Origin: a virus | Lineage: Duplodnaviria; Caudoviricetes | IMG/VR virus record: IMGVR_UViG_3300047275_000136 | Span: 1-39,764 of that record | DNA: 39,764 bases | Strand: one strand, 5' to 3' | In this document: in pieces, positions 1-39,764 of the stretch | Layout of the letters: each line of letters starts with the position of its first letter | Numbering within the stretch: position 1 is the first letter of the stretch | Position numbers and translations under genes: made by a program | Notes under the pieces: generated by a model | The model's database searches: none | What the model was told of the DNA's origin: nothing | Seen by the model: only the letters and a program-made list of their open reading frames with translations

Positions 1-343
1 AGAAAGAGGACAGGAATTATTTGAACTTGATGCAGAGAGGTTCCTACTTCAAGTCTATAAAGCCTGTCCAGTGTTGACGAAACACGACAATAAAGCTGCT
101 GCAATCCTTAGTTGGACTTATAATTTAGGTGCAGCTAGATTGAGAGCATCCACGATGCGAACAAGGATAAACCAAGAGCGATGGGTGGAAGCTGTTCAAG
201 AACTAAAGCGTTGGAATCTTGCAGCAGGTAAAGTAACCAGAGGCTTGATTCTTCGTCGTGAAGCTGAGGCATCACTCTTCCTTAGCCCAACCAACAACAA
301 AACTGAAGATAGCAATATTAATAAAGACAAAGAACCCTTCGAG
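1..343. repeat. Terminal direct repeat / circular assembly overlap, copy 1
   Basis: 1-343 aligns to 39422-39764 with mismatches at 22/39443 (T/C), 139/39560 (A/G) and 222/39643 (C/T); it lies inside the lysozyme gene. Confidence 0.95.
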
Positions 344-415
344 AAAAGCCTCATCTCCGTCCTCGTCAGTTACGACAAAATCATCAGAATAGCAGATACC
401 CAACATAAACCCTGA
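1..415 (+). CDS. Endolysin (GH24 lysozyme), 3' part continuing across the circular junction
   Basis: Same frame as the ORF starting at 39255. SWTYNLG, RWN and GLILRREAEASLF are typical GH24 C-terminal motifs; stop at 413-415. Confidence 0.9.
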   Translation, partial: ERGQELFELDAERFLLQVYKACPVLTKHDNKAAAILSWTYNLGAARLRASTMRTRINQERWVEAVQELKRWNLAAGKVTRGLILRREAEASLFLSPTNNKTEDSNINKDKEPFEKSLISVLVSYDKIIRIADTQHKP

Positions 416-445
416 CAGAAACGACCAACCCCATATATTCGGCAT
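272..445 (-). CDS. Small putative membrane protein (57 aa, MPNIWGWSFLSGFMLGICYSDDFVVTDEDGDEAFLEGFFVFINIAIFSFVVGWAKEE), antisense to the lysozyme 3' end
   Basis: Read manually. AAGGAAAACT-ATG RBS; two hydrophobic segments around an acidic loop; directly downstream of nrdJ on the same strand. Confidence 0.6.
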   Translation of the reverse strand: MPNIWGWSFLSGFMLGICYSDDFVVTDEDGDEAFLEGFFVFINIAIFSFVVGWAKEE

Positions 446-466
446 AGTTTTCCTTAGTGACCGTTC

Positions 467-492
467 GCCCTCCTTTGATGGAGGGCTTTTTT
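467..492 (+). terminator. Rho-independent terminator of the late (plus-strand) arm
   Basis: GCCCTCC-TTTGAT-GGAGGGC followed by TTTTTT; the U-tract exists only for plus-strand transcripts. Confidence 0.85.
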
Positions 493-494
493 AT

Positions 495-2393
495 CTAGAT
501 CTCACAGACTCCAGCAACACAGGCCAATTGCTGTGCGCCTTCGACGTTATCATCTACTTCCTTAAGATCATCCCAGTTAATGTTGGTAGGCATCTTAGCT
601 AAGAGATCATTGTAATCCTGCTCAGTACATGTCTCATAAGGAGCCTGTCTATATGTACCACCATCCATAGGTAAGAATGATACACCAGTACAGATATCAA
701 AGTTCTTGTACACCCAAGCCCCTACAGTAGGCCAATCTTCTTCGTTCACTGAGATAGTCACTGAAGGCTTATGTTCGCACCAATTAAGCTGATAGATCTT
801 CCATAGGTTTAAGTGTTCAATAGAAGATACATCATCCCTAGTTACTGCTGATTCTGGAGCCTTCATAGGAAATGAGAACACTGTTGTACTATCTGGTCTC
901 ATCACACAAGGCTCATTAGGGATACCCTGGCTGATCATAAACGCTGTAAGAGGATCTTTTTTATCCGATCTAACACGTCTAATGTAATACGCAGCATGTT
1001 GTGGGTGAATTCCACTAGCAGTGCCACACAACTGAGACACAGTACCAGAAGGCTTAACGCAAGTGATCGCAGCAGAGACGGGAATGCCCAGAGCACTCGC
1101 TGTAACTTCATTCGCAGTGACTGCTTCATGCTTAAGATCCTGTAGTCTTAATGGTAATTGATTATCATTAGGATCATTCAACAACGGATTGTCATAGATC
1201 CCTGTCAATGATACACCTAATAAACGCTCTTCAGCGGTGTTCTTTTCCCAGATCTTACGCAGATAAGGGAAGTCAGTCATTGTGCTCTGCCAAGTGCCTA
1301 GAATCGATGCTACACGTACTTTGTAGCGTAGATCTTCAATGGTATCTGTAGCTCTGACAATGACCTCAGTGAGGTTACAGAATTGGTATGGACGTAGGAT
1401 GATCTCGCTGCAGGGATTCGTACCAAAGTCATGATTAGGATCTCTACGACCATTGATAGCAGCTTGTTTCTGTGATGCTTCTCTGTTGAAGATACCACGC
1501 TCACCAGAATGACTCTCATAGACTGAGCACCATTCACGCATGAACTGACCCACTGAAGGCTTCGTATCATACACAGCAGAGTTGTTCGCTAAGCTACGTT
1601 GTCCTTGTTGTTCCCACCAAGAGCCAGCTTTAGCGTGTGCCATACGATCATCACTTAGATCGCTTAAAGATATCATCGCAGATCGCCGCACACCACCCAC
1701 AACAACAACTTCCCCGATCTTGCACAGAATATCATGGCATTCAATGGACGACAGACGACGATTTTTGGCCGACTGGAACTTCCTAATAACAAACTTGAAT
1801 AGTTCAACGAGGGGTTCTGGGCCAGAAGCTCTGCCTCCAAAGGTCTTAAGTCTTGCCCCAGCAGGTCTAACTTTGGAGACATCCCACTTTGCAATCTCTC
1901 CAGCATAGAGTAAAGCAATGAGTTGTCGTAGTGCTTTAGCCCAGCCCTCTTTGCTGTCGGATACCACGATAGTAGTTTTACTATCGAATAACTGATCAGG
2001 GACTTCAGGTAATTGATTGACATACTTAGACTCTACAGAGAAACCGACACCAGTGCCACACAGAAGGATGTACATTGCCTCATCGAATGACTTAGGATCA
2101 TCGATGGGTAGGTACGAACAATTATATCCTGCAATGTTCTGACGCTCTAGAGCTTCACCAGCAGTCATCATACAACGCATCGAAGGCATCACATCCAGGT
2201 TCAGAATAGCCTTGTGTACAGTCTTATAGATATGCTGAGGAATCTCATACTTATGTTTCTTCAGTAACTGCTTTTGCATAAAAGCCATGTAGCGATCTAC
2301 AGTCTCGCCCCAGTTCTCTCTACGTCCTTGTTCGTCAAGAAACCTACTGTAGCGGCTCTTGTGGATAAATGCTTGGTAGTTATTCAACTTCAT
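495..2393 (-). CDS. nrdJ: Class II (adenosylcobalamin-dependent, RTPR-like) ribonucleotide reductase
   Basis: YNCS, GGVRRSA, TNPCSEI active-site loop, CNLTE, KPSGT, C-terminal CVAGVCEI redox pair; no class I beta subunit in the genome. Confidence 0.92.
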   Translation of the reverse strand: MKLNNYQAFIHKSRYSRFLDEQGRRENWGETVDRYMAFMQKQLLKKHKYEIPQHIYKTVHKAILNLDVMPSMRCMMTAGEALERQNIAGYNCSYLPIDDPKSFDEAMYILLCGTGVGFSVESKYVNQLPEVPDQLFDSKTTIVVSDSKEGWAKALRQLIALLYAGEIAKWDVSKVRPAGARLKTFGGRASGPEPLVELFKFVIRKFQSAKNRRLSSIECHDILCKIGEVVVVGGVRRSAMISLSDLSDDRMAHAKAGSWWEQQGQRSLANNSAVYDTKPSVGQFMREWCSVYESHSGERGIFNREASQKQAAINGRRDPNHDFGTNPCSEIILRPYQFCNLTEVIVRATDTIEDLRYKVRVASILGTWQSTMTDFPYLRKIWEKNTAEERLLGVSLTGIYDNPLLNDPNDNQLPLRLQDLKHEAVTANEVTASALGIPVSAAITCVKPSGTVSQLCGTASGIHPQHAAYYIRRVRSDKKDPLTAFMISQGIPNEPCVMRPDSTTVFSFPMKAPESAVTRDDVSSIEHLNLWKIYQLNWCEHKPSVTISVNEEDWPTVGAWVYKNFDICTGVSFLPMDGGTYRQAPYETCTEQDYNDLLAKMPTNINWDDLKEVDDNVEGAQQLACVAGVCEI

Positions 2394-2566
2394 TGATCTT
2401 CCTCTTCGGTATCATCTAGTTCGTCAACTAAAACATCAAACATGGCTTCGATTCTGTCCTCAAACCTATCAACCAAGTCTTCTGCTGTTATGTTAAGTAT
2501 CTCAAGTAGAGATATCTCATCTAGTCTTTTTAGTTTATCAAACAAGTCCAGAATCGTCAAAGCCAT
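2390..2566 (-). CDS. Small acidic hypothetical protein (58 aa, MALTILDLFDKLKRLDEISLLEILNITAEDLVDRFEDRIE...)
   Basis: Read manually. AAGGAG RBS; ATGA overlap with the nrdJ start. Confidence 0.8.
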   Translation of the reverse strand: MALTILDLFDKLKRLDEISLLEILNITAEDLVDRFEDRIEAMFDVLVDELDDTEEEDQ

Positions 2567-2568
2567 AA

Positions 2569-2811
2569 TTACTCCTTGTAGTACTTTTTCTTTACTAAGT
2601 CATAGTTCTCAATCAAATACTCCAGATAGTGTACTGCTTTCTGTAGATCTTCTTTACCATTCTTACGATGGAATCGTTGAATGTACTTAACAACATTAGC
2701 TGACCAAGGGTCTAAACTCCATGCACTAATGACATCCCAAGGCTGTAGTGTTGTCTGCTTATAGTGATCACCTCCAACCTGTTTAGCTTGGTTTGAGTAT
2801 TTCGGTAGCAA
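2569..2811 (-). CDS. DUF3310 / T7 gp1.7-like protein (putative nucleotide kinase family)
   Basis: QVGGDHY...NVVKYIQR...KNGKEDLQKAVHYLE signature; probable TTG start at 2811 after GAGGAG. Confidence 0.75.
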   Translation of the reverse strand: MLPKYSNQAKQVGGDHYKQTTLQPWDVISAWSLDPWSANVVKYIQRFHRKNGKEDLQKAVHYLEYLIENYDLVKKKYYKE

Positions 2812-3517
2812 GTTTTTCTCCTCTACGTTGTTGTTGCCAGCCACCACAGTCTTGACACTGGTATCGCTGGTACTTTCCCGTGGCAGTAGTGCTGTACCCC
2901 CTCCGCTGTAGACTGTAGCTCCCGCACCGTGTGCAGCCTGTGTAGTCGTTACCAATACTGACGTTTGGGTGGGTTCGAATCCAGGGAAGAAATCGTTCAT
3001 AGACCTTCTCCAGTAGGATAACATCCTGTTTGTTGTACTGCTCCATCACTGTCCAGGCTTCTTTGTCTCTGTTCATACACTTAATCCAGAGTTCAAAGCC
3101 TTCATGCTTAGTCTTCTGTCCTAGTCCTAATGCTCTAGCAACATAGTCTAGCTTATTACTAGGGAATCTAAACTCTTTTCTAGAAGTCTTTAGTAAGTCA
3201 ATCTGATGATACGGTGATGGTGGTGGCATTTCTGCTTCTAAGAACTCCTTGTTGAGTGTCGGTATATCAAACCTAGTACCGTTGTAATGTATCACTGCAT
3301 CACACTCATCAAGTAAACTATGGATCTTCTTTAGCATCGTCTTCTTACCATTTAAGATGCTACTGAACATCACATGATCACCACCATACCACTTAGCTGC
3401 CCAACACAGAACACTACTGCTGTCTACGATCTGACTGATGCTGATGTTTTGCTTAAACAAACCCCAGACATAAGCAGTGTTAGGTGCTGATTCAATATCA
3501 AGTAGAAGGATTCTCAT
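2783..3517 (-). CDS. RNase H-like / DEDD 3'-5' exonuclease with C-terminal Zn ribbon
   Basis: LLDIE, HYNGTRFD, IDL, LDYV, YNKQDV motifs; CTRC...CQDC; start trimmed to MRILLLDIE. Confidence 0.8.
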   Translation of the reverse strand: MRILLLDIESAPNTAYVWGLFKQNISISQIVDSSSVLCWAAKWYGGDHVMFSSILNGKKTMLKKIHSLLDECDAVIHYNGTRFDIPTLNKEFLEAEMPPPSPYHQIDLLKTSRKEFRFPSNKLDYVARALGLGQKTKHEGFELWIKCMNRDKEAWTVMEQYNKQDVILLEKVYERFLPWIRTHPNVSIGNDYTGCTRCGSYSLQRRGYSTTATGKYQRYQCQDCGGWQQQRRGEKLATEILKPS

Positions 3518-3818
3518 CAGCGTCTGAGTCTGTTTCGTAGTTTGTAAGATCATCGTGTCCGAAGATGTTAACGATCTTGTCAAACTGCTTAACGAATACT
3601 TTCTCTTTGACATCGTAACCGTAGTAAGCACCGATAGCTTCACAAGCTGTCTCTAACAACTTAGGCCAAGCAATACCACTATCAAAGGTAACATTGATAT
3701 CAACCATGTGGTCTAATGGGAAACCATGATCAGCATGGTACTGCTGTACTTCTTCGTTATCTACTGCCATTAGCGACACATGAAAACTAATTTTACTATC
3801 ACTCATCATCTTCTCCAT
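3498..3818 (-). CDS. Hypothetical protein (acidic)
   Basis: ORF fills the gap between thyX and the exonuclease, overlapping both by a short stretch. Confidence 0.7.
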   Translation of the reverse strand: MEKMMSDSKISFHVSLMAVDNEEVQQYHADHGFPLDHMVDINVTFDSGIAWPKLLETACEAIGAYYGYDVKEKVFVKQFDKIVNIFGHDDLTNYETDSDADENPST

Positions 3819-4506
3819 TGTTCATTAAAGCATCCCAAGAGGCAGGGAAGATCTGAGCAGAGATATTGTGTATCTGCTCAGCTACAATCCTTGTCTCAGC
3901 CTGTGCATACTTAGCTAGTCTTAGTTGACACACCCTAGCAAAAGCGTAAAGACTTCCGCTCCAATACCATTCAGTCATCATGGATTGGGGAAGTATCATC
4001 CTAGCCTGCTCAGGACAAACACCTTCCTGAAGCATAAGCTCGTACAATGTTACCATGTAACCAGTGTACTTGTCAACTGTTTCGTTCCAGTCTGTCCTCG
4101 ATGATACAGGCTCTGATGAACTACCTTGCTTGACATTGTCAGCTTTACGTCTGAAGTAAGTAGGTTGATAGAATGATGGTTTACTGTCTACGTAACGTCT
4201 GCTTACTTCATTCCAGGTTAAGCCAACAGTGTGCTTCATCAACTGACGAGCAACAAAGATAGGTGCTTTGACCCTAAGCTGTAGGAAACAATGACTGAAA
4301 GGACTCCAGTGGTTATGCTTTGCTAAGTACTTAATCAGCTTTGAATCTCTGTCGTTGAGTACTGGTAATGGGAAGTAGTTATTACCCATATCAACATCAT
4401 ACCAATCAGCACCATCAGACTCTTTGTCAAAGGATACACGGGCTGCATTGACTACTGTTAAGTCATCGCCCATGTGGTTTAGGTAATCAACCTTTATGTT
4501 TGCCAT
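3799..4506 (-). CDS. thyX: FAD-dependent thymidylate synthase
   Basis: NAARVSF, HWSPF, APIFVARQLMKH...WNEVSRRY, PEQARMILP, RL...AQAE motifs. Confidence 0.92.
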   Translation of the reverse strand: MANIKVDYLNHMGDDLTVVNAARVSFDKESDGADWYDVDMGNNYFPLPVLNDRDSKLIKYLAKHNHWSPFSHCFLQLRVKAPIFVARQLMKHTVGLTWNEVSRRYVDSKPSFYQPTYFRRKADNVKQGSSSEPVSSRTDWNETVDKYTGYMVTLYELMLQEGVCPEQARMILPQSMMTEWYWSGSLYAFARVCQLRLAKYAQAETRIVAEQIHNISAQIFPASWDALMNNGEDDE

Positions 4507-4918
4507 AGACTTTTCTCAGTGTGGTTGCTAGTTTACTTTGCTCTACAGTCTTCTGTCGTTGCTGGATCTCATACAACTTAGCCTTTGACGCTAGCTCTAT
4601 GAAGTGATCAAGATCAACAACAGCTAAAGGTGTAGATCTATTCTGCTTCAGAACCAGTAAAGGCTCTGTTTCTTTTCCTTCACAGTGCCGTATTGCTTGT
4701 TCGTAGTCGTTGAAGATAGCGATTCTTGCTCTGTTCTTGCATTCGATGCCGTAACGGAATCTCTCCAAAGCATTCGACGAGAGCCAGACATCCTCGCCCT
4801 GTGTACCCATTGGTGTGCTTTTGCAATCATGTTCGCTCAGATTAAAAGTATCTCTTAGTTTCTCAACTACTAGCTTTTGCAGTAGTCTTCCTTTGTTTTT
4901 TGCGCTTGAAGGCTTCAA
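4487..4918 (-). CDS. PD-(D/E)XK nuclease, putative Holliday junction resolvase
   Basis: KNKGR...Q, GED, IECKN, PLLVLKQNR pattern of phage Hjc-like resolvases. Confidence 0.7.
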   Translation of the reverse strand: MKPSSAKNKGRLLQKLVVEKLRDTFNLSEHDCKSTPMGTQGEDVWLSSNALERFRYGIECKNRARIAIFNDYEQAIRHCEGKETEPLLVLKQNRSTPLAVVDLDHFIELASKAKLYEIQQRQKTVEQSKLATTLRKVYGKHKG

Positions 4919-5144
4919 TATCGATCTCCGTCCATTGACTAATCCATGCTTTAGGAATGATCATCAATCCATTACACTCATCATCATGTATGGTGGCTGC
5001 GATGTGTACACAATCATTGTTCTCAAACGTCATGAACCCTATTGCTTTACACTTTGCAGTATCACCAACACCCTTCTTAGACCATCCTGAGCTGGCTACT
5101 GCATCAACCCATTCTAAGTAAACTATTGTGTCGGTGGTTGCCAT
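4863..5144 (-). CDS. Conserved phage hypothetical protein
   Basis: VYLEWVDA...GW...IGF...IPKAWI pattern; in the operon. Confidence 0.7.
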   Translation of the reverse strand: MATTDTIVYLEWVDAVASSGWSKKGVGDTAKCKAIGFMTFENNDCVHIAATIHDDECNGLMIIPKAWISQWTEIDIEAFKRKKQRKTTAKASS

Positions 5145-5812
5145 AGCTCATCTTCCTGTCGTCTAATCCATAACAATTGACCATTCTCTATTACACGTTC
5201 TTGATTGTTATCGTAAGCCTTCAGCACAGCTTCATACATCTTTAGCTCTGTCTCAGCTTCAGCAAGGATCTTATCTGCTTTCTTAGGACCGATACCACGT
5301 AAGCCTTCGATGTTATCTACCTTGTCTCCAGTAAGGATTTGTCGGTAGAAGTTTTTAATAGCTTCTTTGTCGTCGATGTAATAACTCTCTTTCTTGACTG
5401 GGTTGTAGTGATAACCAGGAATCATGTCTAAGTCTTTGTCAATGGTAACGATTACCGATTTGTCTCGTAAGCTCGTGGCATGGATTCCAATAGCATCATC
5501 AGCCTCTTGTCCGTCGACCACTCTGAAGTCCCAAGCAGTATGCAGGTACTCACGAAGGCGAGGAAGATGAATTGGCCTAGCTGCATCTTTTCTGTTTCCT
5601 TTGTAGGGTTGTGTCTTAGCAATGTCATACCTAAAGTTCTTAGATCCTGTTAGGTAGCCGACACAATCATCAGAAGAGAGGTCTATAAAGACCAGCTCTT
5701 CCAACAACTCTGCCATGGTTTTGATGGCTACAGCCTCAGTCTCTTCATTGCAGGCAAAGCCTACTCTGTAGCAGAGGATGTCACCATCAATGATTGGCAG
5801 TTTAGAGGACAT
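5123..5812 (-). CDS. 5'-3' exonuclease / flap endonuclease (T7 gp6-like)
   Basis: IDGD, NFR, YKGNR, EADD, DKDL, GDKVDNIEG-GIGPK helix-3-turn-helix motif. Confidence 0.92.
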   Translation of the reverse strand: MSSKLPIIDGDILCYRVGFACNEETEAVAIKTMAELLEELVFIDLSSDDCVGYLTGSKNFRYDIAKTQPYKGNRKDAARPIHLPRLREYLHTAWDFRVVDGQEADDAIGIHATSLRDKSVIVTIDKDLDMIPGYHYNPVKKESYYIDDKEAIKNFYRQILTGDKVDNIEGLRGIGPKKADKILAEAETELKMYEAVLKAYDNNQERVIENGQLLWIRRQEDELWQPPTQ

Positions 5813-6203
5813 CTTCCTCTTCCTCCTCCATCTTTGGAGCAGAGTTATAGGTAACGAGATCAGTGATCACAAGCTTCTTTAGCGAGGGCGATACACCTTT
5901 CTTGTTCTTAAAGGTCCAAGAGTAAGCACCTAAGACACACACAGCCTTGGTTCCATTACCAACATGTGCTAAGACTTCATCACCATTCTTATCCAATGGT
6001 TTGATGGTATGGTTACTCTTAGCAGTGATGAAGAAACCTTTACCTTCTTTATTACGAACAGTGATACCCATATCCTCTAAAGCCCTTACAGCCTTCTCTG
6101 ACAGGTTTGTTAGATCTACTTGATACTTACCAGACATGTCATTAGGCTTGTCCAGGAAAGGCCACATAAGGGTTGCTTCGATACGTACAGGTTTGATATC
6201 CAT
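5802..6203 (-). CDS. Single-stranded DNA-binding protein (gp2.5-like)
   Basis: Position in the replisome cluster, GKYQVDL and VGNGT motifs, acidic C-tail EEEEEDVL. Confidence 0.7.
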   Translation of the reverse strand: MDIKPVRIEATLMWPFLDKPNDMSGKYQVDLTNLSEKAVRALEDMGITVRNKEGKGFFITAKSNHTIKPLDKNGDEVLAHVGNGTKAVCVLGAYSWTFKNKKGVSPSLKKLVITDLVTYNSAPKMEEEEEDVL

Positions 6204-6211
6204 ATTCTTCC

Positions 6212-6427
6212 TTAGTTTAACTTTGCTTTATCAATTGCCATCATTGCCATGATGTCTGCTTTTACACTATCCTCTGCTGACTGAGCAACAGAGTACAACA
6301 ACGTAACCATCACACCATTTGAGACAAGCTTATCAGTACTTATATCCATCAGTATATCACCATCATCACTCCTTGTAAAGCGAACGGTAACAGTTAATTC
6401 ATCGATCTTTAATGGATCGGTAATCAT
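6212..6427 (-). CDS. Hypothetical protein
   Basis: ORF abutting the polymerase stop (TGATG coupling). Confidence 0.7.
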   Translation of the reverse strand: MITDPLKIDELTVTVRFTRSDDGDILMDISTDKLVSNGVMVTLLYSVAQSAEDSVKADIMAMMAIDKAKLN

Positions 6428-8067
6428 CAGTGAGTTTCCTTCCAGTTATTACCTACTTTGTATTCCCCTGTCAGAGGACAACGTAACCCTAAGGTTACTC
6501 CAGCTTGCTCTATAGCGTCTACTGCAAGCTCACCAACCTTGTCGGCTAACTCAGAAGGACACTCTATCTGCCATTCATCATGGACGTTAGCAACAAACTT
6601 AGCAGGAATCTTTAACCTCTTCAGTGAATCATGAAGATGGATAAGACCTTGTTTCATACAGATCGCCCCAGCTCCTTGAAGAAGCGTATTAAGTGCTGCG
6701 TGTTCCGACCGTATCCATAGTCTACGACCATCCAATCCTGGCACAAACCCTTTCTCTGCATACTTTGCAACTTTCTCTTTAAGCATTTTGAGAGCTGGCG
6801 TATTCTTAAGGAACGAGGCGATAAGCCTCTTGCCAGCATCTGCGTTGCCTCCGACAATTGATCCGATCTTAGCTGGGCCAGCCCCGTATAGAAACGCGTA
6901 GATAAACGTCTTTGCTTGCGGTCTGGTTTGTAGACCAGCAGCGAGTTGGTTTTTGCTGTGGACATCCCCATTGATCACCTCCTTTGTATAGTCTTCATCT
7001 TTCATGTAGTGAGCTAACATCCTCAGCTCTAATCCTGAAGCGTCACATCCTACTAAGACATTACCAGCATCTACAGTCCACACTTGTCTGGATACATCAC
7101 CATACTCTGCTGTCACTGCAGGAACCTGAGCCATGTTAGGGCTATGGTGTGTCATACGACCTGTGACAGCACCATTAGTGATGACCTTACCATGAACCCT
7201 ACCATCGTCAGCAACGTGCTCTAGCCACGATGAAGCCTGTGCAATACGCTTTTGTATCAGCAGATACTCAGCCATTGCCTTAGCCTCTGGATAGGGTAGC
7301 TTAGACAGGATAACCTCATCAACCATAGGCTTTCCAGTCTCAGTAAACTTCTCAGGCTTCCAACCTAGCGATGTCAGTCTACGTCCTATCTGATCTCTAG
7401 AGCCAGGGTTAAATACTTCGACATGATCCTTTAGTTTCTTTCCTGTCTTTTCGCTAATCCTTTCTGTAATGATGGGTGGAAATATTGATTGTAGGTTCTC
7501 CTCTATGTTAGATAACTTAGACTGTAGCTCGGACACAAAAGCAGTACATAAAGGTATGTCTAACTTAAAACCATTACGCTCCTGCTGTGCAACAATGAAC
7601 TGTACCTTGTGCTCCAGTGCAATGCTTTGCGGTGAAAAGTACTTCATATCTTCGCATAGTTTGCGGTGAAGATCACCAGTGAGGTGTACATCCTGGATAC
7701 AGTAGTCAATCATTTGCTGTGTCAGTGCTGTAAAGTCTTGGAAGTCAATCTTGTGATTCCCTAGTCTTTTTCCCCACGCCTCTAGACTGTGTCCTCCTTC
7801 GATACTGGGATTCCATAGCCTCGACAGCACGAGCGTATCGCAAGCCTTCTTGAGTGGTATCGTAATGTTCCACAATCTCCGTAGGTGGTAACCGTCGAAG
7901 CTGATTAGATTGTGTCCGATCACTGTGTCGTAGTCCTCTATAAGAGGCTTTAGTGTACTTGCTTGAGTATGACATACAACCTCACCCGTTGTCAGATCCT
8001 TTGTTACTACGCAAAAGATAACACTCTGCTTCATGTCTGTTTCGATGTCCAGAACTAAGCTCTTCAT
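6427..8067 (-). CDS. polA: DNA polymerase family A (T7 gp5-like) with 3'-5' exonuclease
   Basis: DIET, GHN-FD, YCIQDV (exonuclease); TGR, DASGLELR (motif A), KTFIYAFLYG (motif B), VHDE (motif C). Confidence 0.96.
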   Translation of the reverse strand: MKSLVLDIETDMKQSVIFCVVTKDLTTGEVVCHTQASTLKPLIEDYDTVIGHNLISFDGYHLRRLWNITIPLKKACDTLVLSRLWNPSIEGGHSLEAWGKRLGNHKIDFQDFTALTQQMIDYCIQDVHLTGDLHRKLCEDMKYFSPQSIALEHKVQFIVAQQERNGFKLDIPLCTAFVSELQSKLSNIEENLQSIFPPIITERISEKTGKKLKDHVEVFNPGSRDQIGRRLTSLGWKPEKFTETGKPMVDEVILSKLPYPEAKAMAEYLLIQKRIAQASSWLEHVADDGRVHGKVITNGAVTGRMTHHSPNMAQVPAVTAEYGDVSRQVWTVDAGNVLVGCDASGLELRMLAHYMKDEDYTKEVINGDVHSKNQLAAGLQTRPQAKTFIYAFLYGAGPAKIGSIVGGNADAGKRLIASFLKNTPALKMLKEKVAKYAEKGFVPGLDGRRLWIRSEHAALNTLLQGAGAICMKQGLIHLHDSLKRLKIPAKFVANVHDEWQIECPSELADKVGELAVDAIEQAGVTLGLRCPLTGEYKVGNNWKETH

Positions 8068-8161
8068 ATTTGTGTACCAGCTTCTGATAGTCTTCTAGCA
8101 GTGTATCATATTTCTTCTTTAGCTCTGCATGGTCAGCTAACAGCCTATCCATTACCCACAT
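7982..8161 (-). CDS. Small coiled-coil hypothetical protein (59 aa, MWVMDRLLADHAELKKKYDTLLEDYQKL...)
   Basis: Read manually. TAATG coupling to the upstream ORF; the 3' end overlaps the polymerase start. Confidence 0.55.
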   Translation of the reverse strand: MWVMDRLLADHAELKKKYDTLLEDYQKLVHKYEELSSGHRNRHEAECYLLRSNKGSDNG

Positions 8162-8397
8162 TAACCTTCTCCCCTGATGATATCTGCTGCATCAGCATAG
8201 CCTCTTCTCTCCAAGGCTTCAATACAGCGATCTAGTCTTTCTTCACTGGCTTGGAAGGCTACCATCTCAGCGAACTTCTCAAAGTCAAAGCGTTCACAGT
8301 CCATACGGTTGTTCCAGTATTGGCTCATCATATCTCTAAGTGTTTGTTTCACTGCCGCTGTCCTTCCAATCAAAGTTCTGTGCTTTGTGATAAGCAA
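8161..8397 (-). CDS. Hypothetical protein (start uncertain)
   Basis: ORF track; in the operon. Confidence 0.6.
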   Translation of the reverse strand: MLITKHRTLIGRTAAVKQTLRDMMSQYWNNRMDCERFDFEKFAEMVAFQASEERLDRCIEALERRGYADAADIIRGEG

Positions 8398-8515
8398 GTT
8401 TTATTGCTTCTTTGATACCCCATTGAATCAACATCCTAACCTCTTCATCAGTAAGATCAAAGTGTAGTGTAGCTGTACCATCATCATGCTCTTCAATGTT
8501 TGTAACTTCAGCCAT
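8336..8515 (-). CDS. Hypothetical protein (59 aa, MAEVTNIEEHDDGTATLHFDLTDEE...)
   Basis: Read manually. AGGAG RBS, TAATG coupling. Confidence 0.7.
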   Translation of the reverse strand: MAEVTNIEEHDDGTATLHFDLTDEEVRMLIQWGIKEAIKLAYHKAQNFDWKDSGSETNT

Positions 8516-8685
8516 TATGGTCTCCTATCAGCATCTTGACTAGCTTCTAAGTAGTCTGATGCTCTTCTGATCTCTTTGATGATCTCTTCGAACGAACAAA
8601 CTACCTCACCCATTGTAGACCCTGTGCGTATCTGCTGTAAAGCAAATCGTTTCGTATCCTCTTTCAAATCTTCATAAGTCTTCAT
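8515..8685 (-). CDS. Hypothetical protein (56 aa, MKTYEDLKEDTKRFALQQ...)
   Basis: 3' part of track ORF 8515..8862; the ATG at 8685 follows GAGGT and overlaps the helicase end. Confidence 0.65.
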   Translation of the reverse strand: MKTYEDLKEDTKRFALQQIRTGSTMGEVVCSFEEIIKEIRRASDYLEASQDADRRP

Positions 8686-10282
8686 CTTGTGTGACCTCTG
8701 ATAACCTTCCTGTTGTGTGGTTGTAGTAGACGCTACAGGCTGGACCTGTCGTGCCTGAGAAGCGGTTCTTGAGTACCCTAATCCTGGTGATATTGCGTTC
8801 ACGTTCATCATCATGCTGTGCATTCCTTTCCATACCGATAACCATGTCAGACAATTGTGCAATGCTTCCAGAGCCTCTAAGCTGTCCTAGTGATGTTGCT
8901 GCTCCTTCTTCATGTCCTTTACCATCAGGTCTCTTTAGGTGGCTGACAATCAGTAAGGATATACCAGTCTCTTGAACCAGCATCCTTAGTTTTGTCATGA
9001 TCTCGTCTAAGGCTTTCCTCTCATCGCCAACATCACCAGCACTGACGATGATGCTAATATGATCCAGCACCACAAAGCTACATCCCAATCCTTTTGACAT
9101 GAATCTGACTCTTGATAAAATATTATCAATTGACGTACTACCAAAATGATCAAAAAGATAAACCCTGTTAGTGCCAAGAGTGTGCTCAAAGGCATCTCTA
9201 AACTCCTCATCTGTATATGCTGTATCAGGTAAATGTAAAGGTTTGTTAGCGTGTATGGACATCAAGCCTTTAGCGGTGCGGACAGTAGACTCCTCGAGGA
9301 ACATCAAACCAATGTTGTCGTCTGTCTTGCACAGAATATGATACACGATCTCACGCAACACCTGTGATTTACCCAGTCCAGATCCAGCAGTGAAGGTAAC
9401 TAACTCACCCTTCCTAATGCCATAGGTAAGCTTGTTAAGACCATCAAAGGGGTAGTTACATGAAGACTTAATAGCAGGTGTATTGATGTCTTCCCACAGC
9501 TTAGAGCCATTGACAATGCCATCAGGTACGTAGGTCTCAGCGGCAAACCAATCTTGTATGTATTCCTTTATTGCTCCTTCTTTAAGATAATCGTTAGCAT
9601 CCTTGAATGGTGCTCTGTGCTTGACAACCTTAGCCTTAGCACCGAATAGATCAGCTACTTGCGTAGCAGCTTTCTTCCCAGGTTCATCAGCATCAAAAGA
9701 GATAACAATGGTTTCAAAAGAATCAAGATATTCATAGTTGGCTTTACAGTCCTTTAGTGCTGCCTGTGCTCCATTGCGGATAGATACTGAAGGATACTTC
9801 ATACCATTCATTTGATAGACAGCAATGGCATCAAATTCACCCTCAGTGATGGTAATGCTCTTACCTCCTTTAGCAAATAAGTGTTGTCCGAACAATGTAT
9901 TAGCTTTACTCCAGTCTCCTTTAATGGTGCAGTCAGTCTTCGTAGCTTCATGCCTTACCTTGTATGCTGCTACCTTTCCATCAGTATCATGGTAGGGAAA
10001 TACTACCTCGTAATCATCAGTAAGCACTACGTTGTAAGCCTTCAGTGCATCAGCACTAAGGTTTCTCACTGGTATCGAACGATATTGGCCTTGAATCATA
10101 GGTACAACTTTAGGCTTAGATGTTGTGTTTTGTACGAAGTTATCAACATTTGTAGACAACTTCTTATTTGTACCGCAACTAAAGCAGTGACTCCATGTCT
10201 CTCCTTTGTCATTCTCTGACACTGATAAGGCATCAGAGCTACCGCAATCATCACAACCCTGGTGCGTGGCTAAGTATGTCAT
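8672..10282 (-). CDS. Primase-helicase (T7 gp4-like)
   Basis: CDDC...CFSC Zn finger, TOPRIM ITEGEFDA and FDAD, Walker A AGSGLGKS, LDHI, SHL, LRGSG, KNRFSG. Confidence 0.96.
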   Translation of the reverse strand: MTYLATHQGCDDCGSSDALSVSENDKGETWSHCFSCGTNKKLSTNVDNFVQNTTSKPKVVPMIQGQYRSIPVRNLSADALKAYNVVLTDDYEVVFPYHDTDGKVAAYKVRHEATKTDCTIKGDWSKANTLFGQHLFAKGGKSITITEGEFDAIAVYQMNGMKYPSVSIRNGAQAALKDCKANYEYLDSFETIVISFDADEPGKKAATQVADLFGAKAKVVKHRAPFKDANDYLKEGAIKEYIQDWFAAETYVPDGIVNGSKLWEDINTPAIKSSCNYPFDGLNKLTYGIRKGELVTFTAGSGLGKSQVLREIVYHILCKTDDNIGLMFLEESTVRTAKGLMSIHANKPLHLPDTAYTDEEFRDAFEHTLGTNRVYLFDHFGSTSIDNILSRVRFMSKGLGCSFVVLDHISIIVSAGDVGDERKALDEIMTKLRMLVQETGISLLIVSHLKRPDGKGHEEGAATSLGQLRGSGSIAQLSDMVIGMERNAQHDDERERNITRIRVLKNRFSGTTGPACSVYYNHTTGRLSEVTQDEDL

Positions 10283-10482
10283 TGCTCACCCCTTGCTTTC
10301 AGCATGGCATCGGCCATCAAATACGACGCCTTTGCGGTGACGTGTGCGGTATGCTCATCGTGCGCTTTTCCGCAACTAAACAGACCTTGCATCGCCTTGG
10401 CTGCAAAGTAATCACGCAGGGTCATTCCAGTTTCATTAGGCCACTGCGTCCTTGGAAACGCTGGTCCACCATCGTTAATCAT
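10279..10482 (-). CDS. Conserved phage hypothetical protein (GGPAFP...GMTLRDYFAAKAMQG family)
   Basis: Recognisable small phage protein motif; ATGA overlap with the primase. Confidence 0.8.
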   Translation of the reverse strand: MINDGGPAFPRTQWPNETGMTLRDYFAAKAMQGLFSCGKAHDEHTAHVTAKASYLMADAMLKARGEQ

Positions 10483-10492
10483 TGCTCACCCC
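10279..10492. repeat. 14-bp direct repeats TCATTGCTCACCCC flanking the 67-aa gene
   Basis: Exact copies at 10279-10292 and 10479-10492; on the minus strand GGGGTGAGCAATGA is an RBS plus ATGA junction. Confidence 0.85.
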
Positions 10493-10561
10493 ACACAAGC
10501 ACATCCTGCTTTGATATAACTCCAGCGCCTCAAGCGCCAGTTGCATAGCTTCTCTGCTCAT
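10475..10561 (-). pseudogene. Truncated remnant MSREAMQLALEALELYQSRMCLCGVSND (28 aa), paralogous to the N-terminus of 10904..11302
   Basis: 10521-10561 matches 11262-11302 at 37/41 nt. Confidence 0.6.
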
Positions 10562-10907
10562 TGTTTTTATCCTTTAATTTAGCTTCGATGGAACGGGCAA
10601 AACGCATCAGCATCCCTTCGCTTCCGTCAATGTCACGCCAGATGATGCTGATCTCCTCATCAGTCAGCCCAACCCATTGCTTTGGGGTTACTTTTTCGTG
10701 GTATGTCTGGTCATTCATTACTGCCATAGCAAGTGCTTGGCACGTTTTGCAGGGAGTTGGGTCTTTGTAAAGCGCAGTCCATCGGTCAGGGTGACGGCCA
10801 ATATTTGCGGGTATGTGCGTGATGACATTATTCTCAATAAAGTTGTGCATCCACGCCACTGGCTGACCGTCATCTGCTGGTGTCTTTGCGTTTTTGTTCT
10901 CGCTCAT
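10530..10907 (-). CDS. Hypothetical modular phage protein (PVAW / WVGLTDEEI / FARSIEAKLK blocks)
   Basis: ORF with ATGA coupling to the upstream gene. Confidence 0.75.
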   Translation of the reverse strand: MSENKNAKTPADDGQPVAWMHNFIENNVITHIPANIGRHPDRWTALYKDPTPCKTCQALAMAVMNDQTYHEKVTPKQWVGLTDEEISIIWRDIDGSEGMLMRFARSIEAKLKDKNNEQRSYATGA

Positions 10908-11302
10908 GTGTTTCCTTTCGGTGAAATGTCATCACGTCTTTTCACCCGCATCTGTGCCTGAAGATTAGGGTCATCAACCACCTCATAAACTTCTGAATCT
11001 TCAGATTCATATCTGACTACCCTGAAATCAACTTCATGAATAAGCTCGCAATCACAGCATTGCATGAGATAACCCTGTGGCTTAGGGCATACCCAATCTG
11101 ACCAACCGTCTTCTAATGCTGGCTGCGGTTCGCACTGACCCCATACACCAACCTCACCAACCCTTGCTAAATCTATCTCCAATGCTTGGCGCAAGGCGGT
11201 GATTACGTCGTCAACGTCAATTGTCACGCACTCTGTTTCGGTGTCTATGCCATCAAGTTGTTCCAACGCCTCTAGCGCCATCTGCATAGCTTCTCTGCTC
11301 AT
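10904..11302 (-). CDS. Hypothetical protein with Cys-rich CCDC..H domain
   Basis: GAGG RBS, ATGA coupling, WSDW...MQCCDCELIHEVDFRV. Confidence 0.75.
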   Translation of the reverse strand: MSREAMQMALEALEQLDGIDTETECVTIDVDDVITALRQALEIDLARVGEVGVWGQCEPQPALEDGWSDWVCPKPQGYLMQCCDCELIHEVDFRVVRYESEDSEVYEVVDDPNLQAQMRVKRRDDISPKGNT

Positions 11303-11586
11303 GTTGTCCTCAGATTAAAAGGGTTATGCCAACAGATACCAGTGTTGTCCCTGGTGTTATATCCACCTAGTGAGTAAGATATCAAGTATTGATGATCATC
11401 CTTCCTAATATCCCTATCAACAGTGTAGTTATCAACTAACTTTGACATAGAGTCTCTGATCTGCTTAGATGTCTTGTTAGGGAATGCCTCTAGGAGGTCT
11501 TCTAAGGTGGCATGGCGGCCATGATTCTCTAGGTAGGCTACATAAGGGTTAACCTTGCGTTTGCGTGGCTGTATAAGCTTTCTCAT
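11299..11586 (-). CDS. Hypothetical protein, possible winged-helix DNA-binding protein
   Basis: Basic N-terminus, ATLEDLLEAF...KQIRDSMSKLV helix pattern; the fold is inferred. Confidence 0.55.
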   Translation of the reverse strand: MRKLIQPRKRKVNPYVAYLENHGRHATLEDLLEAFPNKTSKQIRDSMSKLVDNYTVDRDIRKDDHQYLISYSLGGYNTRDNTGICWHNPFNLRTT

Positions 11587-11783
11587 ACGTTGAACCCTTT
11601 AGCATTCAAAGCCTTAGTTAACTGACGCATCATAAAGTAAAAACCATAGTCCGAACATAAGCGAACAAATCCACTCAGTACGGCTTCAATCTTAACATCT
11701 TCATGGTAATCATCTAACTCTGCCTGTGTTGGCTCTGAAGGCTTCATAGCCTCTTCAGGTAGAAAATCATCATCAGGGTACAT
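11583..11783 (-). CDS. Hypothetical protein
   Basis: AAGGA RBS; ATGA coupling downstream. Confidence 0.7.
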   Translation of the reverse strand: MYPDDDFLPEEAMKPSEPTQAELDDYHEDVKIEAVLSGFVRLCSDYGFYFMMRQLTKALNAKGFNV

Positions 11784-11812
11784 TGTATTATCCTTAAAGG
11801 GTACATTGTTTA

Positions 11813-11905
11813 CTATATAGGCTATGTATACATAGTAAGTACATAGAATATTATTCTAAGTATATATACTAAGTATATAGTACATAGTATACATAGCCTA
11901 TATAG
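11813..11905. repeat. AT-rich nested inverted repeat (candidate replication origin or hairpin)
   Basis: Perfect 19-bp arms CTATATAGGCTATGTATAC (11813-11831) and GTATACATAGCCTATATAG (11887-11905), with internal palindromes. Confidence 0.8.
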
Positions 11906-11909
11906 ATTT

Positions 11910-11938
11910 AGGGTATCAGAGAAAACTAAAGTTGTCAA
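11910..11938 (-). promoter_or_regulatory. Sigma70-type promoter for replication genes
   Basis: TTGACA-17 nt-TACCCT on the minus strand. Confidence 0.65.
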
Positions 11939-11941
11939 TAC

Positions 11942-12139
11942 TTAGTCCTCTGCCTTCTTACGTTCGCTAACAATCTCATCATCGTCGTGCATCAGCGATA
12001 CATTGCCTACAGCGCAGATTTCATCTCGGACATACTTAAAACAATCGTTACATAAGTCTAAGTATTGTCTTGTTCGAACACTACGCCTAGAGGCTTCATA
12101 GTCGCTAAGCACTTCATTGCAGGATAAACATCTCATCAT
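11942..12139 (-). CDS. Small Zn-finger protein
   Basis: CLSC...DLCNDC; GGGGTG RBS. Confidence 0.75.
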   Translation of the reverse strand: MMRCLSCNEVLSDYEASRRSVRTRQYLDLCNDCFKYVRDEICAVGNVSLMHDDDEIVSERKKAED

Positions 12140-12684
12140 ACACCCCATTGGTTAGCCATAGCATCAGCGATGCCTTGGTAGGTTTTACTTCTAATCTTCC
12201 ATCTGTCTGCTGTTGGGGGTAGTTTCCATATGCGTTGATCTCTACCATCAACAACATCAGTGGGTACAAGTTTATCCAGGTTTTTAAGCCATAGACAAGT
12301 CTTTTTTGTCTCGCCATGCCCAAACATCCAAGGTTGAATGCACTGATCAGGCTTTCGTATGCGAGAACTAATGATGCTAACTGGATTCTCAAGGCATATA
12401 CGCTCTATAGGCGCATCTAAGAGCCTTCTAACAAACTCTAAAGCTTCTGCCTGCTCTTGCTGCTTATCTTTAAACCAACGAGCACCAGAGACCGCCAAAT
12501 GGGTACATGGAGGATGAGCAATCATCAAATCCCATCCATCATTGATAACATCGAATACATCACCCTGGTAGTGTGGACCATCAACATCAGTAGGTAATAG
12601 ATCGCATGACATAGCATCATGTCCTAGCTTTCTGAATGCGTCTCTGACAGTGCCCGAGTATTCGCAAGCGATCAACACTCTCAT
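12136..12684 (-). CDS. DNA cytosine-5 methyltransferase-like protein (short phage type)
   Basis: VLIACEYSG (motif I variant), AHPPC (motif IV), LENPV (motif VI). Confidence 0.75.
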   Translation of the reverse strand: MRVLIACEYSGTVRDAFRKLGHDAMSCDLLPTDVDGPHYQGDVFDVINDGWDLMIAHPPCTHLAVSGARWFKDKQQEQAEALEFVRRLLDAPIERICLENPVSIISSRIRKPDQCIQPWMFGHGETKKTCLWLKNLDKLVPTDVVDGRDQRIWKLPPTADRWKIRSKTYQGIADAMANQWGV

Positions 12685-12854
12685 TTTCCATCATCCTCCA
12701 TTCTATCTAACAACATCATCAGTTTAGGGTATAGATCTTCCTTTACATCTTCAGCATGACTTACCTCCTCCCATTGACCCCATGATGCAGCAACACTGGA
12801 GTCAATCATCGCCTCAATCAAGGCTAACATTATCTGTACTGTCTCTTTAGTCAT
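12681..12854 (-). CDS. Hypothetical protein (57 aa, MTKETVQIMLALIEAMID...)
   Basis: Read manually. GAGGG RBS; ATGA overlap with the MTase. Confidence 0.65.
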   Translation of the reverse strand: MTKETVQIMLALIEAMIDSSVAASWGQWEEVSHAEDVKEDLYPKLMMLLDRMEDDGK

Positions 12855-12871
12855 AAAATACCCTCTAGAAT

Positions 12872-12904
12872 CGATTAAAACAGGTCTACAAGCGATTAAA
12901 ACAG
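12872..12904. repeat. Tandem 12-bp direct repeat CGATTAAAACAG, 21-bp period
   Basis: Copies at 12872-12883 and 12893-12904 in an intergenic gap. Confidence 0.7.
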
Positions 12905-12920
12905 TCTTGGTGCTATCACC

Positions 12921-13121
12921 CTACATTAAGGCCTCTTCGATGCCTTGTAGAGCCTCTAATCGCTTTTGCTTTTCTGTGGTTTTCTTCAGTGCTTTAGGAC
13001 TAACCCAGGTATAGGACGGGAAAGGCCATCGAGGATCGCCAGGATAGCGTATACAGACTAAGCCATCAGCATCTGGACCTTGGACAATCTCACATGGTTG
13101 ATCATTGAATGTTAAGCTCAT
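12921..13121 (-). CDS. Hypothetical early protein
   Basis: ORF track; ATGA coupling. Confidence 0.65.
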   Translation of the reverse strand: MSLTFNDQPCEIVQGPDADGLVCIRYPGDPRWPFPSYTWVSPKALKKTTEKQKRLEALQGIEEALM

Positions 13122-13348
13122 TTGGTAATCCTGTATTGTTTCCTAAATTCTATGGTGTCTAAGTCTGTAAAGTTTTCCCTATAGTGCTCTGCTAAGTCAA
13201 CATCAGATAGGTTATTGAATCCACCTTCAGATAAGAAGCGAACAATTTCATCATAGACCTCTGGGAACTTAACAGAGGCAACAGCATAGTCTAATTCTCT
13301 CTTAGTACAATCATAGAGTATGTCTTCTTTCTTCAGTATGGTTGTCAT
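13118..13348 (-). CDS. Hypothetical early protein
   Basis: Start trimmed to MTTILKKED after AGGAG. Confidence 0.65.
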   Translation of the reverse strand: MTTILKKEDILYDCTKRELDYAVASVKFPEVYDEIVRFLSEGGFNNLSDVDLAEHYRENFTDLDTIEFRKQYRITK

Positions 13349-13352
13349 AGGA

Positions 13353-13523
13353 TTAATCTCCTGATAGGTCAACAATGGGGTTAATGTCATATTCAGTTAT
13401 TTCTAAGTCTTCAACATACTCATACACCTTAGCCACTGTAGCGAACCTTTCAAGGTGCGTTAAACCAGAGTACTCAGGGTATCTATAGGTTAACAAGTAA
13501 CCGACAATCTTAAATTCCATCAT
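13353..13523 (-). CDS. Hypothetical early protein (56 aa, MMEFKIVGYLLTYRYPEYSG...)
   Basis: Read manually; GGGGTG RBS. Confidence 0.6.
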   Translation of the reverse strand: MMEFKIVGYLLTYRYPEYSGLTHLERFATVAKVYEYVEDLEITEYDINPIVDLSGD

Positions 13524-13680
13524 ACACCCCATTGATCAAACTATAGTTATAACCCAAAGAATCGTTGTATGGGTAAGTCATTACCTTTGTTTGTGCCTCG
13601 GTTAATGTCCTGGCGAGTACTGGTATGTTAAAAACTTGCTTCGACACATTACATACTATCTTTACATAAAATGTTTTCAT
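13510..13680 (-). CDS. Hypothetical early protein (56 aa, MKTFYVKIVCNVSKQVF...)
   Basis: Read manually; AAGGG RBS. Confidence 0.55.
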   Translation of the reverse strand: MKTFYVKIVCNVSKQVFNIPVLARTLTEAQTKVMTYPYNDSLGYNYSLINGVYDGI

Positions 13681-13689
13681 GTTAAACCC

Positions 13690-13776
13690 TTATAGTGAAA
13701 AGAAAATCATTGCAGCATACAGTGCACCAAACAATGCACCACCTAAGACTAAGATTACATCATTAGACTTTGACAT
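13690..13776 (-). CDS. Small single-TM peptide (MSKSNDVILVLGGALFGALYAAMIFFSL)
   Basis: Read manually; begins 2 nt after the GP88-like stop; 22-residue hydrophobic stretch. Confidence 0.55.
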   Translation of the reverse strand: MSKSNDVILVLGGALFGALYAAMIFFSL

Positions 13777-13778
13777 GA

Positions 13779-14426
13779 TTAAGCCTTTGCAAGTTTGAGT
13801 CTGATAACTTTAGACATCTTTTGGCCATGAGCAGCATAACCGATAACTGGGATTGATTTGTCCCAGCACTTGCGACAACCTTTGCACTTACCGCCTTGCT
13901 GATACGCTGGACATACGCTTATGCTAGCATCATTGTAGGATTCAGCAATAGTGCTAGACCATGGTGCGTCAAGTACTTCGCCAATAACGGAATCGGACGA
14001 ACGACGAACGACTACGTTAGGTAACGCATCCATTTGTTCCAAGATTGCTTGATACTTAGGAAACTTGTGCATTCTAGTCGGTAACCAGTGTTTACACCAT
14101 GGTGTACGCTTCATGACTTCGAACATCTTTTCTGCAAGTTTGATCGTGTACATGTCACCAGAGTCAAACCAACGAAAGTATCGATCCGAGTCTAAAGCTT
14201 GAACCATGTCATCAACCCAATCATCACGCTGCCAGTCTTGTTTGTTATGCTCTCTTGGTGCTTTTACGTTAGGATACAGATAATTGCCAGTAGTGGCATA
14301 GCAACCAGCGCAGGCATCAACTAATTCGCCAGTGTAAACGTTGATGCTACCCGAACAAGTATCTAAGGCCTGTAGACTCCATGACCGTATACCGTCAAGC
14401 TTGCTAGTGATTGATAATTTGAGCAT
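13779..14426 (-). CDS. GP88-like Cys-rich (radical-SAM-like) phage protein
   Basis: TC...CAGCYA, RWFDSGD, HWLPTR, CPA...CKGCRKCW...H; start MLKLS after AAGGA. Confidence 0.7.
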   Translation of the reverse strand: MLKLSITSKLDGIRSWSLQALDTCSGSINVYTGELVDACAGCYATTGNYLYPNVKAPREHNKQDWQRDDWVDDMVQALDSDRYFRWFDSGDMYTIKLAEKMFEVMKRTPWCKHWLPTRMHKFPKYQAILEQMDALPNVVVRRSSDSVIGEVLDAPWSSTIAESYNDASISVCPAYQQGGKCKGCRKCWDKSIPVIGYAAHGQKMSKVIRLKLAKA

Positions 14427-14445
14427 GGTTCTATCCTTATAGAAT

Positions 14446-14500
14446 GGACTCATCAGTATAGTCTGAAACTATAGACCCTACACTTGGCAGGGTTTCGTCC
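14446..14500 (-). ncRNA. Type II hammerhead ribozyme
   Basis: Minus-strand RNA: GGAC-GAAA-CCCUGC-caagu-GUAGGG-UC^-UAUAGU-uucag-ACUAUA-CUGAUGA-GUCC. The core is complete, all three stems pair, and the cleavage triplet is GUC. Confidence 0.93.
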
Positions 14501-14505
14501 TAGGT

Positions 14506-14844
14506 TTAAATAGTGGCCGCAATTGAATCGATGAACGCTTCAGCGCTTGCGATTTCCTTTTGAATCTGTTCAACGTAGTAATTTGCCTCGAAGTCTGTTA
14601 CCCGTTGTTTTTGCACTATCTCCATGAGTTTTTCCGTGTGATAATTGTTCAATGACCCGTAGGCTAACAATGCGCCAGACTTGGCGAAGCCACTATCAAC
14701 CATGGCACTAACCTTATCATCTAAAACCCTACGCTTTGCCATGATCCCGTTAGGATTGAAATAGTGGAAACGAACTTTGTCGATGTTAGACCAGGAATCA
14801 AGACACTTAGTTGCTGTGCTTGTTACTACGTTGAAATCTGCCAT
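14506..14844 (-). CDS. First early gene, hypothetical protein (112 aa)
   Basis: GGAG RBS, ATG at 14844, just downstream of a sigma70 promoter. Confidence 0.7.
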   Translation of the reverse strand: MADFNVVTSTATKCLDSWSNIDKVRFHYFNPNGIMAKRRVLDDKVSAMVDSGFAKSGALLAYGSLNNYHTEKLMEIVQKQRVTDFEANYYVEQIQKEIASAEAFIDSIAATI

Positions 14845-14878
14845 TTGTTTTCTCCAGGTTGTTTTGTTTCGATTGCTA

Positions 14879-14907
14879 ATCCTACATATTTGATTTCGTG
14901 CCGTCAA
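14879..14907 (-). promoter_or_regulatory. Early sigma70-type promoter
   Basis: TTGACG-17 nt-TAGGAT. Confidence 0.75.
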
Positions 14908-14998
14908 CCTATTTCGGCCTTGTTTTGCTTCGAATTGACGAACGGTAGACAATCCAGGATGAGCGGTAGTGTTGTTCGAACACAACAGTTCAGTCTAT

Positions 14999-15014
14999 TG
15001 TTTCACGTGGAACC
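14999..15014. promoter_or_regulatory. parS-like ParB binding site
   Basis: TGTTTCACGTGGAACC versus the chromosomal parS consensus TGTTTCACGTG(A/G)AACA; one terminal mismatch. Confidence 0.7.
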
Positions 15015-15115
15015 AGTGCAGATCGGTGCAAGCTTTCTAGGCTTTGAAGTCTGTTCAGGTATCTTTAGAGGGTGCTACGCTGATACATCCTCCCTACTGT
15101 GCAGACTGTGCAGTC

Positions 15116-15135
15116 TACTGTACAGATATACAGTC
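15116..15135. promoter_or_regulatory. LexA SOS box (beta/gamma-proteobacterial type)
   Basis: TACTGTACAGATATACAGTC contains CTGT-N8-ACAG with consensus-like flanks; CAGATATACAGT is duplicated in tandem. Confidence 0.7.
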
Positions 15136-15177
15136 AGATATACAGTGCAGCCTTAATAGTAATGCATTATCATTAGC

Positions 15178-15194
15178 ATTTCACATTATGAAAT
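15178..15194. promoter_or_regulatory. Palindromic operator, IclR-family-like
   Basis: ATTTCA-CATTA-TGAAAT; the family assignment is tentative. Confidence 0.45.
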
Positions 15195-15197
15195 CTT

Positions 15198-15218
15198 AAT
15201 TGACTATGATTCTCAATT
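15198..15218. promoter_or_regulatory. Fur-box-like site
   Basis: AATTGACTATGATTCTCAATT; the minus strand reads TGAGAAT-C-ATAGTCA (7-1-7). A second Fur-like near-palindrome lies at 15154-15175. Confidence 0.45.
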
Positions 15219-15349
15219 GTACATTGCAGTGCAGCATAGGGGGAGGGGTCTGGTTAGTTATGGAAATGTTGTGGTGCTACCTAGCCTTAAAAAAAAGCTA
15301 AAATGGAAGTCTCTAAAGCCTAAGTAAACTATCTAATAAAAGGTAATAG

Positions 15350-15362
15350 AATCAATAGCTTA
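15350..15362 (+). promoter_or_regulatory. IHF consensus site
   Basis: AATCAATAGCTTA matches WATCAANNNNTTR. Confidence 0.5.
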
Positions 15363-15470
15363 AATAGAAAAGCTCTGCGGAGCCTATGACACCATGTAAA
15401 TGGAGTCCCGCTATAGCCTCTAAAGACTGTGCAATCTGTGCTGGATATGTTGTAATAACCCTACAGTAGT

Positions 15471-15511
15471 AGTCAAGGGTCTTTACAGCAATATCATTTG
15501 TATGCTACAAT
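15471..15511 (+). promoter_or_regulatory. Late promoter 1 (upstream of terS)
   Basis: AGTCAAGnnTCTTTACAGCAATAT motif; TTTACA-18 nt-TACAAT with extended -10 TGn. Confidence 0.65.
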
Positions 15512-15678
15512 AAGTCTACTATGTAGAAACGATGAACAGACGATGTACTGACAATAAATAAAAACTTAAATTTTATATACTACATACAGACTTCATACTG
15601 ACTACATAGAAGAGATACATAAAATTATATACACCCTAAAGTCCTGCTTTCAGCAGAGAAACTATATAGAGGGATCTG

Positions 15679-16173
15679 ATGTCAGAAATTAAAATTACTT
15701 CTCCTAATGAGGATTGTTCGCTACCTTCATCAGTCAGCCAGGATGTCTTGGCAGTCAATGAAGAGAAGAGTGTGCCGACAAAAAAGAGGAAAAGAGGTCG
15801 TCCTAAGAAGGAAGAAGTACAAAAGTATATAAAAAGAGAGAAGAGAGGAAGACCACCAGGAGAAGCAGCAAGGATTAAAGAGTTCACTGCTTCGCTGCTG
15901 TTAACGCATTCGAATGCGATTATCAGAAAGATAGTACATAAAGCATTAGATGATAATGATAAGGATCAGATTGCAGCACTAAAGATGTGTATGGATCGGA
16001 TGCTTCCAGTATCTTATTTTGAGGATAAAGGACAATCATCAGGTGCTAAAGCAATCACCATCAACATCACTGGTGTACAACAAGAGTCTCCAGTGGAGAT
16101 GATTCAGCATGAACCAGTCGATGTAGAGACTACGTTGATCGATTACGAGGAAGAAGATGGATCTACAAGTTAA
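15679..16173 (+). CDS. terS: Terminase small subunit (putative)
   Basis: Immediately upstream of terL; RGRP motifs, AALKMCMDRMLP and ITINITG patterns. Confidence 0.7.
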   Translation: MSEIKITSPNEDCSLPSSVSQDVLAVNEEKSVPTKKRKRGRPKKEEVQKYIKREKRGRPPGEAARIKEFTASLLLTHSNAIIRKIVHKALDDNDKDQIAALKMCMDRMLPVSYFEDKGQSSGAKAITINITGVQQESPVEMIQHEPVDVETTLIDYEEEDGSTS

Positions 16174-17410
16174 GCTTCTTCCCTGGCAACAAGAGGTATT
16201 TAAAGACCCTGCAAGGTTTAAGATCATCGCTGCAGGGAGACGTACAGGTAAATCTAGGTTAGCTGCTTGGACATTGATTATTGAAGGACTACAGACTGAA
16301 AAGGGTCATGTCTGGTATGTAGCCCCTACGCAGGGACAAGCTAGAGATATTATGTGGTCTACGCTACTGGAGCTAGGCCATTCAGTTATTAAAGGTAGTC
16401 ATGTGAATAACATGCAGATTACCTTAGTCAATGGTGCAATGATATCTCTGAAGGGTGCTGATAGACCAGAGACTATGCGTGGTGTTAGTTTGAAGTATTT
16501 AGTGATGGATGAGTACGCAGACATGAAACCACAGGTGTTCGAACAAATCCTTAGGCCTGCTTTAGCGGATCAGAAGGGTAGAGCTATGTTCATTGGAACA
16601 CCAATGGGTAGAAATCACTTCTATGAGTTGTACAAGTTAGGTGCTACCAATAAGGATAAAGATTACAAGTCATGGCACTTCACTAGCTTTGATAATCCGT
16701 TGTTAGATCCAGCAGAGATTGAAGCTGCTAGAGGTTCGATGTCTAGCTTTGCTTTTAGACAAGAGTTTATGGCTTCGTTTGAAGCATCACAGTCTGAGAT
16801 ATTTAAGGAAGAGTGGATTAAAGTAACTGACGAGGAACCAGATGAAGGTAGCTACTTTATGGCGGTGGACTTGTGTGGCTTTAGCGATTCTTCGCAGACG
16901 AATAAGACGAAGAATACGAAGCTGGATGAAACAGCGATAGCCATTGTTAAGGTTAACACACGAGGTTGGTGGGTTGCTGACATTCTACACGGTAGGTGGG
17001 ATGTCCGAGAAACAGCAGTAAGGATTCTCAAAGCAGCTAAAGATTATCGTGTTACGTGTGTTGGTATAGAGAAAGGTGCACTGAAGAATGCAGTGATGCC
17101 TTATATGCACGATCTAATGCGTAGGAATGGTTTTTATCCTCGTATTGAAGAACTAACGCATGGTAATAAGAAGAAAACAGATAGGATTGTTTGGTCACTA
17201 CAGGGTCGCTTTGAGCATGGAAGGATTGTTTTAAACGAAGGTGATTGGAATAATCTGTTCATTGATCAGCTTATGCAATTCCCTGACAGTAAAACTCATG
17301 ATGATTTGATTGATGCGTTAAGCTACATTGATCAGATACAAACTGCAAACTGGAATCAGAATTTAGATGAAGAAGAGTTTGAAGTCTTAGACCACGTAGC
17401 AGGCTATTAG
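16157..17410 (+). CDS. terL: Terminase large subunit
   Basis: AGRRTGKS Walker A, LVMDE Walker B, GTP, nuclease AVD...DET...HDDLIDA. Confidence 0.95.
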   Translation: MDLQVKLLPWQQEVFKDPARFKIIAAGRRTGKSRLAAWTLIIEGLQTEKGHVWYVAPTQGQARDIMWSTLLELGHSVIKGSHVNNMQITLVNGAMISLKGADRPETMRGVSLKYLVMDEYADMKPQVFEQILRPALADQKGRAMFIGTPMGRNHFYELYKLGATNKDKDYKSWHFTSFDNPLLDPAEIEAARGSMSSFAFRQEFMASFEASQSEIFKEEWIKVTDEEPDEGSYFMAVDLCGFSDSSQTNKTKNTKLDETAIAIVKVNTRGWWVADILHGRWDVRETAVRILKAAKDYRVTCVGIEKGALKNAVMPYMHDLMRRNGFYPRIEELTHGNKKKTDRIVWSLQGRFEHGRIVLNEGDWNNLFIDQLMQFPDSKTHDDLIDALSYIDQIQTANWNQNLDEEEFEVLDHVAGY

Positions 17411-17421
17411 GATAACCAAAC

Positions 17422-19422
17422 ATGAAATTTGAATCAGAAATCACCCCTCAGAATGCTCTTGTAGCATTTGTGATGGATAGGTGCAATGATTGGAGAAATT
17501 ATAGGGATGAGAATTTCCTTCCTAGATGGGAGGAATATGAACGTCTTTGGCGAGGAATCTGGGCTGATGAAGATAAAACCAGACAGTCAGAGCGTTCAAA
17601 GATTATTTCTCCAGCATTGCAACAAGCTGTAGATAACAAACAAGCTGATCTTGAAGAAGCAGTGTTCGCTAAAGGACAGTTCTTTGATATCAATGATGAC
17701 ATAGCAGACCAAAACAAACAAGATGTTGAGTTACTTCGTACTAGATTGTCCGAAGACTTTAAAAAGGACAAGATCAGAAAGGCTATTGGCAATGCAATGA
17801 CCTTAGCTGAGATCTACGGTACAGGTATCGGTGAACTGATTGTTAAGCAAAAGAAAGAATTAGCACCAGCAACACAGCCTTCAGCGAATCCTGGGTTGTC
17901 TATGATTGGTGTACAAGCTAATAATCGTATCGCTGTACAGTTAAAACCCATCAATCCTAAGAACTTCCTTATTGACCCTAACGCAACAACCATTGAAGAT
18001 GCAATGGGATGTGCTATTGAAGAGTATGTAGGTCGTCATGTTGTTGTTCGTGGTATGGAAGATGGTGTTTACAAAGCAGTTGCCTTAGGCGATGCTGCTG
18101 TAGATACGGATTTAGAGCCTGATCAGGACTTAACTTACTACCAGAATGATAAGATTTTACTCTTAAGGTACTATGGTCTTGTACCACGTAAGCTTTTAGA
18201 CAATCCTGATGACATGGAGTACGAGAATGATGAACTGTACTCCGATATGGTGGAAGCTTTAGTGGTTATTGCTAACGGAGAAGCTCTTCTAAAGGCTGAA
18301 GAGAACCCGTTTATGATGCAAGATCGTCCTATTGTGGCTTATCAGGCAGACACTATCCCTGGTAGATTCTGGGGAAGAGGTACAGCAGAGAAAGCATACA
18401 ACATGCAAAAGGCTGTAGATGCTCAAATTAGGAGTCACGTTGACTCTTTAGGGCTTACAACAGCTCCTATGATGGCTGTAGACGCTACAAGGCTTCCTAG
18501 AGGTGCTAAATTTGAGATTAGACCAGGAAAAACTATCTTAACGAATGGTAATCCTAATGAAATCTTAGCTCCTTTTAAGTTTGGTAACACAGATCCTGCA
18601 AATCTTCAGTCTGCTCAGGTATTTGAGCGTATGATGCTGCAGGCTACAGGTACTTTAGATACTGCAAACCTTCCTGCACAGGTCTCTGGTGGTGAAGCAG
18701 CCACTGCAGGGCTTGCAATGGCAGTATCTGGACTGATTAAGAAGAATAAGAGATCGTTAGTTAACTTCCAAGAAGATTTCTTGATTCCTTTCGTACAAAA
18801 AGCTGCATGGAGGTATATGCAGTTTGCACCACAGCGATATCCTGTACAAGACTTTGACTTTATTGCTACAGGTACAATGGGAATGATCGCTAGAGAGTTC
18901 GAACAAGCACAGATTCTTGCTTTGTTGTCTACGCTTGGTCCGAATAGTCCTATTGTACCGCTGCTACTGCAGGGTGTTATTGAGACTTCTTCGCTACCTA
19001 ACAAGGAATCTTTACTTGCTCAGTTAGCTCAGATGACTCAGCCTGATCCACAACAGCAACAGCTACAACAACAGGCTGCACAGCTTCAATTAGCGGATGC
19101 TGAGGCTTCTGTCCGAGAAAAGCAAGCAAAGGCTGCTAAGGACGCTGCAGAGGCTCAGAAGACCGCTATAGAGACACAGTTGCTTCCTGAAGAGACTCGT
19201 GCTAAAATAATGGCAGCAGTCTCTAAAAACCTACCACAACAAGCTGATGCTGCTCAGGTTGAGTTTGATCGTCGTGTAAAGATTGCTGAGTTGATGCTTA
19301 AAGAAGCTGATCTAGCAAACAACACAAAGATCGTAGAAATGCAAATGAGCAAAGCAGGAGTACTTCCTGGCGATGAAGACATGCTTAACGAACTACTTGA
19401 TAAGTTGACCAACAATGGCTAA
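17422..19422 (+). CDS. Portal protein (podovirus type with C-terminal coiled-coil barrel)
   Basis: Follows terL; 666 aa; YGTG, IDPNA and WGRG patterns; Gln-rich coiled-coil C-terminus. Confidence 0.85.
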   Translation: MKFESEITPQNALVAFVMDRCNDWRNYRDENFLPRWEEYERLWRGIWADEDKTRQSERSKIISPALQQAVDNKQADLEEAVFAKGQFFDINDDIADQNKQDVELLRTRLSEDFKKDKIRKAIGNAMTLAEIYGTGIGELIVKQKKELAPATQPSANPGLSMIGVQANNRIAVQLKPINPKNFLIDPNATTIEDAMGCAIEEYVGRHVVVRGMEDGVYKAVALGDAAVDTDLEPDQDLTYYQNDKILLLRYYGLVPRKLLDNPDDMEYENDELYSDMVEALVVIANGEALLKAEENPFMMQDRPIVAYQADTIPGRFWGRGTAEKAYNMQKAVDAQIRSHVDSLGLTTAPMMAVDATRLPRGAKFEIRPGKTILTNGNPNEILAPFKFGNTDPANLQSAQVFERMMLQATGTLDTANLPAQVSGGEAATAGLAMAVSGLIKKNKRSLVNFQEDFLIPFVQKAAWRYMQFAPQRYPVQDFDFIATGTMGMIAREFEQAQILALLSTLGPNSPIVPLLLQGVIETSSLPNKESLLAQLAQMTQPDPQQQQLQQQAAQLQLADAEASVREKQAKAAKDAAEAQKTAIETQLLPEETRAKIMAAVSKNLPQQADAAQVEFDRRVKIAELMLKEADLANNTKIVEMQMSKAGVLPGDEDMLNELLDKLTNNG

Positions 19423-21925
19423 AGAACTTATTGATGCAGTAATGCAGGCTTCTTCACGAGATAAGAAACTTTTACTAAAAGAGTTGATTGCTGGTCTTCG
19501 TGAAGAGAAACAAAAACAAGACTTGGAGGTATCAAAAACTAAATCTGACTACATCGTACAGTCCTTTAAACAGATTGAAGATCGTCTTACACAGAAATAC
19601 AATGAGATCAAAGATCTTTCTACAAAGAAGGGAGATCCTGGTAAAAATGGTAAGGATGGTCTTAACGGTAAAGATGGAAAGGATGGTAGAGACGGTGTAG
19701 ATGGTCGTCCTGGTGTTGACGGAAGAGATGGCAAAGATGGTGTCGATGGTTCAGATGGTATAAGTGTAACCAACGTATACATTGACTTTGATGATAAACT
19801 GGTTGTAGAACTTTCTAACGGACAGCAGATTGATGCTGGTTACGTTAATCGAGTTGCTAGTGATGCTGTTATTCAAATGTTCAAACAAGGACAGATGAGC
19901 ATCACAGAGCTGCTACCAGATCAAACAGGGCATGGCGGTGAAGTTCTCTCCACAGACGGTGAAGGTAATCTGTCATGGGTTGCTGGTGGTGGAGGAGGCG
20001 GTGGTGGTACAACAACTTATGCTGTAACCTTTAACAATAGTGGTACAGGTGCTGCATCGGGTACAACCTTTAATGGTTCTGTAGCACGTACAATCAGCTA
20101 TAACACGCTTGGTGCTCCTAGCATTACAGGTACAAATGCCACAGGTACTTGGAATATTGATATTCTAGGTAGTGCTGGTACAGTAACTAACGGTGTTTAT
20201 ACAACAGGAAGCTACAGCAATCCTTCATGGATTACAGCACTGGCTTGGAGTAAGATAACATCAACACCAACCACCATCAGTGGTTATGGCATCACTGATG
20301 CAGTTAGCACAGGAGGTAGCTATAGTAATCCTTCATGGATTACATCATTAGCTGGTTCTAAGATTACAGGTGACATTAGCGGTAAAGCAGGATCAGCAAC
20401 AAACATTGCTGGCGGTGATGCTAATAAAGTTCTGTATCAGACTAGTGCAAACACTACAGGCTTTATTGATGCACCCACTACAGCCAATACGTATCTGAAG
20501 TGGTCAGGATCATCATTTGGTTGGGATACTGTTGCTGCAGGCGGTGGTGGCACAACAACGAATGCTGTTACGTTTAACAATAGCGGCTCTGGAGCTGCCT
20601 CAGGAACAGACTTTGATGGTTCAGTAGCACGTACGATCAGTTACAATACATTAGGTGCTGCTAACTCAGGTGCTAACACAAACATCACTAGTTTAGACAG
20701 TATTACAGGTGGTATTAGCTCTCCTGATTACATTCAGTTTGATACAGCAGCAACTGTCACTGGAGCTGTTGGTAGGGTTTGGTATGACAGTGGTGATGGT
20801 TCTCTGGTTACAAGACTTAAAGGTAACAACCTTGATCTTAATATCGGACAAGAAAACGTAGTACTGTCTTATAATGGTTCTGGAGCAACCATTACTAAAG
20901 GATCTGTTGTTGCTGTTGCAGGTGCTCAAGGACAAAGACCTAGTATTGTATTAGCTGACGCAGACACTGAAGCATTGTCAGCACCTACGCTAGGTATTGC
21001 TGCTGAAGACATTACTAACGGTGCAGAAGGCTTTGTAGCAACCTTTGGTGTTGTTCGTGGTATTGATACCAGTGCATTCACTGCAGGTGATGATGTTTAC
21101 TTATCTCAAACAGCAGGTCAATTTACTGCTACAAGACCATCAGCACCAGCACATACTGTGTTTCTTGGTTGGGTTGTCAAAGTTAATGCTAGTAGCGGTG
21201 AGTTGTTTGTAAACATTAACAACGGATGGGAGCTTGACGAACTACATAACGTTAAGATTACTTCTGTAGCCAACAACGATATCCTGCAGTACGATTCAAC
21301 TGGACCTTATTGGAAGAATATTGCACCAGCGTCTGTAACAGGTACTTGGGGTATCAGCATCACAGGTAATGCAGGCACAGTAACCAACGGTGTCTATACG
21401 ACAGGCTCTTATGCTAATCCGTCATGGATTACTTCGTTAGCTTGGTCAAAGATCAGCAGCACACCGACAACACTAAGTGGTTACGGAATCACTGATGGTG
21501 TAAGTACTGGTGGTAGCTACAGCAACCCAACATGGATCACTTCCATTAGTGGTTCTATTGTATCTGGTAACATCACAGGCAATGCAGCTAACGTCACTGG
21601 TACAGTAGCAGTTGCTAATGGAGGTACTGGACAAACATCATACACTGATGGACAACTACTAATTGGTAATACTGCTGGTGGTTTGTCTAAAGCGACTCTT
21701 ACCGCAGGCTCTAACGTAACCATTACAAACGGTAACGGTACGATTACGATTGCTGCTACCGGAGGCGGTGGAGGATCTTCAACAATCCTAGAGAATGATC
21801 AAACCATATCATCTAACTATACCGTAACCTCTGCTAAGAATGGACTTAGCGTTGGTCCTGTAACTATTAATACTGGAGTCTCTGTTACCGTTGGAACAGG
21901 TCAGAGATGGATGGTTTTAGCTTAA
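19415..21925 (+). CDS. Fibre protein with collagen-like Gly-X-Y segment and duplicated domains
   Basis: GDPGKNGKDGLNGKDGKDGRDGVDGRPGVDGRDGKDGVDGSDG; PTTxSGYGITD fibre repeats; GGTG motif. Confidence 0.75.
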   Translation: MAKELIDAVMQASSRDKKLLLKELIAGLREEKQKQDLEVSKTKSDYIVQSFKQIEDRLTQKYNEIKDLSTKKGDPGKNGKDGLNGKDGKDGRDGVDGRPGVDGRDGKDGVDGSDGISVTNVYIDFDDKLVVELSNGQQIDAGYVNRVASDAVIQMFKQGQMSITELLPDQTGHGGEVLSTDGEGNLSWVAGGGGGGGGTTTYAVTFNNSGTGAASGTTFNGSVARTISYNTLGAPSITGTNATGTWNIDILGSAGTVTNGVYTTGSYSNPSWITALAWSKITSTPTTISGYGITDAVSTGGSYSNPSWITSLAGSKITGDISGKAGSATNIAGGDANKVLYQTSANTTGFIDAPTTANTYLKWSGSSFGWDTVAAGGGGTTTNAVTFNNSGSGAASGTDFDGSVARTISYNTLGAANSGANTNITSLDSITGGISSPDYIQFDTAATVTGAVGRVWYDSGDGSLVTRLKGNNLDLNIGQENVVLSYNGSGATITKGSVVAVAGAQGQRPSIVLADADTEALSAPTLGIAAEDITNGAEGFVATFGVVRGIDTSAFTAGDDVYLSQTAGQFTATRPSAPAHTVFLGWVVKVNASSGELFVNINNGWELDELHNVKITSVANNDILQYDSTGPYWKNIAPASVTGTWGISITGNAGTVTNGVYTTGSYANPSWITSLAWSKISSTPTTLSGYGITDGVSTGGSYSNPTWITSISGSIVSGNITGNAANVTGTVAVANGGTGQTSYTDGQLLIGNTAGGLSKATLTAGSNVTITNGNGTITIAATGGGGGSSTILENDQTISSNYTVTSAKNGLSVGPVTINTGVSVTVGTGQRWMVLA

Positions 21926-21934
21926 GGAGCTATA

Positions 21935-22381
21935 ATGTCCGCAATAAAACTTCAAGGTCACGCAAGTGGCTCAGGTACAACAACACTTCAATCTGCTAAC
22001 AGTAATAGTAGTTTTACACAAACATTACCGTCTACAGATAGTGTTACTTTAGGTTATCTTAATGTACCTATTAATTCTCAATCAACAGCGTATACGTTAG
22101 TTGATACGGATTCAGGTAAAGCTATTCTACACCCATCAACAGACGCTAATGCAAGAACTTTTACAATTCCTGCAAATAGTTCTGTTGCATACGATGTAGG
22201 AACTGTGTTAACATTCATCAATATGACATCTCAAGTTGTTACCATTGCAATTACAACAGATACGATGTATCTTGCTGGTACTGGTACAACAGGATCTAGA
22301 TCACTAGCTCAATATGGTATGGCAACAGCGATAAAACTAACATCAACAACTTGGTTGATTTCTGGTACTGGGTTAACCTAA
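21935..22381 (+). CDS. Fibre-associated structural protein
   Basis: Thr/Ser-rich beta protein ending WLISGTGLT; AAGGAG RBS. Confidence 0.65.
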   Translation: MSAIKLQGHASGSGTTTLQSANSNSSFTQTLPSTDSVTLGYLNVPINSQSTAYTLVDTDSGKAILHPSTDANARTFTIPANSSVAYDVGTVLTFINMTSQVVTIAITTDTMYLAGTGTTGSRSLAQYGMATAIKLTSTTWLISGTGLT

Positions 22382-22390
22382 GGAGTTGTC

Positions 22391-24034
22391 ATGACTGGTA
22401 TCTTAAATTTATTGCTTGGTGGTGCTGCTGGTAAGTTCACCATCATCCAAACCTTCACAGCAACCTCAACGTGGACTTGCCCTACTGGGGTGACTGAGGT
22501 TGAGTATTTGGTAGTGGCTGGTGGTGGGGGTGGTGGCAGGACAGGTAATGGAGCTGGCGGCGGCGGAGCAGGTGGGTTTAGAACTGGAACAGGATTGGCA
22601 GTTACAGCAGGGACAGACTACACAGTAACTGTTGGTGGAGGCGGCGCTGGTAGCACAACAAACACAGTTGCTGGAGTAAGTGGAAGCAATTCTGTGTTTA
22701 GCACAATAACCTCTGCTGGCGGTGGTGGCGGCGGTTCTGGGAATGTTGCTGGCCCTGGGGCTGCGGCTTTGGCTGGTGGCAGCGGTGGTGGAAGCACAGG
22801 AACTGCAGGAGGATCTGGTGGCACTGGAGGATCTGGTAACACACCTTCTGTAAGCCCATCTCAAGGGAATAATGGTGGAATAGGCAATACAAACGCGGGT
22901 GGCGGTGGTGGCGGTGCAGGTGCTGTTGGTGGGAACGCTTCAGCAAATGTTTCAGGAAACGGCGGAAACGGTACAGCGACAACAATTTCAGGATCTAGTG
23001 TTACATATGCTGGCGGTGGTGGCGGTGGGACAAACGGTGGAACAGGTGGAACGGGCGGTAGTGGCGGCGGTGCTTCAATGCCTACTGCAAATGACTCAGC
23101 AGGAAACCCCGGCACAGCAAACACAGGCGGCGGAGCTTCTGGTGGAAAGGCATTTGCGAGCAATCAATCTGGTGGTACCGGCGGCTCCGGCATTGTCATT
23201 TTGAAATATCAAGCACCATCACAGAGTGTTTTCGTATTCAAGGGTTCGGGTTCGTGGACATGTCCAACAGGTGTTACGTCAGTGGACTATATGGTTGTAG
23301 GCGGAGGTGGGGGCGGTGGTTATTCACGAGGCGGTGGTGGTGGAGCAGGTGGGTATAGGACTGGTACAGGATTAAGCGTTACCGCTGGAACGGATTACCC
23401 AATTACAGTCGGTGCTGCTGGTACTGCTGGAACTAATTCAGGAGTAGCCACTAATGGCGGTCAGTCTGTTTTTCACACGATTACTTCTGCTGGTGGTGGA
23501 AAAGGTGGGGACGCTGGGTCAAATAATGCCAGTGCAGGTGGCTCCGGTGGTGGCTCTACTGCGACATTTTCGGGGTTAGCAGGTAATACACCCGCCTCTT
23601 CGTCGCCTCCCGACTCAAATGCAGTTCAAGGTTTTATTGGTGGAAATGGCGCTTCGGTTCCGGGTACTGGTGCGGGTGGCGGTGGCGGTGGCGGTGGCGC
23701 AGGAACAAGTGCAACTAGCACTGATGCTGGCGGTAACGGTGGTAATGGTGTGCAAGGCCCATCGTATGCTTCTGCTTATGGCGGTGCTGGACCGGGAGGG
23801 TCTCCGTCTACAGGGTACTTTTCTGGCGGCGGCGGCGGAGGAAGTAATAACAATGCGGTTGCCGGAACAGGTGGCTATGGTGGCGGCGGTAATGGAGGAG
23901 CTTCTTCTAATGCAGCGGGGTCCTCTGGTGGCACAAATACTGGCGGGGGTGGTGGCGGCGGTAGAAACAACACTGTTGCAGCATCTGGCGGCGCAGGCGG
24001 TTCCGGCATCGTCATCATCAAAATAAATCAATAA
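22391..24034 (+). CDS. Glycine-rich fibre/adhesin protein with two tandem Gly-rich domains
   Basis: Two repeats of WTCPTGVT-V-Y-VV-GGGGGG...GGSGIVI; AGGAG RBS. Confidence 0.8.
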   Translation: MTGILNLLLGGAAGKFTIIQTFTATSTWTCPTGVTEVEYLVVAGGGGGGRTGNGAGGGGAGGFRTGTGLAVTAGTDYTVTVGGGGAGSTTNTVAGVSGSNSVFSTITSAGGGGGGSGNVAGPGAAALAGGSGGGSTGTAGGSGGTGGSGNTPSVSPSQGNNGGIGNTNAGGGGGGAGAVGGNASANVSGNGGNGTATTISGSSVTYAGGGGGGTNGGTGGTGGSGGGASMPTANDSAGNPGTANTGGGASGGKAFASNQSGGTGGSGIVILKYQAPSQSVFVFKGSGSWTCPTGVTSVDYMVVGGGGGGGYSRGGGGGAGGYRTGTGLSVTAGTDYPITVGAAGTAGTNSGVATNGGQSVFHTITSAGGGKGGDAGSNNASAGGSGGGSTATFSGLAGNTPASSSPPDSNAVQGFIGGNGASVPGTGAGGGGGGGGAGTSATSTDAGGNGGNGVQGPSYASAYGGAGPGGSPSTGYFSGGGGGGSNNNAVAGTGGYGGGGNGGASSNAAGSSGGTNTGGGGGGGRNNTVAASGGAGGSGIVIIKINQ

Positions 24035-24042
24035 GAGGTCAA

Positions 24043-24300
24043 ATGGAAAACACAAAAATTTACCGCTTCCTCGGCATTGATACGGCGATGCACATGCTTC
24101 GCCCCGGTGCCAAATGGGAAATCACAAACAATCAATTCACACGCTGGGATGATCCACGCCCCTGTCCGTCAATGGATGAGGTTTATTGGGTTATGGACAA
24201 GATCAAAGAGTTTGAAGAGTCAATTCCTACGATGTGGTTGCCAGAGCAGTTAGAGGAAATGGGCATCAAGATGAAAGAGATTGAAGAGGCTATTCAATGA
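24043..24300 (+). CDS. XkdW-like small fibre-associated protein
   Basis: AMHMLRPGAKW...W.D.RPCPS pattern following the fibre genes. Confidence 0.55.
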   Translation: MENTKIYRFLGIDTAMHMLRPGAKWEITNNQFTRWDDPRPCPSMDEVYWVMDKIKEFEESIPTMWLPEQLEEMGIKMKEIEEAIQ

Positions 24301-24899
24301 ACTTGCATGGACTCTTCGCACAGCCTGTAGGCTTCTTTGATCTAAATCGTTCTCTTACTGAAGAAGAGTTGTTCGTACTAAAAGAGTTAGAACAACGTCC
24401 TAATATGGGTAATCGTACCAGTAAGGATAATTTTGTATTGAAGAACTCTACGATGACACCTCTTCGTAGCTGGATGGAAGATTGTTTAGGACAGTACTTC
24501 AAAGCCACTGTCAATCCTAAGCATGATGTTAACCTTCGTATCACACAGTCTTGGGTTAACTATAGCGAACCAGGACAATACCATCACAAACATGCTCATC
24601 CTAATTCATTTGTTAGTGGTGTGTTCTACATACAGACAAATGATACAGATAAGATTTACTTCTACAAAGATGGTTACCAACAGATTAAGTTTCCACCTCA
24701 AGAGTGGAACAGTTGGAATAGTGAATCATGGTGGTTTGAAGCCCTCACTGGTCGCCTAATCCTTTTCCCATCATCACTAACGCACATGGTTCCTACTGTA
24801 GAAGGTGATGATGTCCGTATATCCCTTAGTTTTAATACATTCCCAGTTGGTGTTGTCGGTGAAGAGATGGACCTTACTGGCTTAAGATTGGAGGCTTAG
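24297..24899 (+). CDS. 2OG-Fe(II) oxygenase-like protein (TIGR02466-like)
   Basis: SWVN, HxH-PNS..SGVFY, LILFPSSLTHMV, RISLSFN. Confidence 0.85.
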   Translation: MNLHGLFAQPVGFFDLNRSLTEEELFVLKELEQRPNMGNRTSKDNFVLKNSTMTPLRSWMEDCLGQYFKATVNPKHDVNLRITQSWVNYSEPGQYHHKHAHPNSFVSGVFYIQTNDTDKIYFYKDGYQQIKFPPQEWNSWNSESWWFEALTGRLILFPSSLTHMVPTVEGDDVRISLSFNTFPVGVVGEEMDLTGLRLEA

Positions 24900-25220
24900 A
24901 TGGCACACTTTGCCAAGATTGAGAATAACGTAGTTACTCAGGTTATCGTTGTAGACAACAAGGATACCGCTGATGCTAGTGGTGTTGAGAAAGAGCATAT
25001 CGGTGCTGCTTTCTGTGAACGTCTACTAGGAGGTACTTGGAAGCAAACCAGCTATAACGGTAACTTCCGTAAGAACTATGCTGGTATTGGTTATAGCTTT
25101 GATGAGGCTAGGAATGCCTTTATCCCACCAAAGCCTACCGAAGATGCTGTATTAGATGAAGATACTTGCCAGTGGATTGTTAGCATGGCTGCAGACTCTA
25201 TAGGTGCTGATTCTGTCTAA
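24900..25220 (+). CDS. Conserved phage tail-associated hypothetical protein
   Basis: MAHFAKI...WKQTSYN.NFRKNYAGIGY...AFIPPKP family pattern. Confidence 0.8.
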   Translation: MAHFAKIENNVVTQVIVVDNKDTADASGVEKEHIGAAFCERLLGGTWKQTSYNGNFRKNYAGIGYSFDEARNAFIPPKPTEDAVLDEDTCQWIVSMAADSIGADSV

Positions 25221-25782
25221 GGAAATCAGCAATCCTTTGATGTTCGTCAGCAGTACCATCATTCTTAATACGATTAGCTCTCCATGACATGATCATGACA
25301 TTGCCTTTGATGTAGCCTTTAGTTGTATCTAAACGATCAAAGCTAACAGAGTTCTCTTGTCTTTCTGAAGCATAGTAATCAAGTTCAATACCTAGTATAG
25401 GACAATGTGTAGGGAAGAAAAGATCATCAAAGGTAATGTCCCATTCATGTTTGTAGTTAGATGCTTTCTTACGTCTGAACTTCTCTCGTTGTACTTGATA
25501 AGAATCTAGTTCACGTACTGAAGCCTCCTCAGGGTAATGACCCCACTTCTTCTTGTAATTAGTACGTAAGAGCTGTCTACGCTGTGTCCGAGGACGTTCT
25601 TCATCAGTGATACGACCATCTTTGACTAGTTTATCAATCAATTGATGGATACGTTGTCTGCTGACATTACCAAGCTCTTTACGTATCTGTTCAGTGGTCT
25701 TACCTATTTGAACTAAGTTTTGTACTAAGTCTAGTCTTTCTTTAGCAGTTAAGTCTGTTTTAGCAAAGTGATGTAAAGGCAT
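25198..25782 (-). CDS. HNH-type endonuclease with N-terminal HTH (free-standing homing endonuclease-like)
   Basis: HTH-like TTEQIRKELGNVSRQRIHQ; CPILG, SFDRLD..KGYIKGNV...ANRIK. Confidence 0.75.
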   Translation of the reverse strand: MPLHHFAKTDLTAKERLDLVQNLVQIGKTTEQIRKELGNVSRQRIHQLIDKLVKDGRITDEERPRTQRRQLLRTNYKKKWGHYPEEASVRELDSYQVQREKFRRKKASNYKHEWDITFDDLFFPTHCPILGIELDYYASERQENSVSFDRLDTTKGYIKGNVMIMSWRANRIKNDGTADEHQRIADFLRQNQHL

Positions 25783-25803
25783 AGTTTCTCCTAAAGGTAT
25801 CAG

Positions 25804-25830
25804 TGTAACACACTTTACTTACTCAGTCAA
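25804..25830 (-). promoter_or_regulatory. Sigma70-type promoter of the HNH gene (spans ~25802-25830)
   Basis: TTGACT-17 nt-TACACT with extended -10 TGn; AGGAG RBS follows. Confidence 0.65.
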
Positions 25831-25865
25831 GACTCTTTACAGCAATATTTTAAGTGTGGTAAAAT
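25825..25865 (+). promoter_or_regulatory. Late promoter 2 (upstream of head genes)
   Basis: Same AGTCAAGnnTCTTTACAGCAATAT motif; TTTACA-18 nt-TAAAAT with extended -10 TGn. Confidence 0.7.
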
Positions 25866-25871
25866 AACAAC

Positions 25872-26114
25872 ATGGATGTAAAACTACAAAGATACTACGA
25901 AGATAGATTTGACCTGTTTTCAACAGCAGGTTGGGCTGATTTGATGGAAGACGCACAGAAGATGTTCGATGCGTACAACAAAGTCATCAATGTCTCTGAT
26001 GCTAACAATCTATTTTATAAAAAAGGTCAACTAGACATACTTGAATGGCTTCTGACACTCAAAGAAGTATCAGAGAAAGCCTATGAGGATTTGGTCAATG
26101 AGGATACTAAATGA
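25872..26114 (+). CDS. Conserved head-region hypothetical protein
   Basis: GW...KGQL pattern common before scaffold genes. Confidence 0.75.
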   Translation: MDVKLQRYYEDRFDLFSTAGWADLMEDAQKMFDAYNKVINVSDANNLFYKKGQLDILEWLLTLKEVSEKAYEDLVNEDTK

Positions 26115-26337
26115 TTTCGTATGTTCGTTAGGGCATGTCACTGAACACCTAACTGATCATACACAGAAAACTGTAGTTTGTTCTGTTTGCGGTAATGAAG
26201 CACAACGAATGCTTGCTGCACCACGCAGTAAGTTAGAAGGCATCACAGGCTCTTTTCCTGGTGCTGCTGATAGGTGGGCTAAGGTACACGAACAAGCAGC
26301 TAAAGTGGAACAGTCTAAGTCCTACTACGAGGGATAA
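26098..26337 (+). CDS. FmdB-like Zn-ribbon protein
   Basis: DFVCSLGH...CSVCG...R. Confidence 0.7.
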   Translation: MRILNDFVCSLGHVTEHLTDHTQKTVVCSVCGNEAQRMLAAPRSKLEGITGSFPGAADRWAKVHEQAAKVEQSKSYYEG

Positions 26338-26389
26338 CTTAGATTTCTTAAATTCCTAACAATTGGGTTTATCCCGACTAGGAGAGCAA

Positions 26390-27169
26390 ATGGCTAATTT
26401 TGTAGATTCTGTTGATGACGACCAGCAGATGGATGAATTTCAAGCTGAAGAAGTAAAAGCTGAAGAACCTAAACCAGCTCCAGAGATCCCTGACAAACTA
26501 AGGGGTAAATCGATGGACGACTTGATTAAGATGTACCAAGAGGCTGAAAAGCTCATTGGTCGTCAAGCTCAAGAGGTTGGTGAAGTTCGTAAACTTGCTG
26601 ATGAGTTAATCAAGAGGCAAATCACTACTAACAAAGTAGAACCAAAAGAAGCTGTTGAAGAAGATACTGATTTTTTTGCCGATCCTGTTAAGGCAGTTAA
26701 TAAAGCAGTAGCAACGCATCCAGCAGTACAGCAAGCTCAAGTGGCTGCTGCACAGTTGGCTCGTATGCAGACTGCAAACAGGCTAGCTCAATCCCATCCA
26801 GATTATACACAGGTCATCGCTGATCCTGAGTTTGCTGATTGGGTAAAAGAATCTTCTGTTCGCCAACGCCTTTATGCAGCAGCGGACCAACAGTTTGACT
26901 TTGATTCAGCTAATGAGTTGTTAACTAACTTTAAGGCACTAAAGCGAGTGAAACAGGAAACTGTGAATCAAGCTGCCCAACAACTTAAAGAGCAGAATGA
27001 AAAGACTTTGAAGGCTGCTACTGTAACACTGGATGGTGGGACCGGAGAGACGAGCAAGAAAATTTATCGTCGTGCTGATCTTATTCGGCTACAAATGAAT
27101 GACCCTGAACGCTATCTTAACCTGCAACCGGAGATTATGCAGGCTTATGCCGAAGGGCGTGTTCGATAA
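26390..27169 (+). CDS. Capsid scaffolding protein
   Basis: Acidic/helical; precedes the MCP; PDK.RGKS and AYAEGRV patterns; AGGAG RBS before ATG 26390. Confidence 0.8.
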   Translation: MANFVDSVDDDQQMDEFQAEEVKAEEPKPAPEIPDKLRGKSMDDLIKMYQEAEKLIGRQAQEVGEVRKLADELIKRQITTNKVEPKEAVEEDTDFFADPVKAVNKAVATHPAVQQAQVAAAQLARMQTANRLAQSHPDYTQVIADPEFADWVKESSVRQRLYAAADQQFDFDSANELLTNFKALKRVKQETVNQAAQQLKEQNEKTLKAATVTLDGGTGETSKKIYRRADLIRLQMNDPERYLNLQPEIMQAYAEGRVR

Positions 27170-27192
27170 CCTAATTCTTAAGGAAACTTAAA

Positions 27193-28167
27193 ATGGCTGC
27201 AGTAACTTATCCTGGAGGTAGTTCCTCCATCGTTAACAAGACCAATGCGGATAAATTTATTCCAGAGATTTGGTCTGATGAAATCATTGCCGCTTACAAG
27301 AAGAACCTTGTTATGGCAAACCTTGTCAACAAGATGTCTATGCGTGGCAAGAAAGGTGACTTGCTTCATATTCCTAAACCCACTCGTGGTGTTGCAGCAG
27401 CTAAGGCAGCTAACACAGCAGTTACGATTCAGGCTAACGTGGAAGACGAAGTACAAGTTGCTATCAACAAGCACTACGAATACTCACGTTTGATTGAGGA
27501 CATCGTAGAAGTACAGGCTCTGGCTTCTTTGCGTCGTTTCTACACTGAAGATGCTGGCTATGCACTAGCTACGCAGGTTGATGGTGACCTTGTTCGTATC
27601 GGTCGTCTCTTTAACGGCTCACACGCTGCTGGTGCTACTGGTGACTACTCCGTTGCTGGTACAACCACTGCCTACATCGGTGGTGATGGTACTACTGCAT
27701 TCGTTGGTGGTGCTGGTGCTGGTAACGCTTCTGCACTGACTGATGCTGCTATTCGTCGTACCATTCAGCGTCTTGATGACAACGATGTTCCTATGGATCA
27801 GCGTTACTTCTTGATTCCTCCTGTTGCACGTAACACGATGATGGGTCTTGCTCGTTTCACTGAGCAGGCTTTCGTTGGTGAGCAAGGTGGTAACAACACC
27901 ATCCGTAACGGTCAGATCGGTGATGTATACGGCGTTAAAGTGTTTGTTTCAACGAACGCTGACACGGCTTATGCCTCTTCTGGTACTGCTCCACGTGCTT
28001 GCTTGATGTTCCATAAAGATGCAATGGTTCATGCAGAGCAGATGGCTGTTCGTTCACAGGCTCAGTACAAGCAAGAGTATCTCTCAACGCTGTACACCGC
28101 TGACACCCTCTATGGTGTTGCAGAGCTGCGTAACGAGTCCGGTATCGCACTGATTATCCCTAGCTGA
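27193..28167 (+). CDS. Major capsid protein
   Basis: FIPEIWS, GDLLHIP, AGYALA, LDDNDVP...R, GQIG.VYG..V, ADTLYGV..LR; highly expressed codon pattern. Confidence 0.92.
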   Translation: MAAVTYPGGSSSIVNKTNADKFIPEIWSDEIIAAYKKNLVMANLVNKMSMRGKKGDLLHIPKPTRGVAAAKAANTAVTIQANVEDEVQVAINKHYEYSRLIEDIVEVQALASLRRFYTEDAGYALATQVDGDLVRIGRLFNGSHAAGATGDYSVAGTTTAYIGGDGTTAFVGGAGAGNASALTDAAIRRTIQRLDDNDVPMDQRYFLIPPVARNTMMGLARFTEQAFVGEQGGNNTIRNGQIGDVYGVKVFVSTNADTAYASSGTAPRACLMFHKDAMVHAEQMAVRSQAQYKQEYLSTLYTADTLYGVAELRNESGIALIIPS

Positions 28168-28173
28168 TAATAC

Positions 28174-28195
28174 GGAGGGGCTGCAAAGCCCCTTC
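28174..28195 (+). terminator. Hairpin after the MCP gene (weak terminator or mRNA stabiliser)
   Basis: GGAGGGGCT-GCAA-AGCCCCTTC; poor U-tract. Confidence 0.6.
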
Positions 28196-28214
28196 ATAAT
28201 ATATAGAGGTCACA

Positions 28215-28376
28215 ATGGTTTATTTTAGATGTAAGTGGTCAAACAACGTTATCGGTGTTGACTTTGAATACGATGTAGCACAGATGCGTAAACATCCTGA
28301 CTATGATGAAGTGAAAGAAGATAAGAAAGAAGAATCTGAAAAGGCTGCTAAGGTAAAGAAATCTAAAGAGGATTAA
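28215..28376 (+). CDS. Small hypothetical protein (53 aa, MVYFRCKWSNNVIG...)
   Basis: Read manually; GAGGT RBS. Confidence 0.7.
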   Translation: MVYFRCKWSNNVIGVDFEYDVAQMRKHPDYDEVKEDKKEESEKAAKVKKSKED

Positions 28377-28378
28377 TA

Positions 28379-28930
28379 ATGTCTAACTATACGAAGACAA
28401 CAAACTTTACTGCAAAAGATTCTCTACCGTCTGGTAATGCAGGTAAGATCATCAAAGGATCAGACTTTGATTTAGAGCTTAATAACATTGCTACGGCTAT
28501 TGCTTCTAAAGAAGATACTGCTGATTTAGGATCCTTAGCTTATCAAGCACTTGGTGCTGTATCCATCACCGGTGGTTCTATCACAGGTATTGATCCTTTA
28601 TCAGATACTGATGGTAATGTTCGCTCTATACCGCAGTCTGGATCAGCAAAGACTTCTTCGTATACGTTAGCTACTACAGACAATGGTAACTTCATTGAAG
28701 TTGGTTCTGGTGGCTCTATTATTGTTCCTGATGCTACGTTTTCTGCTGGGCAGAATGTAGTTATTATCAACAATACTTCAGGATCCATTACGATTACATT
28801 GAACATTACAACAGCTTATATCTCTGGTGTTAACACAGATCGTTCATCAGTGTCATTAGCAACAAGAGGTCTAGCAACTGTTTTCTTCCTTTCTGGTACT
28901 GTTTGTATCGTATCAGGTAGTGTGGTATGA
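28379..28930 (+). CDS. Tail fibre proximal/adaptor protein
   Basis: MSNYTKTTNF.AKD.L...KIIKG..FD.E.NNIATAI N-terminus; C-terminal domain resembles 21935..22381. Confidence 0.7.
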   Translation: MSNYTKTTNFTAKDSLPSGNAGKIIKGSDFDLELNNIATAIASKEDTADLGSLAYQALGAVSITGGSITGIDPLSDTDGNVRSIPQSGSAKTSSYTLATTDNGNFIEVGSGGSIIVPDATFSAGQNVVIINNTSGSITITLNITTAYISGVNTDRSSVSLATRGLATVFFLSGTVCIVSGSVV

Positions 28931-29788
28931 GTTCTGTTGTTCCTCTTTTATCCTCTACTGAGAACACACCTAAACAGGTGGCTTACACTGTTCCTGGTAC
29001 TTATACATTCATACCACCAGCGGGTGTCACATCCGTATGTGTTGTTGCTATAGGTGGTGGCGGTGGGGGTGGTAGAGACTGGGCTGGCGGTGGTGGCGGT
29101 TTAGGCTATAAAAATAACATTACTGTAGTTCCTGGAAACTCTTATACAGTTGTTGTAGGTGCTGCTGGTATAGGTAGCTATTACGTTGCTGGTTCCTTTA
29201 CTTGGGGTAGTGATGGAGGCGATAGCTATTTTATTGACACATCAACCGTCAAAGGTGGTGGCGGAGGTGGAGGCGGTACAAATGCGGTTGGGTATGTTCA
29301 AGGTATAGGCGGAACATATACAGGTGATGGCGGTGGTAATGGAGGAACGCACTCCACAGCAGATCCTCCAGCGTCTTCTGCGGGAGGTGGTGGTGCAGGA
29401 GGATATTCAGGAACAGGCGGCACAGGCGGTATCGGAGGTGTTTTTAGTCCTGGTGTAGTAAGCGCCAGGTGGTGGTGGACAAGGTAGCAGCGGATATGCA
29501 GCCGGAGGTGGTGGTGGTACAGGCTTATTAGGTAGTGGGTCTAACGGTACAGCAGGCTCTACAGGTAGTGGTTCAAGCGCTGGTAACGGTGGTGGTGGTG
29601 GTTCATCAGGTAGTTCTGGTTCCAATGGATCTGGTGCTGTAGGTGGTGCAGGTGGGTTGTATGGTGGTGGCGGAGGTGGGGGTAGTAGTACATTAGGAAA
29701 TGCAGGAGCTAACGGGGCTTCTGGAGGGGTAAGAATTATATGGGGAGCGGGTCGGTCATTCCCTTCAACGAATACCGGAGATGTGTGA
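28927..29788 (+). pseudogene. Glycine-rich fibre protein interrupted by a +1 frameshift near 29461-29487
   Basis: Frame 0 stops at 29487; the +1 frame 29462-29788 continues Gly-rich and ends GGVRIIWGAGRSFPSTNTGDV. Confidence 0.8.
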
Positions 29789-29997
29789 TGGCTCTCCAGC
29801 ACGTAGACGAACAAGTAAAGCAGATCGGTGATGCTGTATCTATCATCACTGTAGTAGGCGCATTAGCTAACATACTACCTGCTATCGCTGCAATACTAAC
29901 CATCGTATGGACAGCTATACGTATCTGGGAAACAGACACTATTCAGTCTATCTTCAAGAGGAATCAAACTAATGAAACAAAACCCAAAGAAGATTAA
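29788..29997 (+). CDS. Small membrane protein, holin-like
   Basis: GGAG RBS, TGATG coupling; hydrophobic VSIITVVGALANILPAIAAILTIVWTAI then a charged tail. Confidence 0.6.
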   Translation: MALQHVDEQVKQIGDAVSIITVVGALANILPAIAAILTIVWTAIRIWETDTIQSIFKRNQTNETKPKED

Positions 29998-30130
29998 GAA
30001 GGTTATGGGAGAGTACAAAGAAGGAACACTCCATAGTGGTAAAGGCGGTCCTCTTGTTAAGTCTCGTAAGCAAGCAGTGGCGATTGCTTTATCTGAAGCA
30101 GGTATGGCTAAGAAAGGAAAGAAGAAATGA
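29972..30130 (+). CDS. Small basic protein, DUF6496-like (52 aa)
   Basis: KVMGEYKEGTLHSGKGG..VKSRKQAVAIALSEAG. Confidence 0.8.
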   Translation: MKQNPKKIKKVMGEYKEGTLHSGKGGPLVKSRKQAVAIALSEAGMAKKGKKK

Positions 30131-30219
30131 AACCATGTCCAGGATGTCCAACACCAGCGAAGTGTAAGAAGGCTGGTAAGTGTTTGATGAAAGCTAAAGA
30201 AGTAAAGCGTAAGAAATGA
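30127..30219 (+). CDS. Small basic Cys4 peptide (MKPCPGCPTPAKCKKAGKCLMKAKEVKRKK)
   Basis: Read manually; ATGA coupling on both sides. Confidence 0.65.
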   Translation: MKPCPGCPTPAKCKKAGKCLMKAKEVKRKK

Positions 30220-30362
30220 AGCAAGGTCTATACGCTAACATACACGCTAAACGTGAGCGTATTGCTGAAGGCTCCAAAGAGAAGATGAGGAAGCCTGGAA
30301 GCAAAGGTGCTCCTACAAACAAGGCTTTTAAGGAGGCAGCAAAAACTGCTAAGAAGAAATGA
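30216..30362 (+). CDS. Small basic protein (MKQGLYANIHAKRERIAEGSKEKMRKPGSKGAPT...)
   Basis: Read manually; ATGA coupling; recognisable phage peptide pattern. Confidence 0.75.
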   Translation: MKQGLYANIHAKRERIAEGSKEKMRKPGSKGAPTNKAFKEAAKTAKKK

Positions 30363-30616
30363 AAGATCCTCGCTTAGAAAGAGCAGGGGTGTCTGGATAT
30401 AATCGCCCTAAAAAAACACCAGACCATCCTACTAAGAGCCACGTTGTTGTAGCAAAGGACGGTGATCAAGTTAAGACGATTCGTTTCGGTCAACAAGGTG
30501 TTAAAGGTTCTCCTGAAGGTTCTGAACGGAATAAAGCCTTTAAAGCAAGACACGCATCAAATATCGCTAAAGGTAAAATGTCAGCGGCCTACTGGGCTAA
30601 TAAGGTGAAATGGTAA
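30359..30616 (+). CDS. Small basic conserved phage protein
   Basis: KSHVV.AK.GD..K.IRFGQQG...FKARH...SAAYWA.K.KW. Confidence 0.8.
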   Translation: MKDPRLERAGVSGYNRPKKTPDHPTKSHVVVAKDGDQVKTIRFGQQGVKGSPEGSERNKAFKARHASNIAKGKMSAAYWANKVKW

Positions 30617-31266
30617 TGGCTACCTTTCTTGATTGTGTTAATGGTGTGCTGCGTAGAATCCGTGAGGATGAGGTTGTTGTAGTCACTCAAAGTGATTACT
30701 CCAAACTTATTGGTGATATGGTCAATGAAGCTAAGCGTGAGGTTGAAGACGCTTGGAATTGGTCTGTATTACGACAAACCATCACAGTTACCACAGCAGC
30801 CACTACAACTAACTATGCTTTATCAGGAACGAACCTGAGAACTAAGATTGAAGATGCTTATATACCAGCAGCACATTGGTATCTACGTCAGCTATCTGGT
30901 CCTGAGATGAACATGTACTTAAATGTACTGAGTGCTCCTTCAGGTCGTCCTAATAGCTTTGCAATGGCTACAACGTCTTCTGCTGGTGTATTGTCTGTTG
31001 ATGTATTCCCTGTCCCTGATGCAGTCTATACATTAAAGTTTGACTGTTATGTACCACAAGCAGATCTTGTTAACGATACTGATGTTATCTATGTACCATC
31101 AGATGTAGTTATTCAAGGTGCTTATCTACGTGCTATCAACGAACGTGGAGAAGATGGTGGACGTATGTCCGATCAGCAGGCAGATCTATACCGTAAAGTA
31201 TTAGCTAACTACATATCCATTGAAGCTGGTAGAGAGCCTGATCAAGTGCTCTGGGAAGCAGTATAA
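30616..31266 (+). CDS. Tail adaptor / tubular protein A
   Basis: Size and position; FLDCVNGVLRRIRE, WNW and V.PVPD..Y patterns. Confidence 0.7.
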   Translation: MATFLDCVNGVLRRIREDEVVVVTQSDYSKLIGDMVNEAKREVEDAWNWSVLRQTITVTTAATTTNYALSGTNLRTKIEDAYIPAAHWYLRQLSGPEMNMYLNVLSAPSGRPNSFAMATTSSAGVLSVDVFPVPDAVYTLKFDCYVPQADLVNDTDVIYVPSDVVIQGAYLRAINERGEDGGRMSDQQADLYRKVLANYISIEAGREPDQVLWEAV

Positions 31267-32786
31267 TGGCTGATCAACTCAAACCACTGACGATTGTAGC
31301 TCCTGGATTCTATGGTCTTAATACACAGGATTCTTCAGTAACATTACCTAAAGAATTTGCTCTTAGAGCTGACAATGCTGTTATTGATCAGTTCGGACGT
31401 ATTGCTGCTAGGCGTGGTTGGGATAATGTCAACACCTCTGTAGGCTTTAATAGTACAGAACCTGTTGTTATTCACCAAGTTGTTAAAGAAGACGGTAGTA
31501 CAGAGATTCTATCTATTGGTGATAATAAAATCTACTCAGGTACAACGTCATTAACACTGAAGTATACTGGTAGTACTTGGACAGCACAGAACTGGAAAGT
31601 AGTAACCTTTAATGGCTTAACTTATTTCTTTCAACGTGATCACGCTCCTATTGTTTATGATCATACAACAGGCGCTTATTCACTAATGACAGCTTATACA
31701 GGTTACACCGGTACTGTACCACAAGCTAATGAAGTGTTAGCTGCTTATGGTCGTTTATGGGTTGCTGACACAACAACGAATAAAACATTAGTTAGTTGGT
31801 CTGATACATTAATTGGTTATAAATGGTCGGCAGGTTCTTCAGGCTCTGTAGACATTGAATCAGTATTCACTAACGGCACTGATAGCGTTGTCGCTTTAGC
31901 AGCTTTTAATGGTAGGCTCATTATCTTCTGTAAGAGATCTATTGTTGTCTATAGTGGTGCTTCTAGTAATCCGACAAGTAATTTAGCTTTAGAAGAGGTA
32001 ATCGATGGGGTTGGGTGCATTAGTCGTGATTCTATCCAAGATGTCGGAACAGATATACTATTCTTATCCGACACAGGTGTTAGAAGCCTTGGACGAGTTA
32101 TACAAGAGAAATCAGCACCTATCTTTGATGTGTCTAGAAATGTTCGAGATGATCTCATATCCGATGTCATCGCAAACGAAGGAACAGACAACATAAGATC
32201 AGTCTACTATGAAAAAGATGGTTTCTATCTTCTAAGTTTACCAACAAGAGGTTTGTCCTATTGTTTTGATACAAAACAAAGACTTCAAGACTATTCTTGT
32301 AAAACAACACTATGGACTTTAGCCCCTAAATCTCTCTGCAGCACGAATGATAAGAAGTTATATATAGGACGTACTGGTTACATTGGAGAGTACACAGGTA
32401 CAAGCGATAACAGTGAGACGTTTAAGTTCGCTTACTATACAGCACATATTGATGGTAGTTCTCCAGCTATCTTAAAGATTCTAAAGAAGCTAGTTTTACT
32501 TGTTATTGGTGGTCAGGGTACTCGTATAACCTTTAGATGGGGTACGGATTATGGTACTAACTATTCAACGAATCAAACAACACTAGCTAGTTTTACAAGA
32601 TCTGAGTACAACATTGCTCAGTACAATATTAACGAGTTTAATTCTGGTCTTCTTATCAATTCAGTTAAAAAACCTATCAGTGGTAGTGGTAGAGTATTTC
32701 AGATCGGTATTGAAGCAGACATAGGATCAGATATTTTTTCTATTCAACAGTTGGACGCTTTTGTAAAAACAGGTAGGGTCATATAA
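31266..32786 (+). CDS. Tail nozzle / tubular protein B
   Basis: Beta-propeller-like; GLN, GRLW, VGC and FLSDTGV patterns; follows the adaptor. Confidence 0.75.
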   Translation: MADQLKPLTIVAPGFYGLNTQDSSVTLPKEFALRADNAVIDQFGRIAARRGWDNVNTSVGFNSTEPVVIHQVVKEDGSTEILSIGDNKIYSGTTSLTLKYTGSTWTAQNWKVVTFNGLTYFFQRDHAPIVYDHTTGAYSLMTAYTGYTGTVPQANEVLAAYGRLWVADTTTNKTLVSWSDTLIGYKWSAGSSGSVDIESVFTNGTDSVVALAAFNGRLIIFCKRSIVVYSGASSNPTSNLALEEVIDGVGCISRDSIQDVGTDILFLSDTGVRSLGRVIQEKSAPIFDVSRNVRDDLISDVIANEGTDNIRSVYYEKDGFYLLSLPTRGLSYCFDTKQRLQDYSCKTTLWTLAPKSLCSTNDKKLYIGRTGYIGEYTGTSDNSETFKFAYYTAHIDGSSPAILKILKKLVLLVIGGQGTRITFRWGTDYGTNYSTNQTTLASFTRSEYNIAQYNINEFNSGLLINSVKKPISGSGRVFQIGIEADIGSDIFSIQQLDAFVKTGRVI

Positions 32787-34936
32787 TGGCTACTGATTTA
32801 GAAAGAAGTGCTTTCGATCAAGCAACTACAGATGTCACCAATCTGTATCAAAACATTCTGAAAAGAGCACCAGATGCTGCTGGTTTGCAGTACTGGGTTG
32901 ATTCTGTATCTAAAGGAACAGCATCATTAGCTGATGTAGGTAAGAACTTTCAAGAAAGTAATGAATTTATTGTTAATGCACTGAAGGCTGGTCAGTCTGT
33001 CAATATTCCTTCTGTTTCTTCCTTTATTAAACAGAATCAGAATGATCCACAAGCAGTTCAGTTAGCGGCTAAACAATACGGTTTAGATCTACCAGCCATT
33101 AGCAATGCTTTAGGTATGTCTCAAACACAGGCTCAGAACTACTTCAGAGCTGCTGGTGTTCCTTTAGGGACAATGCTTACGGGAACAGTGCAGCGTACTT
33201 TTGGTACTGAAGGTGGTATACGTCAGCTTGATAAAGGCGAAGACGTAGGTACAGAACAGGTTATAGGTACTCAAGGTGATAAATTAGTAGTACAACAATA
33301 TGATGCGTATGGTGTACCTACAAATACTAGGTTGTCTGATCCTAATCCTTCTGATGCACAAGGTTGGTTACAAGCTTTAGGTATTGTCGGTGCTGCTACA
33401 GGTTTAAGTAATTTGTTTGATGCTGCTGCCGGAACTGCTGCAGGTGCTGGTGCTGGAACCACTGCAGGGGCTGCTGCAGGTACATTAGCTCCTGAAACAT
33501 TAGCTGCTTTAGAGGCTGTAGGTCAATCAGCAATACCAGAAATTGTTGCAACAACTGGTGGTTTACTAGATGCTGGGTTAGCTGCTGGAGCTGCTGCAGG
33601 AGGTGGTTTGTTAACACCTACAACAACAACTCCATCATTAACAGTAACAAGTACTCCTTTACCTGCTGCTACAATACCTGCTGAAGTTATTGCTGGTGGT
33701 CTAGGTGCTGGTACGTTAGCAACTTTAGATACTGTAGGTACACAAGCTACTCAAGATTTAGTTAATCAAGCAGCTAATCAAAACATTAACGTAGCTCCTA
33801 CAACAACTGTAGTGCCTCCTGTAGTTCCTGGTACACCAGCAACGTCTACAATCCCCAGTACTGTTACTAATGCTTTAGGGGCCGCAGCTAGTGGGTTATT
33901 GTCAGGGGTAACACCCAATGCTATTGGTAACCTAATCAATGCTGGTGTTGGTTATCAACAAGCTAAACAAGCTGCTGATGATTTGTTAGCTTCTGGGCAA
34001 ATTAGTCAACAACAGTACAACAACTTAGCTGCGAACATCCAAGGGCAGTATAACCAGTTAGGTAATCAGTTTAGTGGTATGGGTAGTGATATCAGATCTA
34101 CTTATAACCTACTATCACAGGAAGCAGGTCAGAATGTCGGTCAGTTTACTCCCTATGGTGTTACTAGTAACCTGTTCGAAAAAAGTGGACAAGATATCCA
34201 GACTGCTGCAATGAAAGCAGCACAGCAATCTTTTAATCAAGCTGGTTTAACTGATGTTGATCAACTATCCCAAGATTATTACAATAAGCTATCTGCTTTG
34301 TCTGCTCCTGATATTGCTCGTCAGCGACTAGCAACAGAGGAACGCTTACGTGCTCAAGGTAGATTGGGTGTAAGTGGGTCTGCTTATGGTGGTTCTTCTC
34401 CTGAACTGTTAGCACAAGAACAGGCTATAGCACAGCAGCAACTACAACGTGAGTTACAGTCTAGACAGGCTGCATTAGGCGAACGTGGTACACTATTGTC
34501 TCAAGGTGCTACAGCATTACAACCAGCAGTTCAGTTAGGACAGTTTGGTTCTCAAGCAGCACAGCAACAGTTTGCTAACGATCTTGCAAGACAGCAATAC
34601 CTCACTGGCCTTAAGTCTCAAGGTGTTCAAGGTGAGATCGCTGCTAGAACACAGGCTGGTAACTTAGCTGCTCAAGGTATTCAATCTGCTGCAGGGCTAC
34701 AACGTCAAGGTTTACAAGACTTGTTAGCTAGACAACTAATGGCTACCGAAGCAAGGTCTGGAGCTAATCAGCGTCTAACACAGACTTTGTTCGGAGGTTC
34801 TGGTGGTAGTGTTGGTGGTGTTGTCGGTAATGCTTTAGGAGGATTGTTTAACACCAATGCTGCTGGTGGAATAAATTCTGCAGGTTTTGGAACAGGCTTA
34901 GGCTACGGCAATCAAGATATTGGTCTGTTTATCTAA
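32786..34936 (+). CDS. Internal virion / ejection protein with N-terminal DUF4214-like domain
   Basis: VTNLYQNILKRAPDAAGLQYWV...F..S.EF; Ala/Gly/Gln-rich body. Confidence 0.6.
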   Translation: MATDLERSAFDQATTDVTNLYQNILKRAPDAAGLQYWVDSVSKGTASLADVGKNFQESNEFIVNALKAGQSVNIPSVSSFIKQNQNDPQAVQLAAKQYGLDLPAISNALGMSQTQAQNYFRAAGVPLGTMLTGTVQRTFGTEGGIRQLDKGEDVGTEQVIGTQGDKLVVQQYDAYGVPTNTRLSDPNPSDAQGWLQALGIVGAATGLSNLFDAAAGTAAGAGAGTTAGAAAGTLAPETLAALEAVGQSAIPEIVATTGGLLDAGLAAGAAAGGGLLTPTTTTPSLTVTSTPLPAATIPAEVIAGGLGAGTLATLDTVGTQATQDLVNQAANQNINVAPTTTVVPPVVPGTPATSTIPSTVTNALGAAASGLLSGVTPNAIGNLINAGVGYQQAKQAADDLLASGQISQQQYNNLAANIQGQYNQLGNQFSGMGSDIRSTYNLLSQEAGQNVGQFTPYGVTSNLFEKSGQDIQTAAMKAAQQSFNQAGLTDVDQLSQDYYNKLSALSAPDIARQRLATEERLRAQGRLGVSGSAYGGSSPELLAQEQAIAQQQLQRELQSRQAALGERGTLLSQGATALQPAVQLGQFGSQAAQQQFANDLARQQYLTGLKSQGVQGEIAARTQAGNLAAQGIQSAAGLQRQGLQDLLARQLMATEARSGANQRLTQTLFGGSGGSVGGVVGNALGGLFNTNAAGGINSAGFGTGLGYGNQDIGLFI

Positions 34937-34945
34937 GGAACAACA

Positions 34946-36208
34946 ATGGCACAGCAACAAGTAAGTTTATTTGGTCCTAGTTTAGCTGAAACACAAGCTA
35001 GGATTGCTCAAGAAGACGAAGCAATAGCTGCGAAACTTTCTCAAGCAGCCCCAGGACAGACTCTTATGAGGATAGCTCTGCAGGGCGGTAGTCAAGCTGG
35101 CAGAGCCTTAGGTGGATTGTTCGGTATCGAAGATCCTAGGCTTAAAGAGGCTGCACAGCAAGAAGCTATCTTCAAAGAACTAAAGGATAGTGGAGTAGAC
35201 TTTAAAGACCCTGAGAAGCTCTACAGTGCTCTCAGTGATGCTTATCAAGCTAGAGGTATGGTTGACAAAGCTATCGTCACTGCTGCAAAGCTTGAGGATA
35301 TTAAAGCTACGAAGCTGAAGTCTGAAGCAGAGATTGGTCTTAAGAGTGCTCAGGCAACTAAAGCATTGGCTGATGCTAGGAAAGCTCTGACAGAGAACCT
35401 ACCAACAGTAGCTAAGTTACAAAAGCTTCGTGATGATCTACGTGCAGCAAGGCCTAACGCAGAGTCTGATCAGCAGTTAGCAGAGATTGATCAAAAGCTA
35501 AAAGAACTTGATAGCGCTATCAATAAAGAAAGTACCTTTGCTCCTTTAGCAGCACCAAAGCCTGAATCATTTGGTGTAGACAGGGAAGCTATTTCAAGAG
35601 ACATGTACGGTAAACGATTTGGTGATTTAACACAACAAGAACAACAAGCTGTTAACAAAAGAGTTTTAGATGAGTCTAAGATGAGGCAGTCAAATACTAA
35701 CATAACCCTAAGCACACCTGAAAATGCGGCTTTGATTGGTAGATTTGAAACATCAATAAAACCAATCTTTGACAAAGTTTCAGCTATTGATAGCTCTATT
35801 ACGTTAATTAAAAAAGGAACTCCTTTCAGTGAGGCTGCTTTACGTCAAGAAATTAGTTCTATCTTCGGTGATGCTAACAAAGCTAAGACTGAGATCGAAG
35901 CATTAGCTAACACAGGTTCACTTGATCAACGTATTGCTAACAGAATCACACAGTTTATCAACGGTAAAGATACAAAGGTTACCAACGAAGATAGATTGGC
36001 TGTGTTACTAGCTCTTCGTGAAAAAGAAAAAGCGCAGTACGAACGCAGAAGAACTCCTTATGTAAATGCTGCAAAAGCATCTAACGTAAACGCTACGGAA
36101 ATATTTCCTAGCTTTGATGCAGCCTTTGGTACAGCTCCAGGAGGTTCTTCTGGTAAAGGAAGGACTGGGAGAACAGCAAGCGGTACTACGTACGTTATCG
36201 AAGACTAA
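34946..36208 (+). CDS. Internal virion / ejection protein
   Basis: Helical, Ala-rich; position after the tail genes. Confidence 0.55.
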   Translation: MAQQQVSLFGPSLAETQARIAQEDEAIAAKLSQAAPGQTLMRIALQGGSQAGRALGGLFGIEDPRLKEAAQQEAIFKELKDSGVDFKDPEKLYSALSDAYQARGMVDKAIVTAAKLEDIKATKLKSEAEIGLKSAQATKALADARKALTENLPTVAKLQKLRDDLRAARPNAESDQQLAEIDQKLKELDSAINKESTFAPLAAPKPESFGVDREAISRDMYGKRFGDLTQQEQQAVNKRVLDESKMRQSNTNITLSTPENAALIGRFETSIKPIFDKVSAIDSSITLIKKGTPFSEAALRQEISSIFGDANKAKTEIEALANTGSLDQRIANRITQFINGKDTKVTNEDRLAVLLALREKEKAQYERRRTPYVNAAKASNVNATEIFPSFDAAFGTAPGGSSGKGRTGRTASGTTYVIED

Positions 36209-36217
36209 GGAATAAGA

Positions 36218-38809
36218 ATGCCTACTTATACCATTAACGGTAGAACTGTAAGAACATCTCAACCACTAACTGATGCTGAGATTGATGAGATTGCTGCTTC
36301 TTTACCTAAAACTGGTGGAGTAACCCCTAAAGAACTATCTCAAGTATTTCAGCGTAATCGTCCGCAGGATACAGGAGCATCTACAACTGATTATCTAGCT
36401 GATGTAACTAAGAGAGCAGTAGCTAACATTGTTCCACAGGCTATGAGAGTCATGGGTGGTATGGAGGCTCCTATGCAAATGCCTTCTACACAGCCTTCTC
36501 TAACGCAACAGATAGAACAACAGGTTATTCAGCCTGTACAGCAACGATCACAGCAAGCACTAGGTTATCAGCAGATACCTCCTCCAGATACTGGTAGTCG
36601 ATTGATTGGTGCTGGTATTGAATCGGCACTAGATCCTGTTAGTATTGCTTCTGGCCCTGGTGGTGTTGTTCGTAGAATACTAGGTGGTTTTATACCTGGA
36701 GCTACTGCTGAGTTCGGTGGTCAGGTAGGTCAAAATGTTGCTGGTGACACAGGACAAGTTATTGGTGCTTTAGTTGGTGGTATAAGTGGTGGTGTTGCTC
36801 AAGGAACTATCCCAAGGGCTACAGCAATGGCTGGTCAGGCTAAACCACTGATCCAACGTATTCGTGGTACTGTTCCTGAAGAAGAGGTTCTACGTCAAGC
36901 TGACAACACTGTAACTTCCATCTTCCAAGCAGCAGCACAGGCAGATCCTAAGTTTGCTGAAGCATTGGCTAAATCACAGCAGATCAGTGCTACGACAGGT
37001 GTGCAGCTACCAGCATCAGCAATGCTGAATAATAATCCTGTACTAGGTGATTTGATTAGAAACTTATCAAGTAGAGACCCTGCTTTCCGTAATCTATATG
37101 GTTCGCAGTTTGAACAAGCAATGGATACCTTGTCAGGAAGAGCTACCAGATTGTTCGGTGATCCTACACAGGCTAACTTTATCCTTCAGCAAACACTAAA
37201 GAACATACCTTTAGATAAAATCCAACAACGCAGGCTTGACGCTATTAACCAACAAATAGCTAAGTCTTCTACCTTTAAAGTTGAAGATCCAGAGGCTCTT
37301 GGTACTCGTGTTGCAAAGTTAGTTGAAAAACAGGAAAAAGAAGCTAGAGAACTTACACAACCTTTCTACAAAGCTGCTTTTGATTATGCAGAGCAGAATA
37401 ACATCAACCTGCCTGCTGCAGGTGTTGAGGATATCTACAGATTTGTAAACGATACAAGAGCTGCTGATAAGTTTTTCTCTTTTCCTTCTATATGGAATAA
37501 AATAACAAAACCCCCATCAGAGAGAAACCCAGGTGGTTTTGGACCAGTTAAAGACGAAGCAGGTAATTTAGTCTTTAAGGATGCTTCCATAGCTGACATA
37601 GACTCTTTAAAAAGAGAAATTAACTTACAACTTAGAAAAACAAAAGATGACCCAGCATCGCAAAGATTGTTGTCATCTCTTAAAAATTCATTTGAAGATA
37701 CTATCTCTAATGTATCAGAAGACTTTAGTCGCCTCTACAAAGCAGCAGACGCTGCTTACTTAGAACGTGTCGGTCTTCCTTTTAATCAAGAAGCTATTAA
37801 ACAGATTGATAGAGCTAAGTTCAATGAGTCTGTTCTTCCTATCATCACTAAAAACAAATCAGCATTGTCTCAGTTTGTGGATGCTACTGGTGAAGAAGGA
37901 AGAGACCTAGCTATGAAGGCTTTTCTGACGGACTTTGACCGTGTTGCTGTTAAAGACGGTGTCATTGATCCTAAAGTAGCCCGTAAGTGGTTGAAAGAAA
38001 ACTCTGGTGAATTAGTTGTTCTAGGTGATAAAGCTGATGTTATCCGTAAAGCAGTTACTGATGTTACTGAACTGAATGCACAGAAGGTAAGAATCAATAA
38101 TGCCTTTACAGAGGCTAGGAAAGGTAATCTACTTCAATTAGAAGGTAAGACTGCTCAGGATATCGTCAACAACCTGTACAGTAACCCAACTAATGTAGAT
38201 CGTTTCTTACGTACTCATGGTAGTAACATCGATACCTTGAATGCTGTTAGATCTTTTATGTTAGATGATATTCTGTCAGCACAAAACCCTGTAGAGGCTC
38301 TAACAGATCGAACACGAAAGGCTACTTACGATAAAGTCTTTGGACCTACGTATGCTAAGAATGTAGAGAATCTTGCTGAAGCTGCTCGTAGATTGTCAGT
38401 AAACCCTGCTGATGTTAAGTTTAATGTAAAAGAAGTGCCGACAACACCTATTGAGCAATTAGTTGGTGTCCCTCCTGAAGAGATTATCTCTAAGTTAAGA
38501 AACCCAATAGCAAGTACGACATGGGCTGTGTCAGCTATCTTGTCTAAGTTCTGGGCAAAGCAGACAGCAGCAGCTACTGATGAGAAGCTAAAGGCTTTAT
38601 TGTTAGACCCTAAATCAACTAGGATATTGTCAGAGGCTCTGACACCTAAAGCTGATGGTACGCTAGATCTTACAGCAGCTAAGAAGCTCGTAGACTTAGG
38701 TAAAAAAGCAGGTATTGATTGGACTACGATGGTTATTGATGATGCTGCTAGAGGTGCTGCTAGAGCTATTCCAGCTATCCAGGCTGGTATGCCGGAGGAG
38801 ATGCAGTAA
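36218..38809 (+). CDS. Large internal virion / ejection protein
   Basis: 863 aa; Gly-rich hydrophobic segment then a helical body; last structural gene. Confidence 0.55.
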   Translation: MPTYTINGRTVRTSQPLTDAEIDEIAASLPKTGGVTPKELSQVFQRNRPQDTGASTTDYLADVTKRAVANIVPQAMRVMGGMEAPMQMPSTQPSLTQQIEQQVIQPVQQRSQQALGYQQIPPPDTGSRLIGAGIESALDPVSIASGPGGVVRRILGGFIPGATAEFGGQVGQNVAGDTGQVIGALVGGISGGVAQGTIPRATAMAGQAKPLIQRIRGTVPEEEVLRQADNTVTSIFQAAAQADPKFAEALAKSQQISATTGVQLPASAMLNNNPVLGDLIRNLSSRDPAFRNLYGSQFEQAMDTLSGRATRLFGDPTQANFILQQTLKNIPLDKIQQRRLDAINQQIAKSSTFKVEDPEALGTRVAKLVEKQEKEARELTQPFYKAAFDYAEQNNINLPAAGVEDIYRFVNDTRAADKFFSFPSIWNKITKPPSERNPGGFGPVKDEAGNLVFKDASIADIDSLKREINLQLRKTKDDPASQRLLSSLKNSFEDTISNVSEDFSRLYKAADAAYLERVGLPFNQEAIKQIDRAKFNESVLPIITKNKSALSQFVDATGEEGRDLAMKAFLTDFDRVAVKDGVIDPKVARKWLKENSGELVVLGDKADVIRKAVTDVTELNAQKVRINNAFTEARKGNLLQLEGKTAQDIVNNLYSNPTNVDRFLRTHGSNIDTLNAVRSFMLDDILSAQNPVEALTDRTRKATYDKVFGPTYAKNVENLAEAARRLSVNPADVKFNVKEVPTTPIEQLVGVPPEEIISKLRNPIASTTWAVSAILSKFWAKQTAAATDEKLKALLLDPKSTRILSEALTPKADGTLDLTAAKKLVDLGKKAGIDWTTMVIDDAARGAARAIPAIQAGMPEEMQ

Positions 38810-39273
38810 TGTTTGAACTCATTGGTGCTCTTATCGGTGGTGTATTCAGGTTAGCCCCTGAAGTACTGAAGATCTTAGATCGTAAGTTTGAAAGAGAACA
38901 TGAGCTAAAGAAGTTAGACGTTGAAGTATCTATTGCTAAGATGCAAGCAGAGTTTGCTCTACAGCAGGGATATCAGCGTCTACAAGAGCATGAATTAGAT
39001 GCTATCGGTGAAGCATTCAAACAACAAGCAGAGTCTGATGGTAAGGCTTGGAAGTGGGTAGCATCGCTGTCAGCACTAGTTAGACCTGCAGTGACTTACT
39101 GGTTTGTTTTCTTTTACTCAGCAGTCAAGATTGCAGGGCTTTACTTAGCTTTTTTACAAGACGGTAGTTGGACTTCTGTGCTCGTCACAGGCTGGACTGA
39201 TTTCGATGAGGGGATGCTTGCTATGATACTTTCGTTCTACTTTGTGGGTAGAGTATGGGAATCAAAGAAGTAA
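38809..39273 (+). CDS. Holin-like membrane protein (3-TM GTA-holin-like)
   Basis: Coiled-coil, LVRPAVTY, hydrophobic segments, FYFVGR; overlaps the lysozyme start. Confidence 0.65.
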   Translation: MFELIGALIGGVFRLAPEVLKILDRKFEREHELKKLDVEVSIAKMQAEFALQQGYQRLQEHELDAIGEAFKQQAESDGKAWKWVASLSALVRPAVTYWFVFFYSAVKIAGLYLAFLQDGSWTSVLVTGWTDFDEGMLAMILSFYFVGRVWESKK

Positions 39274-39764
39274 TCTCAATCGCTGAACCATTGATTAAGA
39301 GATTCGAAGGATGGAGAAGTAAACCTTATCTCTGTAGTGCTAACGTACCCACCATAGGTTGGGGGTCTACGATGTACGAGAATGGAGATAAGGTTACCTT
39401 AGATGATCCTGAGATCACAAAAGAAAGAGGACAGGAATTATTCGAACTTGATGCAGAGAGGTTCCTACTTCAAGTCTATAAAGCCTGTCCAGTGTTGACG
39501 AAACACGACAATAAAGCTGCTGCAATCCTTAGTTGGACTTATAATTTAGGTGCAGCTAGGTTGAGAGCATCCACGATGCGAACAAGGATAAACCAAGAGC
39601 GATGGGTGGAAGCTGTTCAAGAACTAAAGCGTTGGAATCTTGTAGCAGGTAAAGTAACCAGAGGCTTGATTCTTCGTCGTGAAGCTGAGGCATCACTCTT
39701 CCTTAGCCCAACCAACAACAAAACTGAAGATAGCAATATTAATAAAGACAAAGAACCCTTCGAG
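39255..39764 (+). CDS. Endolysin (GH24 lysozyme), 5' part; runs off the end and completes at 415
   Basis: MGIKEVISIAEPLIKRFEGWRSKPYLCSANVPTIGWG contains the E-x8-C-x5-T catalytic triad. Confidence 0.92.
   Translation, partial: MGIKEVISIAEPLIKRFEGWRSKPYLCSANVPTIGWGSTMYENGDKVTLDDPEITKERGQELFELDAERFLLQVYKACPVLTKHDNKAAAILSWTYNLGAARLRASTMRTRINQERWVEAVQELKRWNLVAGKVTRGLILRREAEASLFLSPTNNKTEDSNINKDKEPFE
39422..39764. repeat. Terminal direct repeat / circular assembly overlap, copy 2
   Basis: See 1-343. Confidence 0.95.

What the first reader, a model, noticed from the sequence alone, without database searches (positions are those of the whole stretch)
14446..14500. Type II hammerhead ribozyme splitting the early transcript
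Seen: the minus (sense) strand reads GGAC GAAA CCCUGC caagu GUAGGG UC^ UAUAGU uucag ACUAUA CUGAUGA GUCC. It has an intact CUGAUGA/GAAA core, closed stems I and III, an open 4-bp stem II and a GUC triplet; the predicted cut is between 14474 and 14473. It fills the gap between the first early gene (stop 14506) and the GP88-like gene (ATG 14426, 47 nt after the cut). Known: hammerheads leave a 2',3'-cyclic phosphate and a 5'-OH, and they have been reported in phage intergenic regions, mostly without an assigned function. Inference: this is host-independent mRNA processing analogous to T7 RNase III sites. It would give the downstream early mRNA a 5'-OH end starting in a hairpin (a poor RNase E substrate) and uncouple its stability from gene 1.
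Basis: partly seen in the sequence, partly recalled or inferred. Interest (0 to 1): 0.88.

Follow-up and report, generated by a model that had tools for sequence, protein, structure and literature searches.

The report
Hammerhead guarding phage core early genes
A complete self-cutting RNA motif (type II hammerhead), a kind already known between phage genes, sits in this phage and its relatives at the border between a swappable set of small genes and the conserved early genes, where it likely trims the message so that the conserved genes get nearly the same front end whatever lies upstream.

Summary
Observation confirmed. Window 14500-14446 (minus strand) is a type II hammerhead with all core nucleotides; the predicted cut is 14474/14473, 47 nt before the gp88-like ATG. 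It is the only match to the core pattern in the window (0 of 100 shuffles). All 28 clade copies found by their stems alone keep the core. It belongs to a common phage subfamily: 126 of 131 IMG/VR core matches have both closed stems, and 122 of these carry the U1.7/A pair of the known stem I-II contact, with no pseudoknot excess. Rfam misses it.
Phage mRNA processing by such hammerheads was proposed in 2011, and this scan has noted it on other DNA (66 notes matched my words). What is added here: among 49 distinct clade arrays it is absent when gp88 follows the promoter directly (0 of 14), present in 29 of 35 arrays with accessory genes, and always at the junction before the core gene. Four accessory genes carry it when last and a GAAA hairpin or remnant when internal. 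It likely works as a natural RiboJ-like insulator and crossover point. Cleavage and function are untested. New member of a known kind; interest 0.3.

The parts
14446..14500 (-). Type II hammerhead ribozyme: open 4-bp stem II, closed stems III and I, canonical core, GUC triplet; predicted cut 14474/14473
   Evidence: conservation
14501..14501 (-). A directly 5' of stem II; predicted partner of U1.7 in the stem I-II tertiary contact
   Evidence: A in 23 of 23 distinct clade copies and 123 of 126 subfamily members; coupled with U1.7
14467..14467 (-). U1.7, first loop I nucleotide; predicted Hoogsteen partner of A14501
   Evidence: U in 23 of 23 clade copies and 122 of 126 subfamily members; known contact described in PMC11875169
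14457..14473 (-). Stem I hairpin that would form the very 5' end of the downstream cleavage product
   Evidence: fold of 14473-14410
14429..14444 (-). Weak hairpin (-2.8 kcal/mol) with the Shine-Dalgarno-like AAGGA in its loop; this tail is in only 2 of 29 clade arrays
14506..14844 (-). Accessory gene 1, 112 aa, no Pfam or PHROG family; one of several interchangeable genes in this slot
13779..14426 (-). gp88-like gene (215 aa; Pfam PF17338, E 3.3e-27; phrog_1392), first conserved early gene, downstream of the cut
14879..14907 (-). Sigma-70-like promoter (TTGACG-17-TAGGAT), predicted start of the early transcript
   Evidence: a consensus match; the scan found 7 sites against 12.1 in shuffles, so not significant alone; promoter-like sites at the same place in many relatives

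Best explanation
The element is a type II hammerhead motif with a complete catalytic core that sits at the border between a swappable block of small accessory genes and the conserved early genes; it likely cuts the early transcript during transcription and would give the gp88 message a fixed, hairpin-capped 5'-OH end 47-52 nt before its start codon whatever genes lie upstream. Shown: the motif, its conservation, its position rule, and that it travels with the downstream gene. From established hammerhead chemistry: cleavage after GUC leaving a 2',3'-cyclic phosphate and a 5'-OH. Inferred: activity in vivo; a U1.7-A14501 contact in place of a pseudoknot; a benefit through steadier level or half-life of the core message (RiboJ-like insulation). 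The junction probably also serves as a crossover point for cassette exchange.
For: Core intact in 28 of 28 clade copies found by stems alone (29 matches; 1 was an unrelated match in distant locus L038). Among 23 distinct copies, variation is confined to N7 (U/C), N17 (C/A/U), loops, G-U-tolerant stem III sites, one stem II pair and the tail base, while 162 of 215 third codon positions of gp88 vary among 16 carriers. Stem II pair A-U swaps to U-A in 6 of 23 copies. Subfamily: 126 of 131 distinct IMG/VR core matches have stems I and III of 3 bp or more, against 1.6 with shuffled middles. A before stem II and U1.7, neither fixed by the search pattern, co-occur in 122 of 126, and the three lacking the A also lack U1.7 (Fisher p 1.2e-5). 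109 of 126 have an SD and start codon within 60 nt downstream, against 20 on the opposite strand. Position rule in 49 distinct arrays: 0 of 14 promoter-first, 29 of 35 with accessory genes (tallied; test). In the 6 multi-gene arrays with a hammerhead it lies directly before gp88 or the alternative MSIA-type gene. Cut-to-start distance is 47-52 nt in all 29. RiboJ precedent: PMC6206723, PMC7536230.
Against: No cleavage or expression data. Six of 35 accessory-gene arrays lack an intact hammerhead (L010, L016, L017, L030, L031, L184), so it is dispensable. Four of 23 copies break one stem II pair. Covariation within the clade is not above the shuffle control (65 of 500). The full fold has predicted probability about 0.45 while the RNA emerges but 0.01-0.06 once 30-50 nt more are made, because core bases can pair with the first codons; across 13 relatives it is 0.016-0.63 (no tertiary contacts modelled). 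The position rule could come from simple linkage, and the arrays are related (at least 8 changes on the gp88 tree, clustered), so the Fisher p-values are overstated. The host and its RNases are unknown.
Confidence: 0.6

Rival explanations
1. The ribozyme is active but mainly a recombination landmark or passenger: the shared junction sequence lets accessory genes be swapped, as PeSL cassettes do in T4-type phages, and cutting is tolerated rather than useful.
For: Hairpin and hammerhead junctions share the same 5' motif and A/C-rich 3' leader. Mismatched stem II halves occur in 4 of 6 multi-gene arrays and 0 of 23 single-gene arrays, as expected from crossovers inside the element. Truncated remnants are in L023, L192 and L030. 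Precedent: PMC2839356 abstract.
Against: A pure homology block needs no catalytic core, yet the core is intact in 28 of 28 stem-anchored copies while N7, N17 and loops vary, and the U1.7/A pair is kept.
Confidence: 0.17
2. Cleavage gates translation of gp88: it frees or buries the ribosome-binding site, or a ribosome on gene 1 or gp88 decides whether the ribozyme folds.
For: The stop codon lies 5 nt before stem II; in the window core bases can pair with the first codons of gp88 and the SD sits in a hairpin loop.
Against: The predicted cost of opening the ribosome footprint rises after cleavage in the window (6.1 to 7.5 kcal/mol) and changes in both directions in 13 relatives. The window's tail is in only 2 of 29 arrays.
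Confidence: 0.1
3. Cleavage lowers rather than steadies expression: the 5'-OH product or the upstream fragment is sent to decay, damping accessory or core genes behind a strong promoter.
For: glmS ribozyme cleavage is followed by degradation by cellular RNases (PMC6765202); the host is unknown. The alternative junction hairpin is followed by a short U run, like a weak terminator.
Against: The 3' product starts with a paired stem and no free 5' nucleotides. In E. coli a hammerhead plus hairpin raised mRNA about twofold (PMC6206723).
Confidence: 0.1
4. It is an inactive or chance look-alike.
For: No Rfam hit; no predicted pseudoknot; competing folds; 4 of 18 consensus hammerheads tested by Perreault et al. 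were inactive.
Against: 0 of 100 shuffles give the pattern; core and contact positions are conserved.
Confidence: 0.03

Closest known systems
Type II hammerhead ribozymes of bacteria and prophages (Perreault et al. 2011, PMC3088659; Rfam RF02276)
   Same: Same topology and core; intergenic in a phage transcript; processing into shorter mRNAs already proposed there; a U...A stem I-II contact is drawn for type II in their Fig. S5 (text of the file).
   Different: 4-bp stem II and no predicted pseudoknot, whereas the RF02276 model has a 2-bp stem II; the window copy is not detected, and hits in 20 subfamily loci reached 26.7-32 bits against a cut-off of 37. One copy per array here, not a cluster flanking each gene.
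RiboJ synthetic insulator (sTRSV hammerhead plus hairpin; PMC6206723, PMC7536230)
   Same: Self-cleavage would remove variable upstream RNA and leave a uniform hairpin 5' end before the ribosome-binding site.
   Different: Natural and type II; it would remove whole accessory genes, not a promoter leader; its own stem I is the 5' hairpin; the effect is untested.
T7 early RNase III sites (PMC4858673)
   Same: Co-transcriptional cutting of a host-polymerase early transcript.
   Different: T7 uses a host enzyme at five sites and leaves 5' phosphates (recalled); here one RNA-catalysed site would leave a 5'-OH.
PeSL regulatory cassettes of T4-type phages (PMC2839356)
   Same: Short repeated junction elements in a hypervariable region that mediate gene shuffling.
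   Different: PeSLs are promoter plus terminator; here the junction is a hammerhead or a short GAAA hairpin, behind a single predicted promoter.

Membership tests
Hammerhead ribozyme class | Core C3 U4 G5 A6 N7 G8 A9, G12 A13 A14, A15.1-U16.1 and H17 (numbering recalled) | tested here: met
   All present; kept in 28 of 28 stem-anchored clade copies
Hammerhead ribozyme class | Three stems around the core, with G10.1-C11.1 closing stem II | tested here: met
   98.9% of cells paired in 16 distinct rows
Hammerhead ribozyme class | Site-specific self-cleavage giving 2',3'-cyclic phosphate and 5'-OH | not testable with these tools
   needs an in vitro assay or end-specific sequencing
Type II hammerhead (topology) | Stems I and III closed by loops, stem II open | tested here: met
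   definition in PMC3088659
Type II hammerhead, pseudoknot consensus | Pseudoknot of 4 or more pairs between loop I and the 3' tail | tested here: not met
   Longest Watson-Crick run in the window is 2; subfamily 6 of 126 with 4 or more against 9.1 with permuted tails. Not required for type II
Fast natural hammerheads | Stem I-II tertiary contact, U1.7 with the A 5' of stem II | tested here: inconclusive
   Both bases present and coupled in the subfamily; the geometry cannot be tested here
Rfam RF02276 Hammerhead_II | Score at or above the gathering threshold of 37 bits | tested here: not met
   No hit in the window; subfamily hits reach 26.7-32 bits
RiboJ-like insulator (works-like claim) | Uniform downstream 5' end regardless of upstream sequence | tested here: inconclusive
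   Predicted ends share the stem I hairpin and lie 47-52 nt before the start in 29 of 29 arrays; cleavage not shown
RiboJ-like insulator (works-like claim) | Downstream expression buffered against upstream context | not testable with these tools
   needs reporters

The most novel reading that the evidence does not exclude
The hammerhead is a naturally evolved insulator: it is the 5' leader of the core early operon, lets the phage swap, add and lose accessory genes behind its strongest promoter without changing the core message, and doubles as the crossover site for those swaps, with a GAAA hairpin (possibly a collapsed hammerhead) as the non-cutting spacer between accessory genes.
Probability: 0.3. 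Interest if true: 0.62.

Novelty: new member of a known kind. Interest (0 to 1): 0.3.

Why it matters
The role of phage self-cleaving ribozymes is still called unresolved in reviews (PMC6155905; PMC6765202). This clade offers a natural experiment: the same core gene with no upstream gene, with several different upstream genes, and with a hammerhead, a hairpin or nothing at the junction, so insulation, stabilisation and recombination can be separated with simple reporters. The subfamily (about 320 stored IMG/VR stretches for one exact pattern, the tool's estimate) falls below the Rfam cut-off where tested, so annotation misses it.

Tried and rejected
Rfam: no hit in the window; no ribozyme family in 11 related loci. 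Pseudoknot: no excess. Cleavage-gated translation: no consistent predicted effect. The AUG inside the core is in frame with gp88 in the window, but only in 2 of 29 arrays, so incidental. Stop codons as the cause of the A before stem II: rejected, 92 of 95 members without a stop triplet there still have A. More hammerheads in the window: one weak type III descriptor hit only. Distant gp88 phages (11 loci at 53-70% identity, two of them GenBank records, plus 4 closer loci): no hammerhead by descriptor. Cultured phages: no meaningful blastn match to the element; polymerase under 49% identical to Pelagibacter and Roseobacter phages and no close terminase, so no family or host is assigned. Sequencing runs: no RNA holder listed; contigs of four runs say nothing on RNA ends. 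Two motif searches in Dataset S1 of Perreault et al. found nothing, which is uninformative for a gapped alignment. Repeat search of 10000-16000 showed no repeated junction motif in the window. Paper searches for a natural phage insulator (0 papers) and for phage hammerheads with RNase III and polycistronic (2 unrelated papers) found no such description; the library lacks most subscription papers.

Full report
Observation. It has the full hammerhead core (numbering recalled), a 4-bp open stem II, a 6-bp stem III plus A15.1-U16.1, and a 6-bp stem I with a possible seventh U-G pair. The cut would fall between C17 (14474) and 14473, 47 nt before the ATG at 14426. The 55-mer folds into this junction (z -2.0). 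The core pattern occurs once in the window and in 0 of 100 shuffles. Rfam does not detect it.

Setting. The window looks like a podophage genome with two arms: replication genes (primase-helicase, DNA polymerase, ribonucleotide reductase) on the minus strand and terminase, portal and capsid on the plus strand; no RNA polymerase family was among the 56 ORFs scanned. No close cultured relative was found, so host and family are unknown. A sigma-70-like site at 14907-14879 (not significant alone) precedes a 112-aa orphan gene (14844-14506), the hammerhead, and the gp88-like gene (PF17338).

Conservation in the clade. gp88 searches gave 41 viral and 23 metagenome loci; a pattern for the clade's 5' half gave 24 loci, 5 of them on new contigs, and all 24 had the CUGANGA half intact. 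Searching by stems alone gave 29 matches: 28 with an intact core and one unrelated match in a distant locus. In 23 distinct copies the variable sites are N7, N17, loops, G-U-tolerant stem III sites, one stem II pair and the first tail base; the pattern used there fixed most core letters, so one search is the unbiased test. The stem II pair is A-U in 13, U-A in 6 and mismatched in 4. In the same genomes 162 of 215 third codon positions of gp88 vary among 16 full-length carriers. Covariation in a 20-row alignment was not above its shuffle control (65 of 500).

Subfamily. The exact core-plus-stem-II pattern returned 137 IMG/VR loci from a partial scan (about 320 stretches estimated), with 131 distinct matches. 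126 have stems I and III of at least 3 bp, against a mean of 1.6 with shuffled middles. Stem I pairs 4 and 5, beyond the 3-bp filter, are paired in 126 of 126 and pair 6 in 123, with four or more pair types each. An A precedes stem II in 123 and U1.7 is present in 122; the three lacking the A also lack U1.7. This matches the U1.7-A Hoogsteen contact described for other hammerheads (PMC11875169, passages), which Perreault et al. also drew for type II (Fig. S5 text). No pseudoknot excess was seen. 108 of 126 follow a stop codon within 20 nt and 109 precede an SD and start codon. I gave Rfam 20 of the 137 loci: 9 matches to RF02276 in 7 loci, all below its cut-off.

Position rule. I parsed the stretch between promoter and gp88 in 60 close loci including the window, dropped 11 with an identical 250-nt upstream sequence, and kept 49 (with corrections; tallied by hand and tested). 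Distant loci (L035-L038, L195-L199, L230, L231) and L200, which lacks the gene start, were left out. In 14 arrays gp88 follows the promoter directly and none has a hammerhead. In 35 there are one to three accessory genes and 29 have it; the six exceptions carry a hairpin, a half element or nothing. At least six unrelated genes precede it. In three loci it precedes a different gene (MSIA-type) that replaces gp88, and in L019 a 45-aa ORF that starts like that gene. In the six multi-gene arrays with a hammerhead it is never at an earlier junction; these carry a GGGC-GAAA-GCCC hairpin, a degenerate form of it, or a truncated 5' remnant. The window's own gene 1 is followed by the hairpin in L179, where it is internal, and by the hammerhead where it is last; three other accessory genes behave alike (L010, L023, L192 against L007, L027, L179). 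So the ribozyme belongs with the downstream gene. The label needs at least 8 changes on a 41-row gp88 tree but is clustered, so the arrays are not independent and the p-values are too small. Mismatched stem II halves occur in 4 of 6 multi-gene and 0 of 23 single-gene arrays, which suggests crossovers inside the element.

Mechanism. Most likely the ribozyme folds as it leaves the polymerase (predicted probability about 0.45 up to 20 nt past stem II, falling to 0.01-0.06 when the first codons appear), cuts after GUC, and leaves a downstream message that starts with the stem I hairpin, 47-52 nt before the start codon in all 29 arrays. That is how RiboJ works in synthetic circuits (PMC6206723 and PMC7536230, passages). 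That a 5'-OH and a terminal hairpin slow RNase E is recalled knowledge for E. coli; the direction could reverse in another host, as for glmS. Activity, the tertiary contact and any benefit are inferred. Folding gave no consistent change in ribosome access after cleavage.

Comparison and novelty. Type II hammerheads between phage genes, and the idea that they cut transcripts into shorter mRNAs, date from Perreault et al. 2011 (PMC3088659: sections 6 and 11 part 1, passages, supplement S5 text). Reviews still call the role open (PMC6155905, PMC6765202; passages). T7 processing is from PMC4858673 (passage) and PeSLs from PMC2839356 (abstract). I did not see the figures or the other supplements of the 2011 paper, which may already hold members of this subfamily. 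My searches showed no paper on a last-junction or insulator pattern, judged from listings. Earlier notes of this scan report many such hammerheads on other DNA, one upstream of gp88 swapping with a long hairpin; these are unchecked notes and I do not count them as support.

Verdict. Real and almost certainly a ribozyme (about 0.95); a new member of a known kind. The position rule is the one useful addition, because it makes the function directly testable, but linkage alone could explain it. Interest 0.3.

Noticed in passing
window 15000-15013, about 95 nt upstream of the early promoter: A parS-like palindrome (consensus recalled), the only match in the window (0.10 expected at one mismatch), sits at the same place in most close relatives, with variants that keep the palindrome. 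It may load host ParB on the phage DNA; phi29 is a precedent (PMC2731898, passages).
   Followed up: partly
L017:2959-2974, L010, L019, L023, L179; degenerate in L005, L016, L184, L218: A GGGC-GAAA-GCCC hairpin with a short U run fills accessory-gene junctions (4 exact IMG/VR matches, all in this clade). It shares the hammerhead's 5' motif and looks like stem II closed by the core GAAA: a collapsed hammerhead, a weak terminator or an end-protecting stem.
   Followed up: partly
L207, L211, L218: gp88 is replaced by an unrelated 91-aa gene (starts MSIAIH) behind the same hammerhead and before the same next gene.
   Followed up: partly
L003, L004, L006, L011, L180, L185: A different promoter block without the parS-like site precedes the 82-aa accessory gene, so the promoter itself is a swappable module.
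   Followed up: no
window 11813-11905: A perfect 19-bp inverted repeat around an AT-rich 55-nt stretch in the gap between early and middle genes; possibly an origin or regulatory site.
   Followed up: no
window 25198-25782 (minus strand): An endonuclease VII/HNH-like gene lies against the direction of the structural genes; probably a homing endonuclease.
   Followed up: no
window 10530-11302: The 132-aa gene start (MSREAMQ) is repeated at the end of the next ORF (41 nt, 90% identical), a sign of a past duplication or cassette crossover.
   Followed up: no
L067-L069, L050-L051, L161: Unrelated phages carry three or more subfamily hammerheads within a few kilobases, unlike the single copy per array in this clade.
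   Followed up: no

What the first reader, a model, noticed from the sequence alone, without database searches (positions are those of the whole stretch)
14999..15362. Array of different host-regulator binding sites packed at the probable genome end
Seen, within ~360 non-coding bp: parS-like TGTTTCACGTGGAACC (14999), SOS box (15116), Fur-like sites (15154, 15198), ATTTCA-N5-TGAAAT (15178), ATTGCAGTGCAGCAT (15223), a G-tract (15239) and an IHF consensus (15350). The sites from 15154 to 15237 are almost edge to edge. None overlaps the early promoter (14879-14907) or late promoter (15482-15511), and I recognise none of the cognate regulators in the phage. Inference: this is not ordinary promoter control but a landing pad for host DNA-binding proteins. 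Possible roles are shielding or ratcheting the entering DNA end, titrating host repressors (SOS, iron, carbon storage) as copy number rises, or sensing host state. I know of no named system like this, and it is my best candidate for an undescribed one.
Basis: partly seen in the sequence, partly recalled or inferred. Interest (0 to 1): 0.85.

Follow-up and report, generated by a model that had tools for sequence, protein, structure and literature searches.

The report
Swappable host-protein docks on phage ends
This gene-free stretch is likely the short repeated end of an uncultured lake phage's DNA, filled with look-alike docking sites for bacterial proteins; near-identical relatives carry entirely different sets of such sites in the same slot, so the phage likely coats the DNA end that enters the cell first with host proteins (binding untested).

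Summary
The parS, LexA, IclR-type and one Fur-like site are real: each occurs once in the genome, within 250 bp, beyond shuffled expectation. Two copies of a 16-bp element (15071, 15273) bracket a ~200-bp slot. It is likely the direct terminal repeat (DTR): its C-tract lies 27 bp from the predicted end, as in T7, T3, phiKMV and gh-1 (26-27). Among 64 relatives the slot holds at least seven mutually exclusive cassette types (DnaA arrays, Fur, NrdR-like pairs, unassigned repeats), nearly unlinked to the flanks. parS lies outside the slot, on the predicted leading end. The IHF-like site and G-tract are more likely packaging signals; the PhaR call is untested. Selected isolates carry DnaA, NrdR-like or Fur/LexA sites in their terminal repeats, but 9 unselected reference phages show no such array. 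Best reading: a cap of host proteins that anchors or shields the first-entering end. Rivals: titration decoy, host-state sensing. No binding or terminus was measured; the host is unknown. The closest paper is an in-silico T5 DnaA-box model. This scan noted similar arrays on other phages before.

The parts
14879..14907 (-). Promoter-like site for the early arm (host sigma-70 type); outside the predicted DTR
   Evidence: 9 of 12; genes to the left are on the - strand
14970..14987 (.). Conserved 18-bp palindrome of unknown ligand, just outside parS
   Evidence: sequence; palindrome+parS pattern found in 56 viral and 41 metagenome stretches
14999..15014 (.). parS-like site (14 of 16 to consensus); on the predicted leading end only, outside the DTR
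   Evidence: 49 of 64 relatives found via terS/terL; outside the boundary pair in 57 of 57
15071..15086 (+). Inner copy of the 16-bp boundary element (predicted right-end cut site)
   Evidence: in this genome alone the copy scores 4.8, below the shuffle maximum 9.4, though its first 8 bases equal the outer copy
15073..15274 (-). Predicted direct terminal repeat, 202 bp = the swappable cassette; predicted left end at 15274
   Evidence: inferred, not mapped by reads
15116..15135 (.). LexA (SOS) box of the beta/gamma-proteobacterial type
   Evidence: 26 of 64 relatives
15154..15176 (.). Weak Fur-like element
   Evidence: failed both Fur thresholds
15178..15194 (.). IclR-family palindrome, exact WTT-11-AAW consensus
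   Evidence: also in unrelated cassette contexts (L069-type, L169)
15201..15215 (.). Fur-like box (deletion-fused form in this genome)
15223..15237 (.). TGC-rich palindrome next to the G-tract; PhaR assignment untested
   Evidence: shared by the Fur, NrdR and forward-DnaA alleles
15239..15248 (.). G-tract (C-tract on the - strand, 27 bp from the predicted end); matches the KOPS octamer here but not in all family members
15273..15296 (+). Outer copy of the boundary element plus A-tract (predicted left-end cut and packaging signal)
   Evidence: best-scoring site in the genome for the matrix (24.2 vs next 12.3; the window was in the training set); contig ends pile up here
15350..15362 (+). IHF-like site in the invariant terminase-side flank; likely packaging or late-promoter architecture
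   Evidence: 63 of 64 relatives; 5 matches in the genome
15482..15511 (+). Promoter-like site for the late arm
   Evidence: 10 of 12, extended -10
15679..17410 (+). Probable small terminase (by position; no family hit) and large terminase

Best explanation
The stretch is likely the ~200-bp direct terminal repeat of a lytic T7-like podophage, and it likely works as a landing pad on which host DNA-binding proteins cap the DNA end that enters first. Shown: the sites are there beyond chance; a duplicated 16-bp element brackets the slot; close relatives exchange whole non-homologous cassettes in it, almost independently of both flanks. Inferred: terminase cuts at the two boundary copies, giving an end at 15274. 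That end is packaged last and ejected first, by analogy with T7, whose early genes also follow that end. About 370 bp must enter before the first promoter-like site is exposed. Host proteins already present (LexA, Fur, IclR-type here; DnaA, NrdR or others in sister alleles) would bind this DNA with no phage gene expression, holding it in the cytoplasm and masking the free end until host RNA polymerase engages. Which protein binds would matter little, and this would explain the interchangeability. Speculative: a protein-bound end would also stop ParB clamps loaded at the neighbouring parS from sliding off the linear DNA. Alleles would be reshuffled when concatemers form through the short conserved DTR edges.
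For: Boundary element: a matrix trained on outer copies finds an inner copy above all 20 shuffles in 68 of 100 clade loci and 17 of 23 distant-family loci, median spacing 195 and 151 bp. In those 68 loci the variable motifs fall between the copies (LexA 17/17, DnaA 51/51, IclR 8/8, Fur 25/26, NrdR 2/2) and parS never does (0/57). End geometry: C-tract at 27 here; 26 in T7, T3 and phiKMV; 27 in gh-1. 4 of 22 contigs that stop 10-501 bp right of the G-tract stop within 4 bp of this point (P~0.009). Swapping: 248 of 311 pairs with terS DNA >=95% identical differ in cassette type (0.80 against 0.85 for all pairs); within each of two lineages, cassette type carries about shuffled-level information on either flank. 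Family-wide: 24 of 80 viral loci with triple DnaA boxes hold a homologue of this terL, 23 of them at 57-82% identity, with the array upstream of it. Triple DnaA arrays occur in about 2000 viral stretches (estimate) against 25 for the reversed 9-mer. L619 and L623 (terL 66-70%) show LexA, parS-like and Fur sites before the same G-tract. Isolates: phiEap-1 has 5 DnaA boxes in its end repeat; PcCB251 has an NrdR-like pair 32 bp apart in its annotated 192-bp repeat, the three-turn spacing of PMC9110341; the T5-like MM-1 LTR has Fur, LexA and DnaA sites. The LexA box lies 178-212 bp from the early -35 element with no fixed spacing (25 loci).
Against: No binding, terminus or phenotype was measured and the host is unknown. 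The contig-end pile-up has an assembly explanation: L008 and L017 begin about 126-127 bp left of the same point (a k=127 branch signature) and a polymorphism follows it. The window's own inner boundary copy is not significant alone. None of 9 reference phages chosen without regard to motifs (T7, T3, SP6, phiKMV, gh-1, LUZ24, phiEco32, N4, ICBM1) has an array of the motif panel at its left end. Only 5 of 21 unselected distant-family slots hit the panel, all DnaA (controls 1 of 425); the other 16 hold unassigned repeats or nothing evident. 15 of 64 relatives lack parS. RecBCD can evict bound proteins (recalled), which weakens pure shielding. The named regulators (DnaA, NrdR, LexA, Fur) are ones whose titration would help a phage, which fits the decoy rival.
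Confidence: 0.45

Rival explanations
1. Operator decoy: as genomes multiply, the sites titrate host regulators (DnaA to stall host replication, NrdR to raise dNTP supply, LexA to induce SOS, Fur to raise iron uptake). The DTR is simply a gene-free, duplicated place to carry them.
For: The identifiable ligands control DNA metabolism and metal supply; the phage has its own B12 ribonucleotide reductase and a 2OG-Fe(II) oxygenase; arrays of 3-5 DnaA or 2-3 Fur boxes; the paired NrdR-like geometry is kept.
Against: Benefits should add up and could sit anywhere, yet cassettes are mutually exclusive, confined between the boundary copies and unlinked to the flanks. One to five sites per genome do little against abundant regulators until late in infection (recalled copy numbers).
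Confidence: 0.25
2. Host-state sensor: host regulators bound near the divergent promoters time early or late transcription, like CtrA-based lytic deferment.
For: The slot lies between the two divergent promoter-like sites; parS keeps a 62-92 bp distance from the early -35 (45 loci); precedent in PMC9437464 (abstract).
Against: No site overlaps a promoter; distances vary without fixed phasing; nearly identical phages would be wired to unrelated signals.
Confidence: 0.13
3. Replication origin or packaging architecture that borrows host bending and initiator proteins.
For: Cumulative GC skew has its minimum at 14.5-15 kb; DnaA arrays and an IHF-like site resemble oriC parts.
Against: Only 14 of 64 alleles are DnaA arrays; the phage encodes its own primase-helicase and polymerase; the skew switch is also explained by the divergent gene arms.
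Confidence: 0.09
4. Neutral turnover of short repeats in a recombination-prone DTR, with chance likeness to host motifs.
For: The slot is rich in slippage-type repeats; the window has a private 12-bp duplication and a deletion; several cassette types match nothing known.
Against: Shuffle tests; about 80-fold excess of DnaA arrays over the reversed control; the same motif classes recur in unrelated cassette sequences and unrelated phages.
Confidence: 0.08

Closest known systems
T5 injection-stop region, Repeat Region 3 of the long terminal repeat (Davison, bioRxiv 10.1101/866236; cited in PMC13250531)
   Same: Non-coding terminal-repeat DNA with host-protein boxes, proposed to act during DNA entry. 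The T5-like MM-1 LTR also shows Fur and LexA sites; the preprint's text has no occurrence of Fur, LexA or SOS.
   Different: T5: 10-kb repeat, boxes about 9.5 kb from the end, conserved order, two-step injection with A1/A2, in-silico only. Here: about 200-bp repeat, sites at the very end, and whole cassettes for different proteins replace each other.
Short DTRs of T7-like podoviruses (T7, T3, gh-1, phiKMV; cobavirus ICBM1)
   Same: 150-400 bp repeat, C-tract about 26 bp from the left end, host promoters and early genes next.
   Different: These reference repeats show no array of the motif panel; this phage has no RNA polymerase family hit, and its terL and capsid have no isolate relative above 45% identity.
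CtrA-site clusters and lytic deferment in alphaproteobacterial phages (PMC9437464)
   Same: Dense host-regulator sites in an intergenic region of lytic phages.
   Different: One regulator, sites in promoters, regulation shown experimentally. Here many regulators, interchangeable, not overlapping promoters.
datA and multicopy operator titration such as the Fur titration assay (recalled)
   Same: DNA sites that could soak up a host regulator.
   Different: Chromosomal or plasmid tools, not a variable phage-end cassette.

Membership tests
Short direct terminal repeat (T7-type ends) | Identical 100-400 bp repeat at both virion DNA ends, shown by read ends or doubled coverage | not testable with these tools
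   Only assembled contigs were served for the 22 runs listed
Short direct terminal repeat (T7-type ends) | Non-coding, between packaging genes and early promoters, fixed boundaries | tested here: met
   overlapping ORFs have no Pfam hit; no Rfam hit
Short direct terminal repeat (T7-type ends) | C-tract about 26 bp from the left end | tested here: met
   27 bp from the predicted end; 26-27 in T7, T3, phiKMV, gh-1
Short direct terminal repeat (T7-type ends) | Contig or read ends pile up at the terminus | tested here: inconclusive
   4 of 22 ends within 4 bp, P~0.009, but a k=127 branch explains it too
T5 injection stop signal | About 10-kb LTR with pre-early A1/A2 genes and two-step transfer | tested here: not met
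   No A1/A2-type family among 53 ORFs; the repeat is predicted at about 200 bp
T5 injection stop signal | Eight DnaA boxes in conserved inverted-repeat order | tested here: not met
   No DnaA box in the window's slot; DnaA arrays in 14 of 64 relatives, in either orientation
CtrA-type lytic deferment | Host regulator sites located in phage promoters | tested here: not met
CtrA-type lytic deferment | Regulator binding changes phage transcription | not testable with these tools
   needs experiment
parS centromere | Match to the 16-bp ParB consensus | tested here: met
   14 of 16 on the + strand against PMC7383237
parS centromere | Cognate parAB in cis or ParB binding | tested here: inconclusive
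   No ParA/ParB family hit in the phage ORFs scanned; host ParB binding untested
IclR-family operator | WTT-11-AAW consensus | tested here: met
   17 of 17
KOPS (FtsK loading site) | Octamer conserved as such across the family | tested here: inconclusive
   Kept in the clade, but many distant members have other G-runs at the same place
PhaR operator | Match to a curated PhaR matrix | not tested
   no matrix at hand
Zobellviridae (cobavirus-like) | Two-arm 40-kb genome, class II RNR, T7-type polymerase, no RNA polymerase | tested here: met
   the defining list is recalled
Zobellviridae (cobavirus-like) | Terminase and capsid related to isolates of the family | tested here: not met
   No such isolate among the 40 best terL rows listed or the 21 capsid hits

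The most novel reading that the evidence does not exclude
Many lytic phages use their terminal repeat as a programmable, exchangeable cap of host proteins: a gene-independent device that acts in the first seconds of infection to anchor, pull or hide the entering end. Alleles for unrelated host proteins are kept in balance by host range or competition. It would give one explanation for T5's unexplained stop region and for short DTRs, and the unassigned cassettes would point to abundant host DNA-binding proteins not yet characterised.
Probability: 0.3. Interest if true: 0.9.

Novelty: new variant of a known kind. Interest (0 to 1): 0.72.

Why it matters
Terminal repeats are usually treated as passive replication and packaging devices. 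Here the repeat appears to be a polymorphic locus whose alleles are rows of binding sites for different host proteins. If binding matters, it offers a direct test of two old questions: how the first few hundred bases of phage DNA are held and protected before transcription starts, and what host factor acts at the T5 injection stop. Cultured T7-like phages with DnaA or NrdR-like sites in their ends make this testable now, although this phage has no known host.

Tried and rejected
No isolate matches the region by blastn (one search gave only chance-level hits). Cassettes are not captured host promoters as far as tested: no meaningful hit in plasmids or E. coli genomes. Termini could not be mapped, as only contigs were served. 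An RNA or hairpin role was rejected: no Rfam hit, fold z = -0.47. Overlapping ORFs have no family hit. parS in viral contigs at large is not tied to this system: 1 of 80 loci near such a terL, and no strong co-enrichment of other motifs. The TTGTC-N8, GTATAC, CTTAC and AACGG cassette motifs stayed unassigned; the GntR review passages did not match. The first boundary matrix was out of register and was redone. The filter dropped the AACGG-type alleles, so its counts (75 loci, partly selected through parS) are not used as frequencies. A per-column conservation test of parS against its flanks was not completed, so purifying selection on parS rests only on presence counts. Literature: searches returned nothing; searches returned no paper on swappable host-site cassettes in terminal repeats, judged from listings and the passages read. 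Subscription papers and bioRxiv supplements were not visible.

Full report
Context. The window is a whole 39.8-kb virus record. It has two gene arms that diverge from a non-coding gap at about 14.85-15.68 kb. The left arm encodes replication functions (primase-helicase, T7-type polymerase, exonuclease, thymidylate synthase, B12 ribonucleotide reductase); the right arm encodes terminase, portal, capsid and tail. No RNA polymerase, integrase or repressor family was hit among 53 ORFs, and no LexA domain was found. No isolate is close. Runs that hold it are freshwater metagenomes. The host is unknown; the LexA box type points to beta- or gamma-proteobacteria (inference).

Observation. The named strings are all present. 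parS, the LexA box, the IclR-type palindrome, the Fur-like site at 15201 and the G-tract octamer each occur once in the genome and all within 250 bp. Shuffle probabilities are below 1/3000, 0.001, below 1/3000, 0.007 and 0.01. The parS consensus was checked in PMC7383237 (passages) and the IclR consensus in PMC8222616 (passages); the other consensus strings are recalled. The Fur-like site at 15154 failed both thresholds, the IHF match is one of five in the genome, and PhaR was not tested.

Relatives. terS and terL scans gave 154 loci; 64 distinct ones (the window included) with terS at least 78% identical had enough upstream DNA. parS is in 49 of 64 and the LexA box in 26 of 64 (tallied); the IHF-like site is in 63 of 64. 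The 200 bp left of the G-tract fall into exclusive types: CTTAC repeats 18, Fur 11, DnaA arrays 9 plus 5 in opposite orientations, AACGG repeats 7, TTGTC-N8 palindromes 7, paired NrdR-like boxes 5, other 2. A finer typing of 87 loci gives nine types. Different types align little better than shuffled DNA (0.56 against 0.51). Of 311 pairs with terS DNA at least 95% identical, 248 differ in type (0.80; all pairs 0.85), and 13 pairs with terS below 85% share a cassette at 90% or more. Across the clade two deep lineages give some linkage, but within each lineage cassette type carries about shuffled-level information on either flank, even next to the G-tract. The slot is exchanged as a unit. The NrdR-like boxes are 32 bp apart, the three-turn spacing described in PMC9110341 (passages).

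What the slot is. A 16-bp element lies 32-38 bp right of the G-tract in nearly all loci and recurs left of the cassette. A matrix trained on outer copies finds an inner copy above all 20 shuffles in 68 of 100 clade loci and 17 of 23 distant loci, with median spacing 195 and 151 bp. In the window the copies are at 15071 and 15273; the inner one is not significant alone. In the 68 passing loci nearly every variable motif lies between the copies and parS never does. Four of 22 contigs that end right of the G-tract end within 4 bp of 15274 (P about 0.009). Two other contigs start 126-127 bp left of that point and a polymorphism follows it, so an assembly branch is a fair alternative. Independent of assembly, an end at 15274 puts the C-tract at position 27 of the minus strand; it is at 26 in T7, T3 and phiKMV and 27 in gh-1. 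I therefore read 15073-15274 as a 202-bp DTR (about 0.8), with parS and the early promoter-like site following on the leading end, and the A-tract and IHF-like site on the packaging side.

How general. Triple DnaA boxes occur in about 2000 viral stretches (estimate from a partial scan, proviral host DNA not removed) against 25 for the reversed 9-mer. Of 80 such loci with flanks, 24 hold a homologue of this terL. Of 80 loci with paired Fur boxes, 15 hold a terL homologue, most of them distant; LexA boxes are about 23-fold and DnaA boxes about 6-fold denser near the pair than farther away. In 21 distant-family slots not chosen for motifs, 5 have DnaA arrays (control windows 1 of 425); the rest show other repeats or nothing evident. 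Isolates retrieved by cassette similarity carry such sites in their ends: phiEap-1, A7, ZK1 and SallyK (DnaA), PcCB251 (NrdR-like pair in its 192-bp repeat), Muenster and PBES 02 (Fur), and T5-like MM-1 (Fur, LexA, DnaA). Nine reference phages chosen without regard to motifs show no such array. The feature is widespread but not universal.

Mechanism. Shown: non-random host-type sites, their confinement to a bounded slot, and free exchange of unrelated cassettes. Inferred: the slot is the DTR, it enters first, and host proteins bind it. I favour a generic protein cap (0.45) because unrelated ligands replace one another at the one place that is a free DNA end and lies ahead of the first promoter. 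Titration (0.25) fits the identity of the ligands but not their exclusivity or position. Sensing (0.13) lacks promoter overlap or fixed spacing. An origin role (0.09) fits only the DnaA alleles. Neutral repeat turnover (0.08) is disfavoured by the controls.

Known and new. The nearest paper is Davison's preprint on eight DnaA boxes in the T5 injection-stop region (10.1101/866236; part 1 of 6 and passages read). It is in silico, and its text has no Fur, LexA or SOS. PMC13250531 repeats the idea (passages). PMC9437464 shows CtrA control of lytic phage promoters (abstract). PMC11512268 and PMC3556154 (passages) added nothing. Ten searches (two were for motif consensus) found no description of interchangeable host-site cassettes forming a short DTR; closed-access papers were not searched. 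Earlier notes of this scan report similar arrays in T5-like and other phages, one of them a swappable cassette in another freshwater phage; these were read after my analysis and are unchecked notes. Verdict: a real feature, a new variant of host-factor sites in phage terminal repeats, function untested; interest 0.72.

Noticed in passing
window 15123-15146 and 15198-15215: A 12-bp tandem duplication after the LexA box and a deletion fusing two elements; not seen in the relatives printed, and contigs of runs X3 and X6 align here with 12-14 gaps. May be a private allele or an assembly slip.
   Followed up: partly
L668:110-125 (LUZ24 terminal repeat); L001, L011, L050 slot: The unassigned AACGG-type motif that fills one cassette type also occurs once in the DTR of Pseudomonas phage LUZ24; ligand unknown.
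   Followed up: no
L052, L083 slot; L663 (E. coli nrdA promoter): The CTTAC-type cassette shares a 12-bp word with the E. coli nrdA upstream region at a probable NrdR box; may be chance or a degenerate NrdR array.
   Followed up: no
L064 slot-left; L052: A SlmA-site-like core replaces or adjoins parS in two alleles (consensus recalled).
   Followed up: no
L001, L050 boundary elements: Inner and outer boundary copies deviate from the consensus in the same way, as expected if both are read by the same terminase.
   Followed up: partly
L520:500-1150 (T5-like MM-1 LTR): Near-perfect LexA box and several Fur boxes beside the known DnaA boxes of the injection-stop region.
   Followed up: partly
clade right flank, G-tract +43 to +80: A unit of about 37 bp holding the A-tract is present in one or two copies among relatives.
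   Followed up: no
L090, L110, L114, L115, L135, L147 slot: Distant family members fill the slot with other repeats (an 8-bp GC-rich unit; alternating purine-pyrimidine runs) that match nothing in my panel.
   Followed up: no
MZ089777.1 and other Microviridae rows: DnaA-box arrays also occur in non-coding DNA of several small ssDNA phage records.
   Followed up: no
window 25198-25782: A minus-strand endonuclease gene (HNH/endo VII-like) sits inside the late arm.
   Followed up: no
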